In this document: piece after piece, positions 1 to 11,680 of the stretch
How the letters are laid out: every line of letters starts with the position of its first letter
Numbering within the stretch: the stretch's first letter is position 1
Source: a virus
Taxonomy: Duplodnaviria; Heunggongvirae; Uroviricota; Caudoviricetes
Direction: 5' to 3' (one strand)
Length of the DNA stretch: 11,680 bases
Virus record (IMG/VR): IMGVR_UViG_2740892236_000004
Location: 1-11,680 of that record
Made by a program: the position numbers and the translations under genes
Notes under the pieces: model-generated
What the model was told of the DNA's origin: nothing
The model's database searches: none
What the model saw: only the letters and a program-made list of their open reading frames with translations

Positions 1-947
1 GCTGAACTGATTGATGCCATTCGTGATGGTGTTGAGTGGTACAACAACCGGCCGCACGATGAATTACCGGTGAAGCCGAACGGCAAGCATTACAGCCCGG
101 CGGAGTTCAGAAAAAAACGCCTGGCGGAAGAGGACACGGAAATTGAATGGCTGTCCGATGTTGAACTGCGGGATATGTTCCGGCCGATGGTGGAGCGCCC
201 TGTAAGACGCTGTGAAATACGCTGGCTGAATAATATTTACTACGCGCCCGAGCTGCGTGACGAGCATGGCCGTAAGGTACTTATCAGCTATGACATTCAT
301 GATGCCGAACGAATTACCGTGCGCCGCCCGGATGGCAGCGTGATTTGCGAGGCGGTATGGGACGGCAATAAACGCGAAGCCTTCCCTGTCNNNNNNNNNN
401 TCGTAAGGTGCTTATCAGCTATGACATTCATGATGCCGAACGAATTACCGTACGTCGCCCGGATGGCAGCGTGATTTGCGAGGCGGTATGGGACGGCAAT
501 AAACGCGAAGCCTTCCCGGTCAGCGCGGAATACCACAAACAGCAGCAGCGCCTTAAAGGCATGCGTAAACGCGCAGAGGAAAAAATCCGTGATGCCGAGG
601 ATGAGGTTGTCAACGTGCTGGAGCACAAGCCGCAGGAGCCCTGGCTGGAAAACATATACCGCCCTGTGGGTAATACGGTGACCGTTCAGCAACCGGTCGC
701 TGACGATGAACCTGATGAAGAATACGAGCGTAATTTCCAGCGGGGATTNNNNNNNNNNATTGTCAACGTGCTGGAGCACAAGCCACAGGAGCCGTGGCTG
801 GAAAATATATACCGCCCTGTGGGTAATACGGTGATCGTTCAGCAACCGGTCGCTGACGATGAACCTGATGAAGAATACGAGCGTAATTTCCAGCGGGGAT
901 TGCAACTGCTCGAAGCGAAATTAAAAGAAAGTGATCCGCTGGCCTGA
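1..947 (+). CDS. A: Mu-type DDE transposase (MuA-like), C-terminal portion. The 5' end lies outside the window. As written, the frame is broken by two N10 scaffold joins (391-400, 749-758) with duplicated flanks.
   Basis: Frame-1 ORF open from base 1 (AELIDAIRDGVEWYNNRPHDELPVKPNGKHYSPAEF...). After each N run the same peptide segment is repeated in a shifted frame. Ends ...LQLLEAKLKESDPLA with TGA at 945-947. It sits directly upstream of a MuB-type ATPase gene, the arrangement typical of transposable phages. No motif-level proof of the DDE core is possible because only the C-terminal part is present. Confidence 0.75.
391..400. other. Scaffold join (10 N). Flanks 271-390 and 402-521 are the same sequence with a few substitutions.
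   Basis: Run of exactly 10 n. Sequence after the gap (tcgtaaggtgcttatcagctatgacattcatgatgccgaacg...) repeats the sequence before it (ccgtaaggtacttatcagctatgacattcatgatgccgaacg...). Confidence 0.97.
749..758. other. Scaffold join (10 N). Flanks 607-748 and 760-901 are near-identical overlaps.
   Basis: Run of exactly 10 n. ttgtcaacgtgctggagcacaagcc...cagcggggatt occurs on both sides with a few mismatches (ccgcag/ccacag, ccctgg/ccgtgg, gaccgtt/gatcgtt). Confidence 0.97.
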
Positions 948-1029
948 AATAAAAAAATAACCCGAGGGGTGACTCAGGTTATTTGAGGTTTCAGTCTCGG
1001 AGAATGCTGTCTCAAGCGAGGTGAATAAT

Positions 1030-1242
1030 ATGACCGATATTAACGATGTAATCAAGACCATTGATGAACTTATTGATGGCGGCGTACTGACGCAGTATGC
1101 CATCGCCAGAGAGGCGGGAATTTCCGACGGCACATTATCGGCTTTCCGTAAGGGAAAATATAAAGGCGATAACGCTGCTGTGGCTGCTTCCCTGCGCTCC
1201 TGGTATGAGAACTGGAATAAACAAAGCGCACTGCCGGAACCG
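1030..1242 (+). other. Redundant copy of the first ~71 codons of gene B, truncated at the N10 join at 1243-1252. An allelic overlap, not an independent gene.
   Basis: Translation MTDINDVIKTIDELIDGGVLTQYAIAREAGISDGTLSAFRKGKYKGDNAAVAASLRSWYENWNKQSALPEP is identical to the N-terminus of the full B ORF at 1371. The DNA differs at a few synonymous sites. Confidence 0.9.
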
Positions 1243-1252
1243 NNNNNNNNNN
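1243..1252. other. Scaffold join (10 N). Flanks about 906-1242 and 1254-1583 overlap (end of A, A-B spacer, start of B) with substitutions and a 7-bp length difference in the spacer.
   Basis: Run of exactly 10 n. The A stop (TGA 945-947 vs 1293-1295) and the B start (ATG 1030 vs 1371) are both present twice. Confidence 0.97.
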
Positions 1253-1370
1253 GCTGCTTGAAGCGAAATTAAAAGAAAATGACCCTCTGGCCTGAAATAA
1301 AAAAATAACCCGAGCGGCGACTCAGGTTATTTGATTAAACAAAGGAACTACACAAACGCGAGGTAATAAT

Positions 1371-2303
1371 ATGACCGATATAAACGATGTAATCAAGACC
1401 ATTGATGAACTTATTGATGGCGGCGTGCTGACGCAGTATGCCATCGCCAGAGAGGCGGGAATTTCCGACGGCACATTATCGGCTTTCCGCAAGGGGAAAT
1501 ATAAAGGCGATAACGCCGCTGTGGCTGCTTCCCTGCGCTCCTGGTATGAGAACTGGAATAAACAAAGCGCACTGCCGGAACCGCCGCAGTTTGTGGAAAC
1601 TCAGACAGTCCAGGAGCTGCGCGCACTGTTTCAGGCGGTTCGCCTGATGGGCTGTATTAACGTTATTGTGGGCGTACCGGGTGTGGGTAAAACGGCCACT
1701 GCCCGTAATTACTGCCAGGAGCAACCAAACACCTGGATGATCACCCTGTCACCCGCGCACTCCAGCGTCACGGAGTGTCTGCTGGAGCTGGCCGATGCGC
1801 TGGGGATTGATTACACCCGCGCGAACAAAGGGGCATTATCCCGCGCCATCCGCCGTCGCCTGATGGGAACGCGTGGACTGGTGATTGTGGATGAGGCGGA
1901 TCATCTTGGTATTGACGGTCTGGAGCAACTCCGGGCAATTCAGGACGCCTCGGGGATCGGGATGGTGCTTATTGGTAACCCGCGCGGATTGTTTAAAGGT
2001 GGACGCCGCGCCTTTGATGATTTATCGCGCCTGTTCAGCCGTCTTGCCCGTACAAAACAACTTCGCAAGGCCAAAAAGGCGGATGTGCTGGCCATTGCCA
2101 TGGCGTGGGGGATCAGTGGTGAGGCCGAGCTGGCCGTCATGCAGGCTATCGCTGAAAAGCCGGGAGCGTTACGCGTTCTGACACATACGCTTAACCAGGC
2201 GTGGCTCACCGCCAGCGGTGAAGGCGCGGCGCTGACAGAAAAACATATTAATGCGGCCTTTAAAGAGGTTTATACCAACCCTGAATTACTCTCACAGGTG
2301 TGA
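1371..2303 (+). CDS. B: Mu B-type DNA transposition / target-DNA activator protein (AAA+ ATPase with N-terminal HTH)
   Basis: 310-aa ORF. ATG 1371 is preceded by GAGGT at a 6-nt spacing. Walker A motif GVPGVGKTA and Walker B-like hhhhDEAD (LVIVDEADHL). Size (Mu B is about 312 aa) and position directly after the transposase gene both fit. Confidence 0.9.
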   Translation: MTDINDVIKTIDELIDGGVLTQYAIAREAGISDGTLSAFRKGKYKGDNAAVAASLRSWYENWNKQSALPEPPQFVETQTVQELRALFQAVRLMGCINVIVGVPGVGKTATARNYCQEQPNTWMITLSPAHSSVTECLLELADALGIDYTRANKGALSRAIRRRLMGTRGLVIVDEADHLGIDGLEQLRAIQDASGIGMVLIGNPRGLFKGGRRAFDDLSRLFSRLARTKQLRKAKKADVLAIAMAWGISGEAELAVMQAIAEKPGALRVLTHTLNQAWLTASGEGAALTEKHINAAFKEVYTNPELLSQV

Positions 2304-2305
2304 TT

Positions 2306-2527
2306 ATGGCGGTATTTAATATTCCTGATATTTACGGACGCTTTTACCTGGTTAATTTCGATAACGTGAAGGTGATTTCACTGGCCGAAAATAAAGAATG
2401 TGGCGATTTACTTTTTGAATTTAATGACCGCACACGAATGGTGATATCTGCCGGACTTGATCGCGAAGGTGCGACAGAAGTTTACAGCGGAATATGCCGT
2501 TCTGTTGGTGCGAAACAAGTCAGCTAA
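2306..2527 (+). CDS. Small early protein (73 aa) at the position occupied by kil in phage Mu; function not established from sequence
   Basis: ATG 2306 follows AGGTG at a 5-nt spacing and lies 2 nt after the B stop (TGA 2301-2303); an in-frame GTG at 2300 is an alternative start. Translation MAVFNIPDIYGRFYLVNFDNVKVISLAENKECGDLLFEFNDRTRMVISAGLDREGATEVYSGICRSVGAKQVS. The kil assignment rests on position and size only. Confidence 0.55.
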   Translation: MAVFNIPDIYGRFYLVNFDNVKVISLAENKECGDLLFEFNDRTRMVISAGLDREGATEVYSGICRSVGAKQVS

Positions 2528-2539
2528 ATGAGGTGTTAT

Positions 2540-2794
2540 ATGAATATGCAATCCTGCGGTAACAAAATGAATTTATTCGACTCCCTGAACAGCGCGCGCC
2601 GTCTGACCGAACTTGCCGGTGCGGTACTGGAACGCAGTAAGCGCTATCCGCAACGTTTTGCACTGAAAACCACGCCGCCGGTAGGCAACGTGCAGGGAAC
2701 CGGTGAAATTGAAATCACCATACAGACCAACGGCCTGCGCCGCCGTGTGAAGGCCACCCGCATCAGCGGCTGCACGGTTTACTGGGAGGTGTGA
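2540..2794 (+). CDS. Hypothetical early protein (about 84 aa)
   Basis: ORF with GAGG 6 nt upstream of ATG 2540 (in-frame ATG 2528 is also possible). Sits in the co-directional early gene string. No recognisable motif. Confidence 0.5.
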   Translation: MNMQSCGNKMNLFDSLNSARRLTELAGAVLERSKRYPQRFALKTTPPVGNVQGTGEIEITIQTNGLRRRVKATRISGCTVYWEV

Positions 2795-2795
2795 G

Positions 2796-3077
2796 GTGAA
2801 AAAAAATCTCATTGCATGGGCGTGGTCGAGTGGTCTTATTGAGTTTGGTTACGTCCTGCCGGAAGGTGCATTGCCGATAGTTGCCGGAAAGCCTGCCACG
2901 GTACGGCATGTGATTGAGGTTATGGCGCGTCATGGACGTGATGAACAGGAGCAGTTACTGGTTCCGGGGATACCGGAAGCGGTGACGGAGGAAGAAGCCT
3001 TTAATGCCATGATTCGGTTCTGCCGTGAGGTTAGACGCCGGGTCAGTTATCCAAACAGAACGAGGACCAGAGGATGA
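2796..3077 (+). CDS. Hypothetical early protein (93 aa)
   Basis: GTG 2796 is preceded by GGAGG (2785-2789). It lies 1 nt after the upstream TGA (2792-2794) and its own TGA (3075-3077) overlaps the next ATG (3074), indicating translational coupling. Confidence 0.55.
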   Translation: MKKNLIAWAWSSGLIEFGYVLPEGALPIVAGKPATVRHVIEVMARHGRDEQEQLLVPGIPEAVTEEEAFNAMIRFCREVRRRVSYPNRTRTRG

Positions 3078-3346
3078 GTAAAGTCGTACGCATTATTTTC
3101 GAATACAAGGAAGATGTTATCTGCAAAAACTCTGATGGCAGCACGCACAGAGGGGTAAGTCTGGATATACGTTCAACCGGAATAAAGAAGAAAGATAATG
3201 GACCCGCCATGATTTTTGGGGTGGTTATGCTGGCAGAAAGCAGAAACTTCGCAGAGTTTGTGGCAATGAAAGCCAGTGCATTCATGAAAGACAGAGGCAT
3301 GGCTTCCGGGGTTATTAACGGTAATGAATTTAATCAACAGGGGTAA
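3074..3346 (+). CDS. Hypothetical small protein, paralog 1 of a tandem pair (N-terminus MSKVVRIIFEY...)
   Basis: ATG 3074 with GAGGA upstream. 90 aa. Lower-GC segment. N-terminus and internal blocks resemble the next ORF. Confidence 0.55.
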   Translation: MSKVVRIIFEYKEDVICKNSDGSTHRGVSLDIRSTGIKKKDNGPAMIFGVVMLAESRNFAEFVAMKASAFMKDRGMASGVINGNEFNQQG

Positions 3347-3350
3347 TTCC

Positions 3351-3644
3351 ATGAGCAAAGTACGCGTTATTTTTGAATTTAATCATGTTTCGCATGACGA
3401 AAAGTTGGCAGGCAATGACTGTGTTGAAGTGCATGAAAAGATTGGAGTGGATGTGAAAACAGAACGTGATACGGATAACAGGCCGACGTCACTCTGTGAC
3501 GTTTATGCAAGTATTCTCCAGTATCACAGTCCTGCAATTATTCAGTTTCTCTCAGCGGAATTTCAGGCATCTGCACAGTCTTTTGGAGCGGATGCCATCA
3601 TTAAACGCCACCGCGTGCATAAAGCATCAGGCACACTGCAATAA
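3351..3644 (+). CDS. Hypothetical small protein, paralog 2 of a tandem pair (N-terminus MSKVRVIFEF...)
   Basis: ATG 3351 with GGGG 7-8 nt upstream, 4 nt after the preceding TAA. The ORF track's longer 3324 start is in the same frame but overlaps the previous gene. Shared blocks with the upstream ORF: MSKV-R-IFE, D-NGP/D-NRP, AEF-A--AS-F. Confidence 0.55.
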   Translation: MSKVRVIFEFNHVSHDEKLAGNDCVEVHEKIGVDVKTERDTDNRPTSLCDVYASILQYHSPAIIQFLSAEFQASAQSFGADAIIKRHRVHKASGTLQ

Positions 3645-3655
3645 GGAAAAACAAA

Positions 3656-4186
3656 ATGGCTAAACGCGTTACAAAATTAAAGGCCGCAGCCGAGGCGGCA
3701 CCGCAGACCCGGGAAGAAGTCAGCCGTGATATCCGCACCCTGGGAGATATTCAGCGAGAGGCGCTGCGCCTGGAAACGGCGATGAATGACGAAGTGGCAG
3801 AAATCACCGCCCGTTATACGCCGCAGATTGAAAATCTTAAAAAGCAAATCAAAGTGCTTTTTAAAGGGATTCAGGACTGGTGCAAAACCAACCGTGATGA
3901 GCTGACGAACGGCGGCAAAACCAAAACAGCCAATCTGACCACCGGAACGGTGTCATGGCGGCTGGGAACGCCATCATGCAGCGTCAGCCGTGATGTGGAA
4001 GGTGTGATTGAAATGCTGCGCCGTATGGGGCTTGAGCGTTTCATCCGCACGAAAGAGGAAGTGAACAAGGAAGCCGTCCTGGCGGAGCCGGATGCTGTGA
4101 AAGGCATTGCCGGTATCAAGGTGAATAAAGGCGCTGAAAGTTTTTATGTCGAGCCTTTTGAACAGGACGCCGGACTGAATAAATAA
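3656..4186 (+). CDS. gam: Gam-like host-nuclease inhibitor (Mu Gam family, DNA-end-binding)
   Basis: 176 aa (Mu Gam is about 174 aa). Blocks such as LRLETAMNDEVAEITARY, ANRDELTNGGKTKTANLTTGTVSWR, GLERFIRTKEEVNKEAVLAEPDAVKGIAGI and FYVEPFEQ match my recollection of Mu Gam closely. AAGGA lies 8 nt upstream of ATG 3656. Confidence 0.88.
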   Translation: MAKRVTKLKAAAEAAPQTREEVSRDIRTLGDIQREALRLETAMNDEVAEITARYTPQIENLKKQIKVLFKGIQDWCKTNRDELTNGGKTKTANLTTGTVSWRLGTPSCSVSRDVEGVIEMLRRMGLERFIRTKEEVNKEAVLAEPDAVKGIAGIKVNKGAESFYVEPFEQDAGLNK

Positions 4187-4331
4187 CACCGCATTAATCA
4201 ATTAAATATCACTTCATTTTAATTATGGCGCTCGCGTCAGGGGACTGCTTGCGCCTGAAAACAGAAAATAAGGGTTAAGAAATATGAAATACGTTTATAT
4301 CGTCATTAATAATGTGGTGGGGAAATAAATC

Positions 4332-4865
4332 ATGATTGATGCAAAAGTGCTTGAAGGGGTTAAAAACTGGCTGTGTATTTATGGCCGCCTGACCTGCGGT
4401 GTACTGGCTGAAAAAATGAATATGCCGCCATCCTCCATGGTTTATTTTCTGCGTGATGCGGTTGATGCAGGCGTGCTGACGGAATGTAACGGTTTTTATG
4501 ATATTCCGCGCCCCCGCCCGGTGCAGCCGGTTCGTCGCAAATGCAGCCAGGAATCTGCGGCTGATGATGTTCAGTGGTGCGGCTTCAGAAAATCCCTGCC
4601 ATGGATTGAGGGGCATGATATTCCGTCGATGGCGTGGGAATTTGCTCAGGGCGTTCTGACCTGTGAAACCGTTTATGTGGTGGCTGAAGTTGATGAGCAG
4701 GCCATGAAAGAAGGCGTGCCCCAGTTTGTGATGGCGTATATCGACATACGCCTGGGCGTCATTATCTGCGGTTTAAGCGGCTGGAATATCACTGAACATG
4801 TTCTGCGCTACCTGATTGTTGACCGGACAGCAGCGCCTGCCGGGATATCTGCGGAGGTGGCGTAA
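4332..4865 (+). CDS. Hypothetical protein (177 aa), first gene of a six-gene coupled module. The N-terminal ~50 aa look like a winged-helix fold, but this is weak.
   Basis: ATG 4332 after a 145-bp AT-rich intergenic region. Stop TAA 4863-4865 overlaps the next ATG (4865). Confidence 0.55.
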   Translation: MIDAKVLEGVKNWLCIYGRLTCGVLAEKMNMPPSSMVYFLRDAVDAGVLTECNGFYDIPRPRPVQPVRRKCSQESAADDVQWCGFRKSLPWIEGHDIPSMAWEFAQGVLTCETVYVVAEVDEQAMKEGVPQFVMAYIDIRLGVIICGLSGWNITEHVLRYLIVDRTAAPAGISAEVA

Positions 4866-5380
4866 TGTTCTTTAAAACATCAAACCCTTCCGCGCTGGCT
4901 GCGTGGCAAAAATACCAGCAGGACTGCCAGAAAGTTAAGGATGAGGCAAAACGCCTTGAGGCCGTGCTGAATGTTGCGTGCCGGTCGGTATTTGTATCCG
5001 GTATCAGTGGATTTTGCTTTAAGGGACTGCGTTTTACGGAGGACAAATATCCTTTTCATCGCGACTTATGGCGAAAACCGACTGCGTCGAATGGCTGGAG
5101 CTGCACACCGCGCACATCACGTATCCCTAAAACCCTGCGTGTTGCCTCTGATGAACTGAACAGTCTGTGGCGTGAATATTCGCCCGTCACGTATGCCAGA
5201 ACCGATGCGCTGTTGTTCTGGCTGGGTATTGATTTCTCGGCAATCCTGTTTGGCCCTGTGAAGTGGTTCTGCGTTGACGATGTGATTTATCTTCAGTGCG
5301 AAGATGATTCCGCAAAACGGAAAATGACCGAAATTCTGTCTGATGAGTTTTATGCTGCCGAAAAGCGAGTCAGGGGGTGA
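4865..5380 (+). CDS. Hypothetical protein (171 aa)
   Basis: ATG 4865 overlaps the upstream stop (TAATG). No motif recognised. Confidence 0.55.
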   Translation: MFFKTSNPSALAAWQKYQQDCQKVKDEAKRLEAVLNVACRSVFVSGISGFCFKGLRFTEDKYPFHRDLWRKPTASNGWSCTPRTSRIPKTLRVASDELNSLWREYSPVTYARTDALLFWLGIDFSAILFGPVKWFCVDDVIYLQCEDDSAKRKMTEILSDEFYAAEKRVRG

Positions 5381-5383
5381 TGT

Positions 5384-5935
5384 ATGATGATTTTACAACA
5401 CATGGGGCGAAAAGGTCGTACACCCGCTCATGTCCGCGCGTGGACACCTGAAGAAGATGCGCTACTGATTGCGCTTTATTCATCCACCCCGGTTAAGGAT
5501 ATTGCTGCCAGAATAAAAAGAACTGTCTGGGCTGTATATAACCGGACTGGTGTATTGCGCAGTTCATACCCGGAGTTACTGAAATATAAACACCCAAGAT
5601 TTACACCTGATGAAGATAAGTTTATTCGAAACAATGCCAGAACAATGACCTGCCAGCAAATGGGAGAATATCTCGGACGTAATAAAGATTCTGTCAGATG
5701 TCGGGCAGGAATGATTGGTGCTGGATTAACAAAGTGCGGAGAGTTACGCCCCGGCACGCGCATATCTGATGATGATGTACGTCTTATACGTGCGCTGCGT
5801 GATTCCGATTACCCACGCCGTCTGTCATTCCGGGAAATTGGCGAAAAGTTTGGAATATCTGAACATTCTGCTCACGCAGTTTATTACCGTCGCCGGACTG
5901 CCGAGGACGCTGTATTACGGGAGTTAACGCCATGA
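5384..5935 (+). CDS. Putative DNA-binding protein with three tandem HTH-like repeats (Myb/SANT-like or sigma-70 region-4/LuxR-like)
   Basis: 183 aa, with GGGGG 6 nt upstream of ATG 5384. Three internally similar ~40-aa segments: WTPEEDALLIALYSSTPVKDIAARIKRTVWAVYNRTGVL / FTPDEDKFIRNNARTMTCQQMGEYLGRNKDSVRCRAGMIGAGL / ISDDDVRLIRALRDSDYPRRLSFREIGEKFGISEHSAHAVYYRR. Confidence 0.6.
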   Translation: MMILQHMGRKGRTPAHVRAWTPEEDALLIALYSSTPVKDIAARIKRTVWAVYNRTGVLRSSYPELLKYKHPRFTPDEDKFIRNNARTMTCQQMGEYLGRNKDSVRCRAGMIGAGLTKCGELRPGTRISDDDVRLIRALRDSDYPRRLSFREIGEKFGISEHSAHAVYYRRRTAEDAVLRELTP

Positions 5936-6261
5936 TAACGACCTTATTTGTTGAATCAGATGAACCTCTTGTGTGTGCCGCCGGAATGCCGCTCTGTGGC
6001 GGAACGCTGACCGGTGTTTATTTCGGGGATTTACGCGGTTATCCCTGGCATTCACTGAATGATGCTTTCCCACCTGATATGGAGGCTGTCGTGCTGATTG
6101 TTCAGTATGGTCACCGTCAGGAGCTGCGCATCGGCCATATGGGGTATGAAGGCTTTTTTGTTGATGAAGAAACCGGAGCCTGCCTTGAAGATGAAGACGG
6201 ACAGGTGACGCACTGGTGTCATATTTCGGCTTTACCGGAATTACGGGAGGTGAATGCGTGA
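5932..6261 (+). CDS. Hypothetical protein (109 aa)
   Basis: ATG 5932 overlaps the upstream TGA (ATGA). Its stop TGA 6259-6261 overlaps the next start (GTGA). Confidence 0.5.
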   Translation: MITTLFVESDEPLVCAAGMPLCGGTLTGVYFGDLRGYPWHSLNDAFPPDMEAVVLIVQYGHRQELRIGHMGYEGFFVDEETGACLEDEDGQVTHWCHISALPELREVNA

Positions 6262-6608
6262 GAAGTTATATTGATAATGAAAAGCTGGAGACAATAAGCG
6301 ACTGTCTTAGCTTGCTGGCAAAAATCAAAGAAACTATTGAAGAGATTAAATTTCAGCTTGAATACGCACCATGTGGCGATGATGCATGGCGTAATGCTGC
6401 CAGAAAAGCACTGGCTGTCTTTCAGAAACAACGCCGGGCTGTTGAATACCGCCTTGCTGTATTGCGCCAGGAGGAAAAGGAAAGAAATATAAGACGTCAT
6501 GAACGCGTTAATGATTTCCTTGTTCGTGAATTAAAAGAGCGCGTGCCGGAGTCGGTATTTTTTGAATGTGAGGCTATAGCCCGTAGCAAAGCACTGGAAA
6601 CAGATTAA
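6258..6608 (+). CDS. Hypothetical protein (about 116 aa), predicted largely helical and charged
   Basis: GTG 6258 with GGGAGG (6245-6250) 7 nt upstream, coupled to the upstream stop. The ORF track's ATG 6216 would overlap the previous gene by 46 nt and lacks an RBS. Confidence 0.5.
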   Translation: MRSYIDNEKLETISDCLSLLAKIKETIEEIKFQLEYAPCGDDAWRNAARKALAVFQKQRRAVEYRLAVLRQEEKERNIRRHERVNDFLVRELKERVPESVFFECEAIARSKALETD

Positions 6609-6623
6609 GCAGGCAGGTGAATA

Positions 6624-6932
6624 ATGAGTATTGAATTAAGATCGTCTTATGAATATCGCAAAATCCTTATCGCCGGAGGGATGAAACCGGAAGATGCTGA
6701 AAAATTCGTTTCTTTTATGGATAAAGAATGTGACAAGCGGGATATGCCAGAAATTATTATGGATGACATGATTCTGGATTCAGCCGTAGCGTTAAGTCCG
6801 TTATGGATTGTGCATACCCTTGCGGAAATAGCTAAAAGAAGTGACAAGCAGGCGGCTGTCGCCGCCCTGCGATTACTGGCTGAATTAAGTTGTTCAGTCA
6901 ATCCCAATACGTTCTTTGACGAACCTGGTTAA
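6624..6932 (+). CDS. Hypothetical protein (102 aa). Its 3' end overlaps the 3' end of the reverse-strand gene by about 39 nt.
   Basis: ATG 6624 with AGGTGA 4-5 nt upstream. AT-rich. Stop TAA 6930-6932. Confidence 0.55.
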   Translation: MSIELRSSYEYRKILIAGGMKPEDAEKFVSFMDKECDKRDMPEIIMDDMILDSAVALSPLWIVHTLAEIAKRSDKQAAVAALRLLAELSCSVNPNTFFDEPG

Positions 6933-7611
6933 CATTGATTTGGTAACTTCTTTAATTAGATCAAATGGTGCGTCTGTAAACTCCTTTTTGATTCTTTCAA
7001 GGATTGGTTTTTTTCTCAGGGCGTTAGCTAAATCANNNNNNNNNNTAGTCAATCCCAATACGTTCTTTGACGAACCTGGTTAACATTGATTTGGTAACTT
7101 CTTTGATTAGATCAAATGGCGCGTCTGTAAACTCCTTTTTGATTCTTTCAAGGATTGGTTTTTTTCTCAGGGCGTTAGCTAAATCATGCCCCTGCTGGGT
7201 AAGCATAATGGGCGTGTTTCTGAAACCAACGCCCAGAGAATGGAAAAAGAAACCAATATATTTGGGTGTTTCTGACTGCATATCACCATTAACAATTGAG
7301 CCATTATCAGCGAGAAGCATAAGATGAAAAACTTTTTTATCCTNNNNNNNNNNAGTAAGCATAATGGGCGTGTTTCTGAAACCAACGCCCAGAGAATGAA
7401 AAAAGAAACCAATATATTTTGGTGTTTCTGACCGCATATCACCATTAACAATTGAGCCATTATCAGCGAGAAGCATAAGATGAAAAACTTTTTTATCCTT
7501 TTCCTCTCCTTCTGCCTCAGCCATGCCCAGATCCTGTAGTGTAAGGAAAGGTGTTTCAGCATCCTGAAAAGTTGTGAGAATACTTAATACTTCATCGTAA
7601 TCTATTTTCAT
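6894..7611 (-). CDS. Hypothetical protein on the reverse strand (about 136 aa once the duplicated scaffold overlaps are collapsed). The only reverse-strand gene in the window; candidate accessory (moron) gene.
   Basis: Reverse-strand ATG (complement of 7609-7611) with AAAGG 7-8 nt upstream. Translation MKIDYDEVLSILTTFQDAETPFLTLQDLGMAEAEGEEKDKKVFHLMLLADNGSIVNGDMQSETPKYIGFFFHSLGVGFRNTPIMLTQQGHDLANALRKKPILERIKKEFTDAPFDLIKEVTKSMLTRFVKERIGID, stop TGA as complement of 6894-6896. Two N10 joins (7036-7045, 7344-7353) with duplicated flanks inflate the apparent length. Short hand counts put GC near 40% here versus about 56% in B. Confidence 0.6.
7036..7045. other. Scaffold join (10 N). Flanks 6896-7035 and 7047-7186 are near-identical overlaps.
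   Basis: Run of exactly 10 n. gtcaatcccaatacgttctttgacgaacctggttaacattgatttggtaacttctt... occurs on both sides with 2 substitutions seen. Confidence 0.97.
7344..7353. other. Scaffold join (10 N). Flanks 7199-7343 and 7355-7499 are near-identical overlaps.
   Basis: Run of exactly 10 n. gtaagcataatgggcgtgtttctgaaaccaacgcccagagaatg... occurs on both sides with a few substitutions. Confidence 0.97.
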
Positions 7612-7675
7612 ATCGATACCTTTAGTTTTATCCGGGCGGCGTTGCCATGCCGCCTGTTGTTACGGAGACACGATA

Positions 7676-8188
7676 ATGAATCGCGCTTCCCTGATTACCT
7701 TAATACATGTCGCAAAACGCGATCTACAGCTTGACCATGAGACCTACACATCCGTACTACTGGCAGCCACCGGCAAACCCAGTTGCCGGGATATGTCACC
7801 GGATGAGTTATCCCGCGTGCTGGATGTTTTCAAAAAACGCGGTTTTAAAGTGCGTCAGAAGCCGGTTAACCGGGCCTTAAAACCGGGTACGGTGACCGCC
7901 AAAATTCGCGCCATCTGGAAGGTGATGCACCGGCAGGGCTTTATCTCTGATGGCGGGGAAACAGCCCTTAACCGCTGGGTGAAATCGCAGACGGCCGCTC
8001 AGAACGGCGGCGAAGGTGTGGCTAACTGGCAGTGGCTGGAACAACACCCCGCGCTGGCCTCTGATGTGCTGGAGCGTCTCAAACGCTGGCACCGCCGCAA
8101 GATGCTGGATGTGCTGGGGATGTCAGCGCGTACAGTGATGAGTTATGAGCGCGTTTGCAGGCTGTATGAAGAATCCTCCCCCTTTTAA
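7676..8188 (+). CDS. gemA: GemA-like phage regulatory protein (Mu gene 16 family)
   Basis: 170 aa with GGAGA 7 nt upstream of ATG 7676. N-terminus MNRASLITLIHVAKRDLQLDHETYTSVLLAATGKPSCRDMSPDELSRVLDVFKKRGF fits my recollection of the GemA family pattern (SLIaqIHiAK..LgLDDdTYr..L...TGk.ScrDM...L..VLD.FKr.GF). Position just upstream of the Mor/C-type gene matches Mu. Confidence 0.7.
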   Translation: MNRASLITLIHVAKRDLQLDHETYTSVLLAATGKPSCRDMSPDELSRVLDVFKKRGFKVRQKPVNRALKPGTVTAKIRAIWKVMHRQGFISDGGETALNRWVKSQTAAQNGGEGVANWQWLEQHPALASDVLERLKRWHRRKMLDVLGMSARTVMSYERVCRLYEESSPF

Positions 8189-8192
8189 CCCC

Positions 8193-8224
8193 AAATCCCG
8201 CCACAGCGCGGGATTTTTATTTTA
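8193..8224 (+). terminator. Rho-independent terminator immediately after gemA
   Basis: Perfect 9-bp stem aaatcccgc (8193-8201) / gcgggattt (8207-8215), 5-nt loop cacag, then a T-rich tract ttttatttta. Starts 5 nt after the gemA stop. Confidence 0.8.
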
Positions 8225-8258
8225 AACTTGCCCTGTGTAATGATGACCGGAGGCGGGT

Positions 8259-8681
8259 ATGGCTGAAACACAGATGAGCATGTTTGGTGACAGCGAACAG
8301 CTGCACGCGCTGATTGACCGTCTGGATGATATTCCTGATGATGAGCTGAAAAAGAACTGGCCCGGCACGCTGCGGGACCTGGTTGATGTGATCAGTGCTG
8401 AACTGCACCGTCAGGGGATTGAACCTGCTCAGGCGGGAATGCTTGCCCGTAAGGTTGCAGCCGCACAGGCCGGGTACATGGGCGGGCGTGGTTATTATCT
8501 CCCGGTCGGTGAATCCCTTTTCACCGAACTGCGCAATAATGAAATTTTTTCCCGCTGGAGCCAGGGCGAAAAAATTGAAACCCTGCGCCGCCACTACCAG
8601 ATGTCAGAGACGCAGATTTACTCCGTTATCCGTAACCAGCGCCGCCTGCATCAGGAACGCACGCAGCCCCGGCTTTTCTGA
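8259..8681 (+). CDS. Mor/C-family transcriptional activator (Mu middle/late gene activator family). Which of the two Mu roles it plays is not resolvable from sequence.
   Basis: 140 aa with GGAGG 5 nt upstream of ATG 8259. The C-terminal HTH-like segment ETLRRHYQMSETQIYSVIRNQRRLHQER parallels the Mor/C C-terminal DNA-binding region. The acidic N-terminus and overall size fit. It lies between the terminator and the lysis genes. Confidence 0.72.
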   Translation: MAETQMSMFGDSEQLHALIDRLDDIPDDELKKNWPGTLRDLVDVISAELHRQGIEPAQAGMLARKVAAAQAGYMGGRGYYLPVGESLFTELRNNEIFSRWSQGEKIETLRRHYQMSETQIYSVIRNQRRLHQERTQPRLF

Positions 8682-8752
8682 TATTCCGCAAATCCTGCCC
8701 ACTTTTTCCCACGGTTACGCTGACTCAGAGAACACCATGAGACAGCGTAACA

Positions 8753-9253
8753 ATGCCAAAACTCCCCGCACCCCTGCGTAAAAAGCTGATTGCCCTTGTT
8801 CTGGCCGGAGCCGGGACGTTCACCATTGCCACGCACTACACCGGCTACTGGGAAGGGAAAGAAAACACCACGTACATTGATCCCACCGGCACCCCCACCA
8901 TCTGTTACGGCCATACCGGCCCGGATGTGAAACCGGGGATGACAAAAACTGATGAAGAATGTCTGGAGCTGCTGGAAAAGGACATGAAATGGGCCTTTGC
9001 GGCTATCGATCGTCATGTTCAGGTGCCGCTTACCCGTGGTCAGACGGTGGCGCTGGCCTCCTGGATTTTCTGGGCCGGTGAAACGAACTTTCGCAACTCC
9101 ACGCTCCTGCGCCTTATCAATGCCGGGCAGATGCCCGGGTCCTGTAAGCAGTATATCCGCTGGATTTATTCAAAGGGGGTAAAACTCCCCGGTCTTGAGG
9201 CCCGCCGTTCGGCGGATGAATGGTTGTGTCGCTACGATTTGCCGAAAGTCTGA
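8753..9253 (+). CDS. lys: Endolysin, T4-lysozyme-like (GH24) muramidase with N-terminal signal-anchor-release (SAR) domain
   Basis: 166 aa. Catalytic E-x8-D-x5-T arrangement inside YWEGKENTTYIDPTGTPTICYGHT. The N-terminus MPKLPAPLRKK is followed by a weakly hydrophobic Gly/Ala-rich segment LIALVLAGAGTFTIATHY, typical of SAR endolysins. Confidence 0.88.
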   Translation: MPKLPAPLRKKLIALVLAGAGTFTIATHYTGYWEGKENTTYIDPTGTPTICYGHTGPDVKPGMTKTDEECLELLEKDMKWAFAAIDRHVQVPLTRGQTVALASWIFWAGETNFRNSTLLRLINAGQMPGSCKQYIRWIYSKGVKLPGLEARRSADEWLCRYDLPKV

Positions 9254-9365
9254 ACCGCTTCTGGCGACCACTCATGATTGCGCTGTTGTGTGTCGTTGTG
9301 GTGCTCCGGGGTGTGCTGTGGCTGCGGTGAATAATCCCTTACCGGCCCTGATTGCCGGAGGGTGT

Positions 9366-9716
9366 ATGGCGGCGCTGGGGGTGATGAGCGTGCTGGCTGC
9401 CGTGGTATGGGGAATGCACCAGAAGACACAGCGTCTTGAAGACAATAATCATGTGCTTGTGCGTGAACGGGACGAAGCCCGTCTGGTGCTGGCAAACCAG
9501 CAACGTACCCTGCAACTCATTTCACAAATCAGTAAGGCGGCCACGAATGAAAAACAGCAGAACATGCAGCACAGCGAGGAACAGCAGAGCATTGTCCGCC
9601 GGTCGCTGGCAACGGTGCCTGCGGCCTCTGTTCCTGTGCCTGATGATGTGGCTGACCGGGTGCGGCGGGCCGTCTGTGAAATACGTGCCGGTGAAGCCGG
9701 TGCCGATCCCCGCTGA
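9366..9716 (+). CDS. Putative i-spanin (Rz-like): N-terminal transmembrane helix plus periplasmic coiled-coil region
   Basis: ATG 9366 with GGAGGG 5 nt upstream. TMD MAALGVMSVLAAVVWGM, followed by a charged helical region. In-frame GTG 9327 is an alternative start; the upstream extension to 9195 has no RBS and overlaps lys. Confidence 0.62.
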   Translation: MAALGVMSVLAAVVWGMHQKTQRLEDNNHVLVRERDEARLVLANQQRTLQLISQISKAATNEKQQNMQHSEEQQSIVRRSLATVPAASVPVPDDVADRVRRAVCEIRAGEAGADPR

Positions 9717-9918
9717 ATGGCTGGCTGACTGTCTGGTTCCTCCTGTGCCGCAGCCGTTCACGTTTGGCGCATCGGTCACTTACAACCTGCAACTGCTGGC
9801 GGTGATTAAGAACTGCAACGTGGACAAGGCCAGCATCCGCCGTCTGGAGGTACAGCGACAGCATGAATTTACTGATATGGCCGGAACGACTGCTGTTCCG
9901 GCAGGAAAGACGAAGTAA
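9547..9918 (+). CDS. Putative o-spanin (Rz1-like outer-membrane lipoprotein), in the +1 frame, starting inside the i-spanin gene and extending beyond it (overlapped architecture)
   Basis: Lipobox LTGC with Cys codon at 9661-9663, preceded by the hydrophobic stretch LFLCLMMWL. The mature part is proline-rich (PVKPVPIP...PPVPQP). The start codon is uncertain: ATG 9547 gives an unusually long leader, a TTG at 9592 is possible, and ATG 9643 would be too short for a signal peptide. Confidence 0.55.
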   Translation: MKNSRTCSTARNSRALSAGRWQRCLRPLFLCLMMWLTGCGGPSVKYVPVKPVPIPAEWLADCLVPPVPQPFTFGASVTYNLQLLAVIKNCNVDKASIRRLEVQRQHEFTDMAGTTAVPAGKTK

Positions 9919-9928
9919 GGAAAAAGGT

Positions 9929-10156
9929 ATGGATGATTCAGATTGTGCTCAGGCAGTCGTGGAGCGGGCAACAGAACGCGCCCTTTGTGACCGGCTGACA
10001 CGTAAGTGCCGGGTGGAGGAGACTCCGGGCAGGCGTGTATGCGCAGACTGCGGGGGTGACATTCCGGCCGCCCGTCTGGTTGCCGTGCCGGATGCCATCC
10101 GTTGTGTGAACTGCCAGAGCATCATGGAGGCCGGTCATGTGGGTCAGCATCGTTAA
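9929..10156 (+). CDS. TraR/DksA-family C4-type zinc-finger protein
   Basis: About 75 aa. AAGGAAAAAGG lies upstream of ATG 9929. Four-Cys motif CADCGGDIPAARLVAVPDAIRCVNCQ with CxxC-x17-CxxC spacing, typical of phage TraR-like proteins. Confidence 0.75.
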   Translation: MDDSDCAQAVVERATERALCDRLTRKCRVEETPGRRVCADCGGDIPAARLVAVPDAIRCVNCQSIMEAGHVGQHR

Positions 10157-10448
10157 AGATTATGTCGTGCCGATCCTGTCGGCAACAGCCACGGCCGGGG
10201 GGATCTTTATGGCGCTGATGCGCAAAACCTTTGTCCCCCGCGAGGCCTTTGAAAAACTCTCCGACCGGGTTGAGCGGGTGGAGAGCCGGATTTCCGGCCT
10301 GCCCACGCAGCAGGAGGTGAACAGACTCAATATCGAAATCACCACCCTGCGCGGTGAGCTTAAGGCCACCAATGCCACCCTGAAATCCGTCTCCCACCAG
10401 AACGAACTGCTGCTGGAGCAGGCTGTAAGGAAAAAACACAATGAGTGA
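10137..10448 (+). CDS. Small membrane protein (single N-terminal TMD plus coiled coil); candidate lysis-associated protein
   Basis: 103 aa with GGAGG 6 nt upstream of ATG 10137; overlaps the TraR-like gene's 3' end. Hydrophobic segment VVPILSATATAGGIFMALM, then a charged heptad-like region. From memory, Mu-like phages have a DUF2730-type protein at this position. Confidence 0.58.
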   Translation: MWVSIVKDYVVPILSATATAGGIFMALMRKTFVPREAFEKLSDRVERVESRISGLPTQQEVNRLNIEITTLRGELKATNATLKSVSHQNELLLEQAVRKKHNE

Positions 10449-10731
10449 TTTCATTACTGAAGATCAGCGTCTTGTCATTCTGCGGTCGCTGGCGGATTAC
10501 AACGGCGAACTGGGCGAATCCGTGCTTCAGGACTGCCTGGATGATTACGGCCACCGCGTGTCCCGCGACACCGTTCACACCCACATTGCCTGGCTTGCTG
10601 AGCAGGGACTGGTGCGTAAGCGCACGCTTGTTAACGGTTATTTCATCGCTGAACTGACCGGCCGGGGTCAGGATGTGGCGGAAGGCCGCGCCACCGTTCC
10701 GGGTGTGAAGAAACCACGCGCAAGGGGGTAA
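10441..10731 (+). CDS. Hypothetical protein (96 aa), possibly winged-helix-like, directly upstream of the small terminase gene
   Basis: ATG 10441 overlaps the upstream stop (ATGAGTGA). The stop TAA 10729-10731 lies 2 nt before the next ATG. The fold assignment is a guess from helix-turn-strand patterning. Confidence 0.55.
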   Translation: MSDFITEDQRLVILRSLADYNGELGESVLQDCLDDYGHRVSRDTVHTHIAWLAEQGLVRKRTLVNGYFIAELTGRGQDVAEGRATVPGVKKPRARG

Positions 10732-10733
10732 CG

Positions 10734-11315
10734 ATGGATAAGCCGACGCGTGGCCGTGTACGCAAGGTGGATTTGCTCCCCGACAGCATCCGTAAGCCGC
10801 TGCTGGAAATGCTGCGTGAAAAACGCCTGACGCAGGTCCAGATCCGCGAGGAAATCAACCGTCTGATCCGTGAGGCAGGCCTGCCGGAAGAGCAGCAGCT
10901 TTCACCGGCGGCCATCAGCCGGGAAGCCTCCCGTAATGAGCTGATTGCCCGTAATCTGCGTGATTTACGCGAGCAGACAAAAGCCATGATGGCCGAACTG
11001 GGGGATAAGCCGACCGGTGAAACCACGGCACTGATTCTGGAGATGTCCCGTGCCCTGATGTACCGCCGTCTGCGTGCCGCCACCGAATCCCTGAACAGCG
11101 ACAGCGATGTGGATATGCGCCTCATCAAGGACATCCTCCTGTCGGCACAGCGTGCAGAAAGTGCCGCCGAGCGCAGTATTAAGCGTGAAAAAGAAATCCG
11201 GGCCGCATTTGCTGAAGAGATGGCGAACGCCGTCACCGACGAGTTGCGCGGCGTGGATGGCATGAGCGAGCAGATAGAATTCCGTATCAGGCAGATGCTG
11301 CTTGGTAAGGCGTAG
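10734..11315 (+). CDS. Putative terminase small subunit / DNA-packaging DNA-binding protein (Mu gp27-like)
   Basis: 193 aa with AGGGGG 5 nt upstream of ATG 10734. The N-terminal block RGRVRKVDLLPDSIRKPLLEMLREKRLTQVQIREEINRLIREAGLP matches the conserved N-terminal HTH region I recall for Mu gp27-family proteins. Position is upstream of the presumed large terminase. Confidence 0.62.
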   Translation: MDKPTRGRVRKVDLLPDSIRKPLLEMLREKRLTQVQIREEINRLIREAGLPEEQQLSPAAISREASRNELIARNLRDLREQTKAMMAELGDKPTGETTALILEMSRALMYRRLRAATESLNSDSDVDMRLIKDILLSAQRAESAAERSIKREKEIRAAFAEEMANAVTDELRGVDGMSEQIEFRIRQMLLGKA

Positions 11316-11325
11316 GAGGTGAATC

Positions 11326-11574
11326 GTGGTAACAGATAACCGCTCACTGATGAGTAGTGCTCATCAGAAGGCATTCAGTCTTGCAACACAGTTACCTCCT
11401 GAAACCATAAAAGCGTGTCGTGAGTTGACTGAACTCAGCATTGCCGGGGAAATATCCCTGGAACAACTGCATTCGCTGCTGGCAGAGGCTGTCACTGATG
11501 AGTTGAGTGGCGTGGACGTGATGACTGAAGAGCTTGAGTTCCGAATCAAAAGCATTCTGACAGGTAAAGCCTGA
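11326..11574 (+). CDS. Small ORF (82 aa) whose C-terminal ~30 aa are a diverged paralog of the small-terminase C-terminal tail
   Basis: GTG 11326 with AGGAGG 6 nt upstream. The C-terminus AEAVTDELSGVDVMTEELEFRIKSILTGKA aligns with the small-terminase tail ANAVTDELRGVDGMSEQIEFRIRQMLLGKA. The stop TGA 11572-11574 overlaps the next ATG. Confidence 0.5.
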   Translation: MVTDNRSLMSSAHQKAFSLATQLPPETIKACRELTELSIAGEISLEQLHSLLAEAVTDELSGVDVMTEELEFRIKSILTGKA

Positions 11575-11680
11575 TGAACAAAGCCAAAGAAACGTCTCCT
11601 TCACTGATACAAATGACGCCTCCCCGCAAAATTGATCTGTCCGGTGAAAAAGCCCTGCTGGGCGTGGATGTGCCGGACAG
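11574..11680 (+). CDS. 5' end of the next gene, probably the terminase large subunit by position; runs off the window
   Basis: ATG 11574-11576 overlaps the upstream TGA. Open frame to the window end (MNKAKETSPSLIQMTPPRKIDLSGEKALLGVDVPD...). Identity inferred only from gene order. Confidence 0.35.
   Translation, partial: MNKAKETSPSLIQMTPPRKIDLSGEKALLGVDVPD

Follow-up and report, generated by a model that had tools for sequence, protein, structure and literature searches.

Duplicated segments at the ten-N joins of a Mu-like prophage scaffold are probably serialised haplotype variants

The window analysed here, that is, the whole stretch of 11,680 nt, is interrupted by five N runs of exactly ten N each, which divide it into six contigs, and at every one of these joins the same sequence stands on both sides of the run in slightly different versions. 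The geometry of the sequence and our comparisons indicate, with a probability that we put at roughly 0.96, that these repeats are an assembly artefact, in which a short-read assembler or scaffolder serialised the variants of two or more Mu-like prophages. A preliminary description of the window had already proposed that variant contigs of related Mu-like prophages were concatenated by the assembler. This reading is upheld by the copies that abut the gaps, by the single-copy references and by the overlapping tiles that the contigs form on them, and it is further backed by the restored A and B genes, by the polymorphic sites at which the copies differ, and by the presence of both haplotypes in complete genomes.

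The joins lie at 391–400 (join 1), 749–758 (join 2), 1243–1252 (join 3), 7036–7045 (join 4) and 7344–7353 (join 5), and across them the coordinate on the reference prophages steps back by 121, 143, about 338, 141 and 146 nt, respectively. The first three are real and had been placed exactly in the preliminary description, while the total number of joins had been undercounted, with joins 4 and 5 absent from its list and outside the range that it reported. In local alignments, the left copy at 271–390 and the right copy at 402–521 of join 1 align over 120 nt with 4 mismatches, and those of join 2 (607–748 and 760–901) over 142 nt with 4 mismatches. The copies of join 3 (906–1242 and 1254–1583) align over 330 nt with 23 mismatches, and additionally differ by 7 nt in the length of the A–B spacer. 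For join 4 (6896–7035 and 7047–7186) the aligned length is 140 nt with 2 mismatches, and for join 5 (7199–7343 and 7355–7499) it is 145 nt with 3 mismatches. The overlaps at joins 1–5 come to 121, 143, 338, 141 and 146 nt at 93–99% identity, where the full lengths at joins 1–3 (121, 143 and 338 nt) follow from the first base 3′ of each N run, which is homologous to its counterpart but different from it.

An independent repeat search of the window recovers the same five copy pairs, and it finds no other direct repeat of at least 40 nt in the window. These flanking repeats are far beyond chance expectation, and the alignments and the repeat search together confirm the earlier statement that the same sequence, with substitutions, is present on both sides of the N runs. 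At all five joins, the last base of the left copy adjoins the N run and the first base of the right copy stands directly after it. A continuous and readable junction between copy 1 and copy 2, as expected for a genuine tandem duplication, is absent, all the junctions being N10 placeholders.

We have compared positions 1–2400 of the window with Mu-like prophages, and the nucleotide identity is 95.5–98.1%; among the matches is a Mu-like phage that two Stx-converting phages carry as an insertion, e.g., Stx1_JNE122137. The long contigs are 98.4–99.2% identical to the reference prophages L002 and L003. Among 5426 complete E. coli genomes, 237 match this query, in 281 places altogether, and a carrier genome has a median of 1 and up to 4 matching places. 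Where at least 80% of these 2400 nt is covered, as it is in 233 complete E. coli genomes, the region spans 1763–1775 bp in every case (233/233), that is, it is present in a single copy and is 625–637 bp shorter, which agrees with the earlier expectation that the true locus should be shorter by several hundred bp. A duplication comparable to that of the window was sought in these 233 genomes, and none was seen. When placed on L002, contigs 1–3 occupy 10001–10389, 10270–10616 and 10475–10957, and contigs 4–6 occupy 10620–16401, 16262–16558 and 16414–20743 on L003. That is, they lie as overlapping tiles, with overlaps of 120–337 nt between neighbouring contigs on the two references. After collapse of the overlaps, the window has 10,741–10,748 nt, compared with 11,680 nt in the raw form.

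The collapse also restores the genes. The product of the collapsed positions 1–947 matches Pfam PF09299 (Mu-transpos_C, E = 6.6e-18), which identifies it as a MuA-type transposase, and a MuB-type AAA ATPase gene sits directly downstream of A. The latter is intact (1371–2303, plus strand, 310 aa), with an AAA ATPase domain (PF13401 AAA_22, 5.4e-18) and a Mu B C-terminal domain (PF09077 Phage-MuB_C, 7.8e-25). The counterparts in the references are annotated as Mu transposase C-terminal domain-containing protein and AAA family ATPase, respectively. In the raw sequence, the frame of the transposase shifts at join 1 (391–400) and peptide segments recur, and the same 71 residues of the start of B are encoded at 1030–1242 and at 1371–1583. 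The preliminary description was therefore right to report a frame-broken transposase with repeated peptides, and to regard 1030–1242 as a spurious second start of B. If the overlaps are removed, in either way, a single MuA C-terminal frame ending in ...DPLA* and one MuB are obtained, and both agree fully or almost fully with the reference proteins.

The gene order of the window is the same as that of the early region of bacteriophage Mu, with transposase A and the target-DNA activator B, and of the E. coli Mu-like prophages of HH35, JE86-ST05 and 97-3250, and the window differs from these E. coli prophages only by the duplications at the scaffold joins and by the haplotype mosaic described below. 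In the annotated references the order is repressor-like genes, A, B, small early genes, Gam, gp16, Mor, lysozyme, TraR/DksA, DUF2730 and gp27. The window begins within gene A and stops before the late genes finish, so the prophage ends lie outside it; a target-site duplication is annotated in the reference record of the related Mu_JNE122137. A scan of the whole window against Rfam returned no family at the gathering score.

For the A–B region, four contigs were aligned with 19 reference prophages. All of the differences between the copies fall at sites that are also polymorphic among these 19 prophages. Of the 20 coding differences, 17 are synonymous and at third positions, and the other three are non-synonymous (V/I, T/I and S/N). 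Since the differences are at known polymorphic sites, phased and mostly synonymous, sequencing errors are rejected as their origin, and two or more real haplotypes should have been sampled; judged from these patterns, both versions look like real alleles shaped by selection. Copies of a single prophage made by replicative transposition would be identical, so the local divergence between the prophage versions, about 2–7%, should exclude them as well.

We denote as type I the alleles like those of the HH35 prophage (L002) and of the JE86-ST05 copy at 0.72 Mb, and as type II those like the JE86-ST05 copy at 1.44 Mb. Contig 1 carries type II alleles (L003/L016-like) at 69–87 and type I alleles (L002-like) at 165–387. 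Contig 2 is of type II at 401–534 and of type I at 606–682, with the switch of haplotype somewhere in the invariant stretch 535–605. Similarly, contig 3 is of type II at 759–835 and of type I from 905 onwards, and contig 4 begins as type II again. The same phased allele pattern is shown by joins 4 and 5. Hence the contigs are haplotype chimeras even away from the gaps, each starting on one haplotype and ending on the other. This chimeric nature had gone unremarked in the preliminary description.

These observations are best explained by the following course of events. The window is in all likelihood a scaffold built from the short reads of a sample with at least two versions of an E. coli-type Mu-like prophage, whose early region it covers. 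In a de Bruijn graph the versions run together along any stretch of k or more identical bases, and variants closer together than k give two-armed bubbles. Five bubbles with arms over about 100 nt would have stayed unmerged in the assembler, so that a contig would begin on the type II side of a bubble, pass through the shared stretch and finish on the type I side of the following one. The scaffolder would then have ordered the contigs by read pairs and, where the estimated gap was negative, have written 10 N as its minimum, with the result that both arms of every bubble appear in series. The true locus should then be free of duplications, and neither the MuA C-terminus nor MuB nor the DUF2513 gene should be broken.

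The contigs, all read on the plus strand, can be laid out along this putative path. Contig 1 (1–390) is part of the C-terminal portion of the MuA-type transposase gene in frame 1, and its tail (270–390) would be the type I arm of bubble 1. Contig 2 (401–748, 348 nt) would supply the type II arm of bubble 1 with its head (401–521) and the type I arm of bubble 2 with its tail (606–748). In contig 3 (759–1242, 484 nt) the head (759–901) corresponds to the type II arm of bubble 2, and the tail (905–1242) to the type I arm of bubble 3, which holds the end of A with its stop codon at 945–947, the type I A–B spacer, and 71 initial codons of B (1030–1242), after which join 3 truncates the gene. Contig 4 (1253–7035) opens with the presumptive type II arm of bubble 3 (1253–1590), where the end of A appears for the second time (stop codon 1293–1295), followed by the type II A–B spacer, 7 nt shorter, and then by the start of the intact B. 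Its tail (6895–7035) would be the reference-like arm of bubble 4. This tail overlies the region of a minus-strand DUF2513 gene. Contig 5 (7046–7343, 298 nt) would carry the alternative arm of bubble 4 in its head (7046–7186) and the reference-like arm of bubble 5 in its tail (7198–7343), and the head of contig 6 (7354–11680), at 7354–7499, would be the alternative arm of bubble 5.

The positions of the breakpoints are also informative. At all five joins the first base of the right contig is a variant base, namely at 401 (counterpart 270), 759 (606), 1253 (905), 7046 (6895) and 7354 (7198). Base 1 of the window is likewise at a polymorphic site. The left contigs stop exactly 66 nt past a variant base, again at all five joins (390 and 324, 748 and 682, 1242 and 1176, 7035 and 6969, 7343 and 7277). 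This variant base is the last one in the overlap at four of the five joins, the exception being join 1, where a further variant is found at 387, 3 nt from the contig end. With a start on a variant and an end 66 nt after one, the length of an overlap equals the variant span plus 67. Independently, changes of haplotype occur solely across invariant stretches of 69–77 nt, and neighbouring variants that are separated by no more than 62 bases remain in one arm, which together bound k to 63–69. The two lines of evidence agree, and the geometry of the sequence fixes k at 67.

Every one of the five surviving arms exceeds 100 nt, and at a presumed bubble in alignment columns 165–195, with an arm of 97 nt, there is no break; this bubble is presumed because type II alleles were never observed there in the window. 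A strict two-haplotype model with k = 67 was rejected at join 1, since it predicts a contig end 79 nt further on. We assume a third variant sequence, or another break in the graph, at this join. Genomes with 3–4 matching places exist, which would be a parallel to a third variant.

Where the two haplotypes came from can be considered on the basis of the A–B spacers. The type I spacer (925–1045) is found in 15 complete genomes, and the type II spacer (1273–1386) in 7 at no less than 99% identity. Both spacer types are carried at 100% identity by JE86-ST05 and JE86-ST02, whose prophages of the two types lie apart on the chromosome (in JE86-ST05, at 0.72 Mb and 1.44 Mb). As both types are co-resident in these two genomes, the sequence could realistically stem from one host that harbours several copies of the prophage, and we lean, with less certainty than for the artefact itself, to the view that a single genome, and not a mixture of two strains, contributed the two or three versions as separate prophages. 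The two JE86-ST05 copies (L020 and L003) explain positions 1–1590 of the window except for two sites. JE86-ST05 was rejected as the actual source, since the window departs from both copies at 102 positions beyond about 1400, and it serves as an analogue only. Exact searches of IMG/VR with the two spacers gave 8 and 7 contigs, with no contig or genome identifier common to both, and no exact copy of a 141-nt stretch of contig 2 across the haplotype switch was found in the viral, genome or metagenome collections.

The alternative source for the same artefact is a mixed population, that is, two E. coli strains with one prophage version each, as in a metagenome or a contaminated culture. The graph geometry would be identical for either source, most of the carrier genomes have a single copy (median of 1 place), and the type I and type II spacers are mostly found in different strains, all of which make this source a possible one, though we consider it somewhat disfavoured. 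What speaks against it is that the complete genomes of JE86-ST05 and JE86-ST02 hold both types, that the matching places outnumber the genomes by about 15%, and that the additional break seen at join 1 may betray a third variant, comparable with the genomes of 3–4 copies; none of these points is decisive.

As for the program, the assembler may have been Velvet, or one that stores nodes in the same way, although this is less certain. Velvet puts 10 N where the estimated gap is 10 or less, its node sequences omit the first k−1 bases, and by default it merges bubbles up to 100 nt only. Nodes without their first k−1 bases would explain why the 66-nt flank is one-sided. Full-text literature searches gave no support for any of these three properties, the rule that Velvet writes 10 N at non-positive gaps included. 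It is also conceivable that the contigs were ordered along an external reference, with N10 spacers and untrimmed overlaps, instead of by the paired-end scaffolding of the assembler. Such ordering would likewise give overlapping neighbours and very small contigs (348, 484 and 298 nt), but exported de Bruijn contigs keep the shared k−1 bases at both ends, while the flank here is one-sided and the first base of the right contig is the variant itself, a pattern that concatenated internal graph nodes should fit better. We thus regard reference-guided ordering as improbable.

A much less probable explanation is that the duplications are physically real, i.e., that nested tandem partial copies of the A–B and DUF2513 regions exist in one molecule. 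They would have arisen by unequal recombination between two or three diverged co-resident Mu-like prophages, with the N10 runs hiding unresolved junctions, an origin for which we see hardly any room either. Diverged prophage copies that are able to recombine do share single genomes. However, this explanation needs five independent duplications, every one with its junction exactly at an assembly gap, and it also demands a polymorphic base at the start of each right copy and another 66 nt before the end of each left copy. In addition, such a duplication is seen in 0 of the 233 complete genomes, and the transposase would be inactivated, yet the copies differ almost only synonymously. Least of all can the N runs be masks over continuous real bases, e.g., from vector or contaminant screening: masking with N does occur in some public collections, but it is refuted here by flanks that are non-contiguous in any reference, where the coordinate jumps back by 121–338 nt each time.

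The serialised-variant artefact resembles the false duplications of short-read de Bruijn assemblies in which haplotypes or repeat copies were left uncollapsed, both in the variant copies that flank a minimum-length gap and in the breakpoints set by variants and k, with a single copy in complete assemblies. There is no essential difference from such cases, and here the rule of k−1 = 66 and the zig-zag from type II to type I are unusually legible. In practice, gene callers run on this scaffold will wrongly present A as a pseudogene, with a frameshifted or truncated Mu transposase, and will give a spurious 5′ fragment of B, the DUF2513 gene will likewise be called broken or artificially lengthened, and about 930 nt of false sequence will be over-counted. 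Since even the gap-free stretches are chimeric for the two haplotypes, they are unsuitable for allele typing or recombination analysis. Joins of this type could be flagged automatically in a simple way, by a right contig that starts on a variant base and a left contig that ends k−1 bases after one. Overall, the finding is an ordinary assembly artefact and is relevant to annotation hygiene only. Its sole biological message is that the sample had two or more diverged Mu-like prophages, a situation already documented in complete E. coli genomes.

The preliminary description had reported three N10 joins in the region of the transposase gene A and the ATPase gene B (391-400, 749-758 and 1243-1252), each flanked by overlapping, slightly divergent sequence. 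We do observe this kind of flanks at these joins, but two further ones were missed. The join at 7036-7045 lies between the arms 6895-7035 and 7046-7186, and that at 7344-7353 between 7198-7343 and 7354-7499, and here too the arms are overlapping, slightly divergent copies. Together these two joins break up a minus-strand DUF2513 gene, leaving it in three overlapping pieces, produce an artificial 192-aa ORF on the same strand (7033-7611), and double the final 37 nt of the plus-strand ORF at 6624-6932.

Within the contigs, the sequence switches from one prophage haplotype (type II) to the other (type I) over invariant stretches of 69-77 nt, which are located at 88-164, 535-605, 836-904, 6819-6894 and 7121-7197. 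Since the haplotype changes inside contigs, even the gap-free sequence is a chimera of two prophage versions. For the switch in 535-605, the exact 141-nt stretch of contig 2 over it has no match in three public collections (viral, genome and metagenome).

Join 1 (391-400) shows an anomaly. Contig 1 ends 66 nt past the variant at 324, and a second variant, at 387, falls within the same arm (324-390). A two-haplotype graph with a word length of k = 67 predicts an end 79 nt beyond the observed one, and the observed end position suggests a third prophage variant in the sample. As for the start of the window, base 1 is itself a polymorphic site, with G in the window and in L016 (a reference prophage with type II-like alleles), and is unaligned in most other references. 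Because every contig after an N run likewise starts on a polymorphic site, the window perhaps opens at a contig start too, one that may lie within a longer scaffold.

In the complete genome of E. coli JE86-ST05 (NZ_AP022815.1), the A-B region has matches at three places, including one type I prophage (L020) and one type II prophage (L003), whose host insertion sites differ (the flgK/flgL region and citF). Several genes of both prophages carry frameshifted annotation; errors typical of the long reads behind this assembly, rather than biology, may account for it.

Directly 3' of the transposase stop codon lies a hairpin of 12-13 bp (955-984, with a second copy at 1303-1332), between an A-run and a T-rich tail. 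Its stem (AAATAACCCGAG ... CTCAGGTTATTT) is the same in both haplotypes, while the loop is GGGTGA in the first copy and CGGCGA in the second; a terminator-like score is obtained on the minus strand only. From the hairpin to the ribosome-binding site of B (985-1029 versus 1333-1370), the haplotypes are almost unrelated and differ in length by 7 nt; the flanking genes are 97-99% identical between them. The type I version of this segment is rare in complete E. coli genomes, with 15 carriers; 7 genomes have the exact type II version, and about 200 have a further form that is just 80-90% identical. The segment has the look of a cassette that can be exchanged, or of a recombination hot spot, within the A-B spacer.

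Follow-up and report, generated by a model that had tools for sequence, protein, structure and literature searches.

Immediately upstream of gam, in the early region of an Escherichia coli Mu-like prophage, two small genes stand one behind the other on the same strand and begin with nearly the same residues. This raises the question of whether they come from one gene, how they came to stand in tandem, and what they may do for the phage. The window, meaning the whole stretch of 11,680 nt analyzed here, contains the early and middle region of this prophage, which we take to be of the Sp18 type. Positions 2796-3700 are 100% identical to the prophage of E. coli 600029, and many Shiga-toxin-associated genomes, those of O157:H7 included, carry the same element at about 94.5% identity. 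The preliminary description had placed two adjacent ORFs in a phage early region. Their coordinates and plus-strand orientation were confirmed, and both ORFs, called A and B below, lie between the MuB and Kil genes on one side and Gam on the other. The features of the locus are the following.

1371-2303, plus strand: MuB-type AAA+ transposition protein (PF09077 and AAA_22)
2528-2794, plus strand: Kil-like gene (phrog_2679)
2796-3077, plus strand: phrog_1518 gene, 93 aa (PHROG 1518)
3062-3077, plus strand: translation-initiation region of ORF A, with GAGGA 7 nt before the ATG (read from the sequence)
3074-3346, plus strand: ORF A, 90 aa, PHROG 4107, the putative upstream paralog (ORF list; PGAP CDS WP_000049428.1; phrog_4107 E=1.7e-54)
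3074-3106, plus strand: codons 1-11 of ORF A, MSKVVRIIFEY, the N-terminal strand motif (from alignments)
3339-3353, plus strand: A/B junction, comprising the TAA stop of A at 3344-3346, a 4-nt spacer and the start of B (read from the sequence)
3351-3644, plus strand: ORF B, 97 aa, PHROG 2230, the putative downstream copy (ORF list; PGAP CDS WP_000049310.1; phrog_2230 E=1.8e-38, full length)
3351-3380, plus strand: codons 1-10 of ORF B, MSKVRVIFEF, the N-terminal strand motif (from alignments)
3656-4186, plus strand: Gam, the Mu host-nuclease inhibitor and downstream neighbor of ORF B (PF07352 E=5.5e-42)

The operon genes are co-directional from MuB through lysozyme, with Gam followed on the plus strand by a Gp11_C protein and then by a Mor-size ORF and the lysozyme. 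In Mu, the counterpart of this part of the window is the "semi-essential" early region. That region belongs to a long transcript made early, and it contains 14 ORFs that are mostly uncharacterized, including some that are lethal to the host (PMC3325207). Between 1300 and 4900 of the window, promoter-like and terminator-like sites were no more common than in shuffled sequence, and an Rfam scan of 2300-4400 gave no credible match.

The window also contains five runs of 10 N each (391-400, 749-758, 1243-1252, 7036-7045 and 7344-7353), which join sequence pieces. Since the pieces flanking the first three runs map to overlapping stretches of a reference prophage (L082 3832-4220, 4101-4447, 4306-4788 and 4452-9453), the window is a scaffold in which the MuA end and the MuB start have been duplicated artificially. 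ORF translations recur, too, on either side of the N runs at 7036 and 7344.

The A/B segment is indeed a lower-GC patch, as first described, though the earlier spot estimate of roughly 40% becomes 43.3% when all of 3074-3644 is counted, against 51.3% for the window. Further low-GC patches occur in the window, the lowest of them at 6750-7650 (35-39%). A minus-strand ORF at 7033-7611, broken by the N runs, lies within that patch and opposes the operon direction; 6750-7650 may be an inserted moron.

Both ORFs appear to be bona fide coding sequences with conventional signals. RefSeq/PGAP calls A and B with identical boundaries in E. coli 600029, in each case as a hypothetical protein. The start of A overlaps the end of the preceding gene in an ATGA, the ATG of A occupying 3074-3076 and the TGA of the phrog_1518 gene 3075-3077. 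The ATG of B at 3351 is preceded at 7 nt by AGGGG, and the A/B junction is conserved in related loci. A longer reading frame for B is open from 3324, with the PGAP start at 3351. On the same strand, a 65-codon alternative-frame ORF (3466-3663) lies inside B and extends past the gam start, and in four proteins (P0051, P0052, P0061 and P0063) a B N-terminus runs on into this frame through a frameshift. Because no such ORF is among those listed for loci with divergent B alleles, these four proteins are probably assembly errors or pseudogenes rather than products of a real overlapping gene.

PHROGs and some RefSeq records call the upstream neighbor a "host nuclease inhibitor", and searches of its product against Pfam and NCBIfam gave no match. 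The presence of this phrog_1518 gene varies among closely related prophages. Where it is absent, its last ~40 nt still stand as a leader before A or B.

Compared directly, A and B are 22% identical over 76 aa (BLASTP E=6e-4), and their Smith-Waterman score stands at z=6.1 against shuffles. Two of the shared blocks named in the preliminary description hold in homologous register, namely the N-terminal MSKV-R-IFE and the DNGP of A, which aligns to the DNRP of B. The third, AEF-A--AS-F, does not: BLASTP, MAFFT and hhalign all pair NFAEFVAM of A with AIIQFLSA of B, leaving the two AEF strings offset. The first 10 residues supply most of the raw pairwise score. Without the first 10-11 residues, the Smith-Waterman comparison falls to z=2.06 (p about 0.05), so that A against B alone is borderline beyond the N-terminus, and in DNA the first ~30 nt of the two genes are far more alike than the remainder. 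PHROGs, which clusters by remote homology, files A (4107) and B (2230) separately. Each of these observations would fit a reading in which the likeness is due to chance, or to a shared translation-initiation or N-terminal signal on proteins that are otherwise unrelated. However, over the shared first 10 codons dN is 0.085 and dS about 1.1. With the synonymous sites saturated, the motif has been kept as protein and not as nucleotide sequence. The same saturation rules out recent gene conversion as the source of the shared 5' end.

The relationship between A and B becomes clearer through their relatives. Word-indexed searches returned close relatives only, and every one with a named source was from E. 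coli. An exhaustive HMMER search with a B profile against 1.84 billion cluster representatives found only 11 clusters, five of which are full-length distant relatives (P0066 and P0068-P0071) at 25-30% identity to B. The source names among these five are Salmonella enterica for three and Serratia for one (P0071), with P0066 being a Salmonella protein. All five fall in phrog_2230 (E=1e-14 to 1e-24), and at the N-terminal motif these distant relatives carry MSNKAQVIFTFE, the Salmonella form. ORF A matches P0066 by BLASTP at E=1e-5 over A residues 27-69, a segment in which the N-terminal motif plays no part, and it matches the Serratia protein P0071 also at E=1e-5. With the first 11 residues removed, A still gives Smith-Waterman z values of 7-8 against the distant B-like proteins.

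Profile comparisons agree with this. Aligned by hhalign, the A family and the deepened B family gave 81% probability and P=1.3e-5 (A 1-64 with B 2-69). A second, local run gave 91% probability and a score of 38.3, which none of 300 column shuffles reached (null 11.2+/-2.2). Overall, the hhalign P values are about 1e-6 to 1e-5 and the alignment is collinear over 64-74 columns. When the motif was trimmed from both alignments, the register stayed the same with a score of 18.9, reached by one of the 300 shuffles (p about 0.005). A deeper B profile, built from E. coli, Salmonella and Serratia members, was searched with hmmsearch against the 3,166 unique ORFs of all fetched loci and recovered 24 of 24 A alleles (E=1.8e-5 to 0.08), with the first unrelated ORF appearing only at E=2.1. 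In reverse, the A profile ranked 25 B or B-like proteins before anything else. It is the intermediate B-like proteins from Salmonella and Serratia that make the A/B homology firm, and with these related sequences included the similarity is significant well past the N-terminus. As judged from the sequences, A and B are real, very distant homologs, which bears out the earlier suggestion of divergent paralogs. The chance reading is accordingly disfavored and, in our estimate, very improbable: a collinear alignment of this length, the motif-independent match to P0066 and the specificity of the reciprocal searches all argue against it.

The published phrog_2230 HMM does not list A even at E<=10, and the exhaustive library search with the B profile does not list it at E<=0.001. 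B is a full-length member of PHROG 2230, whose members are 93-98 aa long, carry the N-terminal strand motif and adjoin gam, or a DUF3164 replacement of gam, directly upstream. A shares the fold-defining columns and the position of this family, but it is filed apart as PHROG 4107, and the relationship emerges only via a deeper custom profile or intermediate sequences.

The loci that encode the distant relatives bear on which arrangement is ancestral. In five Salmonella loci (L083-L087) the order is Kil, a phrog_1518 homolog, a single B-like gene, and then Gam or DUF3164. Gam directly follows the B-like gene in L085-L087; in L083 and L084, a DUF3164 protein (5303-5941) stands in gam's place directly after it. 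The 90-aa gene before the B-like gene in the Salmonella loci is the phrog_1518 homolog, not A, and an ATGA overlap joins it to the B-like gene (4732-5004 / 5001-5294), as occurs before A. The Serratia locus L118 has the order Kil, single B-like gene, Gam. Among E. coli loci, those of strain CI5 (L119) and of viral contig L010 have B without A, and in both the leader of B is the one that precedes A in two-gene prophages. The copy-number variation one would look for after a tandem duplication is thus found at this very position, with a single B-like gene in Salmonella, Serratia, CI5 and L010. Because these prophages, among them a few from E. coli, hold only one B-like gene here, A appears to be the extra, faster-diverging copy. 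Its neighbor B is orthologous to the one B-like gene that Mu-like prophages of Salmonella and Serratia carry. Read most simply, the ancestral state was one gene, and the tandem pair came about in one E. coli lineage.

Across 5,426 complete E. coli genomes, A is present in 228 (271 places) and B in 232 (274 places), and no intact A without B was seen in the E. coli genomes examined. A word-indexed search found no A outside E. coli, the matching proteins either being named E. coli or carrying no name, and neither the A profile nor P0068 had a match in scans of GTDB representative genomes. In a tblastn search of a phage collection with A and B, only two Stx phages with an inserted Mu-like element were hit; Mu itself was unmatched.

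Such near-complete co-occurrence could suggest that A and B form a two-protein module, for example a heterodimer assembled via the shared N-terminal strand, rather than two independent effectors. The tight packing of the genes, with a spacer of 4 nt, is consistent with this, as are the opposite net charges of the products (A is basic with a pI of 9.25, B near neutral at 6.27) and the fact that the same N-terminal strand is the most conserved element of both proteins. However, B needs no partner, since B-like genes occur alone in CI5, L010, Salmonella and Serratia, and deep A alleles stand beside B alleles that hardly differ, an observation that speaks against close co-evolution. We regard a dedicated A/B module as quite unlikely.

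The pair had been put forward as genes under diversifying pressure, a view that the allelic variation does not bear out. Pairwise Nei-Gojobori dN/dS among alleles from related viral contigs is 0.30 for A (17 alleles) and 0.39 for B. Both values are well below 1, though higher than the 0.10-0.21 of their neighbors (Gam 0.10, Kil 0.11, the phrog_1518 gene 0.13, gp11 0.17 and a 75-aa ORF 0.21). A and B are real genes that evolve faster than their neighbors; they are under purifying selection gene-wide, with loops and C-terminal tails that are almost neutral. In A, the N-terminal strand (codons 1-15, pN/pS 0.09) and the central hydrophobic helix (codons 46-65) have pN/pS values of 0.08-0.10, and codons 16-35, the hairpin-loop region, together with the C-terminal tail have values of 0.6-0.9. 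The highest regional values are 0.92 in A (codons 16-30) and 1.06 in B (codons 81-95, the tail).

B occurs in E. coli as two deep allelic classes (for example at loci L019, L016 and L009), which differ mainly at residues 13-35 and in the C-terminal tail (ADAIIKRHRVHKASGTLQ vs VKSSIERRSLQNAPDTLQ). The alternative class retains the G-P turn; the B allele of the window has lost it.

A also has deeply divergent alleles. The A allele of locus L122 (P0033) is only 57% identical, with dN 0.34 and dS 0.84 over codons 14-87. Over its first 13 codons there is no difference, and in the adjoining B gene dS is only 0.05. With a divergent body, an identical start and a near-identical B beside it, A behaves as a recombining allelic cassette. 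The mosaic nature of the region, in which the phrog_1518 gene and a Mu gp8-like gene also come and go among relatives, bears on a different origin of the tandem. A could be a highly divergent B ortholog from another Mu-like phage, set beside B by illegitimate or short-homology recombination, in which case the pair would be a xenolog tandem. The BLASTP values would fit, A being as similar to the B-like proteins of Salmonella and Serratia (E=1e-5) as to its neighbor B (E=6e-4). On the other hand, neither the word-indexed search nor the scan of GTDB representatives found an A-only lineage, A tracks B across E. coli genomes, and the N-terminus of A reads as in E. coli B (MSKV.R.IFE), unlike the Salmonella form given above. 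We consider the probability of a xenolog tandem to be low.

The N-terminal motif brings A nearer to E. coli B, and for the middle of A, scores with the Salmonella and Serratia proteins are as good or better, the sequences being too diverged for a reliable tree. Since A is no closer to B than it is to the Salmonella and Serratia proteins, a duplication in situ is inseparable from an old duplication with loss or from the acquisition of a divergent ortholog. The pair may therefore reflect an old duplication followed by loss, or a divergent ortholog acquired by recombination.

Taken as a whole, we favor, with somewhat better than even confidence, descent of A and B from one ancestral gene that came to stand in tandem in E. 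coli, with B conserved, A divergent, and both perhaps acting as small early binding proteins. The ancestor would have been one gene of ~95 codons just upstream of gam in enterobacterial Mu-like phages. Once it stood in tandem in an E. coli lineage, the downstream copy B would have stayed a recognizable ortholog, and the upstream copy A would have retained the ancestral 5' junction with the preceding gene as it diverged to about 20% identity. Three elements persist in A, namely the strand at its N-terminus (MSKV.R.IFE), the G-P turn and the central hydrophobic helix. The evolutionary part of this reading is much better supported than the functional part.

In the AlphaFold2 models built from family alignments, both proteins begin with a long N-terminal β-hairpin (A 3-18 and 24-35; B 4-19 and 25-39) followed by helical segments. 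The two models agree only in this respect, at low confidence throughout (pLDDT 56.1 and 56.9), and fold searches with these low-confidence models returned only noise. Searches of A, B and their distant relatives against Pfam, NCBIfam, PADLOC and PHROG matched only two PHROGs of unknown function. A comparison of PDB sequences with both profiles gave only spurious weak matches (an AI-designed TIM barrel and ribosomal proteins), and a literature search with the RefSeq accessions returned no match. Nearly every column conserved in the family is hydrophobic, Gly or Pro, and the pattern does not look catalytic. A membrane protein was ruled out because neither sequence has a hydrophobic stretch long enough (maximum Kyte-Doolittle values of 1.17 and 0.88 in a 19-residue window).

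Position alone makes the host-takeover or anti-defense role first proposed for the pair plausible; database and fold searches yielded no match in its support. Based on the early-operon position, the composition and analogy with other phages, we tentatively suggest that A and B could be small binding proteins of the early host-interaction set, a possibility that falls short of probable. Such proteins would be small, soluble and non-enzymatic; the long Pe transcript would yield them early in lytic growth, and their probable mode of action would be to bind a macromolecule of the host or the phage. The hairpin-plus-helix core may serve as a scaffold, with the variable hairpin loop and the C-terminal tails as specificity surfaces. 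B would keep the ancestral task, leaving A free to change or add a target.

The Pseudomonas phages D3112 and DMS3 are Mu-like transposable phages that offer a functional parallel. Their small proteins Tip (D3112) and Aqs1 (DMS3) act by binding host proteins such as PilB and LasR and not by catalysis, and in crystals Aqs1 is a dimer whose helix-turn-helix protomers make up a four-helix bundle (PMC11656802). The parallel with A and B is one of function only, with no sequence or fold relationship; the Aqs1 bundle differs from the hairpin and helix predicted here. Closer at hand in the operon, Mu Gam (PF07352) and Mu Kil have early accessory functions (DNA-end protection and host killing, respectively), and neither family is matched by A or B.

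Mu gp7 (E6, 87 aa, PHROG 10252) has a similar layout. It is of a size like that of A and B and lies in a similar region, between kil and gam. It starts with MAKVIIEIKN, a strand right after Met-Ala/Ser-Lys, and continues with a G-rich turn, a hydrophobic helix and ...KNDG, much as in A and B. Unlike B, gp7 is not adjacent to gam. The phrog_2230 profile matches Mu gp7 at E=0.009, a weak collinear signal, and an A+B profile aligned to the gp7 family by hhalign scored 17.7, above all 150 column shuffles (null 9.7+/-1.8; P 0.012). Across hhalign comparisons the P values range from 0.007, obtained for the gp7 family against A, to 0.24, with probabilities of 0.3-5%, and hmmsearch gave E=2.4 to 7.5. 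The link of gp7 to A and B is best treated as a lead only, below database-scale significance.

A broader proposal would make phrog_2230 and phrog_4107 one unrecognized family of small effectors, host-targeting or anti-defense and specific to enterobacterial Mu-like phages, possibly with Mu gp7/E6 as a further member. The gene would have been duplicated in E. coli, where A would be an arms-race effector against a variable host or defense target. The case for A in that role comes from its deep allelic cassettes, exchanged by recombination, and from the nearly neutral loops and tails. This proposal is speculative, and we think it rather unlikely. The A/B pair itself is a set of lineage-restricted, uncharacterized accessory genes, an ordinary product of phage accessory-gene evolution; it is as expected for phage accessory regions and leaves current views unchanged. 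Its use lies in annotation. Most of the semi-essential early region in Mu-like phages still lacks annotation, and joining two "unknown" PHROGs in one family, with a single gene next to gam as the ancestral state, gives a cleaner map of it. The fast-evolving A and the conserved B are also candidates for host-interaction screens.

Altered copies of A occur in E. coli as well. In strain 23CRST049 (L121), an IS66-family element resembling ISEc22 lies in the 3' end of A, and the remnant of A (1501-1797), residues 1-81 or so, is contained in a 98-aa ORF. The E. coli protein P0030 joins A residues 1-49 in frame to B residues 80-97. A deletion between shared TTTTGG strings (3215-3222 and 3581-3588 in the window), which stand at non-homologous positions of the two genes, could account for it.

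Follow-up and report, generated by a model that had tools for sequence, protein, structure and literature searches.

In phage Mu, arm denotes amplified replication and cim denotes control of immunity. Both map to Mu's SEE (semi-essential early) region (PMC4553209), which in Mu-like phages is made up of small, poorly conserved genes of unknown function (PMC8705779). One Mu-like prophage of E. coli O157:H7 Sakai, Sp18, is predicted to be intact and its DNA is packaged (PMC2669165). The interval analysed here, between gam and gemA, is the distal part of the known Mu SEE region: the array lies between A/B and gemA/mor, all on the plus strand, and gp11 and gp12 are the only genes that it has in common with Mu.

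The window (the whole stretch of DNA analysed, 11,680 nucleotides) is, by its sequence, an Sp18-type Mu-like prophage of E. coli. Prophages of E. coli TOE17 and AF39 were 99% identical to it and carried A, B, kil, gam ... gemA, mor and lysozyme in that order. Strains of O157:H7 reached approximately 90% nucleotide identity across 83% of the region, the link to Sp18 being made through the strain name and the literature on Sp18 (a 2026 paper naming Sp18 deals with an unrelated sRNA and was discarded). Related prophages were present in about 230 complete E. coli genomes. Assembly artefacts are present in the window as five N10 joins whose flanks are duplicated; none of them falls within 4187-6932. 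The features are listed in Table 1.

Table 1. Features of the window, with positions in nucleotides.
Feature	Position	Strand	Remarks
MuA C-terminus	70-947	+	
MuB	1371-2303	+	
gam (host-nuclease inhibitor), upstream anchor	3656..4186	+	Pfam Phage_Mu_Gam, 5.5e-42; 57% amino acid identity to Mu Gam
AU-rich tract and stem-loop, UUUUAAUUAU	4217..4262	+	outer stem GGCGC/GCGCC, inner stem GCGUC/GAC-GC, AGGG loop
Mini-ORF, 14 codons, MKYVYIVINNVVGK	4284..4328	+	fills insertion slot
ORF1, Mu gp11 homologue, 177 aa	4332-4865	+	predicted winged-helix-like N-terminus, linker, Gp11_C beta domain
ORF2, Mu gp12 family (PF26885), 171 aa	4865-5380	+	synteny after gp11
ORF3, 183 aa, basic (pI 10), three Myb/SANT-like HTH repeats	5384-5935	+	predicted DNA binder
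ORF4, 109 aa, very acidic (pI 4.3, net charge -14)	5932-6261	+	possibly DUF551-like
ORF5, 116 aa, charged, GTG start	6258-6608	+	phrog_6158
ORF6, 102 aa, phrog_1988 member	6624-6932	+	last 26 codons replaced
DUF2513 gene, 37.6% GC	6894..7611	-	position of Mu gp15
gemA (gp16), downstream anchor	7676..8188	+	Pfam GemA, 2.8e-28
mor	8259-8681	+	Pfam match

The six chained ORFs are real genes, all of them under purifying selection. The original prediction had placed six ORFs behind an AT-rich spacer; all six were present on the plus strand at the positions given there, and the same six are annotated by PGAP in E. coli AF39; the spacer spans 4187-4331 (145 bp, 35.9% GC). The stop/start chaining that had been described was found at every junction: TAATG (4863-4867), a 3-nt gap (5381-5383), ATGA (5932-5935), GTGA (6258-6261) and a 15-nt gap. 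Each of the six starts is preceded by a Shine-Dalgarno sequence of the GGAGG/GGGAG type 5-9 nt upstream, and each ORF matched a PHROG family (E values from 1e-38 to 1e-105). In divergent comparisons against relatives, dN/dS was 0.07-0.30 for ORF1-5 and approximately 0.2 for the retained part of ORF6, and the frames are intact and the Shine-Dalgarno sequences conserved in hundreds of genomes. Promoter-like and terminator-like sites did not exceed shuffle expectation and no strong plus-strand terminator was found within 4332-6932, which is consistent with a single transcription unit. The decrease in GC content noticed toward the end of the array was also observed (0.52, 0.50, 0.47, 0.51, 0.43 and 0.42 in ORF1 to ORF6, vs. 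0.55 in gemA and mor), and Mu does have fewer genes here, as had been stated (gp11-gp14 on the plus strand and gp15 on the minus strand, vs. six plus-strand genes and one minus-strand gene in the window).

ORF1 is 68% identical to Mu gp11 over its full length, lies in the same place after gam and scored 139.2 bits against Gp11_C (Pfam PF25754, cutoff 27). The structure model of gp11 was poor (pLDDT 58), its usable match being the N-terminal winged helix alone. The gp11 N-terminus would thus be winged-helix-like, based on about 50 residues of moderate confidence, and the low-confidence linker may be disordered. ORF2 is 53% identical to Mu gp12 (residues 1-169) and carries the RefSeq name 'Mu-Gp12 family protein'; it was assigned to PF26885 via its homologues, every one of which has a precomputed match to this family. 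The gp12 model was confident and matched none of the solved folds; gp12 may adopt a phage-specific alpha/beta fold.

ORF3 passed the Pfam Myb_DNA-binding (PF00249) cutoff marginally (25.0 bits, cutoff 24.4). Its repeats are approximately 55 aa long and open with WTPEEDALL, FTPDEDKFI and ISDDDVRLI; the third showed additional, weaker matches to HTH_AsnC and HTH_10. The protein belongs to phrog_323 (7.5e-52), and a P2-like Citrobacter phage encodes a 35% identical homologue among its early genes, where it is flanked by cox and the replication endonuclease. ORF3 was not found in Mu by tblastn. An equivalence with Mu gp9 was rejected: both share a PHROG/RefSeq name ('transcriptional regulator, D5-like') but no pairwise similarity.

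The ORF4 family is confined to Mu-like prophages of E. coli and Salmonella. An exhaustive HMMER search retrieved 14 representatives among 1.84 billion and no informative remote relatives. ORF4 itself did not match DUF551 (PF04448) even at E<=10, while a remote member of its family (P0069) gave a score below threshold (15.9 bits, cutoff 22, E 0.025). A further candidate relative (P0070, 981 aa with repeated stretches) was rejected as a spurious low-complexity similarity.

The start of ORF5 given in the table corresponds to the 351-bp version called by RefSeq/PGAP; the ORF list takes an upstream GTG at 6216. The protein is probably helical, judging by weak matches to helical and coiled-coil chains. 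Homologues with 40% identity were found in lambdoid and siphophage genomes, adjoining xis-int in the lambdoid phage Fraca. The identity of ORF6 to the full-length 110-aa form ends at residue 76. Its 3' end overlaps the converging DUF2513 gene, and its terminal codons are read-through into the DUF2513 antisense strand; from these alignments, ORF6 is a truncated remnant whose 3' end was replaced by a rare reverse-strand DUF2513 cassette. The true length of the DUF2513 gene is 411 bp, inflated in the window by two of the N10 joins. The complete variant, with truncated ORF6 and DUF2513, was present in 6 of 5426 complete E. coli genomes. We also considered ORF6 as Mu gp14 and DUF2513 as Mu gp15; positions are equivalent in both cases, and no homology was detectable in either.

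No enzyme motif was found in any of the six proteins with Pfam, NCBIfam or PADLOC, nor by searching the PDB with sequences and profiles, in agreement with what had been reported from the letters alone. NCBIfam gave no matches to any of them, and the PADLOC-DB defence-system models gave none except ORF6 against PDC-S72 (E 0.068). In the PDB, neither sequence searches with each of the six nor profile searches with gp11, gp12 and ORF4 yielded a significant match; the hits of ORF5 and ORF6 in the sequence searches were coiled-coil or designed-repeat noise. Nothing specific came out of literature searches on gp11/gp12, Mup11-15, DUF2513 and anti-defence in the early regions of Mu-like phages, and no expression, deletion or binding results were found for any of the six genes.

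Gene content was then compared across 44 complete gam-gemA intervals from IMG/VR, a sample chosen by the presence of the stem-loop described below and therefore spanning the enterobacterial lineage alone. There were 26 gene architectures among them. The most frequent gene was gp11 (40 intervals), followed by gp12 (26), ORF6 (20), ORF3 (15), ORF4 (13) and ORF5 (6). All six genes were together in 6 of the 44, and the consistent co-occurrence of a fixed multi-gene system was not observed. ORF5 was always accompanied by the other five (6/6), so it may depend on its neighbours, while gp12, ORF3, ORF4 and ORF6 were each found without some of the others. At least seven architectures were seen among the inspected E. 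coli genomes, some lacking ORF4 and ORF5, others lacking ORF5 and ORF6, and others with extra genes. In Salmonella variants, DUF3164 replaces Gam, gp12 is dropped, or a dATP/dGTP pyrophosphohydrolase occupies the ORF5/ORF6 slot. The order is collinear: [X2260][DUF5420] gp11 [gp12][Myb][ORF4][ORF5][gp13][ORF6][gp14 or others][reverse gene] gemA. Within the same genome pair, dS jumped between neighbours (0.04 in ORF2-ORF4 vs. 0.25-0.78 in ORF5-ORF6), a sign of recombination where genes adjoin. A set of 42 Gam-anchored Mu-like loci, mainly from other genera, contained none of the six genes. In the comparison that had been suggested, the interval did behave as a variable cargo hotspot. Taken together, the number of architectures, the rarity of the full set and its absence from the Gam-anchored loci indicate a cassette hotspot and not one fixed system.

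A stem-loop lies in the spacer. In alignments of those enterobacterial Mu-like phages that were examined, Mu and D108 among them, it is directly 3' of Gam or DUF3164. It was present in 79 IMG/VR contigs. The stem covaries (C-G to U-A), and the G.U wobbles fit the plus strand alone; the observed covariation score was reached by 0 of 500 shuffles. The covariance model scored 72.5 bits at 4217-4262 and detected no stem-loop in the non-enterobacterial loci searched. A second match in the window (3559-3606, minus strand, 24.6 bits, E 0.039) was regarded as a chance hit. No Rfam family was found in the spacer at a permissive threshold, and we found no paper describing a conserved stem-loop. This conserved, covarying element, which heads the array and is common to Mu, was the most unexpected item of the analysis. 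The mini-ORF that follows starts at the position of the Mu gp11 start, which is also the start of an extra 180-aa gene in relatives, where phrog_2260 and/or DUF5420 genes occupy this slot. What comes downstream of the stem-loop is either gp11 or an inserted cassette.

The best explanation, to which we assign a probability of about 0.7, is that this part of a Mu-like E. coli prophage is a SEE-region array whose accessory cassettes are independent of one another. By analogy with Mu, the genes would be silent in the lysogen and, on induction or infection, would form the tail of the early transcript from Pe and then be translated by coupling; the six would provide dispensable accessory functions, a view that natural variants without one or another of the genes support indirectly. 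The protein features suggest two putative DNA binders, gp11, through its winged-helix-like N-terminus, and the three-repeat Myb-like ORF3. ORF4, ORF5 and ORF6 would be of the small acidic or helical kind that usually binds and blocks a host or phage protein. In our reading, each cassette would act alone in lytic growth, by adjusting the physiology of the host or the replication of the phage or by overcoming a host barrier. The gp11/gp12 core would more likely serve replication or regulation, as in the case of the genetically mapped Mu functions arm and cim, and the distal cassettes (ORF4-6 and the reverse DUF2513 gene) host-specific conflict; this split is drawn from turnover rates alone. The functions of the individual proteins are much less certain than the identity of the region.

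The original prediction had singled out the interval as the most plausible site for an undescribed host-takeover or anti-defence system. The part concerning real, chained and variable cargo genes holds, while the piecewise gain and loss of genes argues against one six-gene system. Tight chaining, the six intervals with the full set and the restriction of ORF5 to that set would suit a single co-translated, multi-component system; we nevertheless consider it very improbable, because the genes come and go independently in E. coli and Salmonella, gp11 and gp12 occur without ORF3-6 in Mu and D108, P2-like and lambdoid phages have lone homologues of ORF3 and ORF5, what is left of ORF6 is truncated, and chaining also joins neighbouring early genes of this prophage lineage and of Mu. 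Equally improbable is a reading of the ORFs, or of some of them, as decaying genes or filler without function. The loss of the native C-terminus of ORF6, the resemblance of the mini-ORF to a deletion scar and the lower GC of ORF5 and ORF6 are in its favour, but the low dN/dS values, including that of the retained part of ORF6, and the intact frames with conserved ribosome-binding sites oppose it, and the selection signal refutes it for ORF1-5.

The remaining alternatives concern what the cassettes do. The core (gp11, gp12 and perhaps ORF3) could act on the phage itself, as a transposition/replication auxiliary or an immunity regulator corresponding to the genetically defined Mu function arm or cim, and gp11 might bind the stem-loop region just 5' of its gene. 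The conservation of gp11 from Mu to Salmonella prophages, its predicted winged-helix-like N-terminus, the location of arm and cim within the SEE region (PMC4553209) and the conserved element 5' of gp11 or of an inserted cassette speak for this possibility, but the stem-loop occurs without gp11 in 4 of the 44 intervals, and on balance we lean against it. Rather unlikely, and overlapping with the array of independent cassettes, is an anti-defence role for one or more of the distal cassettes ORF4, ORF5 and ORF6. The foremost candidate, ORF4, could be a DNA mimic or a stoichiometric inhibitor of a host immune protein: it is strongly acidic for its 109 aa, its family is extremely narrow and lineage-specific, as expected of arms-race genes, and it belongs to a predicted early operon adjoining the anti-RecBCD gene gam, with fast turnover of the distal slots and a dATP/dGTP pyrophosphohydrolase in the same slot of a Salmonella relative. 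Against this, Pfam, NCBIfam and PDB searches revealed no similarity to characterised inhibitors, the sole remote link of ORF4 is to DUF551, whose function is itself unknown, acidity by itself says little, and ORF6 is truncated in the window. A broader proposal, which we regard as unlikely, is that enterobacterial Mu-like phages use the array as a cargo bay for counter-defence and host takeover, that the stem-loop is an undescribed cis-acting RNA element, and that one or more distal cassettes (ORF4 being the best candidate) inhibit a host protein of immunity or repair in a new way. The stem-loop, for example an RNase E processing and 5'-stabiliser hairpin or a protein-binding operator, would then mark off the conserved replication genes (A, B ... 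gam) from the cargo and set the expression of the cassette behind it.

The discovery value of the region is small, as this is a textbook SEE region, E. coli genomes with 99% identical DNA have been sequenced, and all of the genes belong to families of unknown function that are already catalogued. The array of independent cassettes nevertheless offers a map for experiments, with a stable core (gp11, gp12 and the Myb-like protein) and fast-turning slots located after the stem-loop, after ORF3/ORF4 and at the reverse gene before gemA; a search for genes with which Mu-like phages counter defence or modulate the host would start from these slots. The stem-loop is a small, concrete new lead on the organisation of the Mu early transcript.

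[quoted passage not shown] As in Mu, the gp11-gp12 pair comes right after gam with the stem-loop between gam and gp11, the small genes are chained, and a reverse-strand gene lies just 5' of gemA (gp15 in Mu, DUF2513 here). By contrast, ORF3-ORF6 stand where Mu has gp13 and gp14, which belong to different PHROG families and have no detectable similarity to them; the interval measures 3.5 kb in this prophage, against 1.9 kb in Mu; and gemA and mor, which overlap in Mu, are separated here by a hairpin terminator. The gp11-gp12-Myb-ORF4-ORF5 core is common to the window and its Sp18 relatives. Most of these relatives differ in carrying the extra 180-aa phrog_2260 gene after the stem-loop, absent from the window, and full-length ORF6 followed by phrog_2358 and phrog_17269, in place of the truncated ORF6 and rare DUF2513 of the window. 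Ocr and ArdA are small acidic anti-restriction DNA mimics; ORF4 resembles them in being small, strongly acidic and presumably early, although no sequence or profile similarity was found. Lambdoid and P2-like phages differ in type and replication strategy, and they have single cassettes, not the array, in common with the window. The arrangement itself, small chained non-essential genes recombining at their borders, resembles the accessory or 'moron' early regions of temperate phages (exo-xis/b in lambda, cox to the replication gene in P2).

The interval between gam and gemA in this Mu-like prophage early region of E. coli belongs to a known kind of region, one with variable accessory content. 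The window was 99% identical over 3600-8700 to prophages in the chromosomes of E. coli TOE17, AF39 and JE86; its identity to a prophage of O157:H7 strains, taken as Sp18-type on the basis of published work and strain names and not by direct comparison, was about 90%. The DNA of the related prophage Sp18, which is predicted to be intact, is packaged (PMC2669165). In AF39, the RefSeq gene order is transposase, AAA ATPase (MuB), small genes including Kil, Gam, six + strand genes, a reverse DUF2513 gene, gp16/GemA, Mor and lysozyme; Gam, GemA and Mor were confirmed in the window by Pfam. Five N10 joins link overlapping pieces. After each join the sequence resumes 120-335 bp earlier on AF39, with a few SNPs between the duplicate copies, as if overlapping contigs, possibly from strain variants, had been scaffolded together. 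Because the pieces restart earlier, the MuA/MuB region and the DUF2513 gene are artefactually inflated or duplicated, and the joins create false ORFs containing XXXX. The array interval lies entirely within one continuous piece.

Coordinates of features in the window
Feature	Coordinates	Strand	Remarks
N10 joins	391-400, 749-758, 1243-1252, 7036-7045, 7344-7353		link overlapping pieces
AU-rich tract and stem-loop	4217-4262	+	directly after gam, in the 145-bp spacer
14-codon mini-ORF MKYVYIVINNVVGK	4284-4328	+	fills the slot behind the stem-loop
ORF1 (Mu gp11 homologue)	4332-4865	+	
ORF2 (Mu gp12 family)	4865-5380	+	
ORF3	5384-5935	+	
ORF4	5932-6261	+	
ORF5	6258-6608	+	
ORF6	6624-6932	+	
DUF2513 gene	6894-7611	-	converges on and overlaps ORF6
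Perfect 9-bp hairpin with flanking A and T runs, AAATCCCGCCACAGCGCGGGATTT TTATTTT	8193-8216	+	between gemA and mor

The six ORFs are genuine genes, judging from their annotation, family membership and substitution pattern. PGAP annotates the same six, each matches a PHROG family (E 1e-38 or better), and dN/dS was 0.07-0.30 in informative comparisons with E. coli and Salmonella relatives. Their coordinates and chained junctions (TAATG, ATGA, GTGA and gaps of 3 and 15 nt) were as originally predicted, as were the AT-rich 145-bp spacer (35.9% GC) and the lower GC content of the later genes, which falls from 0.52 (ORF1) to 0.42 (ORF6) and 0.38 (reverse gene), compared to 0.55 in gemA and mor. Every one of the six starts has a Shine-Dalgarno sequence. 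Promoter-like and terminator-like sites between 3500 and 8800 were in no excess over the shuffle expectation and the array has no strong internal + strand terminator, consistent with a single transcription unit.

The original prediction took the six genes to be the window's most plausible location for an undescribed host-takeover or anti-defence system, and suggested that the interval might be a variable cargo hotspot. The latter was borne out. Using the stem-loop as an anchor we obtained 79 IMG/VR contigs, 44 of them with a complete stem-loop-to-gemA interval (1.0-3.8 kb), and these showed 26 architectures. Gp11 was present in 40/44, gp12 in 26/44, the ORF6 family in 20/44, ORF3 in 15/44, ORF4 in 13/44 and ORF5 in 6/44. 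The order of the genes, where present, was always collinear, and the full set occurred in six intervals. The genes thus behave as independent cassettes, which argues against a single six-gene system. The dS between neighbouring genes differed about 20-fold within the same genome pair (window 4865-6932 against loci L004 and L006; for example 0.035-0.044 in ORF2-4, 0.25 in ORF5, 0.78 in ORF6 and 1.5 in mor), indicating recent recombination with breakpoints at gene borders. Nor is the region undescribed. It is of a known kind, and public genomes and family catalogues already include it.

Inspection of E. coli genomes gave at least seven architectures. Gam is or is not followed by a 180-aa phrog_2260 gene, ORF3 has two alleles (~70% identity), a 61-aa gene may stand in place of ORF4 and ORF5 or a 103-aa gene in place of ORF5 and ORF6, and ORF6 is followed either by phrog_2358 and phrog_17269 or by the reverse DUF2513 gene. 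Among 5426 complete E. coli genomes, the gp11-gp12 block was present in 232 and the ORF3-5 block in 124 (both at ≥80% coverage), the 5' part of ORF6 in 214, and the truncated ORF6 with DUF2513, as in the window, in six. Salmonella relatives have DUF3164 in place of Gam and an inserted DUF5420, and sometimes miss gp12. One Salmonella prophage (L052), lacking gp12 and with Gam swapped for DUF3164, carries a 356-aa dATP/dGTP pyrophosphohydrolase (PF04447; 6326-7396 of that locus) in the ORF5/ORF6 slot.

The array is headed by a conserved element in which an AU-rich tract, UUUUAAUUAU, precedes a stem-loop of two tiers (outer stem GGCGC/GCGCC, inner stem GCGUC/GAC-GC, AGGG loop). It is conserved in Mu, D108, a Yersinia Muvirus and Salmonella Mu-like prophages, and is kept even where DUF3164 replaces Gam and where the downstream gene differs. 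Seven of 21 distinct variants have U-A instead of C-G as the fifth outer pair, with one U.G intermediate, and the sixth alternates between G-C and A-U; all wobbles are compatible solely with a + strand RNA. The covariation score was reached by 0/500 shuffles, a statistic tempered by the shared ancestry of the sequences, and pairing was 92% in the true register vs. 32-52% in slid registers. No Rfam family matched. A covariance model scored the window element at 72.5 bits and did not find it in the non-enterobacterial Mu-like loci searched; a second match just upstream of gam (3559-3606, - strand; 24.6 bits, E 0.039) is probably due to chance. Our guess is that the stem-loop is a putative mRNA processing or stabiliser site, or a protein-binding operator. 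Directly behind it lies an insertion slot, empty in Mu and elsewhere occupied by phrog_2260 and/or DUF5420 genes. The mini-ORF starts at the position of the Mu gp11 start, where relatives start the 180-aa phrog_2260 gene or DUF5420, and looks like a scar or placeholder of this slot.

At the other end, the DUF2513 cassette, a candidate lysogen-expressed moron, supplants the native 3' end of ORF6 and the two genes that follow it in most relatives. ORF6 (phrog_1988) matches the full-length 110-aa form up to residue 76, and its final 26 codons are read-through into the antisense of DUF2513. The gemA-mor hairpin may attenuate read-through into mor. It also marks another insertion slot, since in E. 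coli M1 two copies (4195-4218 and 4840-4863 of locus L056) bracket a 645-bp cassette with a reverse-strand gene.

As predicted, the proteins carry no assignable enzyme motif, and none matched NCBIfam, PADLOC or PDB in sequence/profile searches. DNA binding is the most likely role of gp11 and ORF3. ORF3 (phrog_323) is basic (pI 10), with three ~55-residue repeats resembling Myb/SANT and AsnC-type HTH motifs; it has a homologue (35% identity) among the early genes of a P2-like Citrobacter phage, and the repeat also occurs in mycobacteriophage loci whose annotation is HNH endonuclease or methylase. ORF4-6 are predicted, most likely, to be small proteins that bind or inhibit a host or phage protein. 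ORF4, with a net charge of -14 and a pI of 4.3, is strongly acidic and taxonomically very narrow (18 clusters in a 5.8-billion-sequence collection; 14 representatives when 1.84 billion proteins were scanned exhaustively with HMMER); all matches with a source name were from E. coli or Salmonella, and one remote family member gave a sub-threshold match to DUF551. ORF5 (116 aa, charged, probably helical) has homologues (40% identity) in lambdoid and siphophage genomes, adjoining xis-int in phage Fraca. A counter-defence role for one distal cassette is plausible, if rather unlikely. Among the by-products, the map of slots and the conserved stem-loop are of most use.

By tblastn, none of the six genes was found in 42 Gam-anchored Mu-like loci, mostly from other genera (Gilliamella, Haemophilus, Pseudomonas, Rhodobacter and others), where Gam and GemA, if both detected, lie ~0.1 to 5 kb apart. 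By analogy with Mu, the cassettes would be dispensable and expressed only from the early promoter Pe, in lytic development. Mu has fewer genes between gam and gemA, as anticipated, namely four + strand genes (gp11-gp14) and one - strand gene (gp15). Mu and the array have only gp11 and gp12 in common, whereas gp13-15 belong to other PHROG families with no similarity to ORF3-6 or the DUF2513 protein, and tblastn gave no ORF3 homologue in Mu. GemA and mor overlap in Mu but are separated by the hairpin in the window. The DUF2513 gene sits in the slot that gp15 takes up in Mu.

Follow-up and report, generated by a model that had tools for sequence, protein, structure and literature searches.

The stretch of phage DNA analysed here (11,680 nt, hereafter the window) contains a gene at positions 5384–5935 (+) for a small protein with three acidic motifs. 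A preliminary description, made from the sequence alone, had read this protein as three tandem helix-turn-helix (HTH) repeats and as a possible regulator of a kind that is uncommon in phages. This raises the question as to what the three-HTH protein is related to, and what it may do for the phage that encodes it.

The gene and its place in the early operon

The open reading frame (ORF) list and the sequence bear out this coding region exactly. The gene codes for 183 amino acids, and all three acidic motifs are present as W20-T-P-E-E-D, F73-T-P-D-E-D, and I126-S-D-D-D-V. The protein is basic as a whole (pI 9.96; 34 lysines and arginines versus 22 aspartates and glutamates), and so is each of its modules, with pI values of 9.8 (module 1), 9.4 (module 2), and 8.4 (module 3). 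A Shine–Dalgarno-like AGGGGG, read from the sequence at 5372–5377 (+), is located 6 nt before the ATG. According to the ORF list, the preceding ORF stops at 5378–5380, 3 nt short of the start of the three-HTH gene. Because this stop falls just before the start, translation of the two genes is probably coupled within the early operon. At the other end, the TGA stop codon (5933–5935) overlaps the ATG of the next ORF (5932–5934) in the arrangement ATGA. On both sides the gene adjoins its neighbour directly, and no non-coding DNA intervenes. Three complete E. coli genomes have chromosomal genes that match this 552-bp gene with 99.8% identity, and 71 of 5426 complete E. coli genomes carry it. The annotated counterpart of the protein in RefSeq (WP_000973019.1; CDS 99.8% identical) is named "SANT/Myb-like DNA-binding domain-containing protein".

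The gene content places the window in a Mu-like prophage of E. coli, of which it comprises the early and middle region. In the best-matching E. coli record the gene order begins with repressor-side genes, an HTH (Ner-like) gene, the Mu transposase, and a MuB-like AAA ATPase. It continues with small ORFs, Gam, three hypothetical genes, the three-HTH gene, and further hypothetical genes, and it ends with gp16/GemA, Mor, lysozyme, and head genes. Pfam matches in the window locate Gam at 3656–4186, a Mu gp11-like protein at 4332–4865, GemA at 7676–8188, and Mor at 8259–8681; the three-HTH gene is placed between gam/gp11 and gemA/mor. The only strong terminator-like site between 3500 and 8400 follows gemA (8193–8216), and promoter-like or terminator-like sites near the three-HTH gene are no more common than in shuffled sequence. 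On both observations, the gene is internal to a long early operon. A PADLOC search returned no defence-system match for the gene or its five neighbours.

Fold and parts of the protein

An AlphaFold2 model computed from an alignment of 14 sequences (mean pLDDT 78, pTM 0.41) contains three separate three-helix bundles with one acidic motif ahead of each. The bundles comprise residues 22–59 (helices 22–32, 37–44, and 48–59), residues 75–110 (helices 75–84, 90–97, and 101–110), and residues 129–169 (helices 129–140, 149–156, and 160–169). The N-terminal 16 residues and the linker 119–125 are modelled with low confidence, and the pLDDT falls below 50 at residues 1–8 and 12–16. A whole-chain Foldseek search against the PDB gave no useful information, since the relative placement of the modules is not fixed.

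Together with the family alignments, this model divides the protein into six parts. The N-terminal basic arm (residues 1–19; 5384–5440, +) is modelled as disordered, carries the conserved motif PMGxPGxxPxH(V)R, and may contact the minor groove or the backbone of DNA. Module 1 (residues 20–59; 5441–5560, +) is a Myb/SANT-like three-helix bundle that begins with WTPEED and resembles the DNA-binding domain of GcrA. Module 2 (residues 73–110; 5600–5713, +) begins with FTPDED and was identified as a second Myb/SANT-like bundle by hhalign, by alignment to the R3 repeat of c-Myb, and by AlphaFold2. The linker between modules 2 and 3 (residues 111–125; 5714–5758, +) contains a K-x-G-D/E motif in which, among 30 diverged homologs, K117 is invariant and G119 nearly so. 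Module 3 (residues 126–169; 5759–5890, +) is a diverged HTH that starts from ISDDDV; it is visible in the AlphaFold2 model, by hhalign, and through weak Pfam matches, and no part of the family is better conserved (DxDVxLIRxLRD ... LTFxEIxEKF). The C-terminal helix (residues 173–181; 5900–5926, +), seen in both model and alignment, carries the conserved tail TAxD..RExLP and could be a protein-contact element.

Internal repeats

Are these three modules copies of one another? When the single sequence was compared with itself and with shuffled versions, the signal was weak for R1 against R2 (z 3.2, p 0.014) and for R2 against R3 (z 2.8, p 0.018), and there was none for R1 against R3. Repeat profiles were also cut from the 30-sequence family alignment and compared by hhalign. 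R1 and R2 align over 47 columns (probability 99.2%, E 3e-19). R2 and R3 align over 38 columns (probability 93%, E 2.6e-7), in register over all three helices and with a 5-residue insertion in the H1–H2 loop of R3. The match between R1 and R3 is limited to a 21-column HTH core (probability 88%, E 3e-6). Hence, the idea of three similar repeats stands, with a qualification for the third module, which is more diverged and shares with the first only the HTH core. These profile comparisons identify modules 1 and 2 as genuine repeats of one another, and module 3 is either a much older repeat copy or another type of HTH. A search for tandem repeats in the gene at the DNA level found none, which makes the duplication ancient.

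Domain identity

The resemblance of modules 1 and 2 to Myb/SANT repeats holds up at the profile level. The protein scores 25.0 bits with the Pfam family Myb_DNA-binding (PF00249), marginally above the gathering cut-off of 24.4 bits, with a best stretch of only residues 19–33. Searched against PDB sequences, the family profile matches c-Myb R2R3 (1h88_C, E 1.7e-4), whereby residues 19–106 span both Myb repeats with the same spacing. The protein therefore shares with Myb R2–R3 the register of tandem three-helix repeats of about 50 residues. The tryptophan triad of Myb is not kept: W20 in R1 and F73 in R2 remain, and the second and third positions are occupied by non-aromatic residues such as T55. 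Because the canonical triad is lost, "Myb-like" rather than "Myb" is, by sequence, the correct term for modules 1 and 2. Compared to eukaryotic Myb R2R3/SANT proteins (PF00249, PF13921), the protein also differs by a third module of another HTH type and by its prokaryotic or phage origin.

The best structural match to modules 1 and 2 is the DNA-binding domain of GcrA from Caulobacter (PDB 5yiu). The likeness is confined to this fold. GcrA consists of one DNA-binding domain and a C-terminal domain that interacts with sigma-70, whereas the three-HTH protein has three modules and lacks that C-terminal domain; it gives no Pfam match to GcrA (PF07750) at E ≤ 10.

The likeness to sigma-70 region 4 and LuxR that the preliminary description had offered as an alternative to Myb applies to module 3, although in a generic sense only. 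Residues 125–165 match HTH_AsnC-type, HTH_10, HTH_38, and Sigma70_r4, all below the Pfam cut-offs for the three-HTH protein. Among 30 family members, Sigma70_r4 is matched by 20, Sigma70_r4_2 by 17, HTH_23 by 16, Myb_DNA-binding by 15 (at E ≤ 0.01), Myb_DNA-bind_6 by 14, and HTH_AsnC-type by 11. These profile matches describe module 3 as an HTH of the sigma-70 region 4, LuxR, or AsnC type, in the sense of a generic three-helix HTH. Membership in any of these families is a different matter. The score is 12.1 bits for Sigma70_r4 (cut-off 24.1) and 12.3 bits for TIGR02937 (cut-off 42.9), sigma-70 region 2 is not matched, and no RNA polymerase (RNAP)-binding element was found in the protein. HTH_AsnC-type scores 19.8 bits against 27 (residues 130–164) in a protein that contains no RAM domain, the second hallmark sought for AsnC/Lrp proteins. 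Diverged homologs are often named "AsnC family protein" in databases. We rejected this name as an identity; with no RAM (AsnC_trans_reg) domain present, it is a mislabel inherited from the HTH match. In contrast to LuxR-GerE proteins, the three-HTH protein has no LuxR receiver or ligand domain. An NCBIfam search gave no useful match.

The archaeal CRISPR-repeat-binding proteins Cbp1 and Cbp2 are likewise small and built solely of two or three linked HTH modules. One such two-HTH protein (2lvs) is matched by the family profile at E 0.003 over residues 30–115 and is the top Foldseek match in the PDB, although a weak one (E 0.08). Cbp1 and Cbp2 differ in lineage and context, and there is no CRISPR array near the three-HTH gene.

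A distant relative of phage T5 D5

A more informative relationship emerged from phage protein families. The three-HTH protein matches phrog_323 ("transcriptional regulator, D5-like") with E 7.5e-52, residues 5–182 falling on profile positions 82–256 of 319. D5 of phage T5 matches the same family with E 1.2e-71. A direct hhalign comparison of the family alignment with T5 D5 gave a probability of 97.3% and E 1.8e-11 over 162 columns (residues 17–183 against D5 71–251), an alignment that spans all three modules. Even pairwise BLASTP recovers the relationship (24% identity, E 6e-6). By these alignments, the three-HTH protein is a distant relative of D5, remotely homologous over the whole three-module arrangement. 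D5 (T5.118) is larger, with 255 residues; its extra N-terminal 70 or so residues are without counterpart here and resemble a fourth HTH-like segment, and it has a Lys/Ala-rich tail. Both are early phage proteins, in the present case by operon position. D5 belongs to a virulent phage and is needed there, whereas the three-HTH gene is carried by temperate phages as an accessory cassette.

What is known about D5 makes the earlier suggestion of a regulator plausible. The GenBank note in the T5 record describes D5 as [quoted passage not shown]. Where PMC12630848 cites McCorquodale et al. (1979, J Virol 29:322), D5 is introduced as a transcription factor that has been linked to replication and to the suppression of early gene expression. 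According to a recent preprint (bioRxiv 10.64898/2026.07.11.737809), T5 mutants that escape the type IX retron-Kva2 carry mutations in D5, including W74*; D5 alone is mildly toxic and triggers this retron; and AlphaFold3 predicts that the HTH of D5 binds retron msdDNA. Residue W74 of D5 aligns with W20 of the three-HTH protein. We also considered the trigger of DRT4 as a lead to D5 and discarded it: this trigger is T5 ORF55, a single-stranded DNA binder unrelated to D5.

The domain-level RefSeq label and PHROG 323 were already known, and by itself the three-HTH protein is an ordinary multi-HTH phage protein with an existing label of this kind. It joins a known kind, the Myb/SANT-like and D5-like multi-HTH proteins of phages, as a putative DNA binder. 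This placement provides a structural and evolutionary identity for a prophage gene, known from Mu-like, P2-like, and further prophages in E. coli, Salmonella, and their relatives, that goes by names such as "hypothetical", "SANT-Myb", or "AsnC": it is the three-module version of the early DNA-binding protein D5 of T5. The mechanism of D5 is still poorly understood even though D5 is needed for the early-to-late switch. A small, non-essential homolog from a temperate phage could be an easier system in which to study the binding targets of D5-like proteins and their sensing by retrons.

Homologs and their genomic contexts

A profile search of 1.84 billion cluster representatives returned 8583 proteins at E ≤ 0.001, of which 1589 reached E ≤ 1e-10. 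The three-module architecture of 165–216 residues occurs in about 25 of the best 150 matches. These proteins conserve the PMGxPGxxPxH arm, the K117-x-G119-D/E linker, DxDVxLIRxLRD in helix 1 of module 3, and the TAxD..RExLP tail. The remainder of the best 150 are longer (266–1340 residues) and contain 2–10 matched stretches of the R1–R2 unit. Across 30 clusters from several phage types, the full length (170–195 residues) and the specific motifs are kept down to 27% identity. In the BFVD structure database, many phage proteins show the same multi-HTH fold, for example several paralogs of phage Goslar, endonucleases, and a Vibrio phage "D5 protein". The claim that proteins of this kind are uncommon in phages is thus contradicted by the existence of PHROG 323, by these structural relatives, and by the occurrence of the repeat unit in 8583 clusters (E ≤ 0.001). 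A search of the literature on prophages, Mu-like or not, for proteins of the Myb/SANT or GcrA-like kind turned up no paper on the three-HTH family.

The homologs occur in diverse surroundings. In P2-like prophages the gene lies upstream of the gpA replication gene, where it follows a Dam methylase gene in two loci (L002, L004); a homolog in Citrobacter phage Shae_phiSM, also P2-like, is located upstream of gpA as well. In a lambdoid-type prophage that carries an integrase (L006, L007), it comes after the restriction-alleviation gene Lar. In another prophage (L003) it adjoins a gene for a Sequestin-domain protein, and on one short contig (L009) a C5 methylase follows two genes downstream of it. 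The homolog loci compared share neither a constant neighbour nor a constant non-coding flank. Phage Mu itself contains no homolog at E ≤ 0.001. As judged from the absence of a homolog from Mu and from the 71 of 5426 E. coli genomes that carry the gene, it is dispensable for the phage type.

These comparisons also led us to reject two ideas. A cis-acting target that travels with the gene does not fit flanks that vary by phage type, or a gene that in the window abuts both of its neighbours. An accessory role specific to Mu transposition is not compatible with homologs in phages without MuA or MuB.

Putative function

With fold, repeat structure, homology to D5 and PHROG 323, and genomic setting established, the reading that we prefer, with a probability of about 0.6, is that of an early-expressed D5-like DNA-binding protein. 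Because the gene sits in the early operon, the protein would be made alongside the transposase right after induction or infection. Its three recognition helices, together with the basic arm and the linkers, would bind duplex DNA over roughly 1.5–2 helical turns, and this binding would alter transcription and/or replication early in the lytic programme. Binding to duplex DNA with an effect on transcription or replication is most likely, and any particular downstream effect is less probable than the reading itself. Host DNA, or DNA in general, is a more likely target than a phage-specific site, since the gene occurs in the early operons of P2-like and further integrase-bearing prophages as well as of Mu-like ones and has no constant neighbour or non-coding flank across them. 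Fusions or overlaps of related repeat units with genes for helicases, HNH endonucleases, and methylases fit a DNA-targeting module.

Several points count against this reading. The homology to D5 is remote, and D5 extends about 70 residues further at the N-terminus. The phage that D5 serves is lytic and follows another transcription programme, and Mu-type phages already have Mor and C for their middle and late switches. Conservation in the family is strongest on helix 1 of module 3, on the K-x-G-D linker, and on the C-terminal tail rather than on the recognition helices, so that the conserved surfaces could serve a protein partner. SANT-type domains are able to bind proteins in place of DNA. 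Finally, no candidate binding site for the three-HTH protein was identified.

One alternative is a role in the conflict between phage and host. The protein may neutralise the nucleic-acid part of a host defence, such as retron msDNA or another sensor DNA or RNA, or it may itself be what defences sense. The report that T5 D5 triggers retron-Kva2 and the predicted binding of D5 to msdDNA count in its favour, and the genes near the homologs (Dam and C5 methylases, Lar, the Sequestin-domain gene) are the usual surroundings of counter-defence functions. In addition, the gene travels alone, as one cassette, among temperate phages that are not related to each other. The early-operon accessory regions, however, house many unrelated functions, which makes evidence from neighbourhood weak. 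Sensing by a retron is uninformative about the protein's own function, the gene and its five neighbours give no PADLOC match, and the window contains no retron or other partner. We consider this role unlikely. Similarly doubtful is a broader proposal, in which the protein would be a host-directed early effector that moves among Mu-like, P2-like, and lambdoid-type prophages and finds its target in a host nucleic acid that Enterobacterales have in common. It might silence a chromosomal locus, or it might bind the nucleic-acid sensor (DNA or RNA) by which a defence system works, an option hinted at by the link between D5 and retron msDNA.

The conservation pattern that weakens the case for a DNA binder could point to a sigma factor or RNAP mimic, an idea raised in the preliminary description. 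In this scenario module 3 or the whole protein would bind the RNAP beta-flap, an anti-sigma factor, or an activator, and redirect or block host transcription without DNA. Helix 1 of module 3 is indeed, with the C-terminal tail, the most conserved surface, and GcrA, the best fold match, acts via sigma-70. GcrA, however, touches sigma through the C-terminal domain that is missing here. Sigma regions 2 and 3 are absent, the Sigma70_r4 score of about 12 bits is far from the cut-off of about 24, and any three-helix HTH would give such a resemblance. The strongly basic charge is typical of DNA binders. For RNAP prepared from T5-infected cells, PMC7472727 names the phage proteins gpA1, pb8, and gpT5.026, and not D5. 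Such mimicry or titration is quite improbable.

We assign an equally low standing to a SANT-like protein–protein adaptor, the modules of which would bind a protein of the host or the phage, such as a nucleoid protein, a replication factor, or the transposase MuA/MuB, instead of DNA. Strong conservation outside the recognition helices and the lost tryptophan triad would be explained by such a function. On the other hand, protein-binding SANT domains are typically acidic and the modules described here are basic (pI 8.4–9.8), the homolog D5 binds DNA, and a Mu-specific partner is excluded by homologs in P2-like and lambdoid-type prophages that lack MuA and MuB. It is very improbable that the protein is a stranded DNA-binding domain, a functionless remnant of a homing endonuclease or methylase without its catalytic domain: the repeat unit does underlie mycobacteriophage genes annotated as HNH endonuclease or DNA methylase, and endonucleases are among the structural relatives, but the conservation of the three-module length and motifs across 30 clusters down to 27% identity implies purifying selection on a stand-alone protein, and T5 D5, which shares the stand-alone architecture, is functionally important.

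Tandem arrays of the repeat unit

The R1–R2 unit also occurs in much longer proteins. The largest array that we counted contains nine units, and other proteins contain more matched stretches. Long tandem-array proteins were found on bacterial contigs as well. One protein encoded outside of the window (P0024) consists of a helicase followed by nine near-identical units of 46–49 residues, in which helices 1 and 2 are almost invariant and helix 3 is hypervariable. In pairwise comparisons of these units at the codon level, positions 28–40 account for 276 non-synonymous versus 78 synonymous differences, and positions 1–27 for 161 versus 174. Among 58 proteins with at least five units, the entropy within each protein peaks at unit positions 29, 30, 33, 34, and 37, which share a single face of the recognition helix; further exposed positions of the unit are variable too. 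Variation of the recognition helix in such arrays would suggest a modular and evolvable scaffold for DNA recognition in prokaryotes and their phages.

Conservation and naming of the three-HTH family

Across the alignment of 30 three-module homologs, only one residue is invariant: K117, which lies in the linker that joins module 2 to module 3 of the window protein (K117–G119, window 5732–5740). G119 is nearly invariant, the linker carries the motif K-x-G-D/E, and this short stretch is better conserved than the recognition helices. Many homologs (P0002, P0004, P0006–P0014 and others) are named "AsnC family protein" in the databases because of a sub-threshold match of the HTH_AsnC type on module 3. 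We rejected this identity, since these homologs have no RAM domain, the defining feature of AsnC/Lrp regulators.

The distantly related early DNA-binding protein D5 of phage T5 (L013:12311–13078) has, compared with the window protein, approximately 70 additional N-terminal residues that resemble a fourth HTH-like segment. A 2026 preprint (bioRxiv 10.64898/2026.07.11.737809) reports W74* in D5 as an escaper mutation for retron-Kva2. In our alignment, W74 coincides with W20, the tryptophan that opens module 1 of the window protein.

Genomic context

The three-HTH gene also occurs as a single cassette in the early operons of other prophages. Three of these are P2-like and carry the gene upstream of gpA (L002:8001–8549, L004:6001–6543 and L010:4647–5198), in the first two cases after a Dam methylase gene. 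In an integrase-bearing prophage of the lambdoid type the cassette follows Lar (L006:6001–6564), and in another prophage it adjoins a gene for a Sequestin-domain protein (L003:8001–8582). At these homolog loci, the stop codon of the three-HTH gene and the start codon of the gene that follows it often overlap.

Within the window, positions 6247–7657 have no megablast-level match in the closest E. coli prophage (L001), which is otherwise about 96% identical. Judged by this comparison, the stretch is a variable accessory segment. Its three ORFs (6216–6608, 6624–6932 and, on the minus strand, 7033–7611) returned no Pfam or PADLOC match. Farther downstream, between gemA and mor, a strong hairpin resembling an intrinsic terminator (8193–8216; 9-bp stem with five G-C pairs, then a T-run) is present; the early operon probably ends here.

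The window also contains five runs of 10 Ns each (391–400, 749–758, 1243–1252, 7036–7045 and 7344–7353). At four of them, 391–400 being the exception, the 25-mer directly 5' of the run recurs some 120–340 bases downstream; overlapping BLAST matches to the closest E. coli prophage flank the first three runs, including 391–400. These runs look like unmerged scaffold joins. They give rise to artificially duplicated ORF segments, as at the C-terminus of the transposase, at the N-terminus of MuB and in the minus-strand ORF 7033–7611.

Tandem arrays of the Myb/GcrA-like unit

Long tandem arrays of the same Myb/GcrA-like unit as in the window protein were observed in P0024 (L012:2686–5109), P0027, P0028, P0031 and P0035 and in 58 of the 183 fetched proteins, in some cases with a helicase fused to the array. 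We counted nine units in P0024 and up to 10 matched stretches in other array proteins. The P0024 units combine nearly identical helices 1 and 2 with a hypervariable recognition helix, where 276 non-synonymous differences stand against 78 synonymous ones; elsewhere in the unit the corresponding counts are 161 and 174. This pattern suggests that the DNA-contact residues have been diversified, and the arrays may constitute a modular recognition scaffold.

Follow-up and report, generated by a model that had tools for sequence, protein, structure and literature searches.

DUF2513 relatives in Mu-like phages of the Enterobacterales are almost always encoded convergently with a homologue of one small operon gene, here called p102. 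The case analyzed in this study comes from the early-to-middle region of an Escherichia coli Mu-like prophage. The window, by which we mean the whole 11,680-nucleotide stretch of DNA under analysis (IMG/VR record IMGVR_UViG_2740892236_000004, positions 1 to 11,680), contains the end of A, B, gam, small early genes, gemA, mor, a lysozyme gene and others, and carries a reverse-strand DUF2513 gene directly upstream of gemA. This gene is real and accessory, the predicted fold of its product is clear, and its pairing with p102 is both conserved and relocated between genomic positions. We propose, at a probability of roughly 0.4, that the DUF2513 gene encodes a prophage-expressed accessory factor that acts in trans, most likely against phages, and that p102 would be the lytic antidote to this factor.

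Recovery of the DUF2513 Gene from the Assembled Window

The assembled window is interrupted by five scaffold gaps of ten N each (391-400, 749-758, 1243-1252, 7036-7045 and 7344-7353). Duplicated overlaps of 121-146 bp, with 3-5 mismatches (96-98% identity), border four of the five; comparison of the flanks of the gap at 1243 revealed no duplicated overlap. Gaps with duplicated flanks inflate the window, and they split the C-terminus of A, the N-terminus of B and the DUF2513 gene. The last of these contains the gaps at 7036-7045 and 7344-7353, and the 192-aa and 54-aa minus-strand open reading frames in the mechanical ORF list are artefacts of these two gaps. Collapsing the overlaps affords a single minus-strand frame of 136 codons (MKIDYDEV...KERIGID), as the earlier note on this DNA had anticipated. 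The resulting features of the locus are as follows.

6624-6932, plus strand: p102, a 102-aa acidic helical protein of phrog_1988, convergent partner of the DUF2513 gene
6894-6932, both strands: 39-nt overlap between the 3' ends of p102 and the DUF2513 gene
6894-7035, minus strand: last 46 codons and stop of the DUF2513 gene (stop codon 6894-6896)
7046-7343, minus strand: duplicate scaffold piece between the two gaps, repeating nucleotides 113-410 of the frame at 97-98% identity
7354-7611, minus strand: codons 1-86 of the DUF2513 gene in the collapsed frame (start codon 7609-7611)
7635-7661, plus strand: GC-rich hairpin followed by TGTTGTT (7635-7641 pairs with 7648-7654), 14 nt before the gemA start codon
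7676-8188, plus strand: gemA, gp16 family, the divergent neighbor (Pfam GemA, E = 2.8e-28; RefSeq "gp16 family protein")

The piece at 7046-7343 shares 141 bp (3 mismatches) and 146 bp (4 mismatches) with its two neighbors; it is an artefact of the assembly and adds no extra sequence. These slightly divergent duplicates were mis-scaffolded probably because two slightly different prophage copies were assembled; of the six E. coli genomes with the gene, two contain two copies of the gene or prophage.

An uninterrupted copy is found in E. coli TOE17 (L001) as RefSeq CDS 8847-9257 on the minus strand (WP_000687317.1), which RefSeq/PGAP names "DUF2513 domain-containing protein". In this genome the CDS overlaps the plus-strand CDS 8577-8885, the equivalent of p102, by 39 nt and starts 64 bp from the start of gemA at 9322. 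Across the extent of the window every other CDS of this genome lies on the plus strand. The intact copy therefore bears out the geometry read from the window earlier, that is, the length of the frame, its 3' overlap, its distance from gemA and its solitary orientation. The overlap at 6894-6932 is codon-aligned in antisense, such that the last 13 codons of both genes (stop included) are the same DNA. The same overlap length of 39 nt recurs in lineages that are merely about 50% identical (L050, L058, L065, L072 and L110-L112).

The GC content of the DUF2513 gene is 0.387, compared to 0.554 for B, 0.556 for gemA and about 0.55 for mor. The low GC content that had been attributed to the reverse gene is thus real, but it is not unique to this gene: the two plus-strand genes upstream are low as well (p102, 0.424; p116, 0.433), and the low-GC block extends over about 1.1 kb. 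We rejected low GC as a mark of the reverse gene alone. As is typical of a moron, the gene differs in composition from the genes that flank the block, and it shares this property with p102 and p116.

Two further observations concern other parts of the prophage. An 82-aa frame at 11326-11574 on the plus strand follows the gp27-family gene at 10734-11315 (plus strand), and its end closely echoes the C-terminus of that protein (AVTDELSGVDVMTEELEFRIKSILTGKA versus AVTDELRGVDGMSEQIEFRIRQMLLGKA), a likeness that suggests a partial duplication. In L001, at 17791-17870 on the minus strand and outside the window, RefSeq annotates a "tRNA-OTHER" between a head-morphogenesis and a virion-morphogenesis gene.

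Family and Predicted Fold of the DUF2513 Protein

The protein (15.5 kDa, pI 5.2) was not recognized in the earlier note. Profile and structure searches instead place it in DUF2513/phrog_585 with a predicted winged-helix fold. A profile search of 1.84 billion representative proteins returned 254 homologous clusters at E < 1e-3, nearly all of them stand-alone proteins of 130-145 aa; the full-length homologues include sequences with as little as about 25% identity. The protein matches phrog_585 along its whole length (E = 7.1e-18; residues 1-134 against profile positions 1-126 of 128). The match to Pfam DUF2513 (PF10711) covers profile positions 1-96 of 100 with 23.6 bits and E = 6.6e-5, a score that does not reach the gathering threshold of 29.6 bits; a close homologue (P0001) scores 22.2 bits. 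PF10711 is matched by 92 of 121 aligned relatives, with a best E-value of 9e-15. Judged by these profile matches, the protein belongs to DUF2513/phrog_585 by transitive linkage through its homologues. YjcQ-like small winged-helix prophage proteins are grouped with the same family (PF10711/PHROG 585).

An AlphaFold (AF2) model built on the 121-sequence alignment reached a pLDDT of 97 and replaced an earlier, poor model from a shallow alignment of three sequences (pLDDT 69). The predicted structure consists of a winged helix, as in PadR/MarR regulators, and three C-terminal helices. About 73 residues align with DNA binders of the PadR/MarR/TubR type, at 13-19% identity. Foldseek returned weak MarR-like matches in the PDB (E > 0.02) and one uncharacterized viral protein in BFVD (E = 7e-4). 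Sequence searches of the PDB found no relative with either the single-family or the deep profile, and no match to Pfam PadR or MarR at E ≤ 1. NCBIfam yielded noise only, and PADLOC contains no match for either the DUF2513 protein or p102. In the literature that we searched, DUF2513 is mentioned once, incidentally, and PF10711 is not mentioned.

While the predicted fold is clear, DNA binding is not assured because the family is acidic (median pI 5.3, with 78% of members below 6). The winged-helix part of the window protein contains 6 K/R versus 14 D/E residues, and in the family alignment the putative recognition helix has no conserved basic residue.

We give practically no credence to the reading that the frame encodes no protein and arose by chance in antisense or through faulty assembly. 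It could appeal to the broken state of the window copy, where two gaps with duplicated flanks inflate the apparent ORF, but intact copies occur in six complete genomes, the interval is devoid of any plus-strand gene, the family comprises 254 clusters with full-length homologues at about 25% identity, and the model has a pLDDT of 97. Together with the RefSeq CDS in the intact copy, this evidence refutes the artefact reading.

A Conserved and Relocatable Convergent Pair

Relatives of the DUF2513 gene with 30-54% identity are found in IMG/VR contigs, a Klebsiella phage, and Citrobacter, Pantoea, Edwardsiella and Kluyvera genomes, again encoded against the direction of the Mu-like early operon. 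The earlier note had described a lone gene. Comparison shows one half of a convergent pair with the plus-strand gene at 6624-6932: in at least 19 diverged lineages, and in nearly every Mu-like case, the DUF2513 homologue is directly convergent with a homologue of p102. The p102 protein matches phrog_1988 (E = 1e-38), and no relative of it was found in Pfam or the PDB. At their 3' ends the two genes either share 18-39 nt or come to within a few bases of each other. The pair occupies three genomic positions.

Position 1: upstream of gemA
Position 2: between gemA and mor (L073, L079, L100 and L102)
Position 3: between gp45-like and gp46-like baseplate genes (L074, L076 and L077)

At all three positions p102 is oriented with the surrounding operon and the DUF2513 gene is reversed. 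That the same orientation with abutting or overlapping ends recurs at three positions would be difficult to account for if the two genes did not move as a unit. In pairwise comparisons over 15 lineages, the identities of the two proteins also correlate (r = 0.73). We conclude that the DUF2513 gene and p102 form a conserved, relocatable convergent two-gene module in Mu-like phages. Pairs in the baseplate module abut without overlapping.

The link is not obligate because each gene also occurs alone. Among Mu-like elements the only clear case of a DUF2513 gene without p102 is L006/L048, with an IS1 in the place of p102 (about 1600-2110 in L006). A further locus, L061, contains no detectable p102 on a contig that ends about 300 bp past the DUF2513 gene. 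The reverse situation, p102 without the DUF2513 gene, is common among prophages. Both proteins are acidic (pI 5.2 for the DUF2513 protein and 4.7 for p102), and a complex between them is not obviously favored.

An Accessory Insert Upstream of gemA

Out of 5426 complete E. coli genomes, 231 contain the related gemA-mor region of a Mu-like prophage and 6 contain the DUF2513 gene. Some phages therefore have the gene whereas most close relatives lack it, among them L008 with its conserved flanks, as is expected for a moron. The content upstream of gemA in 35 IMG/VR loci anchored on this gene defines the following slot types.

Type A, 8 loci: DUF2513 gene (one allele truncated; one locus with IS1 replacing p102)
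Type B, 8 loci: another reverse-strand gene (79 aa, phrog_32893), convergent with a 95-aa forward gene
Type C, 16 loci: p102, then forward membrane-protein genes
Type D, 2 loci: membrane-protein gene only
Type E, 1 locus (L008): p102 only

The DUF2513 gene is an accessory insert in a variable slot with at least five alternative contents. The earlier note had proposed to check whether related Mu-like prophages carry different cargo at this spot, and they do, the cargo being another reverse gene, forward membrane-protein genes or IS elements. In the close relative L008 (3885-4004) an internal deletion of about 365 bp has removed most of the DUF2513 gene; p102, the last ~20 codons of the DUF2513 gene and its 5' leader with the hairpin are retained.

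Several individual loci add to this picture of the slot. The truncated allele encodes 115 aa (L004, 3589-3936). In an E. coli locus outside the 35-locus set (L002, 1953-2933), an IS5 insertion of the ISKpn26 family is present and the whole pair is gone. In L003 (2442-2949) and L007 (-578 to -71 relative to gemA) the slot is filled by a different convergent pair. Its forward gene (95 aa, phrog_6075) and its reverse gene (79 aa, phrog_32893) overlap by 20 nt at their 3' ends, and a hairpin of the same kind precedes gemA in this arrangement. PADLOC contains no match for this reverse gene (p79) or its partner (p95).

A familiar precedent for such an insert is lambda bor, a single reverse-oriented moron with a defined promoter and a lipoprotein product. 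Like bor, the DUF2513 gene is a compositionally distinct gene on the opposite strand of a lytic operon that is present in some relatives and absent in others. Unlike bor, which is a single gene with a promoter, it appears to be part of a two-gene pair, and our scan found no promoter or terminator for it.

The gemA Leader and a Possible Regulatory Role

The GC-rich hairpin and the T-rich run that follows it sit in the 64-bp spacer directly before the gemA ribosome-binding site. The 7-bp stem is conserved with one compensatory pair in six lineages. The element is present in slot types A, B and E and in Klebsiella/Citrobacter-type lineages, and is missing in types C and D, where a forward gene abuts gemA. 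The hairpin reads as a putative intrinsic terminator on the plus strand, and in L050 it was called a terminator. On the reverse strand the same element would be part of the leader at the 5' end of the DUF2513 mRNA. Candidate roles are attenuation of read-through into gemA-mor or stabilization of the 5' end of the reverse mRNA. Rfam contains no match in the locus.

It had been argued from the short spacer that the promoter of the reverse gene must overlap the gemA leader. This argument found no support: a consensus scan of the window found no sigma-70 promoter or terminator for the minus-strand gene, and the leader contains the terminator-like hairpin on the plus strand. The promoter, if any, must lie in the first gemA codons. 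Weak promoter-like sites occur upstream of the relatives in L073 and L077, and such sites occur at chance frequency.

The main rival to our proposal, which we consider unlikely, is that the DUF2513 protein is a dimeric winged-helix DNA-binding regulator that is encoded divergently from gemA-mor and binds the shared control region or its own promoter. Such a protein would tune gemA and the middle-gene activator Mor and thereby the maintenance of lysogeny or the timing of the early-to-middle switch. The predicted fold is indeed that of PadR/MarR/TubR-type DNA binders, but the acidity of the family and the lack of a conserved basic residue in the putative recognition helix argue against this function. 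Similarly, the gene is placed suitably for a regulator at most Mu-like loci, either divergent from gemA with 30-70 bp between the start codons or between gemA and mor, and this conserved adjacency could reflect a regulatory role; yet the same pair also turns up in baseplate modules well away from gemA, relatives are known as single integron cassettes and from a lambdoid lysis/terminase junction, settings that offer no gemA to control, and most close relatives of the prophage manage without the DUF2513 gene. The conserved hairpin provides a structured element in the intergenic region, but apart from this hairpin the search for operator-like inverted repeats between the genes found none; the single 9-nt imperfect inverted repeat that it returned lies inside gemA. 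We rejected a specific tie of the DUF2513 gene to gemA on the grounds of the baseplate pairs and the cassette relatives.

Relatives Beyond Mu-like Phages

Distant relatives with 29-37% identity stand alone in Vibrio, Alcanivorax, Hydrogenovibrio, Microbulbifer and other genera. In Vibrio qingdaonensis and Microbulbifer the DUF2513 relatives lie within arrays of small same-strand genes (L097, 2287-7790; L109, 3006-7407). The Vibrio qingdaonensis array contains two DUF2513 paralogues, and its genes are separated by repeats with attC-like core sequences (TAACAAA ... GGCGTTAG). The array of Microbulbifer harenosus contains repeats at similar spacing, with attC-like cores read in the Vibrio array alone. 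Both arrays look like chromosomal integron cassette arrays. Other distant relatives adjoin P2-like baseplate genes, or AbiV and HNH genes, one separates the lysis genes from the terminase genes in a lambdoid Klebsiella phage, and some occur in variable islands. Judged by these gene neighborhoods, the DUF2513 gene circulates on several kinds of mobile element. Since these relatives stand alone, the DUF2513 protein can therefore function without p102.

These observations bear on a second alternative, which we regard as rather improbable: the DUF2513 gene could be a stand-alone moron with a self-contained host-fitness or exclusion function and no functional tie to p102, in which case the pairing would reflect common descent and a compact genome. 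In favor of this explanation are the distant relatives that lack p102, whether in integron cassettes, in variable islands, beside P2-like baseplate genes or in a lambdoid phage, as are the many prophages that keep p102 without the DUF2513 gene and the L008 locus, which lost the DUF2513 gene and retained p102. It accounts poorly for a pair that recurs at three genomic positions in the same relative orientation with abutting or overlapping 3' ends, and for the co-divergence of the two proteins (r = 0.73).

Likeness to Tab/Anti-Tab and Proposed Mechanism

Our preferred reading of the DUF2513 gene and p102 as factor and antidote draws on the Pseudomonas Mu-like transposable phage JBD26, which encodes Tab (gp31) and anti-Tab (gp30) (PMC10884400). 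The tab gene, an experimentally characterized defence gene, lies on the minus strand, has its own promoter and is expressed from the JBD26 prophage (PMC10884400). Anti-tab is the plus-strand gene just before tab in the late operon, and its product neutralizes Tab in the lytic cycle of the phage itself (PMC10884400). The target of Tab is the tape measure protein, and its phenotype is known (PMC10884400). According to the JBD26 record, tab and anti-tab are convergent and share 47 nt at their 3' ends, with 30 bp between the start of tab and the next forward gene.

The present pair resembles this arrangement in several respects. In both cases a small minus-strand gene in a Mu-like lytic operon meets one of the small plus-strand genes of the operon tail to tail; the 3' overlaps are similar (47 nt in JBD26 and 39 nt here), as are the gaps to the next gene (30 and 64 bp), and the genes co-occur as a pair, here not strictly always, since each is also found alone. 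To our knowledge, Tab/anti-Tab is the only characterized defence/antidote pair in Mu-like phages. The differences are equally clear. The JBD26 pair is located between terminase genes, whereas the present pair precedes gemA and its relatives follow gemA or lie in the baseplate module. Tab consists of 83 aa compared to 136 aa here, and the likeness is drawn from gene layout, not from folds. Finally, the target and phenotype of Tab are known, whereas the present pair is known from sequence alone. We found no homology to Tab or anti-Tab by sequence or profile (hhalign probabilities of 1.3% and 0.6%), so the analogy rests on architecture, and the resemblance is one of design, not descent. With this qualification, the earlier suggestion that an opposite-strand gene in a lytic operon may be expressed from the prophage finds a parallel in the layout of a characterized prophage-expressed defence gene, JBD26 tab (PMC10884400).

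By this analogy, the DUF2513 protein would be made from the prophage and would act in trans, most likely against incoming or related phages. Since the DUF2513 gene is always reversed, it must be transcribed independently. In contrast, p102 is always oriented with the lytic operon and therefore needs no promoter of its own; it would be transcribed by the surrounding lytic operon, and its product, made once the phage's own lytic operon fires, would neutralize the DUF2513 protein. Lytic read-through across the antisense strand would also shut the reverse gene off. We infer that the reverse gene has a transcript of its own, plausibly made from the prophage, and that lytic read-through silences it. 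The roles of the DUF2513 protein against other phages and of p102 as a lytic-phase antidote are speculative.

The distribution of the two genes fits the defence/antidote model because the DUF2513 gene is partnered in Mu-like phages, p102 is often alone, and the DUF2513 gene stands alone on elements that would not be self-targeted. A more specific version of the model, which we hold to be doubtful as a whole, is that p102 (phrog_1988) and the DUF2513 protein (phrog_585) may constitute an undescribed defence/self-immunity pair of enterobacterial Mu-like phages. The winged-helix protein made by the lysogen would block related incoming phages, p102 from the lytic operon would disarm it upon induction and would act as counter-defence where it occurs alone, and the DUF2513 half would move independently as an integron cassette in marine gammaproteobacteria.

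Implications

DUF2513/phrog_585 and phrog_1988 are recurrent phage families without assigned function. DUF2513 is a known family whose function is uncharacterized, and the paired architecture offers a useful lead for experiments, not a demonstrated system. Through the comparative data, what looked like an odd lone gene becomes a well-defined two-gene module that can be tested in E. coli, a genetically tractable host. Should the analogy to Tab/anti-Tab fail, the gene still illustrates clearly that the slot directly upstream of gemA is accessory and variable. If the analogy holds, the pair would be a new anti-phage or exclusion system that comes with its own antidote. Such a system would explain why p102 is kept alone in many Mu-like prophages, and it would provide a function for a family that is also found in chromosomal integron cassettes.

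Follow-up and report, generated by a model that had tools for sequence, protein, structure and literature searches.

How a phage whose endolysin is held at the membrane brings about lysis when no holin gene lies beside it is the question raised by this locus, which was analysed as a window of 11,680 nucleotides spanning the junction between early and late genes in a Mu-like prophage. The cassette within it groups the lysis genes of a Mu-like E. coli prophage, namely a tethered endolysin, two spanins and a gp25-type 'releasin', with a holin absent. Our main reading is that this region is the lysis module heading the late operon of a Mu-like (transposable) E. coli prophage and that it most likely works as in Mu, a reading to which we assign a probability of about 0.78. 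With its function judged from homology alone, the cassette would be a further instance of a holin-less lysis system already described in 2022; what appears to be new is a candidate gene for a conserved, unannotated membrane peptide (9220-9330) inside an otherwise ordinary cassette.

Prophage context and gene order

The window shares 98.9% identity with a prophage found in E. coli M1/M3 and encodes MuB, Gam, GemA and C, while a transposase was found in the M1 relative. The gene order is that of phage Mu (GenBank AF083977), namely C activator, endolysin, i-spanin, o-spanin, TraR/DksA zinc finger, DUF2730, gp26 and gp27, and all genes from C through gp27 are both syntenic with and homologous to those of Mu, which supports a Mu-type reading, even though protein identities are only 25-63% (C 40%, endolysin 40%, i-spanin about 25%, o-spanin 41%, DUF2730 33%, gp26 63%, gp27 57%). 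The corresponding operon in Mu likewise runs lys, i-spanin, o-spanin, small zinc-ribbon protein, DUF2730, gp26, gp27. Unlike in Mu, there are no Mor, gp18, gp19 or gp20 genes between gemA and C, and equivalents of Mu gp19 and gp20 were found nowhere in the window. The cassette is present in 231 of 5,426 complete E. coli genomes (~4%), O157:H7 strains among them. Relatives for comparison were drawn from IMG/VR (36 loci), RefSeq E. coli and Logan/ENA contigs, and a scan of genome contigs with the DUF2730 protein returned one locus, in Citrobacter braakii (87%).

All genes described below are on the + strand. The late-gene activator (8259..8681), a Mu C orthologue of the Mor/C family (PF08765, 7e-31), is the window's sole member of that family; it matches Mu C over its full length (40% identity, E 2e-36) and Mor weakly, in a C-terminal match. 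Between this gene and the endolysin lies an intergenic region (8682..8752, + strand) that corresponds in position to the late promoter annotated in Mu, with short conserved blocks common to Mu and the Citrobacter relative, and we presume it to be a C-dependent late promoter equivalent to Mu Plys. A sigma-70 scan found no consensus site in 8682..8752, and a terminator scan found no terminator-like site on the + strand from 8216 to 11680; such scans are uninformative about a late promoter of the activator-dependent kind expected here. An Rfam scan of the window matched no family.

A SAR-type endolysin

The gene at 8753..9253 encodes a GH24 muramidase of 166 aa with an N-terminal SAR-type signal anchor, the orthologue of Mu gp22 and of the phage 21 R type. 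PF00959 (Phage_lysozyme) recognises it at 1e-37, and the GH24 triad E-X8-D-X5-T is present as E34-X8-D43-X5-T49, with E34 invariant among 60 homologues. Its N-terminus reads MPKLPAPLRKK-LIALVLAGAGTFTIATHYTGYW-E34, such that K3, R9, K10 and K11 come before the SAR segment L12-W33 (8786..8851) and the catalytic E34 comes directly after it. The 22 residues of this segment include no acidic or basic side chain except one His, are 50% Gly/Ala/Thr and have a mean Kyte-Doolittle (KD) value of 1.09; here as elsewhere, TMD and SAR calls are based on Kyte-Doolittle hydropathy and homology. Across the endolysin subfamily an uncharged stretch of 15-24 residues, ~50% G/A/S/T, adjoins the catalytic Glu. Like Mu gp22, the protein would be a SAR endolysin of the GH24 family, and it has several basic residues near its N-terminus; like phage 21 R and DLP12 RrrD (PDB 3HDE, 3HDF, 4ZPU) it has a P-x-L-R-K motif before the SAR segment, which can be aligned with Mu gp22 from residue 1 and with phage 21 R (PDB 3HDE) from residue 5.

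Phage 21 R is also the closest solved structure (E 4e-26). An AlphaFold2 model of the endolysin (pLDDT 93.5) superposes on full-length R21 (3HDE) with a TM score of 0.89 and an rmsd of 1.7 over 166 columns, SAR segment included, compared with a TM score of 0.57 for the truncated R21 form 3HDF. The prediction packs residues 6-34 onto the enzyme as two helices, in the manner of the released, active R21 of 3HDE.

The overlapped spanins

The i-spanin gene (9318..9716, start codon inferred) encodes a Mu gp23 orthologue of 132 aa with an N-terminal TMD (PALIAGGCMAALGVMSVLAAVVWGM; KD19 2.22) and a periplasmic domain that is helical. Its PHROG match is phrog_214 ('Rz-like spanin', 3e-30), and its alignment to Mu gp23 scores 73 against a shuffle mean of 28.6. 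Its start is most likely the GTG at 9318, which stands at the position of the ATG used in a distant clade and has GGGG 6-7 nt upstream. Longer forms of the i-spanin, from ATG 9216 or TTG 9195, were rejected: in relatives the frame upstream shows non-conservative changes, its pN/pS being 1.4-2.2.

The o-spanin gene (9547..9918) is read in the +1 frame relative to the i-spanin gene, inside which it begins, and ends 202 nt beyond the i-spanin stop (9716). Its product is a lipoprotein of 123 aa, the Mu gp23.1 orthologue (41% identity) and of the P2 LysC type (PF23793 LysC, 2e-16; phrog_3001, 4e-40), with a lipobox L-T-G-C at Cys39 and a Pro-rich mature part; both the ATG at 9547 and the lipobox are conserved in all clades. 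The genes for gp23 and gp23.1 of Mu are overlapped too, the o-spanin again running 202 nt past the i-spanin stop, and in P2 LysB/LysC (PF23793) too the o-spanin has its start within the i-spanin gene, is read in the +1 frame and continues past the end of that gene. P2, however, combines the holin Y with the cytoplasmic endolysin K, whereas the context here is Mu-like. On sequence grounds the pair is a two-component spanin of overlapped architecture. The original prediction, which had proposed an endolysin with a SAR-like N-terminal segment followed by an i-spanin and a +1-frame o-spanin lipoprotein that outruns it, is borne out for all three genes. In the RefSeq annotation of the M1 relative both spanins are truncated, the i-spanin being started inside its TMD and the o-spanin after its lipobox Cys.

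Search for a holin

Hydropathy analysis and a six-frame scan detected no ORF with at least two hydrophobic segments in a credible coding frame in the window, nor does any PHROG lysis-category match lie outside the cassette in the window. A two-segment frame on the minus strand (7179-7562) was rejected; its doubling is an assembly artefact, and the de-duplicated 75-aa frame is the shadow of a phrog_585 gene. The window covers ~11.7 kb of the prophage, the sequence of which includes five scaffold joins, and a holin elsewhere in the prophage is excluded only by way of the complete M1 relative, in which 0 of 55 annotated genes have more than one hydrophobic segment. A holin or pinholin in the usual sense, that is, a small membrane protein of the late transcript, as a rule with 2-4 TMDs, whose gene accompanies that of the endolysin, thus appears to be missing from the window, as it is from Mu. 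In lambdoid phages the R21-type endolysin is paired with a two-TMD pinholin, S21 in phage 21; no such gene is found here and there is a DUF2730 gene instead.

The original prediction had also described the surroundings of the endolysin as free of multi-TMD holin-like ORFs, and on this point it stands, the window scan having found none in a credible frame. What it overlooked is a hydrophobic ORF of 36 codons with a single TMD (9220-9330) next to the endolysin. This small ORF matches no holin family and is the sole unexplained membrane candidate.

The DUF2730 protein

Chamblee et al. (2022, mBio, PMC9239132) showed that Mu gp22 is a SAR endolysin and that Mu has no holin, and established experimentally that gp25, a membrane-tethered DUF2730 protein termed 'releasin', is required for gp22 release. 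The original prediction had cited Mu as lacking a classical holin and employing a releasin, which agrees with that study, and on the strength of position had nominated the ORF 10137-10448, with one TMD, as the counterpart. The nomination holds. The ORF (10137..10448) encodes a DUF2730 protein of 103 aa, the Mu gp25 releasin orthologue, which matches PF10805 with 80.4 bits (cut-off 24.9) over residues 6-97 of 103. The comparison with Mu gp25 that had been proposed reveals a full-length homologue in the syntenic place, with 33% identity over 94 residues (E 2e-18), corresponding to the 'type I' criterion of Chamblee et al. In a library of 1.84 billion proteins a near-identical copy of Mu gp25 (P0038) matched the DUF2730 protein at E 3e-8, and an identical protein is named 'DUF2730 family protein [Escherichia coli]' in RefSeq; agreement with the family consensus is found at KTF, LP, LRGE and LLLE.

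A single hydrophobic segment, Y9-M28 (KD19 1.80), provides the one TMD that had been predicted, and it is followed by an R29-K30 junction and R35, much as in gp25 an N-terminal TMD is followed by an Arg-Lys junction. The AlphaFold2 model (pLDDT 92.6) consists of three helices (2-31, 35-54 and 58-102), and a fold search of the PDB with it gave no significant match (best E-value 6.8). On the positive-inside rule alone the topology would be type I (N-out, C-in), the cytoplasmic domain being helical. That domain has 11 Asp+Glu versus 14 Lys+Arg (net +3), compared with 12 and 11 in Mu gp25 (net -1), and would not be called "predominantly anionic", a phrase which describes gp25 and is not a strict membership criterion. 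The net charge of +3 is a poor fit with an acidic-microenvironment model, and in this respect counts against a Mu-type reading.

The o-spanin and DUF2730 genes are separated by a gene that the original description did not include (9929..10156, its start being that in the RefSeq annotation of the M1 relative), which encodes a TraR/DksA-type C4 zinc-finger protein of 75 aa in the Mu gp24 position (PF01258, 2e-11; phrog_54, 8e-17); such a clear TraR/DksA zinc finger in this position is a difference from Mu. The DUF2730 gene is the fourth annotated gene downstream of the endolysin, or the fifth with the small ORF, and no terminator-like site on the + strand lies in between.

Proposed course of lysis

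Taking over the order of lysis events from Mu by homology, we propose that the C-family activator would switch on the late transcript, after which Sec would export the GH24 endolysin, and its weakly hydrophobic SAR segment would tether the inactive enzyme to the inner membrane, the cytoplasmic basic cluster R9-K10-K11 plus K3 probably helping to keep it there. The DUF2730 protein, in its type I orientation (N-out, C-in), would then help the SAR segment to leave the bilayer, such that the endolysin would depend on it for release; the segment would refold onto the catalytic domain, the enzyme would degrade peptidoglycan, and the complex of i-spanin and o-spanin would fuse the inner and outer membranes. 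A holin would have no part in these events. Experimental characterisation of Mu-type holin-less lysis, by SAR endolysin and releasin, is confined to Mu, and the same architecture is kept at 25-63% protein identity in a clade carried by ~4% of complete E. coli genomes.

A small ORF between endolysin and i-spanin

The cassette would have an extra membrane component if the small ORF encodes a single-pass membrane peptide involved in lysis control, a possibility that we entertain tentatively and at well below even odds. Found in the six-frame hydropathy scan, this unannotated ORF (9220..9330) has 36 codons (34 from codon 3; MVVSLRFAESLNRFWRPLMIALLCVVVVLRGVLWLR) and overlaps the 3' end of the endolysin gene by 34 nt and the start of the i-spanin gene by 13 nt, overlaps with both neighbours being expected for coupled translation. 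Among 39 relatives in which the junction is covered, drawn from E. coli/Shigella, Citrobacter and Serratia as well as from unassigned contigs, 37 have the frame open at a constant 36 codons; the remaining two (L012 and L027) were missed only because the motif pattern did not catch them or because an error-laden contig has a 1-nt insertion. Most substitutions are synonymous or hydrophobic-for-hydrophobic (one double-change Leu codon included), and pN/pS is 0.41-0.60 versus 1.4-2.2 in the overlapping i-spanin frame, although this contrast is only modest because it is drawn from 20 non-overlapping codons and related sequences. The motif W-R-P and a C-terminal L-R-G-[VA]-L-W-L are conserved, and the hydrophobic segment, with a mean KD of 2.48, is the most hydrophobic in the cassette.

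Against a role in lysis, the conserved 3' part of the small ORF coincides with the ribosome-binding site and start of the i-spanin, and DNA conservation could therefore be explained without translation. Its own Shine-Dalgarno match is weak, it matches no PHROG family and is absent from the RefSeq annotation of relatives, and no equivalent was found in Mu, where gp23 starts at that spot. A tblastn search of 50,697 phage records returned only two, both Stx-phage records with an inserted Mu-like phage. The peptide of 34-36 residues, with an Arg within its hydrophobic stretch, falls below the size of established holins; to our knowledge none is as small as this. The ORF may instead be a remnant of the 5' end of an ancestral i-spanin gene, though protein similarity is marginal, being reached by 3 of 500 shuffles for the N-terminus of Mu gp23 and by 9 of 500 for the i-spanin. 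At the DNA level, similarity to the i-spanin TMD was reached by 102 of 500 shuffles, leaving a tandem duplication as a weak idea only. Fusion of the endolysin to the small ORF by -1 frameshifting was rejected, a reading of the overlap having shown no X XXY YYZ slippery site, and the apparent fusion in L027 is due to one surplus A in a homopolymer, on a contig whose frame is disturbed elsewhere too.

If functional, the peptide could depolarise the membrane or act in the manner of a minimal holin, could cooperate with the SAR endolysin or the releasin or oppose either of them, or could regulate the translationally coupled i-spanin. Jointly with the releasin it could time SAR-endolysin release, or it could gate the i-spanin. 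It would then be a component added to a lysis system, one that phage Mu itself lacks. The stronger proposition, that the ORF is translated into a single-pass inner-membrane peptide forming a functional part of lysis control throughout a widespread 'holin-less' Mu-like clade, we consider rather unlikely.

Alternatives for release of the endolysin

R21-type enzymes can be released spontaneously, and the SAR endolysin here might do the same on accumulation, leaving the DUF2730 protein with some other late function, for example one linked to packaging together with gp26, gp27 and the terminase; we consider this improbable. The SAR segment has 3 Gly, whereas that of Mu gp22 has six Gly in seven positions, and its composition is nearer to R21, a difference that counts against a Mu-type reading, as does the placing of the basic residues, K3 and R9-K10-K11 here versus K6-K7-K9 in Mu, of which only K6 and K7 mattered (PMC9239132). 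The cytoplasmic charge of the DUF2730 protein is likewise unlike that of Mu gp25, and its gene lies directly upstream of gp26-gp27-terminase and overlaps gp26. In addition, many Mu-like phages combine a DUF2730 gene with a cytoplasmic, non-SAR endolysin (PMC9239132), and the family may therefore have a broader or different role, again a point against Mu-type release.

Against spontaneous release stands the experimental work on Mu, in which deletion of gene 25 caused timely lysis to be lost and gp25 was found to stimulate release of unrelated SAR endolysins (PMC9239132). The protein encoded here falls in the gp25-similar subgroup and is paired with a Mu-type SAR muramidase, which is the pairing of the releasin model (PMC9239132), and the SAR segment here is flanked by a run of three basic residues; the addition of N-terminal basic residues had in earlier work locked SAR domains in the membrane (discussed in PMC9239132).

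It is very improbable that the endolysin begins with a Sec signal peptide that is cleaved off or with a stable anchor, or that a conventional holin lies outside the window, for while A18-G19-A20 and T24-I25-A26 are small residues that on direct reading could pass for signal-peptidase sites, and while ~27 kb of the prophage is outside the window and relatives carry variable accessory modules (in the M1 prophage a single-TMD DUF1378 gene near the right end), the segment ends at the catalytic Glu and throughout the subfamily belongs to the conserved enzyme, is modelled at pLDDT above 90 and packed as in full-length active R21, and aligns with two experimentally proven SAR domains (Mu gp22 and R21), and the complete M1 relative is without a gene of at least two hydrophobic segments, just as Mu was shown to be holin-less (PMC9239132).

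Under Mu-type release, the reading we prefer, the cassette would offer natural variation for models of releasin action in its arrangement of basic residues, its R21-like SAR segment and its net-positive releasin cytoplasmic domain, the last of which argues against a purely acidic-microenvironment model. There is also a point for annotation, in that RefSeq both shortens the two spanins in the M1 relative and omits the small ORF.

Mu-like setting and probable lysis mechanism

The window (11.68 kb) corresponds to the left third of a Mu-like transposable prophage. MuB (1371-2303), a Kil-like gene, Gam (3656-4186), a gp11-like gene and GemA (7676-8188) lie on its plus strand, and after GemA come a Mor/C-family activator orthologous to C (8259-8681), the lysis block, gp26 and gp27. 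Among known records, Mu-like E. coli prophages come closest, with those of strains M1 and M3 98.9% identical over 8200-11680; two Stx phage records contain an inserted Mu-like phage with 88% identity to the window, and DNA-level similarity to phage Mu itself is confined to gp26-gp27. The lysis block is present in 231 of 5,426 complete E. coli genomes. The complete M1 prophage (L003, NZ_CP010180.1) measures ~38.5 kb and is inserted in the lateral-flagellar gene flgL (L003 1530-40374).

Gene order from C to gp27 is the same in the window and in Mu, and every product is homologous. In the Mu record (AF083977) C is followed by a C-dependent late promoter, gp22 ('SAR endolysin'), gp23 ('i-spanin'), an overlapping 'o-spanin', gp24, gp25 ('releasin', DUF2730), gp26 and gp27, the last annotated as the small terminase subunit; the gp24 position is occupied in the window by a TraR/DksA zinc-finger gene. 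Identity to Mu is 40% for C, 40% for the endolysin, about 25% for the i-spanin, 41% for the o-spanin, 63% for gp26 and 57% for gp27.

In Mu, gp22 acts as a SAR endolysin and gp23 with gp23.1 as spanins, and holin behaviour was seen in none of the membrane proteins; deletion of gene 25 blocked timely lysis, gp22 and gp25 together lysed cells, K6 and K7 conferred the gp25 dependence of gp22, and unrelated SAR endolysins were also helped by gp25 (Chamblee et al. 2022, mBio, PMC9239132). According to the same study, DUF2730 proteins of Mu-like phages lie at most five genes from the endolysin and have an N-out/C-in TMD with an RR or RK junction, with SAR-endolysin pairing limited to the gp25-similar DUF2730 subgroup and one other. 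The statement in the original prediction that Mu lacks a classical holin and uses a releasin to free its SAR endolysin matches this account. The gp25 releasin model is also cited in a 2024 preprint, and no later mechanistic work on the releasin was found in the literature searched.

The cassette that had been predicted is real, and its interpretation as a Mu-type cassette with a releasin candidate is supported. It most likely works as in Mu: by homology, C would activate the late transcript, the endolysin would be exported and kept inactive in the inner membrane, and the DUF2730 protein would next promote its release; the freed SAR segment would then refold and the wall be degraded, with the spanins acting last to fuse both membranes. 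The lysis system is of the kind described for Mu in 2022, with a DUF2730 family already named in RefSeq. Several differences from Mu could be informative. The basic residues R9-K10-K11 of the window endolysin flank the SAR segment directly, and this segment, with three Gly, resembles that of phage 21 R; the releasin TMD is rich in small residues (SATATAGG), and the releasin cytoplasmic domain has a net charge of +3 rather than the -1 of Mu, which fits poorly with a model based on an acidic microenvironment alone.

Endolysin and spanins

The endolysin (8753-9253, plus strand) is a GH24 lysozyme (PF00959 at 1e-37) with catalytic triad E34, D43 and T49, and the SAR-like N-terminal segment originally attributed to it is borne out. 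Behind four basic residues (K3, R9, K10 and K11), the 22 residues L12-W33 have no acidic or basic side chain except one His, are half Gly/Ala/Thr, have a mean hydropathy of 1.09 and directly abut the catalytic Glu, a design kept across 50-odd endolysin homologues. Homology and predicted structure were used to judge whether this segment is a SAR domain or a signal peptide. Among solved structures, full-length phage 21 R (3HDE) and DLP12 RrrD (4ZPU) are the best relatives, and the alignment with them begins at residue 5, within the SAR region. An AlphaFold2 model built with 60 homologues (pLDDT 93.5, pTM 0.89; helices 6-17 and 22-34) matches full-length R21 with TM 0.89 and rmsd 1.7 Å over all 166 columns, but truncated R21 (3HDF) with TM just 0.57. 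The prediction therefore places the N-terminal segment within the mature fold, like a released SAR domain, which argues against a cleaved leader, short of proof.

Both spanins are as proposed. The i-spanin gene (plus strand) stops at 9716, and pN/pS data on the codons upstream argue for a start at GTG 9318 (ATG in a distant clade) and not further upstream. The o-spanin (9547-9918), in the +1 frame, has a conserved ATG and a lipobox, LTGC with Cys39, and ends 202 nt beyond the i-spanin stop. RefSeq places the M1 i-spanin start inside the TMD and the o-spanin (lysC) start after the lipobox Cys (L003 12467-13019), so that the annotated o-spanin lacks a signal peptide; in other genomes the i-spanin is labelled 'endopeptidase' or 'hypothetical protein', with a start further upstream.

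Releasin homologue and holin search

The positional releasin candidate, ORF 10137-10448 (plus strand), has one hydrophobic segment and is a homologue of Mu gp25 (33% identity, E 2e-18), matching DUF2730 over nearly the whole protein at 80 bits (cut-off 25). It shares 100% identity with a RefSeq E. coli protein found on at least 1,000 contigs, and keeps the positions conserved in an alignment of 59 family representatives: a basic junction followed by T-F, an L-P turn, L-R-G-E and L-L-L-E. Its model has three helices (pLDDT 92.6), for which no significant structural neighbour was found in the PDB.

No credible ORF with more than one hydrophobic segment came out of a six-frame hydropathy scan of the window, consistent with the original observation that none lies beside the endolysin, and the window has no equivalents of Mu gp19 and gp20. 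One minus-strand frame with two such segments (7179-7562) was rejected as a shadow frame of the phrog_585 gene, doubled by an assembly artefact. For a holin elsewhere, the search covered, beyond the window, the annotated products of the M1 relative, none of whose 55 has more than one hydrophobic segment; the prophage itself was covered for its left third. In M1 a single such segment occurs only in an early hypothetical protein, the DUF2730 protein, a head-completion protein and, towards the right end, a DUF1378 protein. This one-TMD DUF1378 product belongs to a DUF6645-DUF1378-DUF826 module (especially L003 35646-38352), which resembles one adjoining the lysis genes of Stx phages.

A small ORF between endolysin and i-spanin

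The sole cassette element that could add something new is a 36-codon hydrophobic-peptide ORF (9220-9330, plus strand; MVVSLRFAESLNRFWRPLMIALLCVVVVLRGVLWLR), flagged by the hydropathy scan and not listed in the original prediction. It overlaps both neighbours, starting 34 nt ahead of the endolysin stop and ending 13 nt past the inferred i-spanin start. By strict motif search it is open at the same length in 34 of 41 sequences; it is also present in L012, which differs at motif positions, and in three more distant loci (L041-L043), including a Serratia-type relative. Among relatives holding the junction it is intact in 37 of 39, the other two being L012, missed by the motif pattern alone, and L027, by a 1-nt insertion. 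Six loci are without it: Mu, L038 (a 40%-identity relative) and L027, L037, L039 and L040, which are truncated or error-laden contigs. In L027 (IMG/VR; 3405-3995) the endolysin frame is joined to the small ORF's C-terminal part by one additional A within an A-run, probably a sequencing error, because another frame disturbance occurs nearby.

Conserved features are W-R-P and a C-terminal L-R-G-[VA]-L-W-L. Over the 20 codons overlapping neither neighbour, pN/pS in the small-ORF frame is 0.41 for all distinct sequences and 0.60 for nine representatives, against 2.18 and 1.38 in the i-spanin frame; most changes are synonymous or exchange Val, Leu and Ala for one another, and one Leu codon goes from CTC to TTA. 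The case that the ORF may be translated is a moderate one, because it draws on a short stretch from related sequences, with a 3' end that is also the i-spanin ribosome-binding site. No RefSeq annotation or PHROG match was found for it. Mu has no equivalent, gp23 starting at that position, and descent of the ORF from an ancestral i-spanin 5' end is a marginal possibility.

Other features of the window

Five exact 10-N runs (391-400, 749-758, 1243-1252, 7036-7045 and 7344-7353) are each flanked by direct repeats of 120-219 nt that are 97-99% identical. They look like scaffold joins of unmerged overlapping contig ends, perhaps from two related Mu-like prophages or strains, and they yield false duplications of MuA/MuB-region ORFs and of the minus-strand gene at 7033-7611.

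Between gp27 and the large terminase start lies an 82-aa ORF (11326-11574, plus strand; phrog_30922, 1e-55) that is absent from Mu. It partially duplicates the tail of the small terminase as a paralogue: over its final 30 residues it shares 57% identity with the Mu gp27 C-terminus and closely resembles that of window gp27.

The C orthologue is the one Mor/C-family gene in 7676-8681, and no equivalents of Mor, gp18, gp19 or gp20 were found between gemA and C in the window; a strong terminator-like hairpin (8193-8216) lies there, directly followed by C. The minus-strand gene (phrog_585, weak DUF2513; about 136 aa once de-duplicated) sits in a low-GC island (6900-7650, 36-41% versus about 55%) and looks like a moron. 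In the M1 relative the minus-strand gene is a different one and lies elsewhere, between gemA and C.

Follow-up and report, generated by a model that had tools for sequence, protein, structure and literature searches.

Satellite elements encode small proteins, such as Ppi of SaPIs and Rpp of PICIs, that interfere with the phage terminase. In temperate phages, both lambdoid and Mu-like, mosaic joints are familiar from the work of Hendrix and colleagues: recombination at short homologies, or between non-homologous sequences, leaves incomplete copies of genes, and ORFs fused to one another, where modules meet. In phage P22, residues 140-162 of the small terminase subunit (TerS) gp3 bind residues 1-58 of the large subunit, TerL (review PMC9611059).

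The DNA analysed here (11,680 nucleotides of a Mu-like E. coli prophage, hereafter the window) carries an 82-codon reading frame, ORF82, between the gene of a Mu Gp27-family small-terminase candidate (gp27) and TerL (Table 1). ORF82 is chimeric in composition, is present in some close relatives and absent from others, and lies in a cassette with defined boundaries. As at other phage mosaic joints, the flanks are near-identical, the divergent cassette is sharply bounded and marked by a shift in GC, part of a neighbouring gene is present a second time, and close relatives are polymorphic for the insertion. Unlike at those joints, the junction lies inside a coding sequence and in frame, yielding a translatable fusion that retains the small-terminase C-terminal peptide and the overlap of its stop codon with the TerL start. 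The likeness to the P22 gp3 tail is that the copied segment (tail2) reproduces the extreme C-terminus of the small-terminase candidate, is predicted to form a loop and a short helix, and is encoded right beside the N-terminus of TerL; ORF82, however, is without the rest of gp27, and the binding of gp27 to TerL is itself putative, by analogy. With Ppi and Rpp only a speculative functional analogy can be drawn, in that a small protein would act on the way terminase subunits interact; there is no homology, and it is the phage itself that carries ORF82, in between its two terminase genes. On the whole, we consider it probable that ORF82 is a chimera formed at a phage mosaic joint, bearing a weakly constrained relic of the gp27 tail and likely translated in order to feed TerL. 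It looks like ordinary phage mosaicism and not like a new packaging subunit.

Table 1. Genes and elements at the gp27–TerL junction (positions in the window).
Feature	Position	Strand	Basis or remark
gp27, Mu Gp27-family small-terminase candidate, 193 aa	10734..11315	+	PF11985 and phrog_426 matches
tail1, genuine gp27 C-terminal tail, residues 161-193 and TAG	11214..11315	+	hhalign to ORF82 50-82
Variable junction cassette, separating types A, B and C	~11240..11620	+	Sliding-window identity, GC shift
ORF82 Shine-Dalgarno, AGGAGGTG	11314..11321	+	Read from sequence; overlaps gp27 TAG stop
ORF82, chimeric ORF, 82 aa and stop, phrog_30922 member	11326..11574	+	ORF call, phrog_30922
X-derived part of ORF82, codons 1-55, three predicted helices	11326..11490	+	HMM and hhalign to X, AF2
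tail2, copied gp27 tail, ORF82 residues 50-82 and TGA	11473..11574	+	BLASTP, hhalign
Putative recombination joint, codons 52-55 (L-A-E-A), where X-like and gp27-like similarity overlap	11479..11490	+	Inferred
TGATG, overlap of ORF82 stop and TerL start	11572..11576	+	Read from sequence
TerL 5' end, runs off the window	11574..11680	+	TerL of locus L001; codons 1 to ~16 (to ~11620) in the variable cassette

The gp27 protein matches PF11985 over its full length (Pfam, E 3e-33) and phrog_426, 'terminase small subunit' (E 9e-55), and its RefSeq relatives are labelled 'phage protein Gp27 family protein'. At locus L001, which is 99% identical, TerL is complete and has a match to phrog_2 ('terminase large subunit', E 6e-43). 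ORF82 matches phrog_30922 end to end (residues 1-82 on profile positions 1-82, E 1.1e-55) and is labelled a hypothetical protein in RefSeq genomes. Its GTG start codon, replaced by ATG in all lineages other than that of the window, stands 6 nt downstream of a GGAGG Shine-Dalgarno (SD) motif. The spacing and sequence of this motif are kept across all loci of two prophage types, those with ORF82 (type B) and those with a tailless gene, X (see below), in the same slot (type C); a third type, A, lacks ORF82. The stop/start overlap with TerL (TGATG or ATGATG) is present in every ORF82 variant. No promoter or terminator was found in 10700-11680, and no Rfam family in the window.

These three prophage types are 93-100% identical outside the variable cassette, as measured by sliding-window comparison of loci L001, L002 and L003. 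The cassette runs from the 3' half of the gp27 tail through the slot gene to about codon 16 of TerL. The GC fraction drops from ~0.59 to ~0.48 at ~11320 and is 0.38-0.50 within the cassette; that of TerL codons 1-16 is 0.375, vs 0.56 for the rest of the gene, and identity is back to 95% or more from ~11621. Within this prophage group, the genes on either side have diverged to a pS of 0.1-0.2. ORF82 is carried by ~24 of 5426 genomes, and ~207 E. coli records are without it. Since the arrangement recurs in ~24 complete and diverse E. coli genomes and in several independent assemblies, it is not an assembly artefact.

The similarity between the two tails, first reported in the initial annotation, extends over gp27 163-193 and ORF82 52-82, with 20 of 31 residues identical, 26 of 31 similar and no gaps (BLASTP E 1e-12). 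Profile-profile comparison aligned only ORF82 50-82 on gp27 161-193 (hhalign, E 1.3e-9), and gp27 matched the phrog_30922 profile (E 6e-8). Judged by these comparisons, the similarity is far above chance and the tails are homologous. ORF82 carries the gp27 tail motif, A-x-A-V-T-[DE]-E-L-x-G-x-D-G-M-S-E-x-L-E-x-x-I-x-x-x-L-x-G-K-A, which is kept in the gp27 of E. coli, Salmonella and Citrobacter and is present even in a Vibrio phage small terminase. At the level of the 16 invariant gp27 positions, tail2 keeps 13; R172 (to S), G176 (to V) and S178 are altered, and the variants V56A, G62S, L70P and A82V/S occur. The synonymous codon pairs listed in the initial annotation are correct. DNA identity over the last 34 codons is 63% (64/102) and, in a Nei-Gojobori codon alignment of 30 codons, there are 16.3 synonymous differences at 20.2 sites (pS 0.81, saturated) and 13.7 nonsynonymous differences at 69.8 sites (pN 0.20). 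The view of the initial annotation that the divergence is old, and not due to assembly, agrees with this saturation and with the recurrence of the arrangement. At synonymous sites, tail2 differs less from the gp27 tail of O157 (pS 0.48) than from tail1 beside it, and some of its alleles (LESRIRGILTGKA) are even closer to the O157 tail. A full-length gp27 bearing tail2, which would be the donor allele, was not found in a search of 5.8 billion proteins or in an exhaustive profile search.

Beyond the 33 homologous C-terminal residues, the resemblance to the Mu Gp27 family ends. The remaining ~160 positions of gp27 have no counterpart in ORF82, far from the coverage of most of the ~173 PF11985 positions that marks a family member, and a Pfam scan with E up to 10 reported no PF11985 match in ORF82 or in two of its variants. 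In terms of sequence, ORF82 as a whole protein is outside the family (PF11985/DUF3486; phrog_426). Profile-profile comparison found no gp27 similarity in the X-derived part. The idea of an internally deleted mini-gp27, made of an N-terminal HTH and the tail and suggested by a by-eye likeness of LPPETIKACRELTELSIAGEISLEQL to gp27 LPDSIRKPLLEMLREKRLTQVQI, was rejected, there being no profile-profile alignment beyond the tail.

The N-terminal part of ORF82 resembles instead a family of small genes, X, found in the slot between gp27 and TerL and encoding 65 residues in Salmonella and Citrobacter (X65) and 67 in one E. coli-like lineage. ORF82 residues 1-56 align to P0132, a tailless ORF of 67 residues that fills this slot in a syntenic prophage (HMM, E 1.3e-10). 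With residues 4-50, the X65 of Citrobacter gives an ungapped alignment (hhalign, probability 78%, E 1.9e-5), and the Salmonella protein P0134 matches positions 5-47 of phrog_30922 (E 0.007). These alignments point, with moderate confidence, to homology between the N-terminal part of ORF82 and X65. About 16 Salmonella clusters of 65-residue homologues occupy the same slot and overlap TerL by ATGA, as does the Citrobacter X65; the 65-residue proteins of the two genera are P0134-P0149. ORF82 shares with X this slot, directly after gp27 and directly before TerL, as well as the start context with its own SD motif, the N-terminal ~50 residues and the stop overlapping the TerL start. In contrast, only the E. 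coli 82-residue form (phrog_30922) ends in a gp27 tail; none of the other X homologues does. A scan of species-representative genomes with the gp27 profile returned two loci only, the Citrobacter locus and a 244-bp fragment. X65 evolves with an omega of 0.22-0.33 (P 0.02 to 2e-4), which by this codon-based measure marks it as a real gene under purifying selection in Salmonella, more clearly so than ORF82 (omega ~0.55). That the N-terminal two thirds of ORF82 belong to a separate small gene family, tailless in the same slot of Salmonella and Citrobacter, had been missed in the initial annotation.

The two tails differ sharply in their recent evolution. Across the same 11 loci, tail2 shows 13 synonymous and 21 nonsynonymous changes (omega ~0.5, nominally below 1, P 0.04), vs 29 and 2 for the gp27 tail (omega ~0.02; Fisher P 2e-6 for the change counts). 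The constraint on tail2 is relaxed relative to that on the gp27 tail, and the strong purifying selection typical of bona fide gp27 tails was not seen in tail2 over these loci. The full ORF82 shows 31 synonymous and 54 nonsynonymous changes, with a pooled omega of ~0.55 that is nominally below 1 (P 0.006), the pooled counts being inflated by recombination among alleles and not equivalent to a proper phylogenetic test. For the N-terminal part, pairwise omega is 0.5-1.7 (not significant) and pooled omega 0.59 (P 0.05). The omega of gp27 is 0.02-0.07, with ~0.03 as the counterpart to the ~0.55 of ORF82. Variable sites per codon position number 12, 14 and 17 in ORF82 vs 3, 3 and 44 in gp27, and six genomes that share one identical gp27 accession have five for ORF82. 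Because pooled omega is nominally below 1, some protein-level selection may act on ORF82, its tail included. Frameshifted or truncated versions exist; the 82-codon frame is intact in 10 of 10 further B-type loci, most B-type loci having been found via intact proteins, which biases this count toward intact frames. Coding in the antisense strand or in an alternative frame was considered and rejected, since in no frame do the variable sites follow a codon period; the other forward frames of the ORF82 region contain 10-11 stops, and the antisense frames are partly open.

It had been claimed in the initial annotation, from the large share of synonymous changes between the tails, that both copies are under purifying selection. 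The tails of ORF82 orthologues do not bear this out, and the low pN/pS between tail1 and tail2 is uninformative because the divergence can predate the fusion, with each tail then part of a full-length gp27 in different phages. Absence of ORF82 from all relatives had also been named as an outcome that would speak against a selected copy; it is absent from ~90% of close E. coli relatives, not from all, which goes half of that way. The further suggestion of a modular swap was essentially right, the unit being a small cassette rather than the whole small-terminase gene. The other suggestion, an alternative or regulatory packaging subunit, is taken up below as a rather unlikely reading.

From the composition of the locus, we infer that recombination joined two parental arrangements. 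Codons 1 to ~55 derive from the accessory gene X, found in the gp27–TerL slot of some Mu-like prophages of enterobacteria. The last ~30 codons are the 3' terminus of another gp27 allele, a diverged one, which adjoins the start of the TerL gene. At a short microhomology, A-x-A (GCN-NAN-GCY), an illegitimate crossover would have joined in frame a type C-like left arm (gp27-tail1, RBS, X) and a type A-like right arm, in which the gp27 tail directly overlaps TerL. This A-x-A pattern is found in gp27 (ANA), in ORF82 (AEA) and in the type C X gene (AHA). The phage retains one complete gp27 with its own tail, and tail2 is probably a relic that has lost most of the gp27-tail constraint. The SD motif and the position of the start codon are conserved, the frame is open, and its stop codon still overlaps the start of TerL. 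Conservation of this translation architecture, but not of the tail, makes the delivery of ribosomes to TerL the most likely role. ORF82 would be translated through and, by translational coupling within the late operon, bring ribosomes to the TerL start, its amino-acid sequence being of little importance; the frame would thus be kept open mainly for passing ribosomes on. In type C prophages a 120-bp gap lies ahead of TerL, so that coupling is not obligatory in this phage group. The coupling proposal is drawn from the stop/start overlap, and the RNA near the TerL start has no unusual structure (z +1.05) of a kind that would tie it to upstream translation.

Alternatively, ORF82 could be a functional packaging accessory whose gp27-derived tail binds the N-terminal region of TerL, as P22 small-terminase tails do (PMC9611059). 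Either the X domain would be tethered to TerL or ORF82 would compete with gp27. It would then regulate how packaging is initiated, or serve as a decoy when related Mu-like phages superinfect. We regard this as rather unlikely. It agrees with the retention in tail2 of most gp27-invariant positions and of the same predicted loop and short helix, with a pooled omega nominally below 1, and with a strong SD motif, a start that is conserved and an uninterrupted frame at 11 loci. The spread of B-type prophages over ~24 diverse complete genomes implies that the fusion is compatible with phage spread, and purifying selection on X in Salmonella implies that the slot gene does something. However, constraint on tail2 is ~25-fold lower than on the gp27 tail of these genomes, gp27-invariant positions are substituted (in one allele a proline enters the terminal helix), the codon-position profile is flat and disrupted alleles exist. 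Most of the closest relatives do without ORF82, the other X homologues are all tailless, and no defence-system model was matched (PADLOC; ORF82, P0134 and P0132, E up to 0.1). What conservation tail2 has may partly reflect recombination with functional type A gp27 tails. The premise is also putative: with its omega of ~0.02 the gp27 tail is, by analogy with P22, a good candidate for a TerL-docking segment, although TerL binding by it is only putative. On these evolutionary data a functional tail2 is unlikely; by the same analogy, ORF82 may have a weak TerL-binding role. The stronger version, in which the slot protein captured the TerL-docking peptide of TerS and was selected as a mimic tuning or blocking assembly of the terminase holoenzyme, appears improbable.

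It is also unlikely, and clearly more so than a packaging accessory, that ORF82 is a non-functional scar, needed neither for TerL expression nor as a protein and simply not yet deleted. Its near-neutral evolution and the ~207 relatives without the ORF, which indicate that it is easily lost, would fit, as would a TerL start that is not occluded by RNA structure. The O157 gp27 tail resembles a hybrid of the tail1 and tail2 types, such as recombination between the repeats would leave after deleting the ORF. Against this, the SD motif, the start position and the exact stop/start overlap are kept across alleles that differ at 10-20% of residues, and pooled omega is nominally below 1. Moreover, ~85 substitutions have introduced no stop or frameshift in the 11 loci, which makes selection for an open frame plausible, in a sample that is biased. 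Very improbable, finally, is the main reading of the initial annotation, in which the 3' end of gp27 was duplicated in tandem within the locus and the two copies then diverged over a long time, both under selection; the N-terminal part of ORF82 would in that case have arisen de novo, out of intergenic or duplicated sequence. The homologous tails lie in direct orientation, 259 bp apart, and the pN/pS between them is low; yet the spacer is the X gene, with tailless homologues in the same slot, and GC changes at the joint. In addition, tail divergence exceeds that of the flanks, being saturated (pS 0.81 vs 0.1-0.2), so that the tails diverged in different lineages, long before the phage group radiated, and tail2 is nearer to the O157 gp27 tail than to its neighbour.

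If the chimera at a mosaic joint is the correct reading, the locus is a clean and well-bounded example of mosaicism creating reading frames, with an accessory gene fused in frame to a small-terminase C-terminal peptide and with natural 'before' (types A and C) and 'after' (type B) genomes available. X represents a family of small genes, hitherto unrecognised, that lies between the terminase genes in Mu-like prophages of enterobacteria. In annotation, ORF82 is best entered as a hypothetical protein of chimeric make-up whose C-terminus derives from gp27, and the label of a second terminase subunit should be avoided. A functional tail2 would make the locus a rare natural case in which a packaging module contains a mimic of a docking peptide; if tail2 acts as a mimic, it could affect packaging timing, or exclude Mu-like phages whose TerL recognises that tail allele.

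In the AF2 model of ORF82, helices are predicted at residues 4-22, 25-39 and 45-60 (pLDDT ~80-88), and tail2, like the gp27 tail, as a flexible loop followed by a short helix. Foldseek with this model gave no significant match in BFVD or PDB. The AF2 model of gp27 (pLDDT 57) is too poor for a fold search, and no solved relative of gp27 was found by sequence. The literature on Mu gp27 and DUF3486 yielded nothing on function. A co-varying 'specificity cassette', in which the gp27 tail is matched to the TerL N-terminus, does not hold strictly and was set aside: the two TerL N-termini found with tail1, those of types B and C, are very different from each other, and among Salmonella loci differing gp27 tails stand alongside nearly the same TerL N-terminus. 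P0013 (291 aa), taken up as a possible gp27-ORF82 fusion, proved to consist of an upstream gene of the VpaChn25_0724 family joined to gp27 and is unrelated to ORF82.

The window comes from a Mu-like (Sp18-like) prophage of E. coli and represents its late-operon region, in which the genes follow in the order Mor, lysozyme, Rz/Rz1, TraR/DksA, DUF2730, VpaChn25_0724-family protein, gp27 (the small-terminase candidate), ORF82 and the start of TerL (the large terminase). For TerL, the full-length sequence was taken from L001 (99% identical), and it matches phrog_2 'terminase large subunit' (E 6e-43). No experimental work on Mu gp27 was found in the literature, so 'small terminase' is still an annotation for this protein; sequence searches retrieved no gp27 relative with a solved structure. 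In one public contig, the VpaChn25_0724-family protein and gp27 are joined in a 291-aa read-through fusion (P0013; ...PRARGVTMDKPTRG...; window equivalent 10441-11315), and the stop codon separating the two genes has therefore been lost there.

Coordinates of the features in the window
Feature	Position	Remark
DUF2730 gene	10137-10448	
Mosaic block within DUF2730 gene	10240-10390	sharply bounded
VpaChn25_0724-family protein	10441-10731	
TAA stop	10729-10731	lost in P0013 contig
gp27	10734-11315	PF11985 E 3e-33; phrog_426 'terminase small subunit' E 9e-55
Shine-Dalgarno (SD) of ORF82	11314-11321	AGGAGGTG
ORF82	11326-11574	82 codons
ORF82 tail	11494-11574	
TGATG	11572-11576	ORF82 TGA overlaps TerL ATG
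TerL	start 11574	runs on downstream

The initial annotation had recognized in the end of ORF82 a copy of the gp27 C-terminal tail, and this homology is certain. Residues 163-193 of gp27 and 52-82 of ORF82 align without gap with 20 of 31 residues identical (BLASTP E 1e-12), and a profile-profile comparison finds gp27 161-193 and ORF82 50-82 as the sole aligned region (E 1.3e-9). Over the last 34 codons, the DNA of the two tails is 63% identical, with pS 0.81 (saturated) and pN 0.20 (Nei-Gojobori). At synonymous sites, the ORF82 tail is nearer to the gp27 tail of O157 (pS 0.48) than to the adjoining one. The O157 tail, in turn, is intermediate between the two, resembling the window's gp27 tail in its 5' half and the ORF82 tail in its 3' half. 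Moreover, the ORF82 tail alleles LESRIRGILTGKA (L025, L026) come still closer to the O157 tail LESRIKGILLGKA; thus, these tails behave as still-exchanging alleles. The gp27 tail motif is recognizable even in Vibrio phage vB-Vv-ZX4290, in a protein annotated as small terminase (PV485168.1 13449-13529; 67% identity with the ORF82 tail over 27 residues); among the parts that this query can detect, the tail is therefore the most widely conserved.

The rest of ORF82, its N-terminal two thirds, has another source. Used as a query, ORF82 retrieved just a few clusters, among them a 67-aa protein (P0132) that matches residues 1-56, then diverges and lacks a gp27-like tail. Its gene fills the gp27-TerL slot of a syntenic prophage (L003), where it follows gp27 and the same SD. 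In Citrobacter braakii, the slot holds a 65-aa ORF that aligns without gap to ORF82 4-50 (hhalign E 1.9e-5) and whose stop overlaps the TerL start. With a profile of this slot gene, X, about 16 clusters of 65-aa proteins were found in Salmonella, all in the same slot and none with the tail; one of them matches the independent phrog_30922 profile of the 82-aa form (positions 5-47, E 0.007). Some Salmonella prophages, like O157, are without X. Purifying selection acts on the 65-aa genes (omega 0.22-0.33; P 0.02, 2e-4 and 1.5e-3), which shows X to be a real accessory gene. Since tail-less homologues of its N-terminal part occupy the same slot, ORF82 is a fusion of X(1-55) with a gp27 tail. One Salmonella form (P0134; L014 3090-3287) shows a weak, short and possibly spurious match to positions 917-974 of the 1338 of phrog_220 'minor head protein and DNA pilot' (E 2.9e-5).

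Three junction arrangements are found: in type A (O157; L002), the gp27 tail overlaps TerL; in type B (window), gp27 is followed by the X-tail fusion and TerL; in type C (L003), by the 67-aa X gene, a spacer and TerL. Identity among them is 93-100% on either side, up to about 11230 and from about 11621 onwards, and the differences are confined to the stretch between. Types B and C share 97% identity across the gp27 tail and SD and 75-80% over the 5' portion of X; past about 11420, they are unrelated. The type C spacer (L003 4205-4323) is a 120-bp non-coding stretch without similarity to the gp27 tail; type C TerL has a different N-terminus, 5 residues longer (MSKRTGEEKIKPDTGLIKLS...). GC content falls from 0.59 in gp27 to 0.50 for the X part, 0.48 for the copied tail and 0.375 for TerL codons 1-16; the remainder of TerL has 0.56. 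At the presumed joint, all three sequences have an A-x-A stretch (GCN-NAN-GCY). The simplest history suggested by these sequences would be one illegitimate crossover at this stretch, which would link, near codon 55 within X, a left arm resembling type C to a right arm resembling type A, the latter cut just 5' of the gp27 tail. The exact donor of the tail was searched for and not found, and none of 5426 complete E. coli genomes has type C.

The best explanation for ORF82 is thus a chimeric reading frame formed at a phage mosaic joint, a very probable origin, and not a maintained second terminase-tail gene. The initial annotation had taken both tails to be under purifying selection. However, the low pN/pS between the paralogous tails tells little, as it can date from the time when each served a complete gp27; the informative comparison is among ORF82 orthologues, where the constraint proves mostly gone.

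Selection on ORF82 and its neighbours (substitutions counted along a minimum spanning tree of 11 B-type loci; P versus neutral)
Region	Pairwise omega	Synonymous	Nonsynonymous	Omega	P
ORF82, full	0.42-0.89	31	54	about 0.55	0.006
ORF82, N-terminal part	0.5-1.7, never significant				
ORF82, tail	0.2-0.7 (P 0.03-0.6)	13	21	0.49	0.04
gp27, full	0.02-0.07	109	11	0.03	3e-54
gp27, tail		29	2	0.02	4e-17
TerL	0.04-0.10				

The counts for the two tails differ strongly (Fisher P 2e-6), and variable sites at the three codon positions number 12, 14 and 17 in ORF82 versus 3, 3 and 44 in gp27. In six complete genomes, the gp27 protein has a single accession and ORF82 has five. ORF82 changes at positions invariant in gp27, including L70P in one allele, and frameshifted or truncated alleles exist (P0008-P0011). 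Together, these data indicate that constraint on the copied tail is mostly lost. The main rival, an ORF82 that is a weakly selected accessory protein binding TerL, would agree with the weak constraint that may remain on its tail, and is nonetheless unlikely given these counts; exchange with functional type A tails by recombination may account for part of the tail's apparent conservation. AF2 predicts three helices in the X part (4-22, 25-39, 45-60; pLDDT about 80-88), then a disordered linker (59-65) and a low-confidence helix (68-79); the poor gp27 model (pLDDT 57) ends in the same loop and short helix. In P22, TerS 140-162 binds TerL 1-58 (PMC9611059), and by analogy the predicted shape would fit a flexible docking peptide. 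As by-products, the analysis yields the X slot-gene family and a candidate TerL-docking segment, the gp27 tail, which is very strongly conserved. Fold searches with the ORF82 model gave nothing significant, and defence-system models no match.

The SD of ORF82 is strong and lies six bases 5' of the GTG start. This SD, the start position, the 82-codon frame and the stop overlapping the TerL start are kept in all ORF82 alleles examined; the start codon is GTG in the window's lineage and ATG in all others. One RefSeq genome carrying the GTG allele has a shorter, 74-aa ORF annotated instead, from an internal ATG. Because these signals are kept, we propose that the main reason for keeping the chimeric ORF82 is its translation, as a bridge that would hand ribosomes from gp27 to TerL, its sequence being nearly free to drift. 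The 65-aa genes of Salmonella and Citrobacter keep an ATGA overlap with TerL. It should, however, be noted that RNA structure around the TerL start is not unusual (z +1.05) and that type C phages manage with the 120-bp gap, which argues against an obligate bridge. The full explanation, with chimeric origin, relic tail and a frame kept for coupling, appears reasonably likely. No promoter-like or terminator-like sites were found at the gp27-ORF82-TerL junction and no Rfam families within the window.

In a presence/absence survey of 232 E. coli complete-genome records having the region, ORF82 proved polymorphic. It is present in about 25 (identity 94-99%); about 207, including O157:H7 and Mu-like inserts in two Stx phages, are without about 258 bp, and there the gp27 stop directly overlaps the TerL start. 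The N-terminal coding DNA of ORF82 has no other occurrence across 5426 genomes. The two Stx-converting phage records with an annotated Mu-like insert and a type A junction (LC727881.1 61554-62576; LC727895.1 18512-19534) represent a Mu-like prophage nested within a lambdoid Stx prophage. Several copies of the region occur in NZ_AP022815.1 (E. coli JE86-ST05; three) and NZ_CP166879.1 (four), which suggests recent transposition or multiple lysogeny. In the second mosaic block, within the DUF2730 gene, L001 is 63-82% identical to L002 and L003, which are 100% identical to each other, between flanks of at least 95%.
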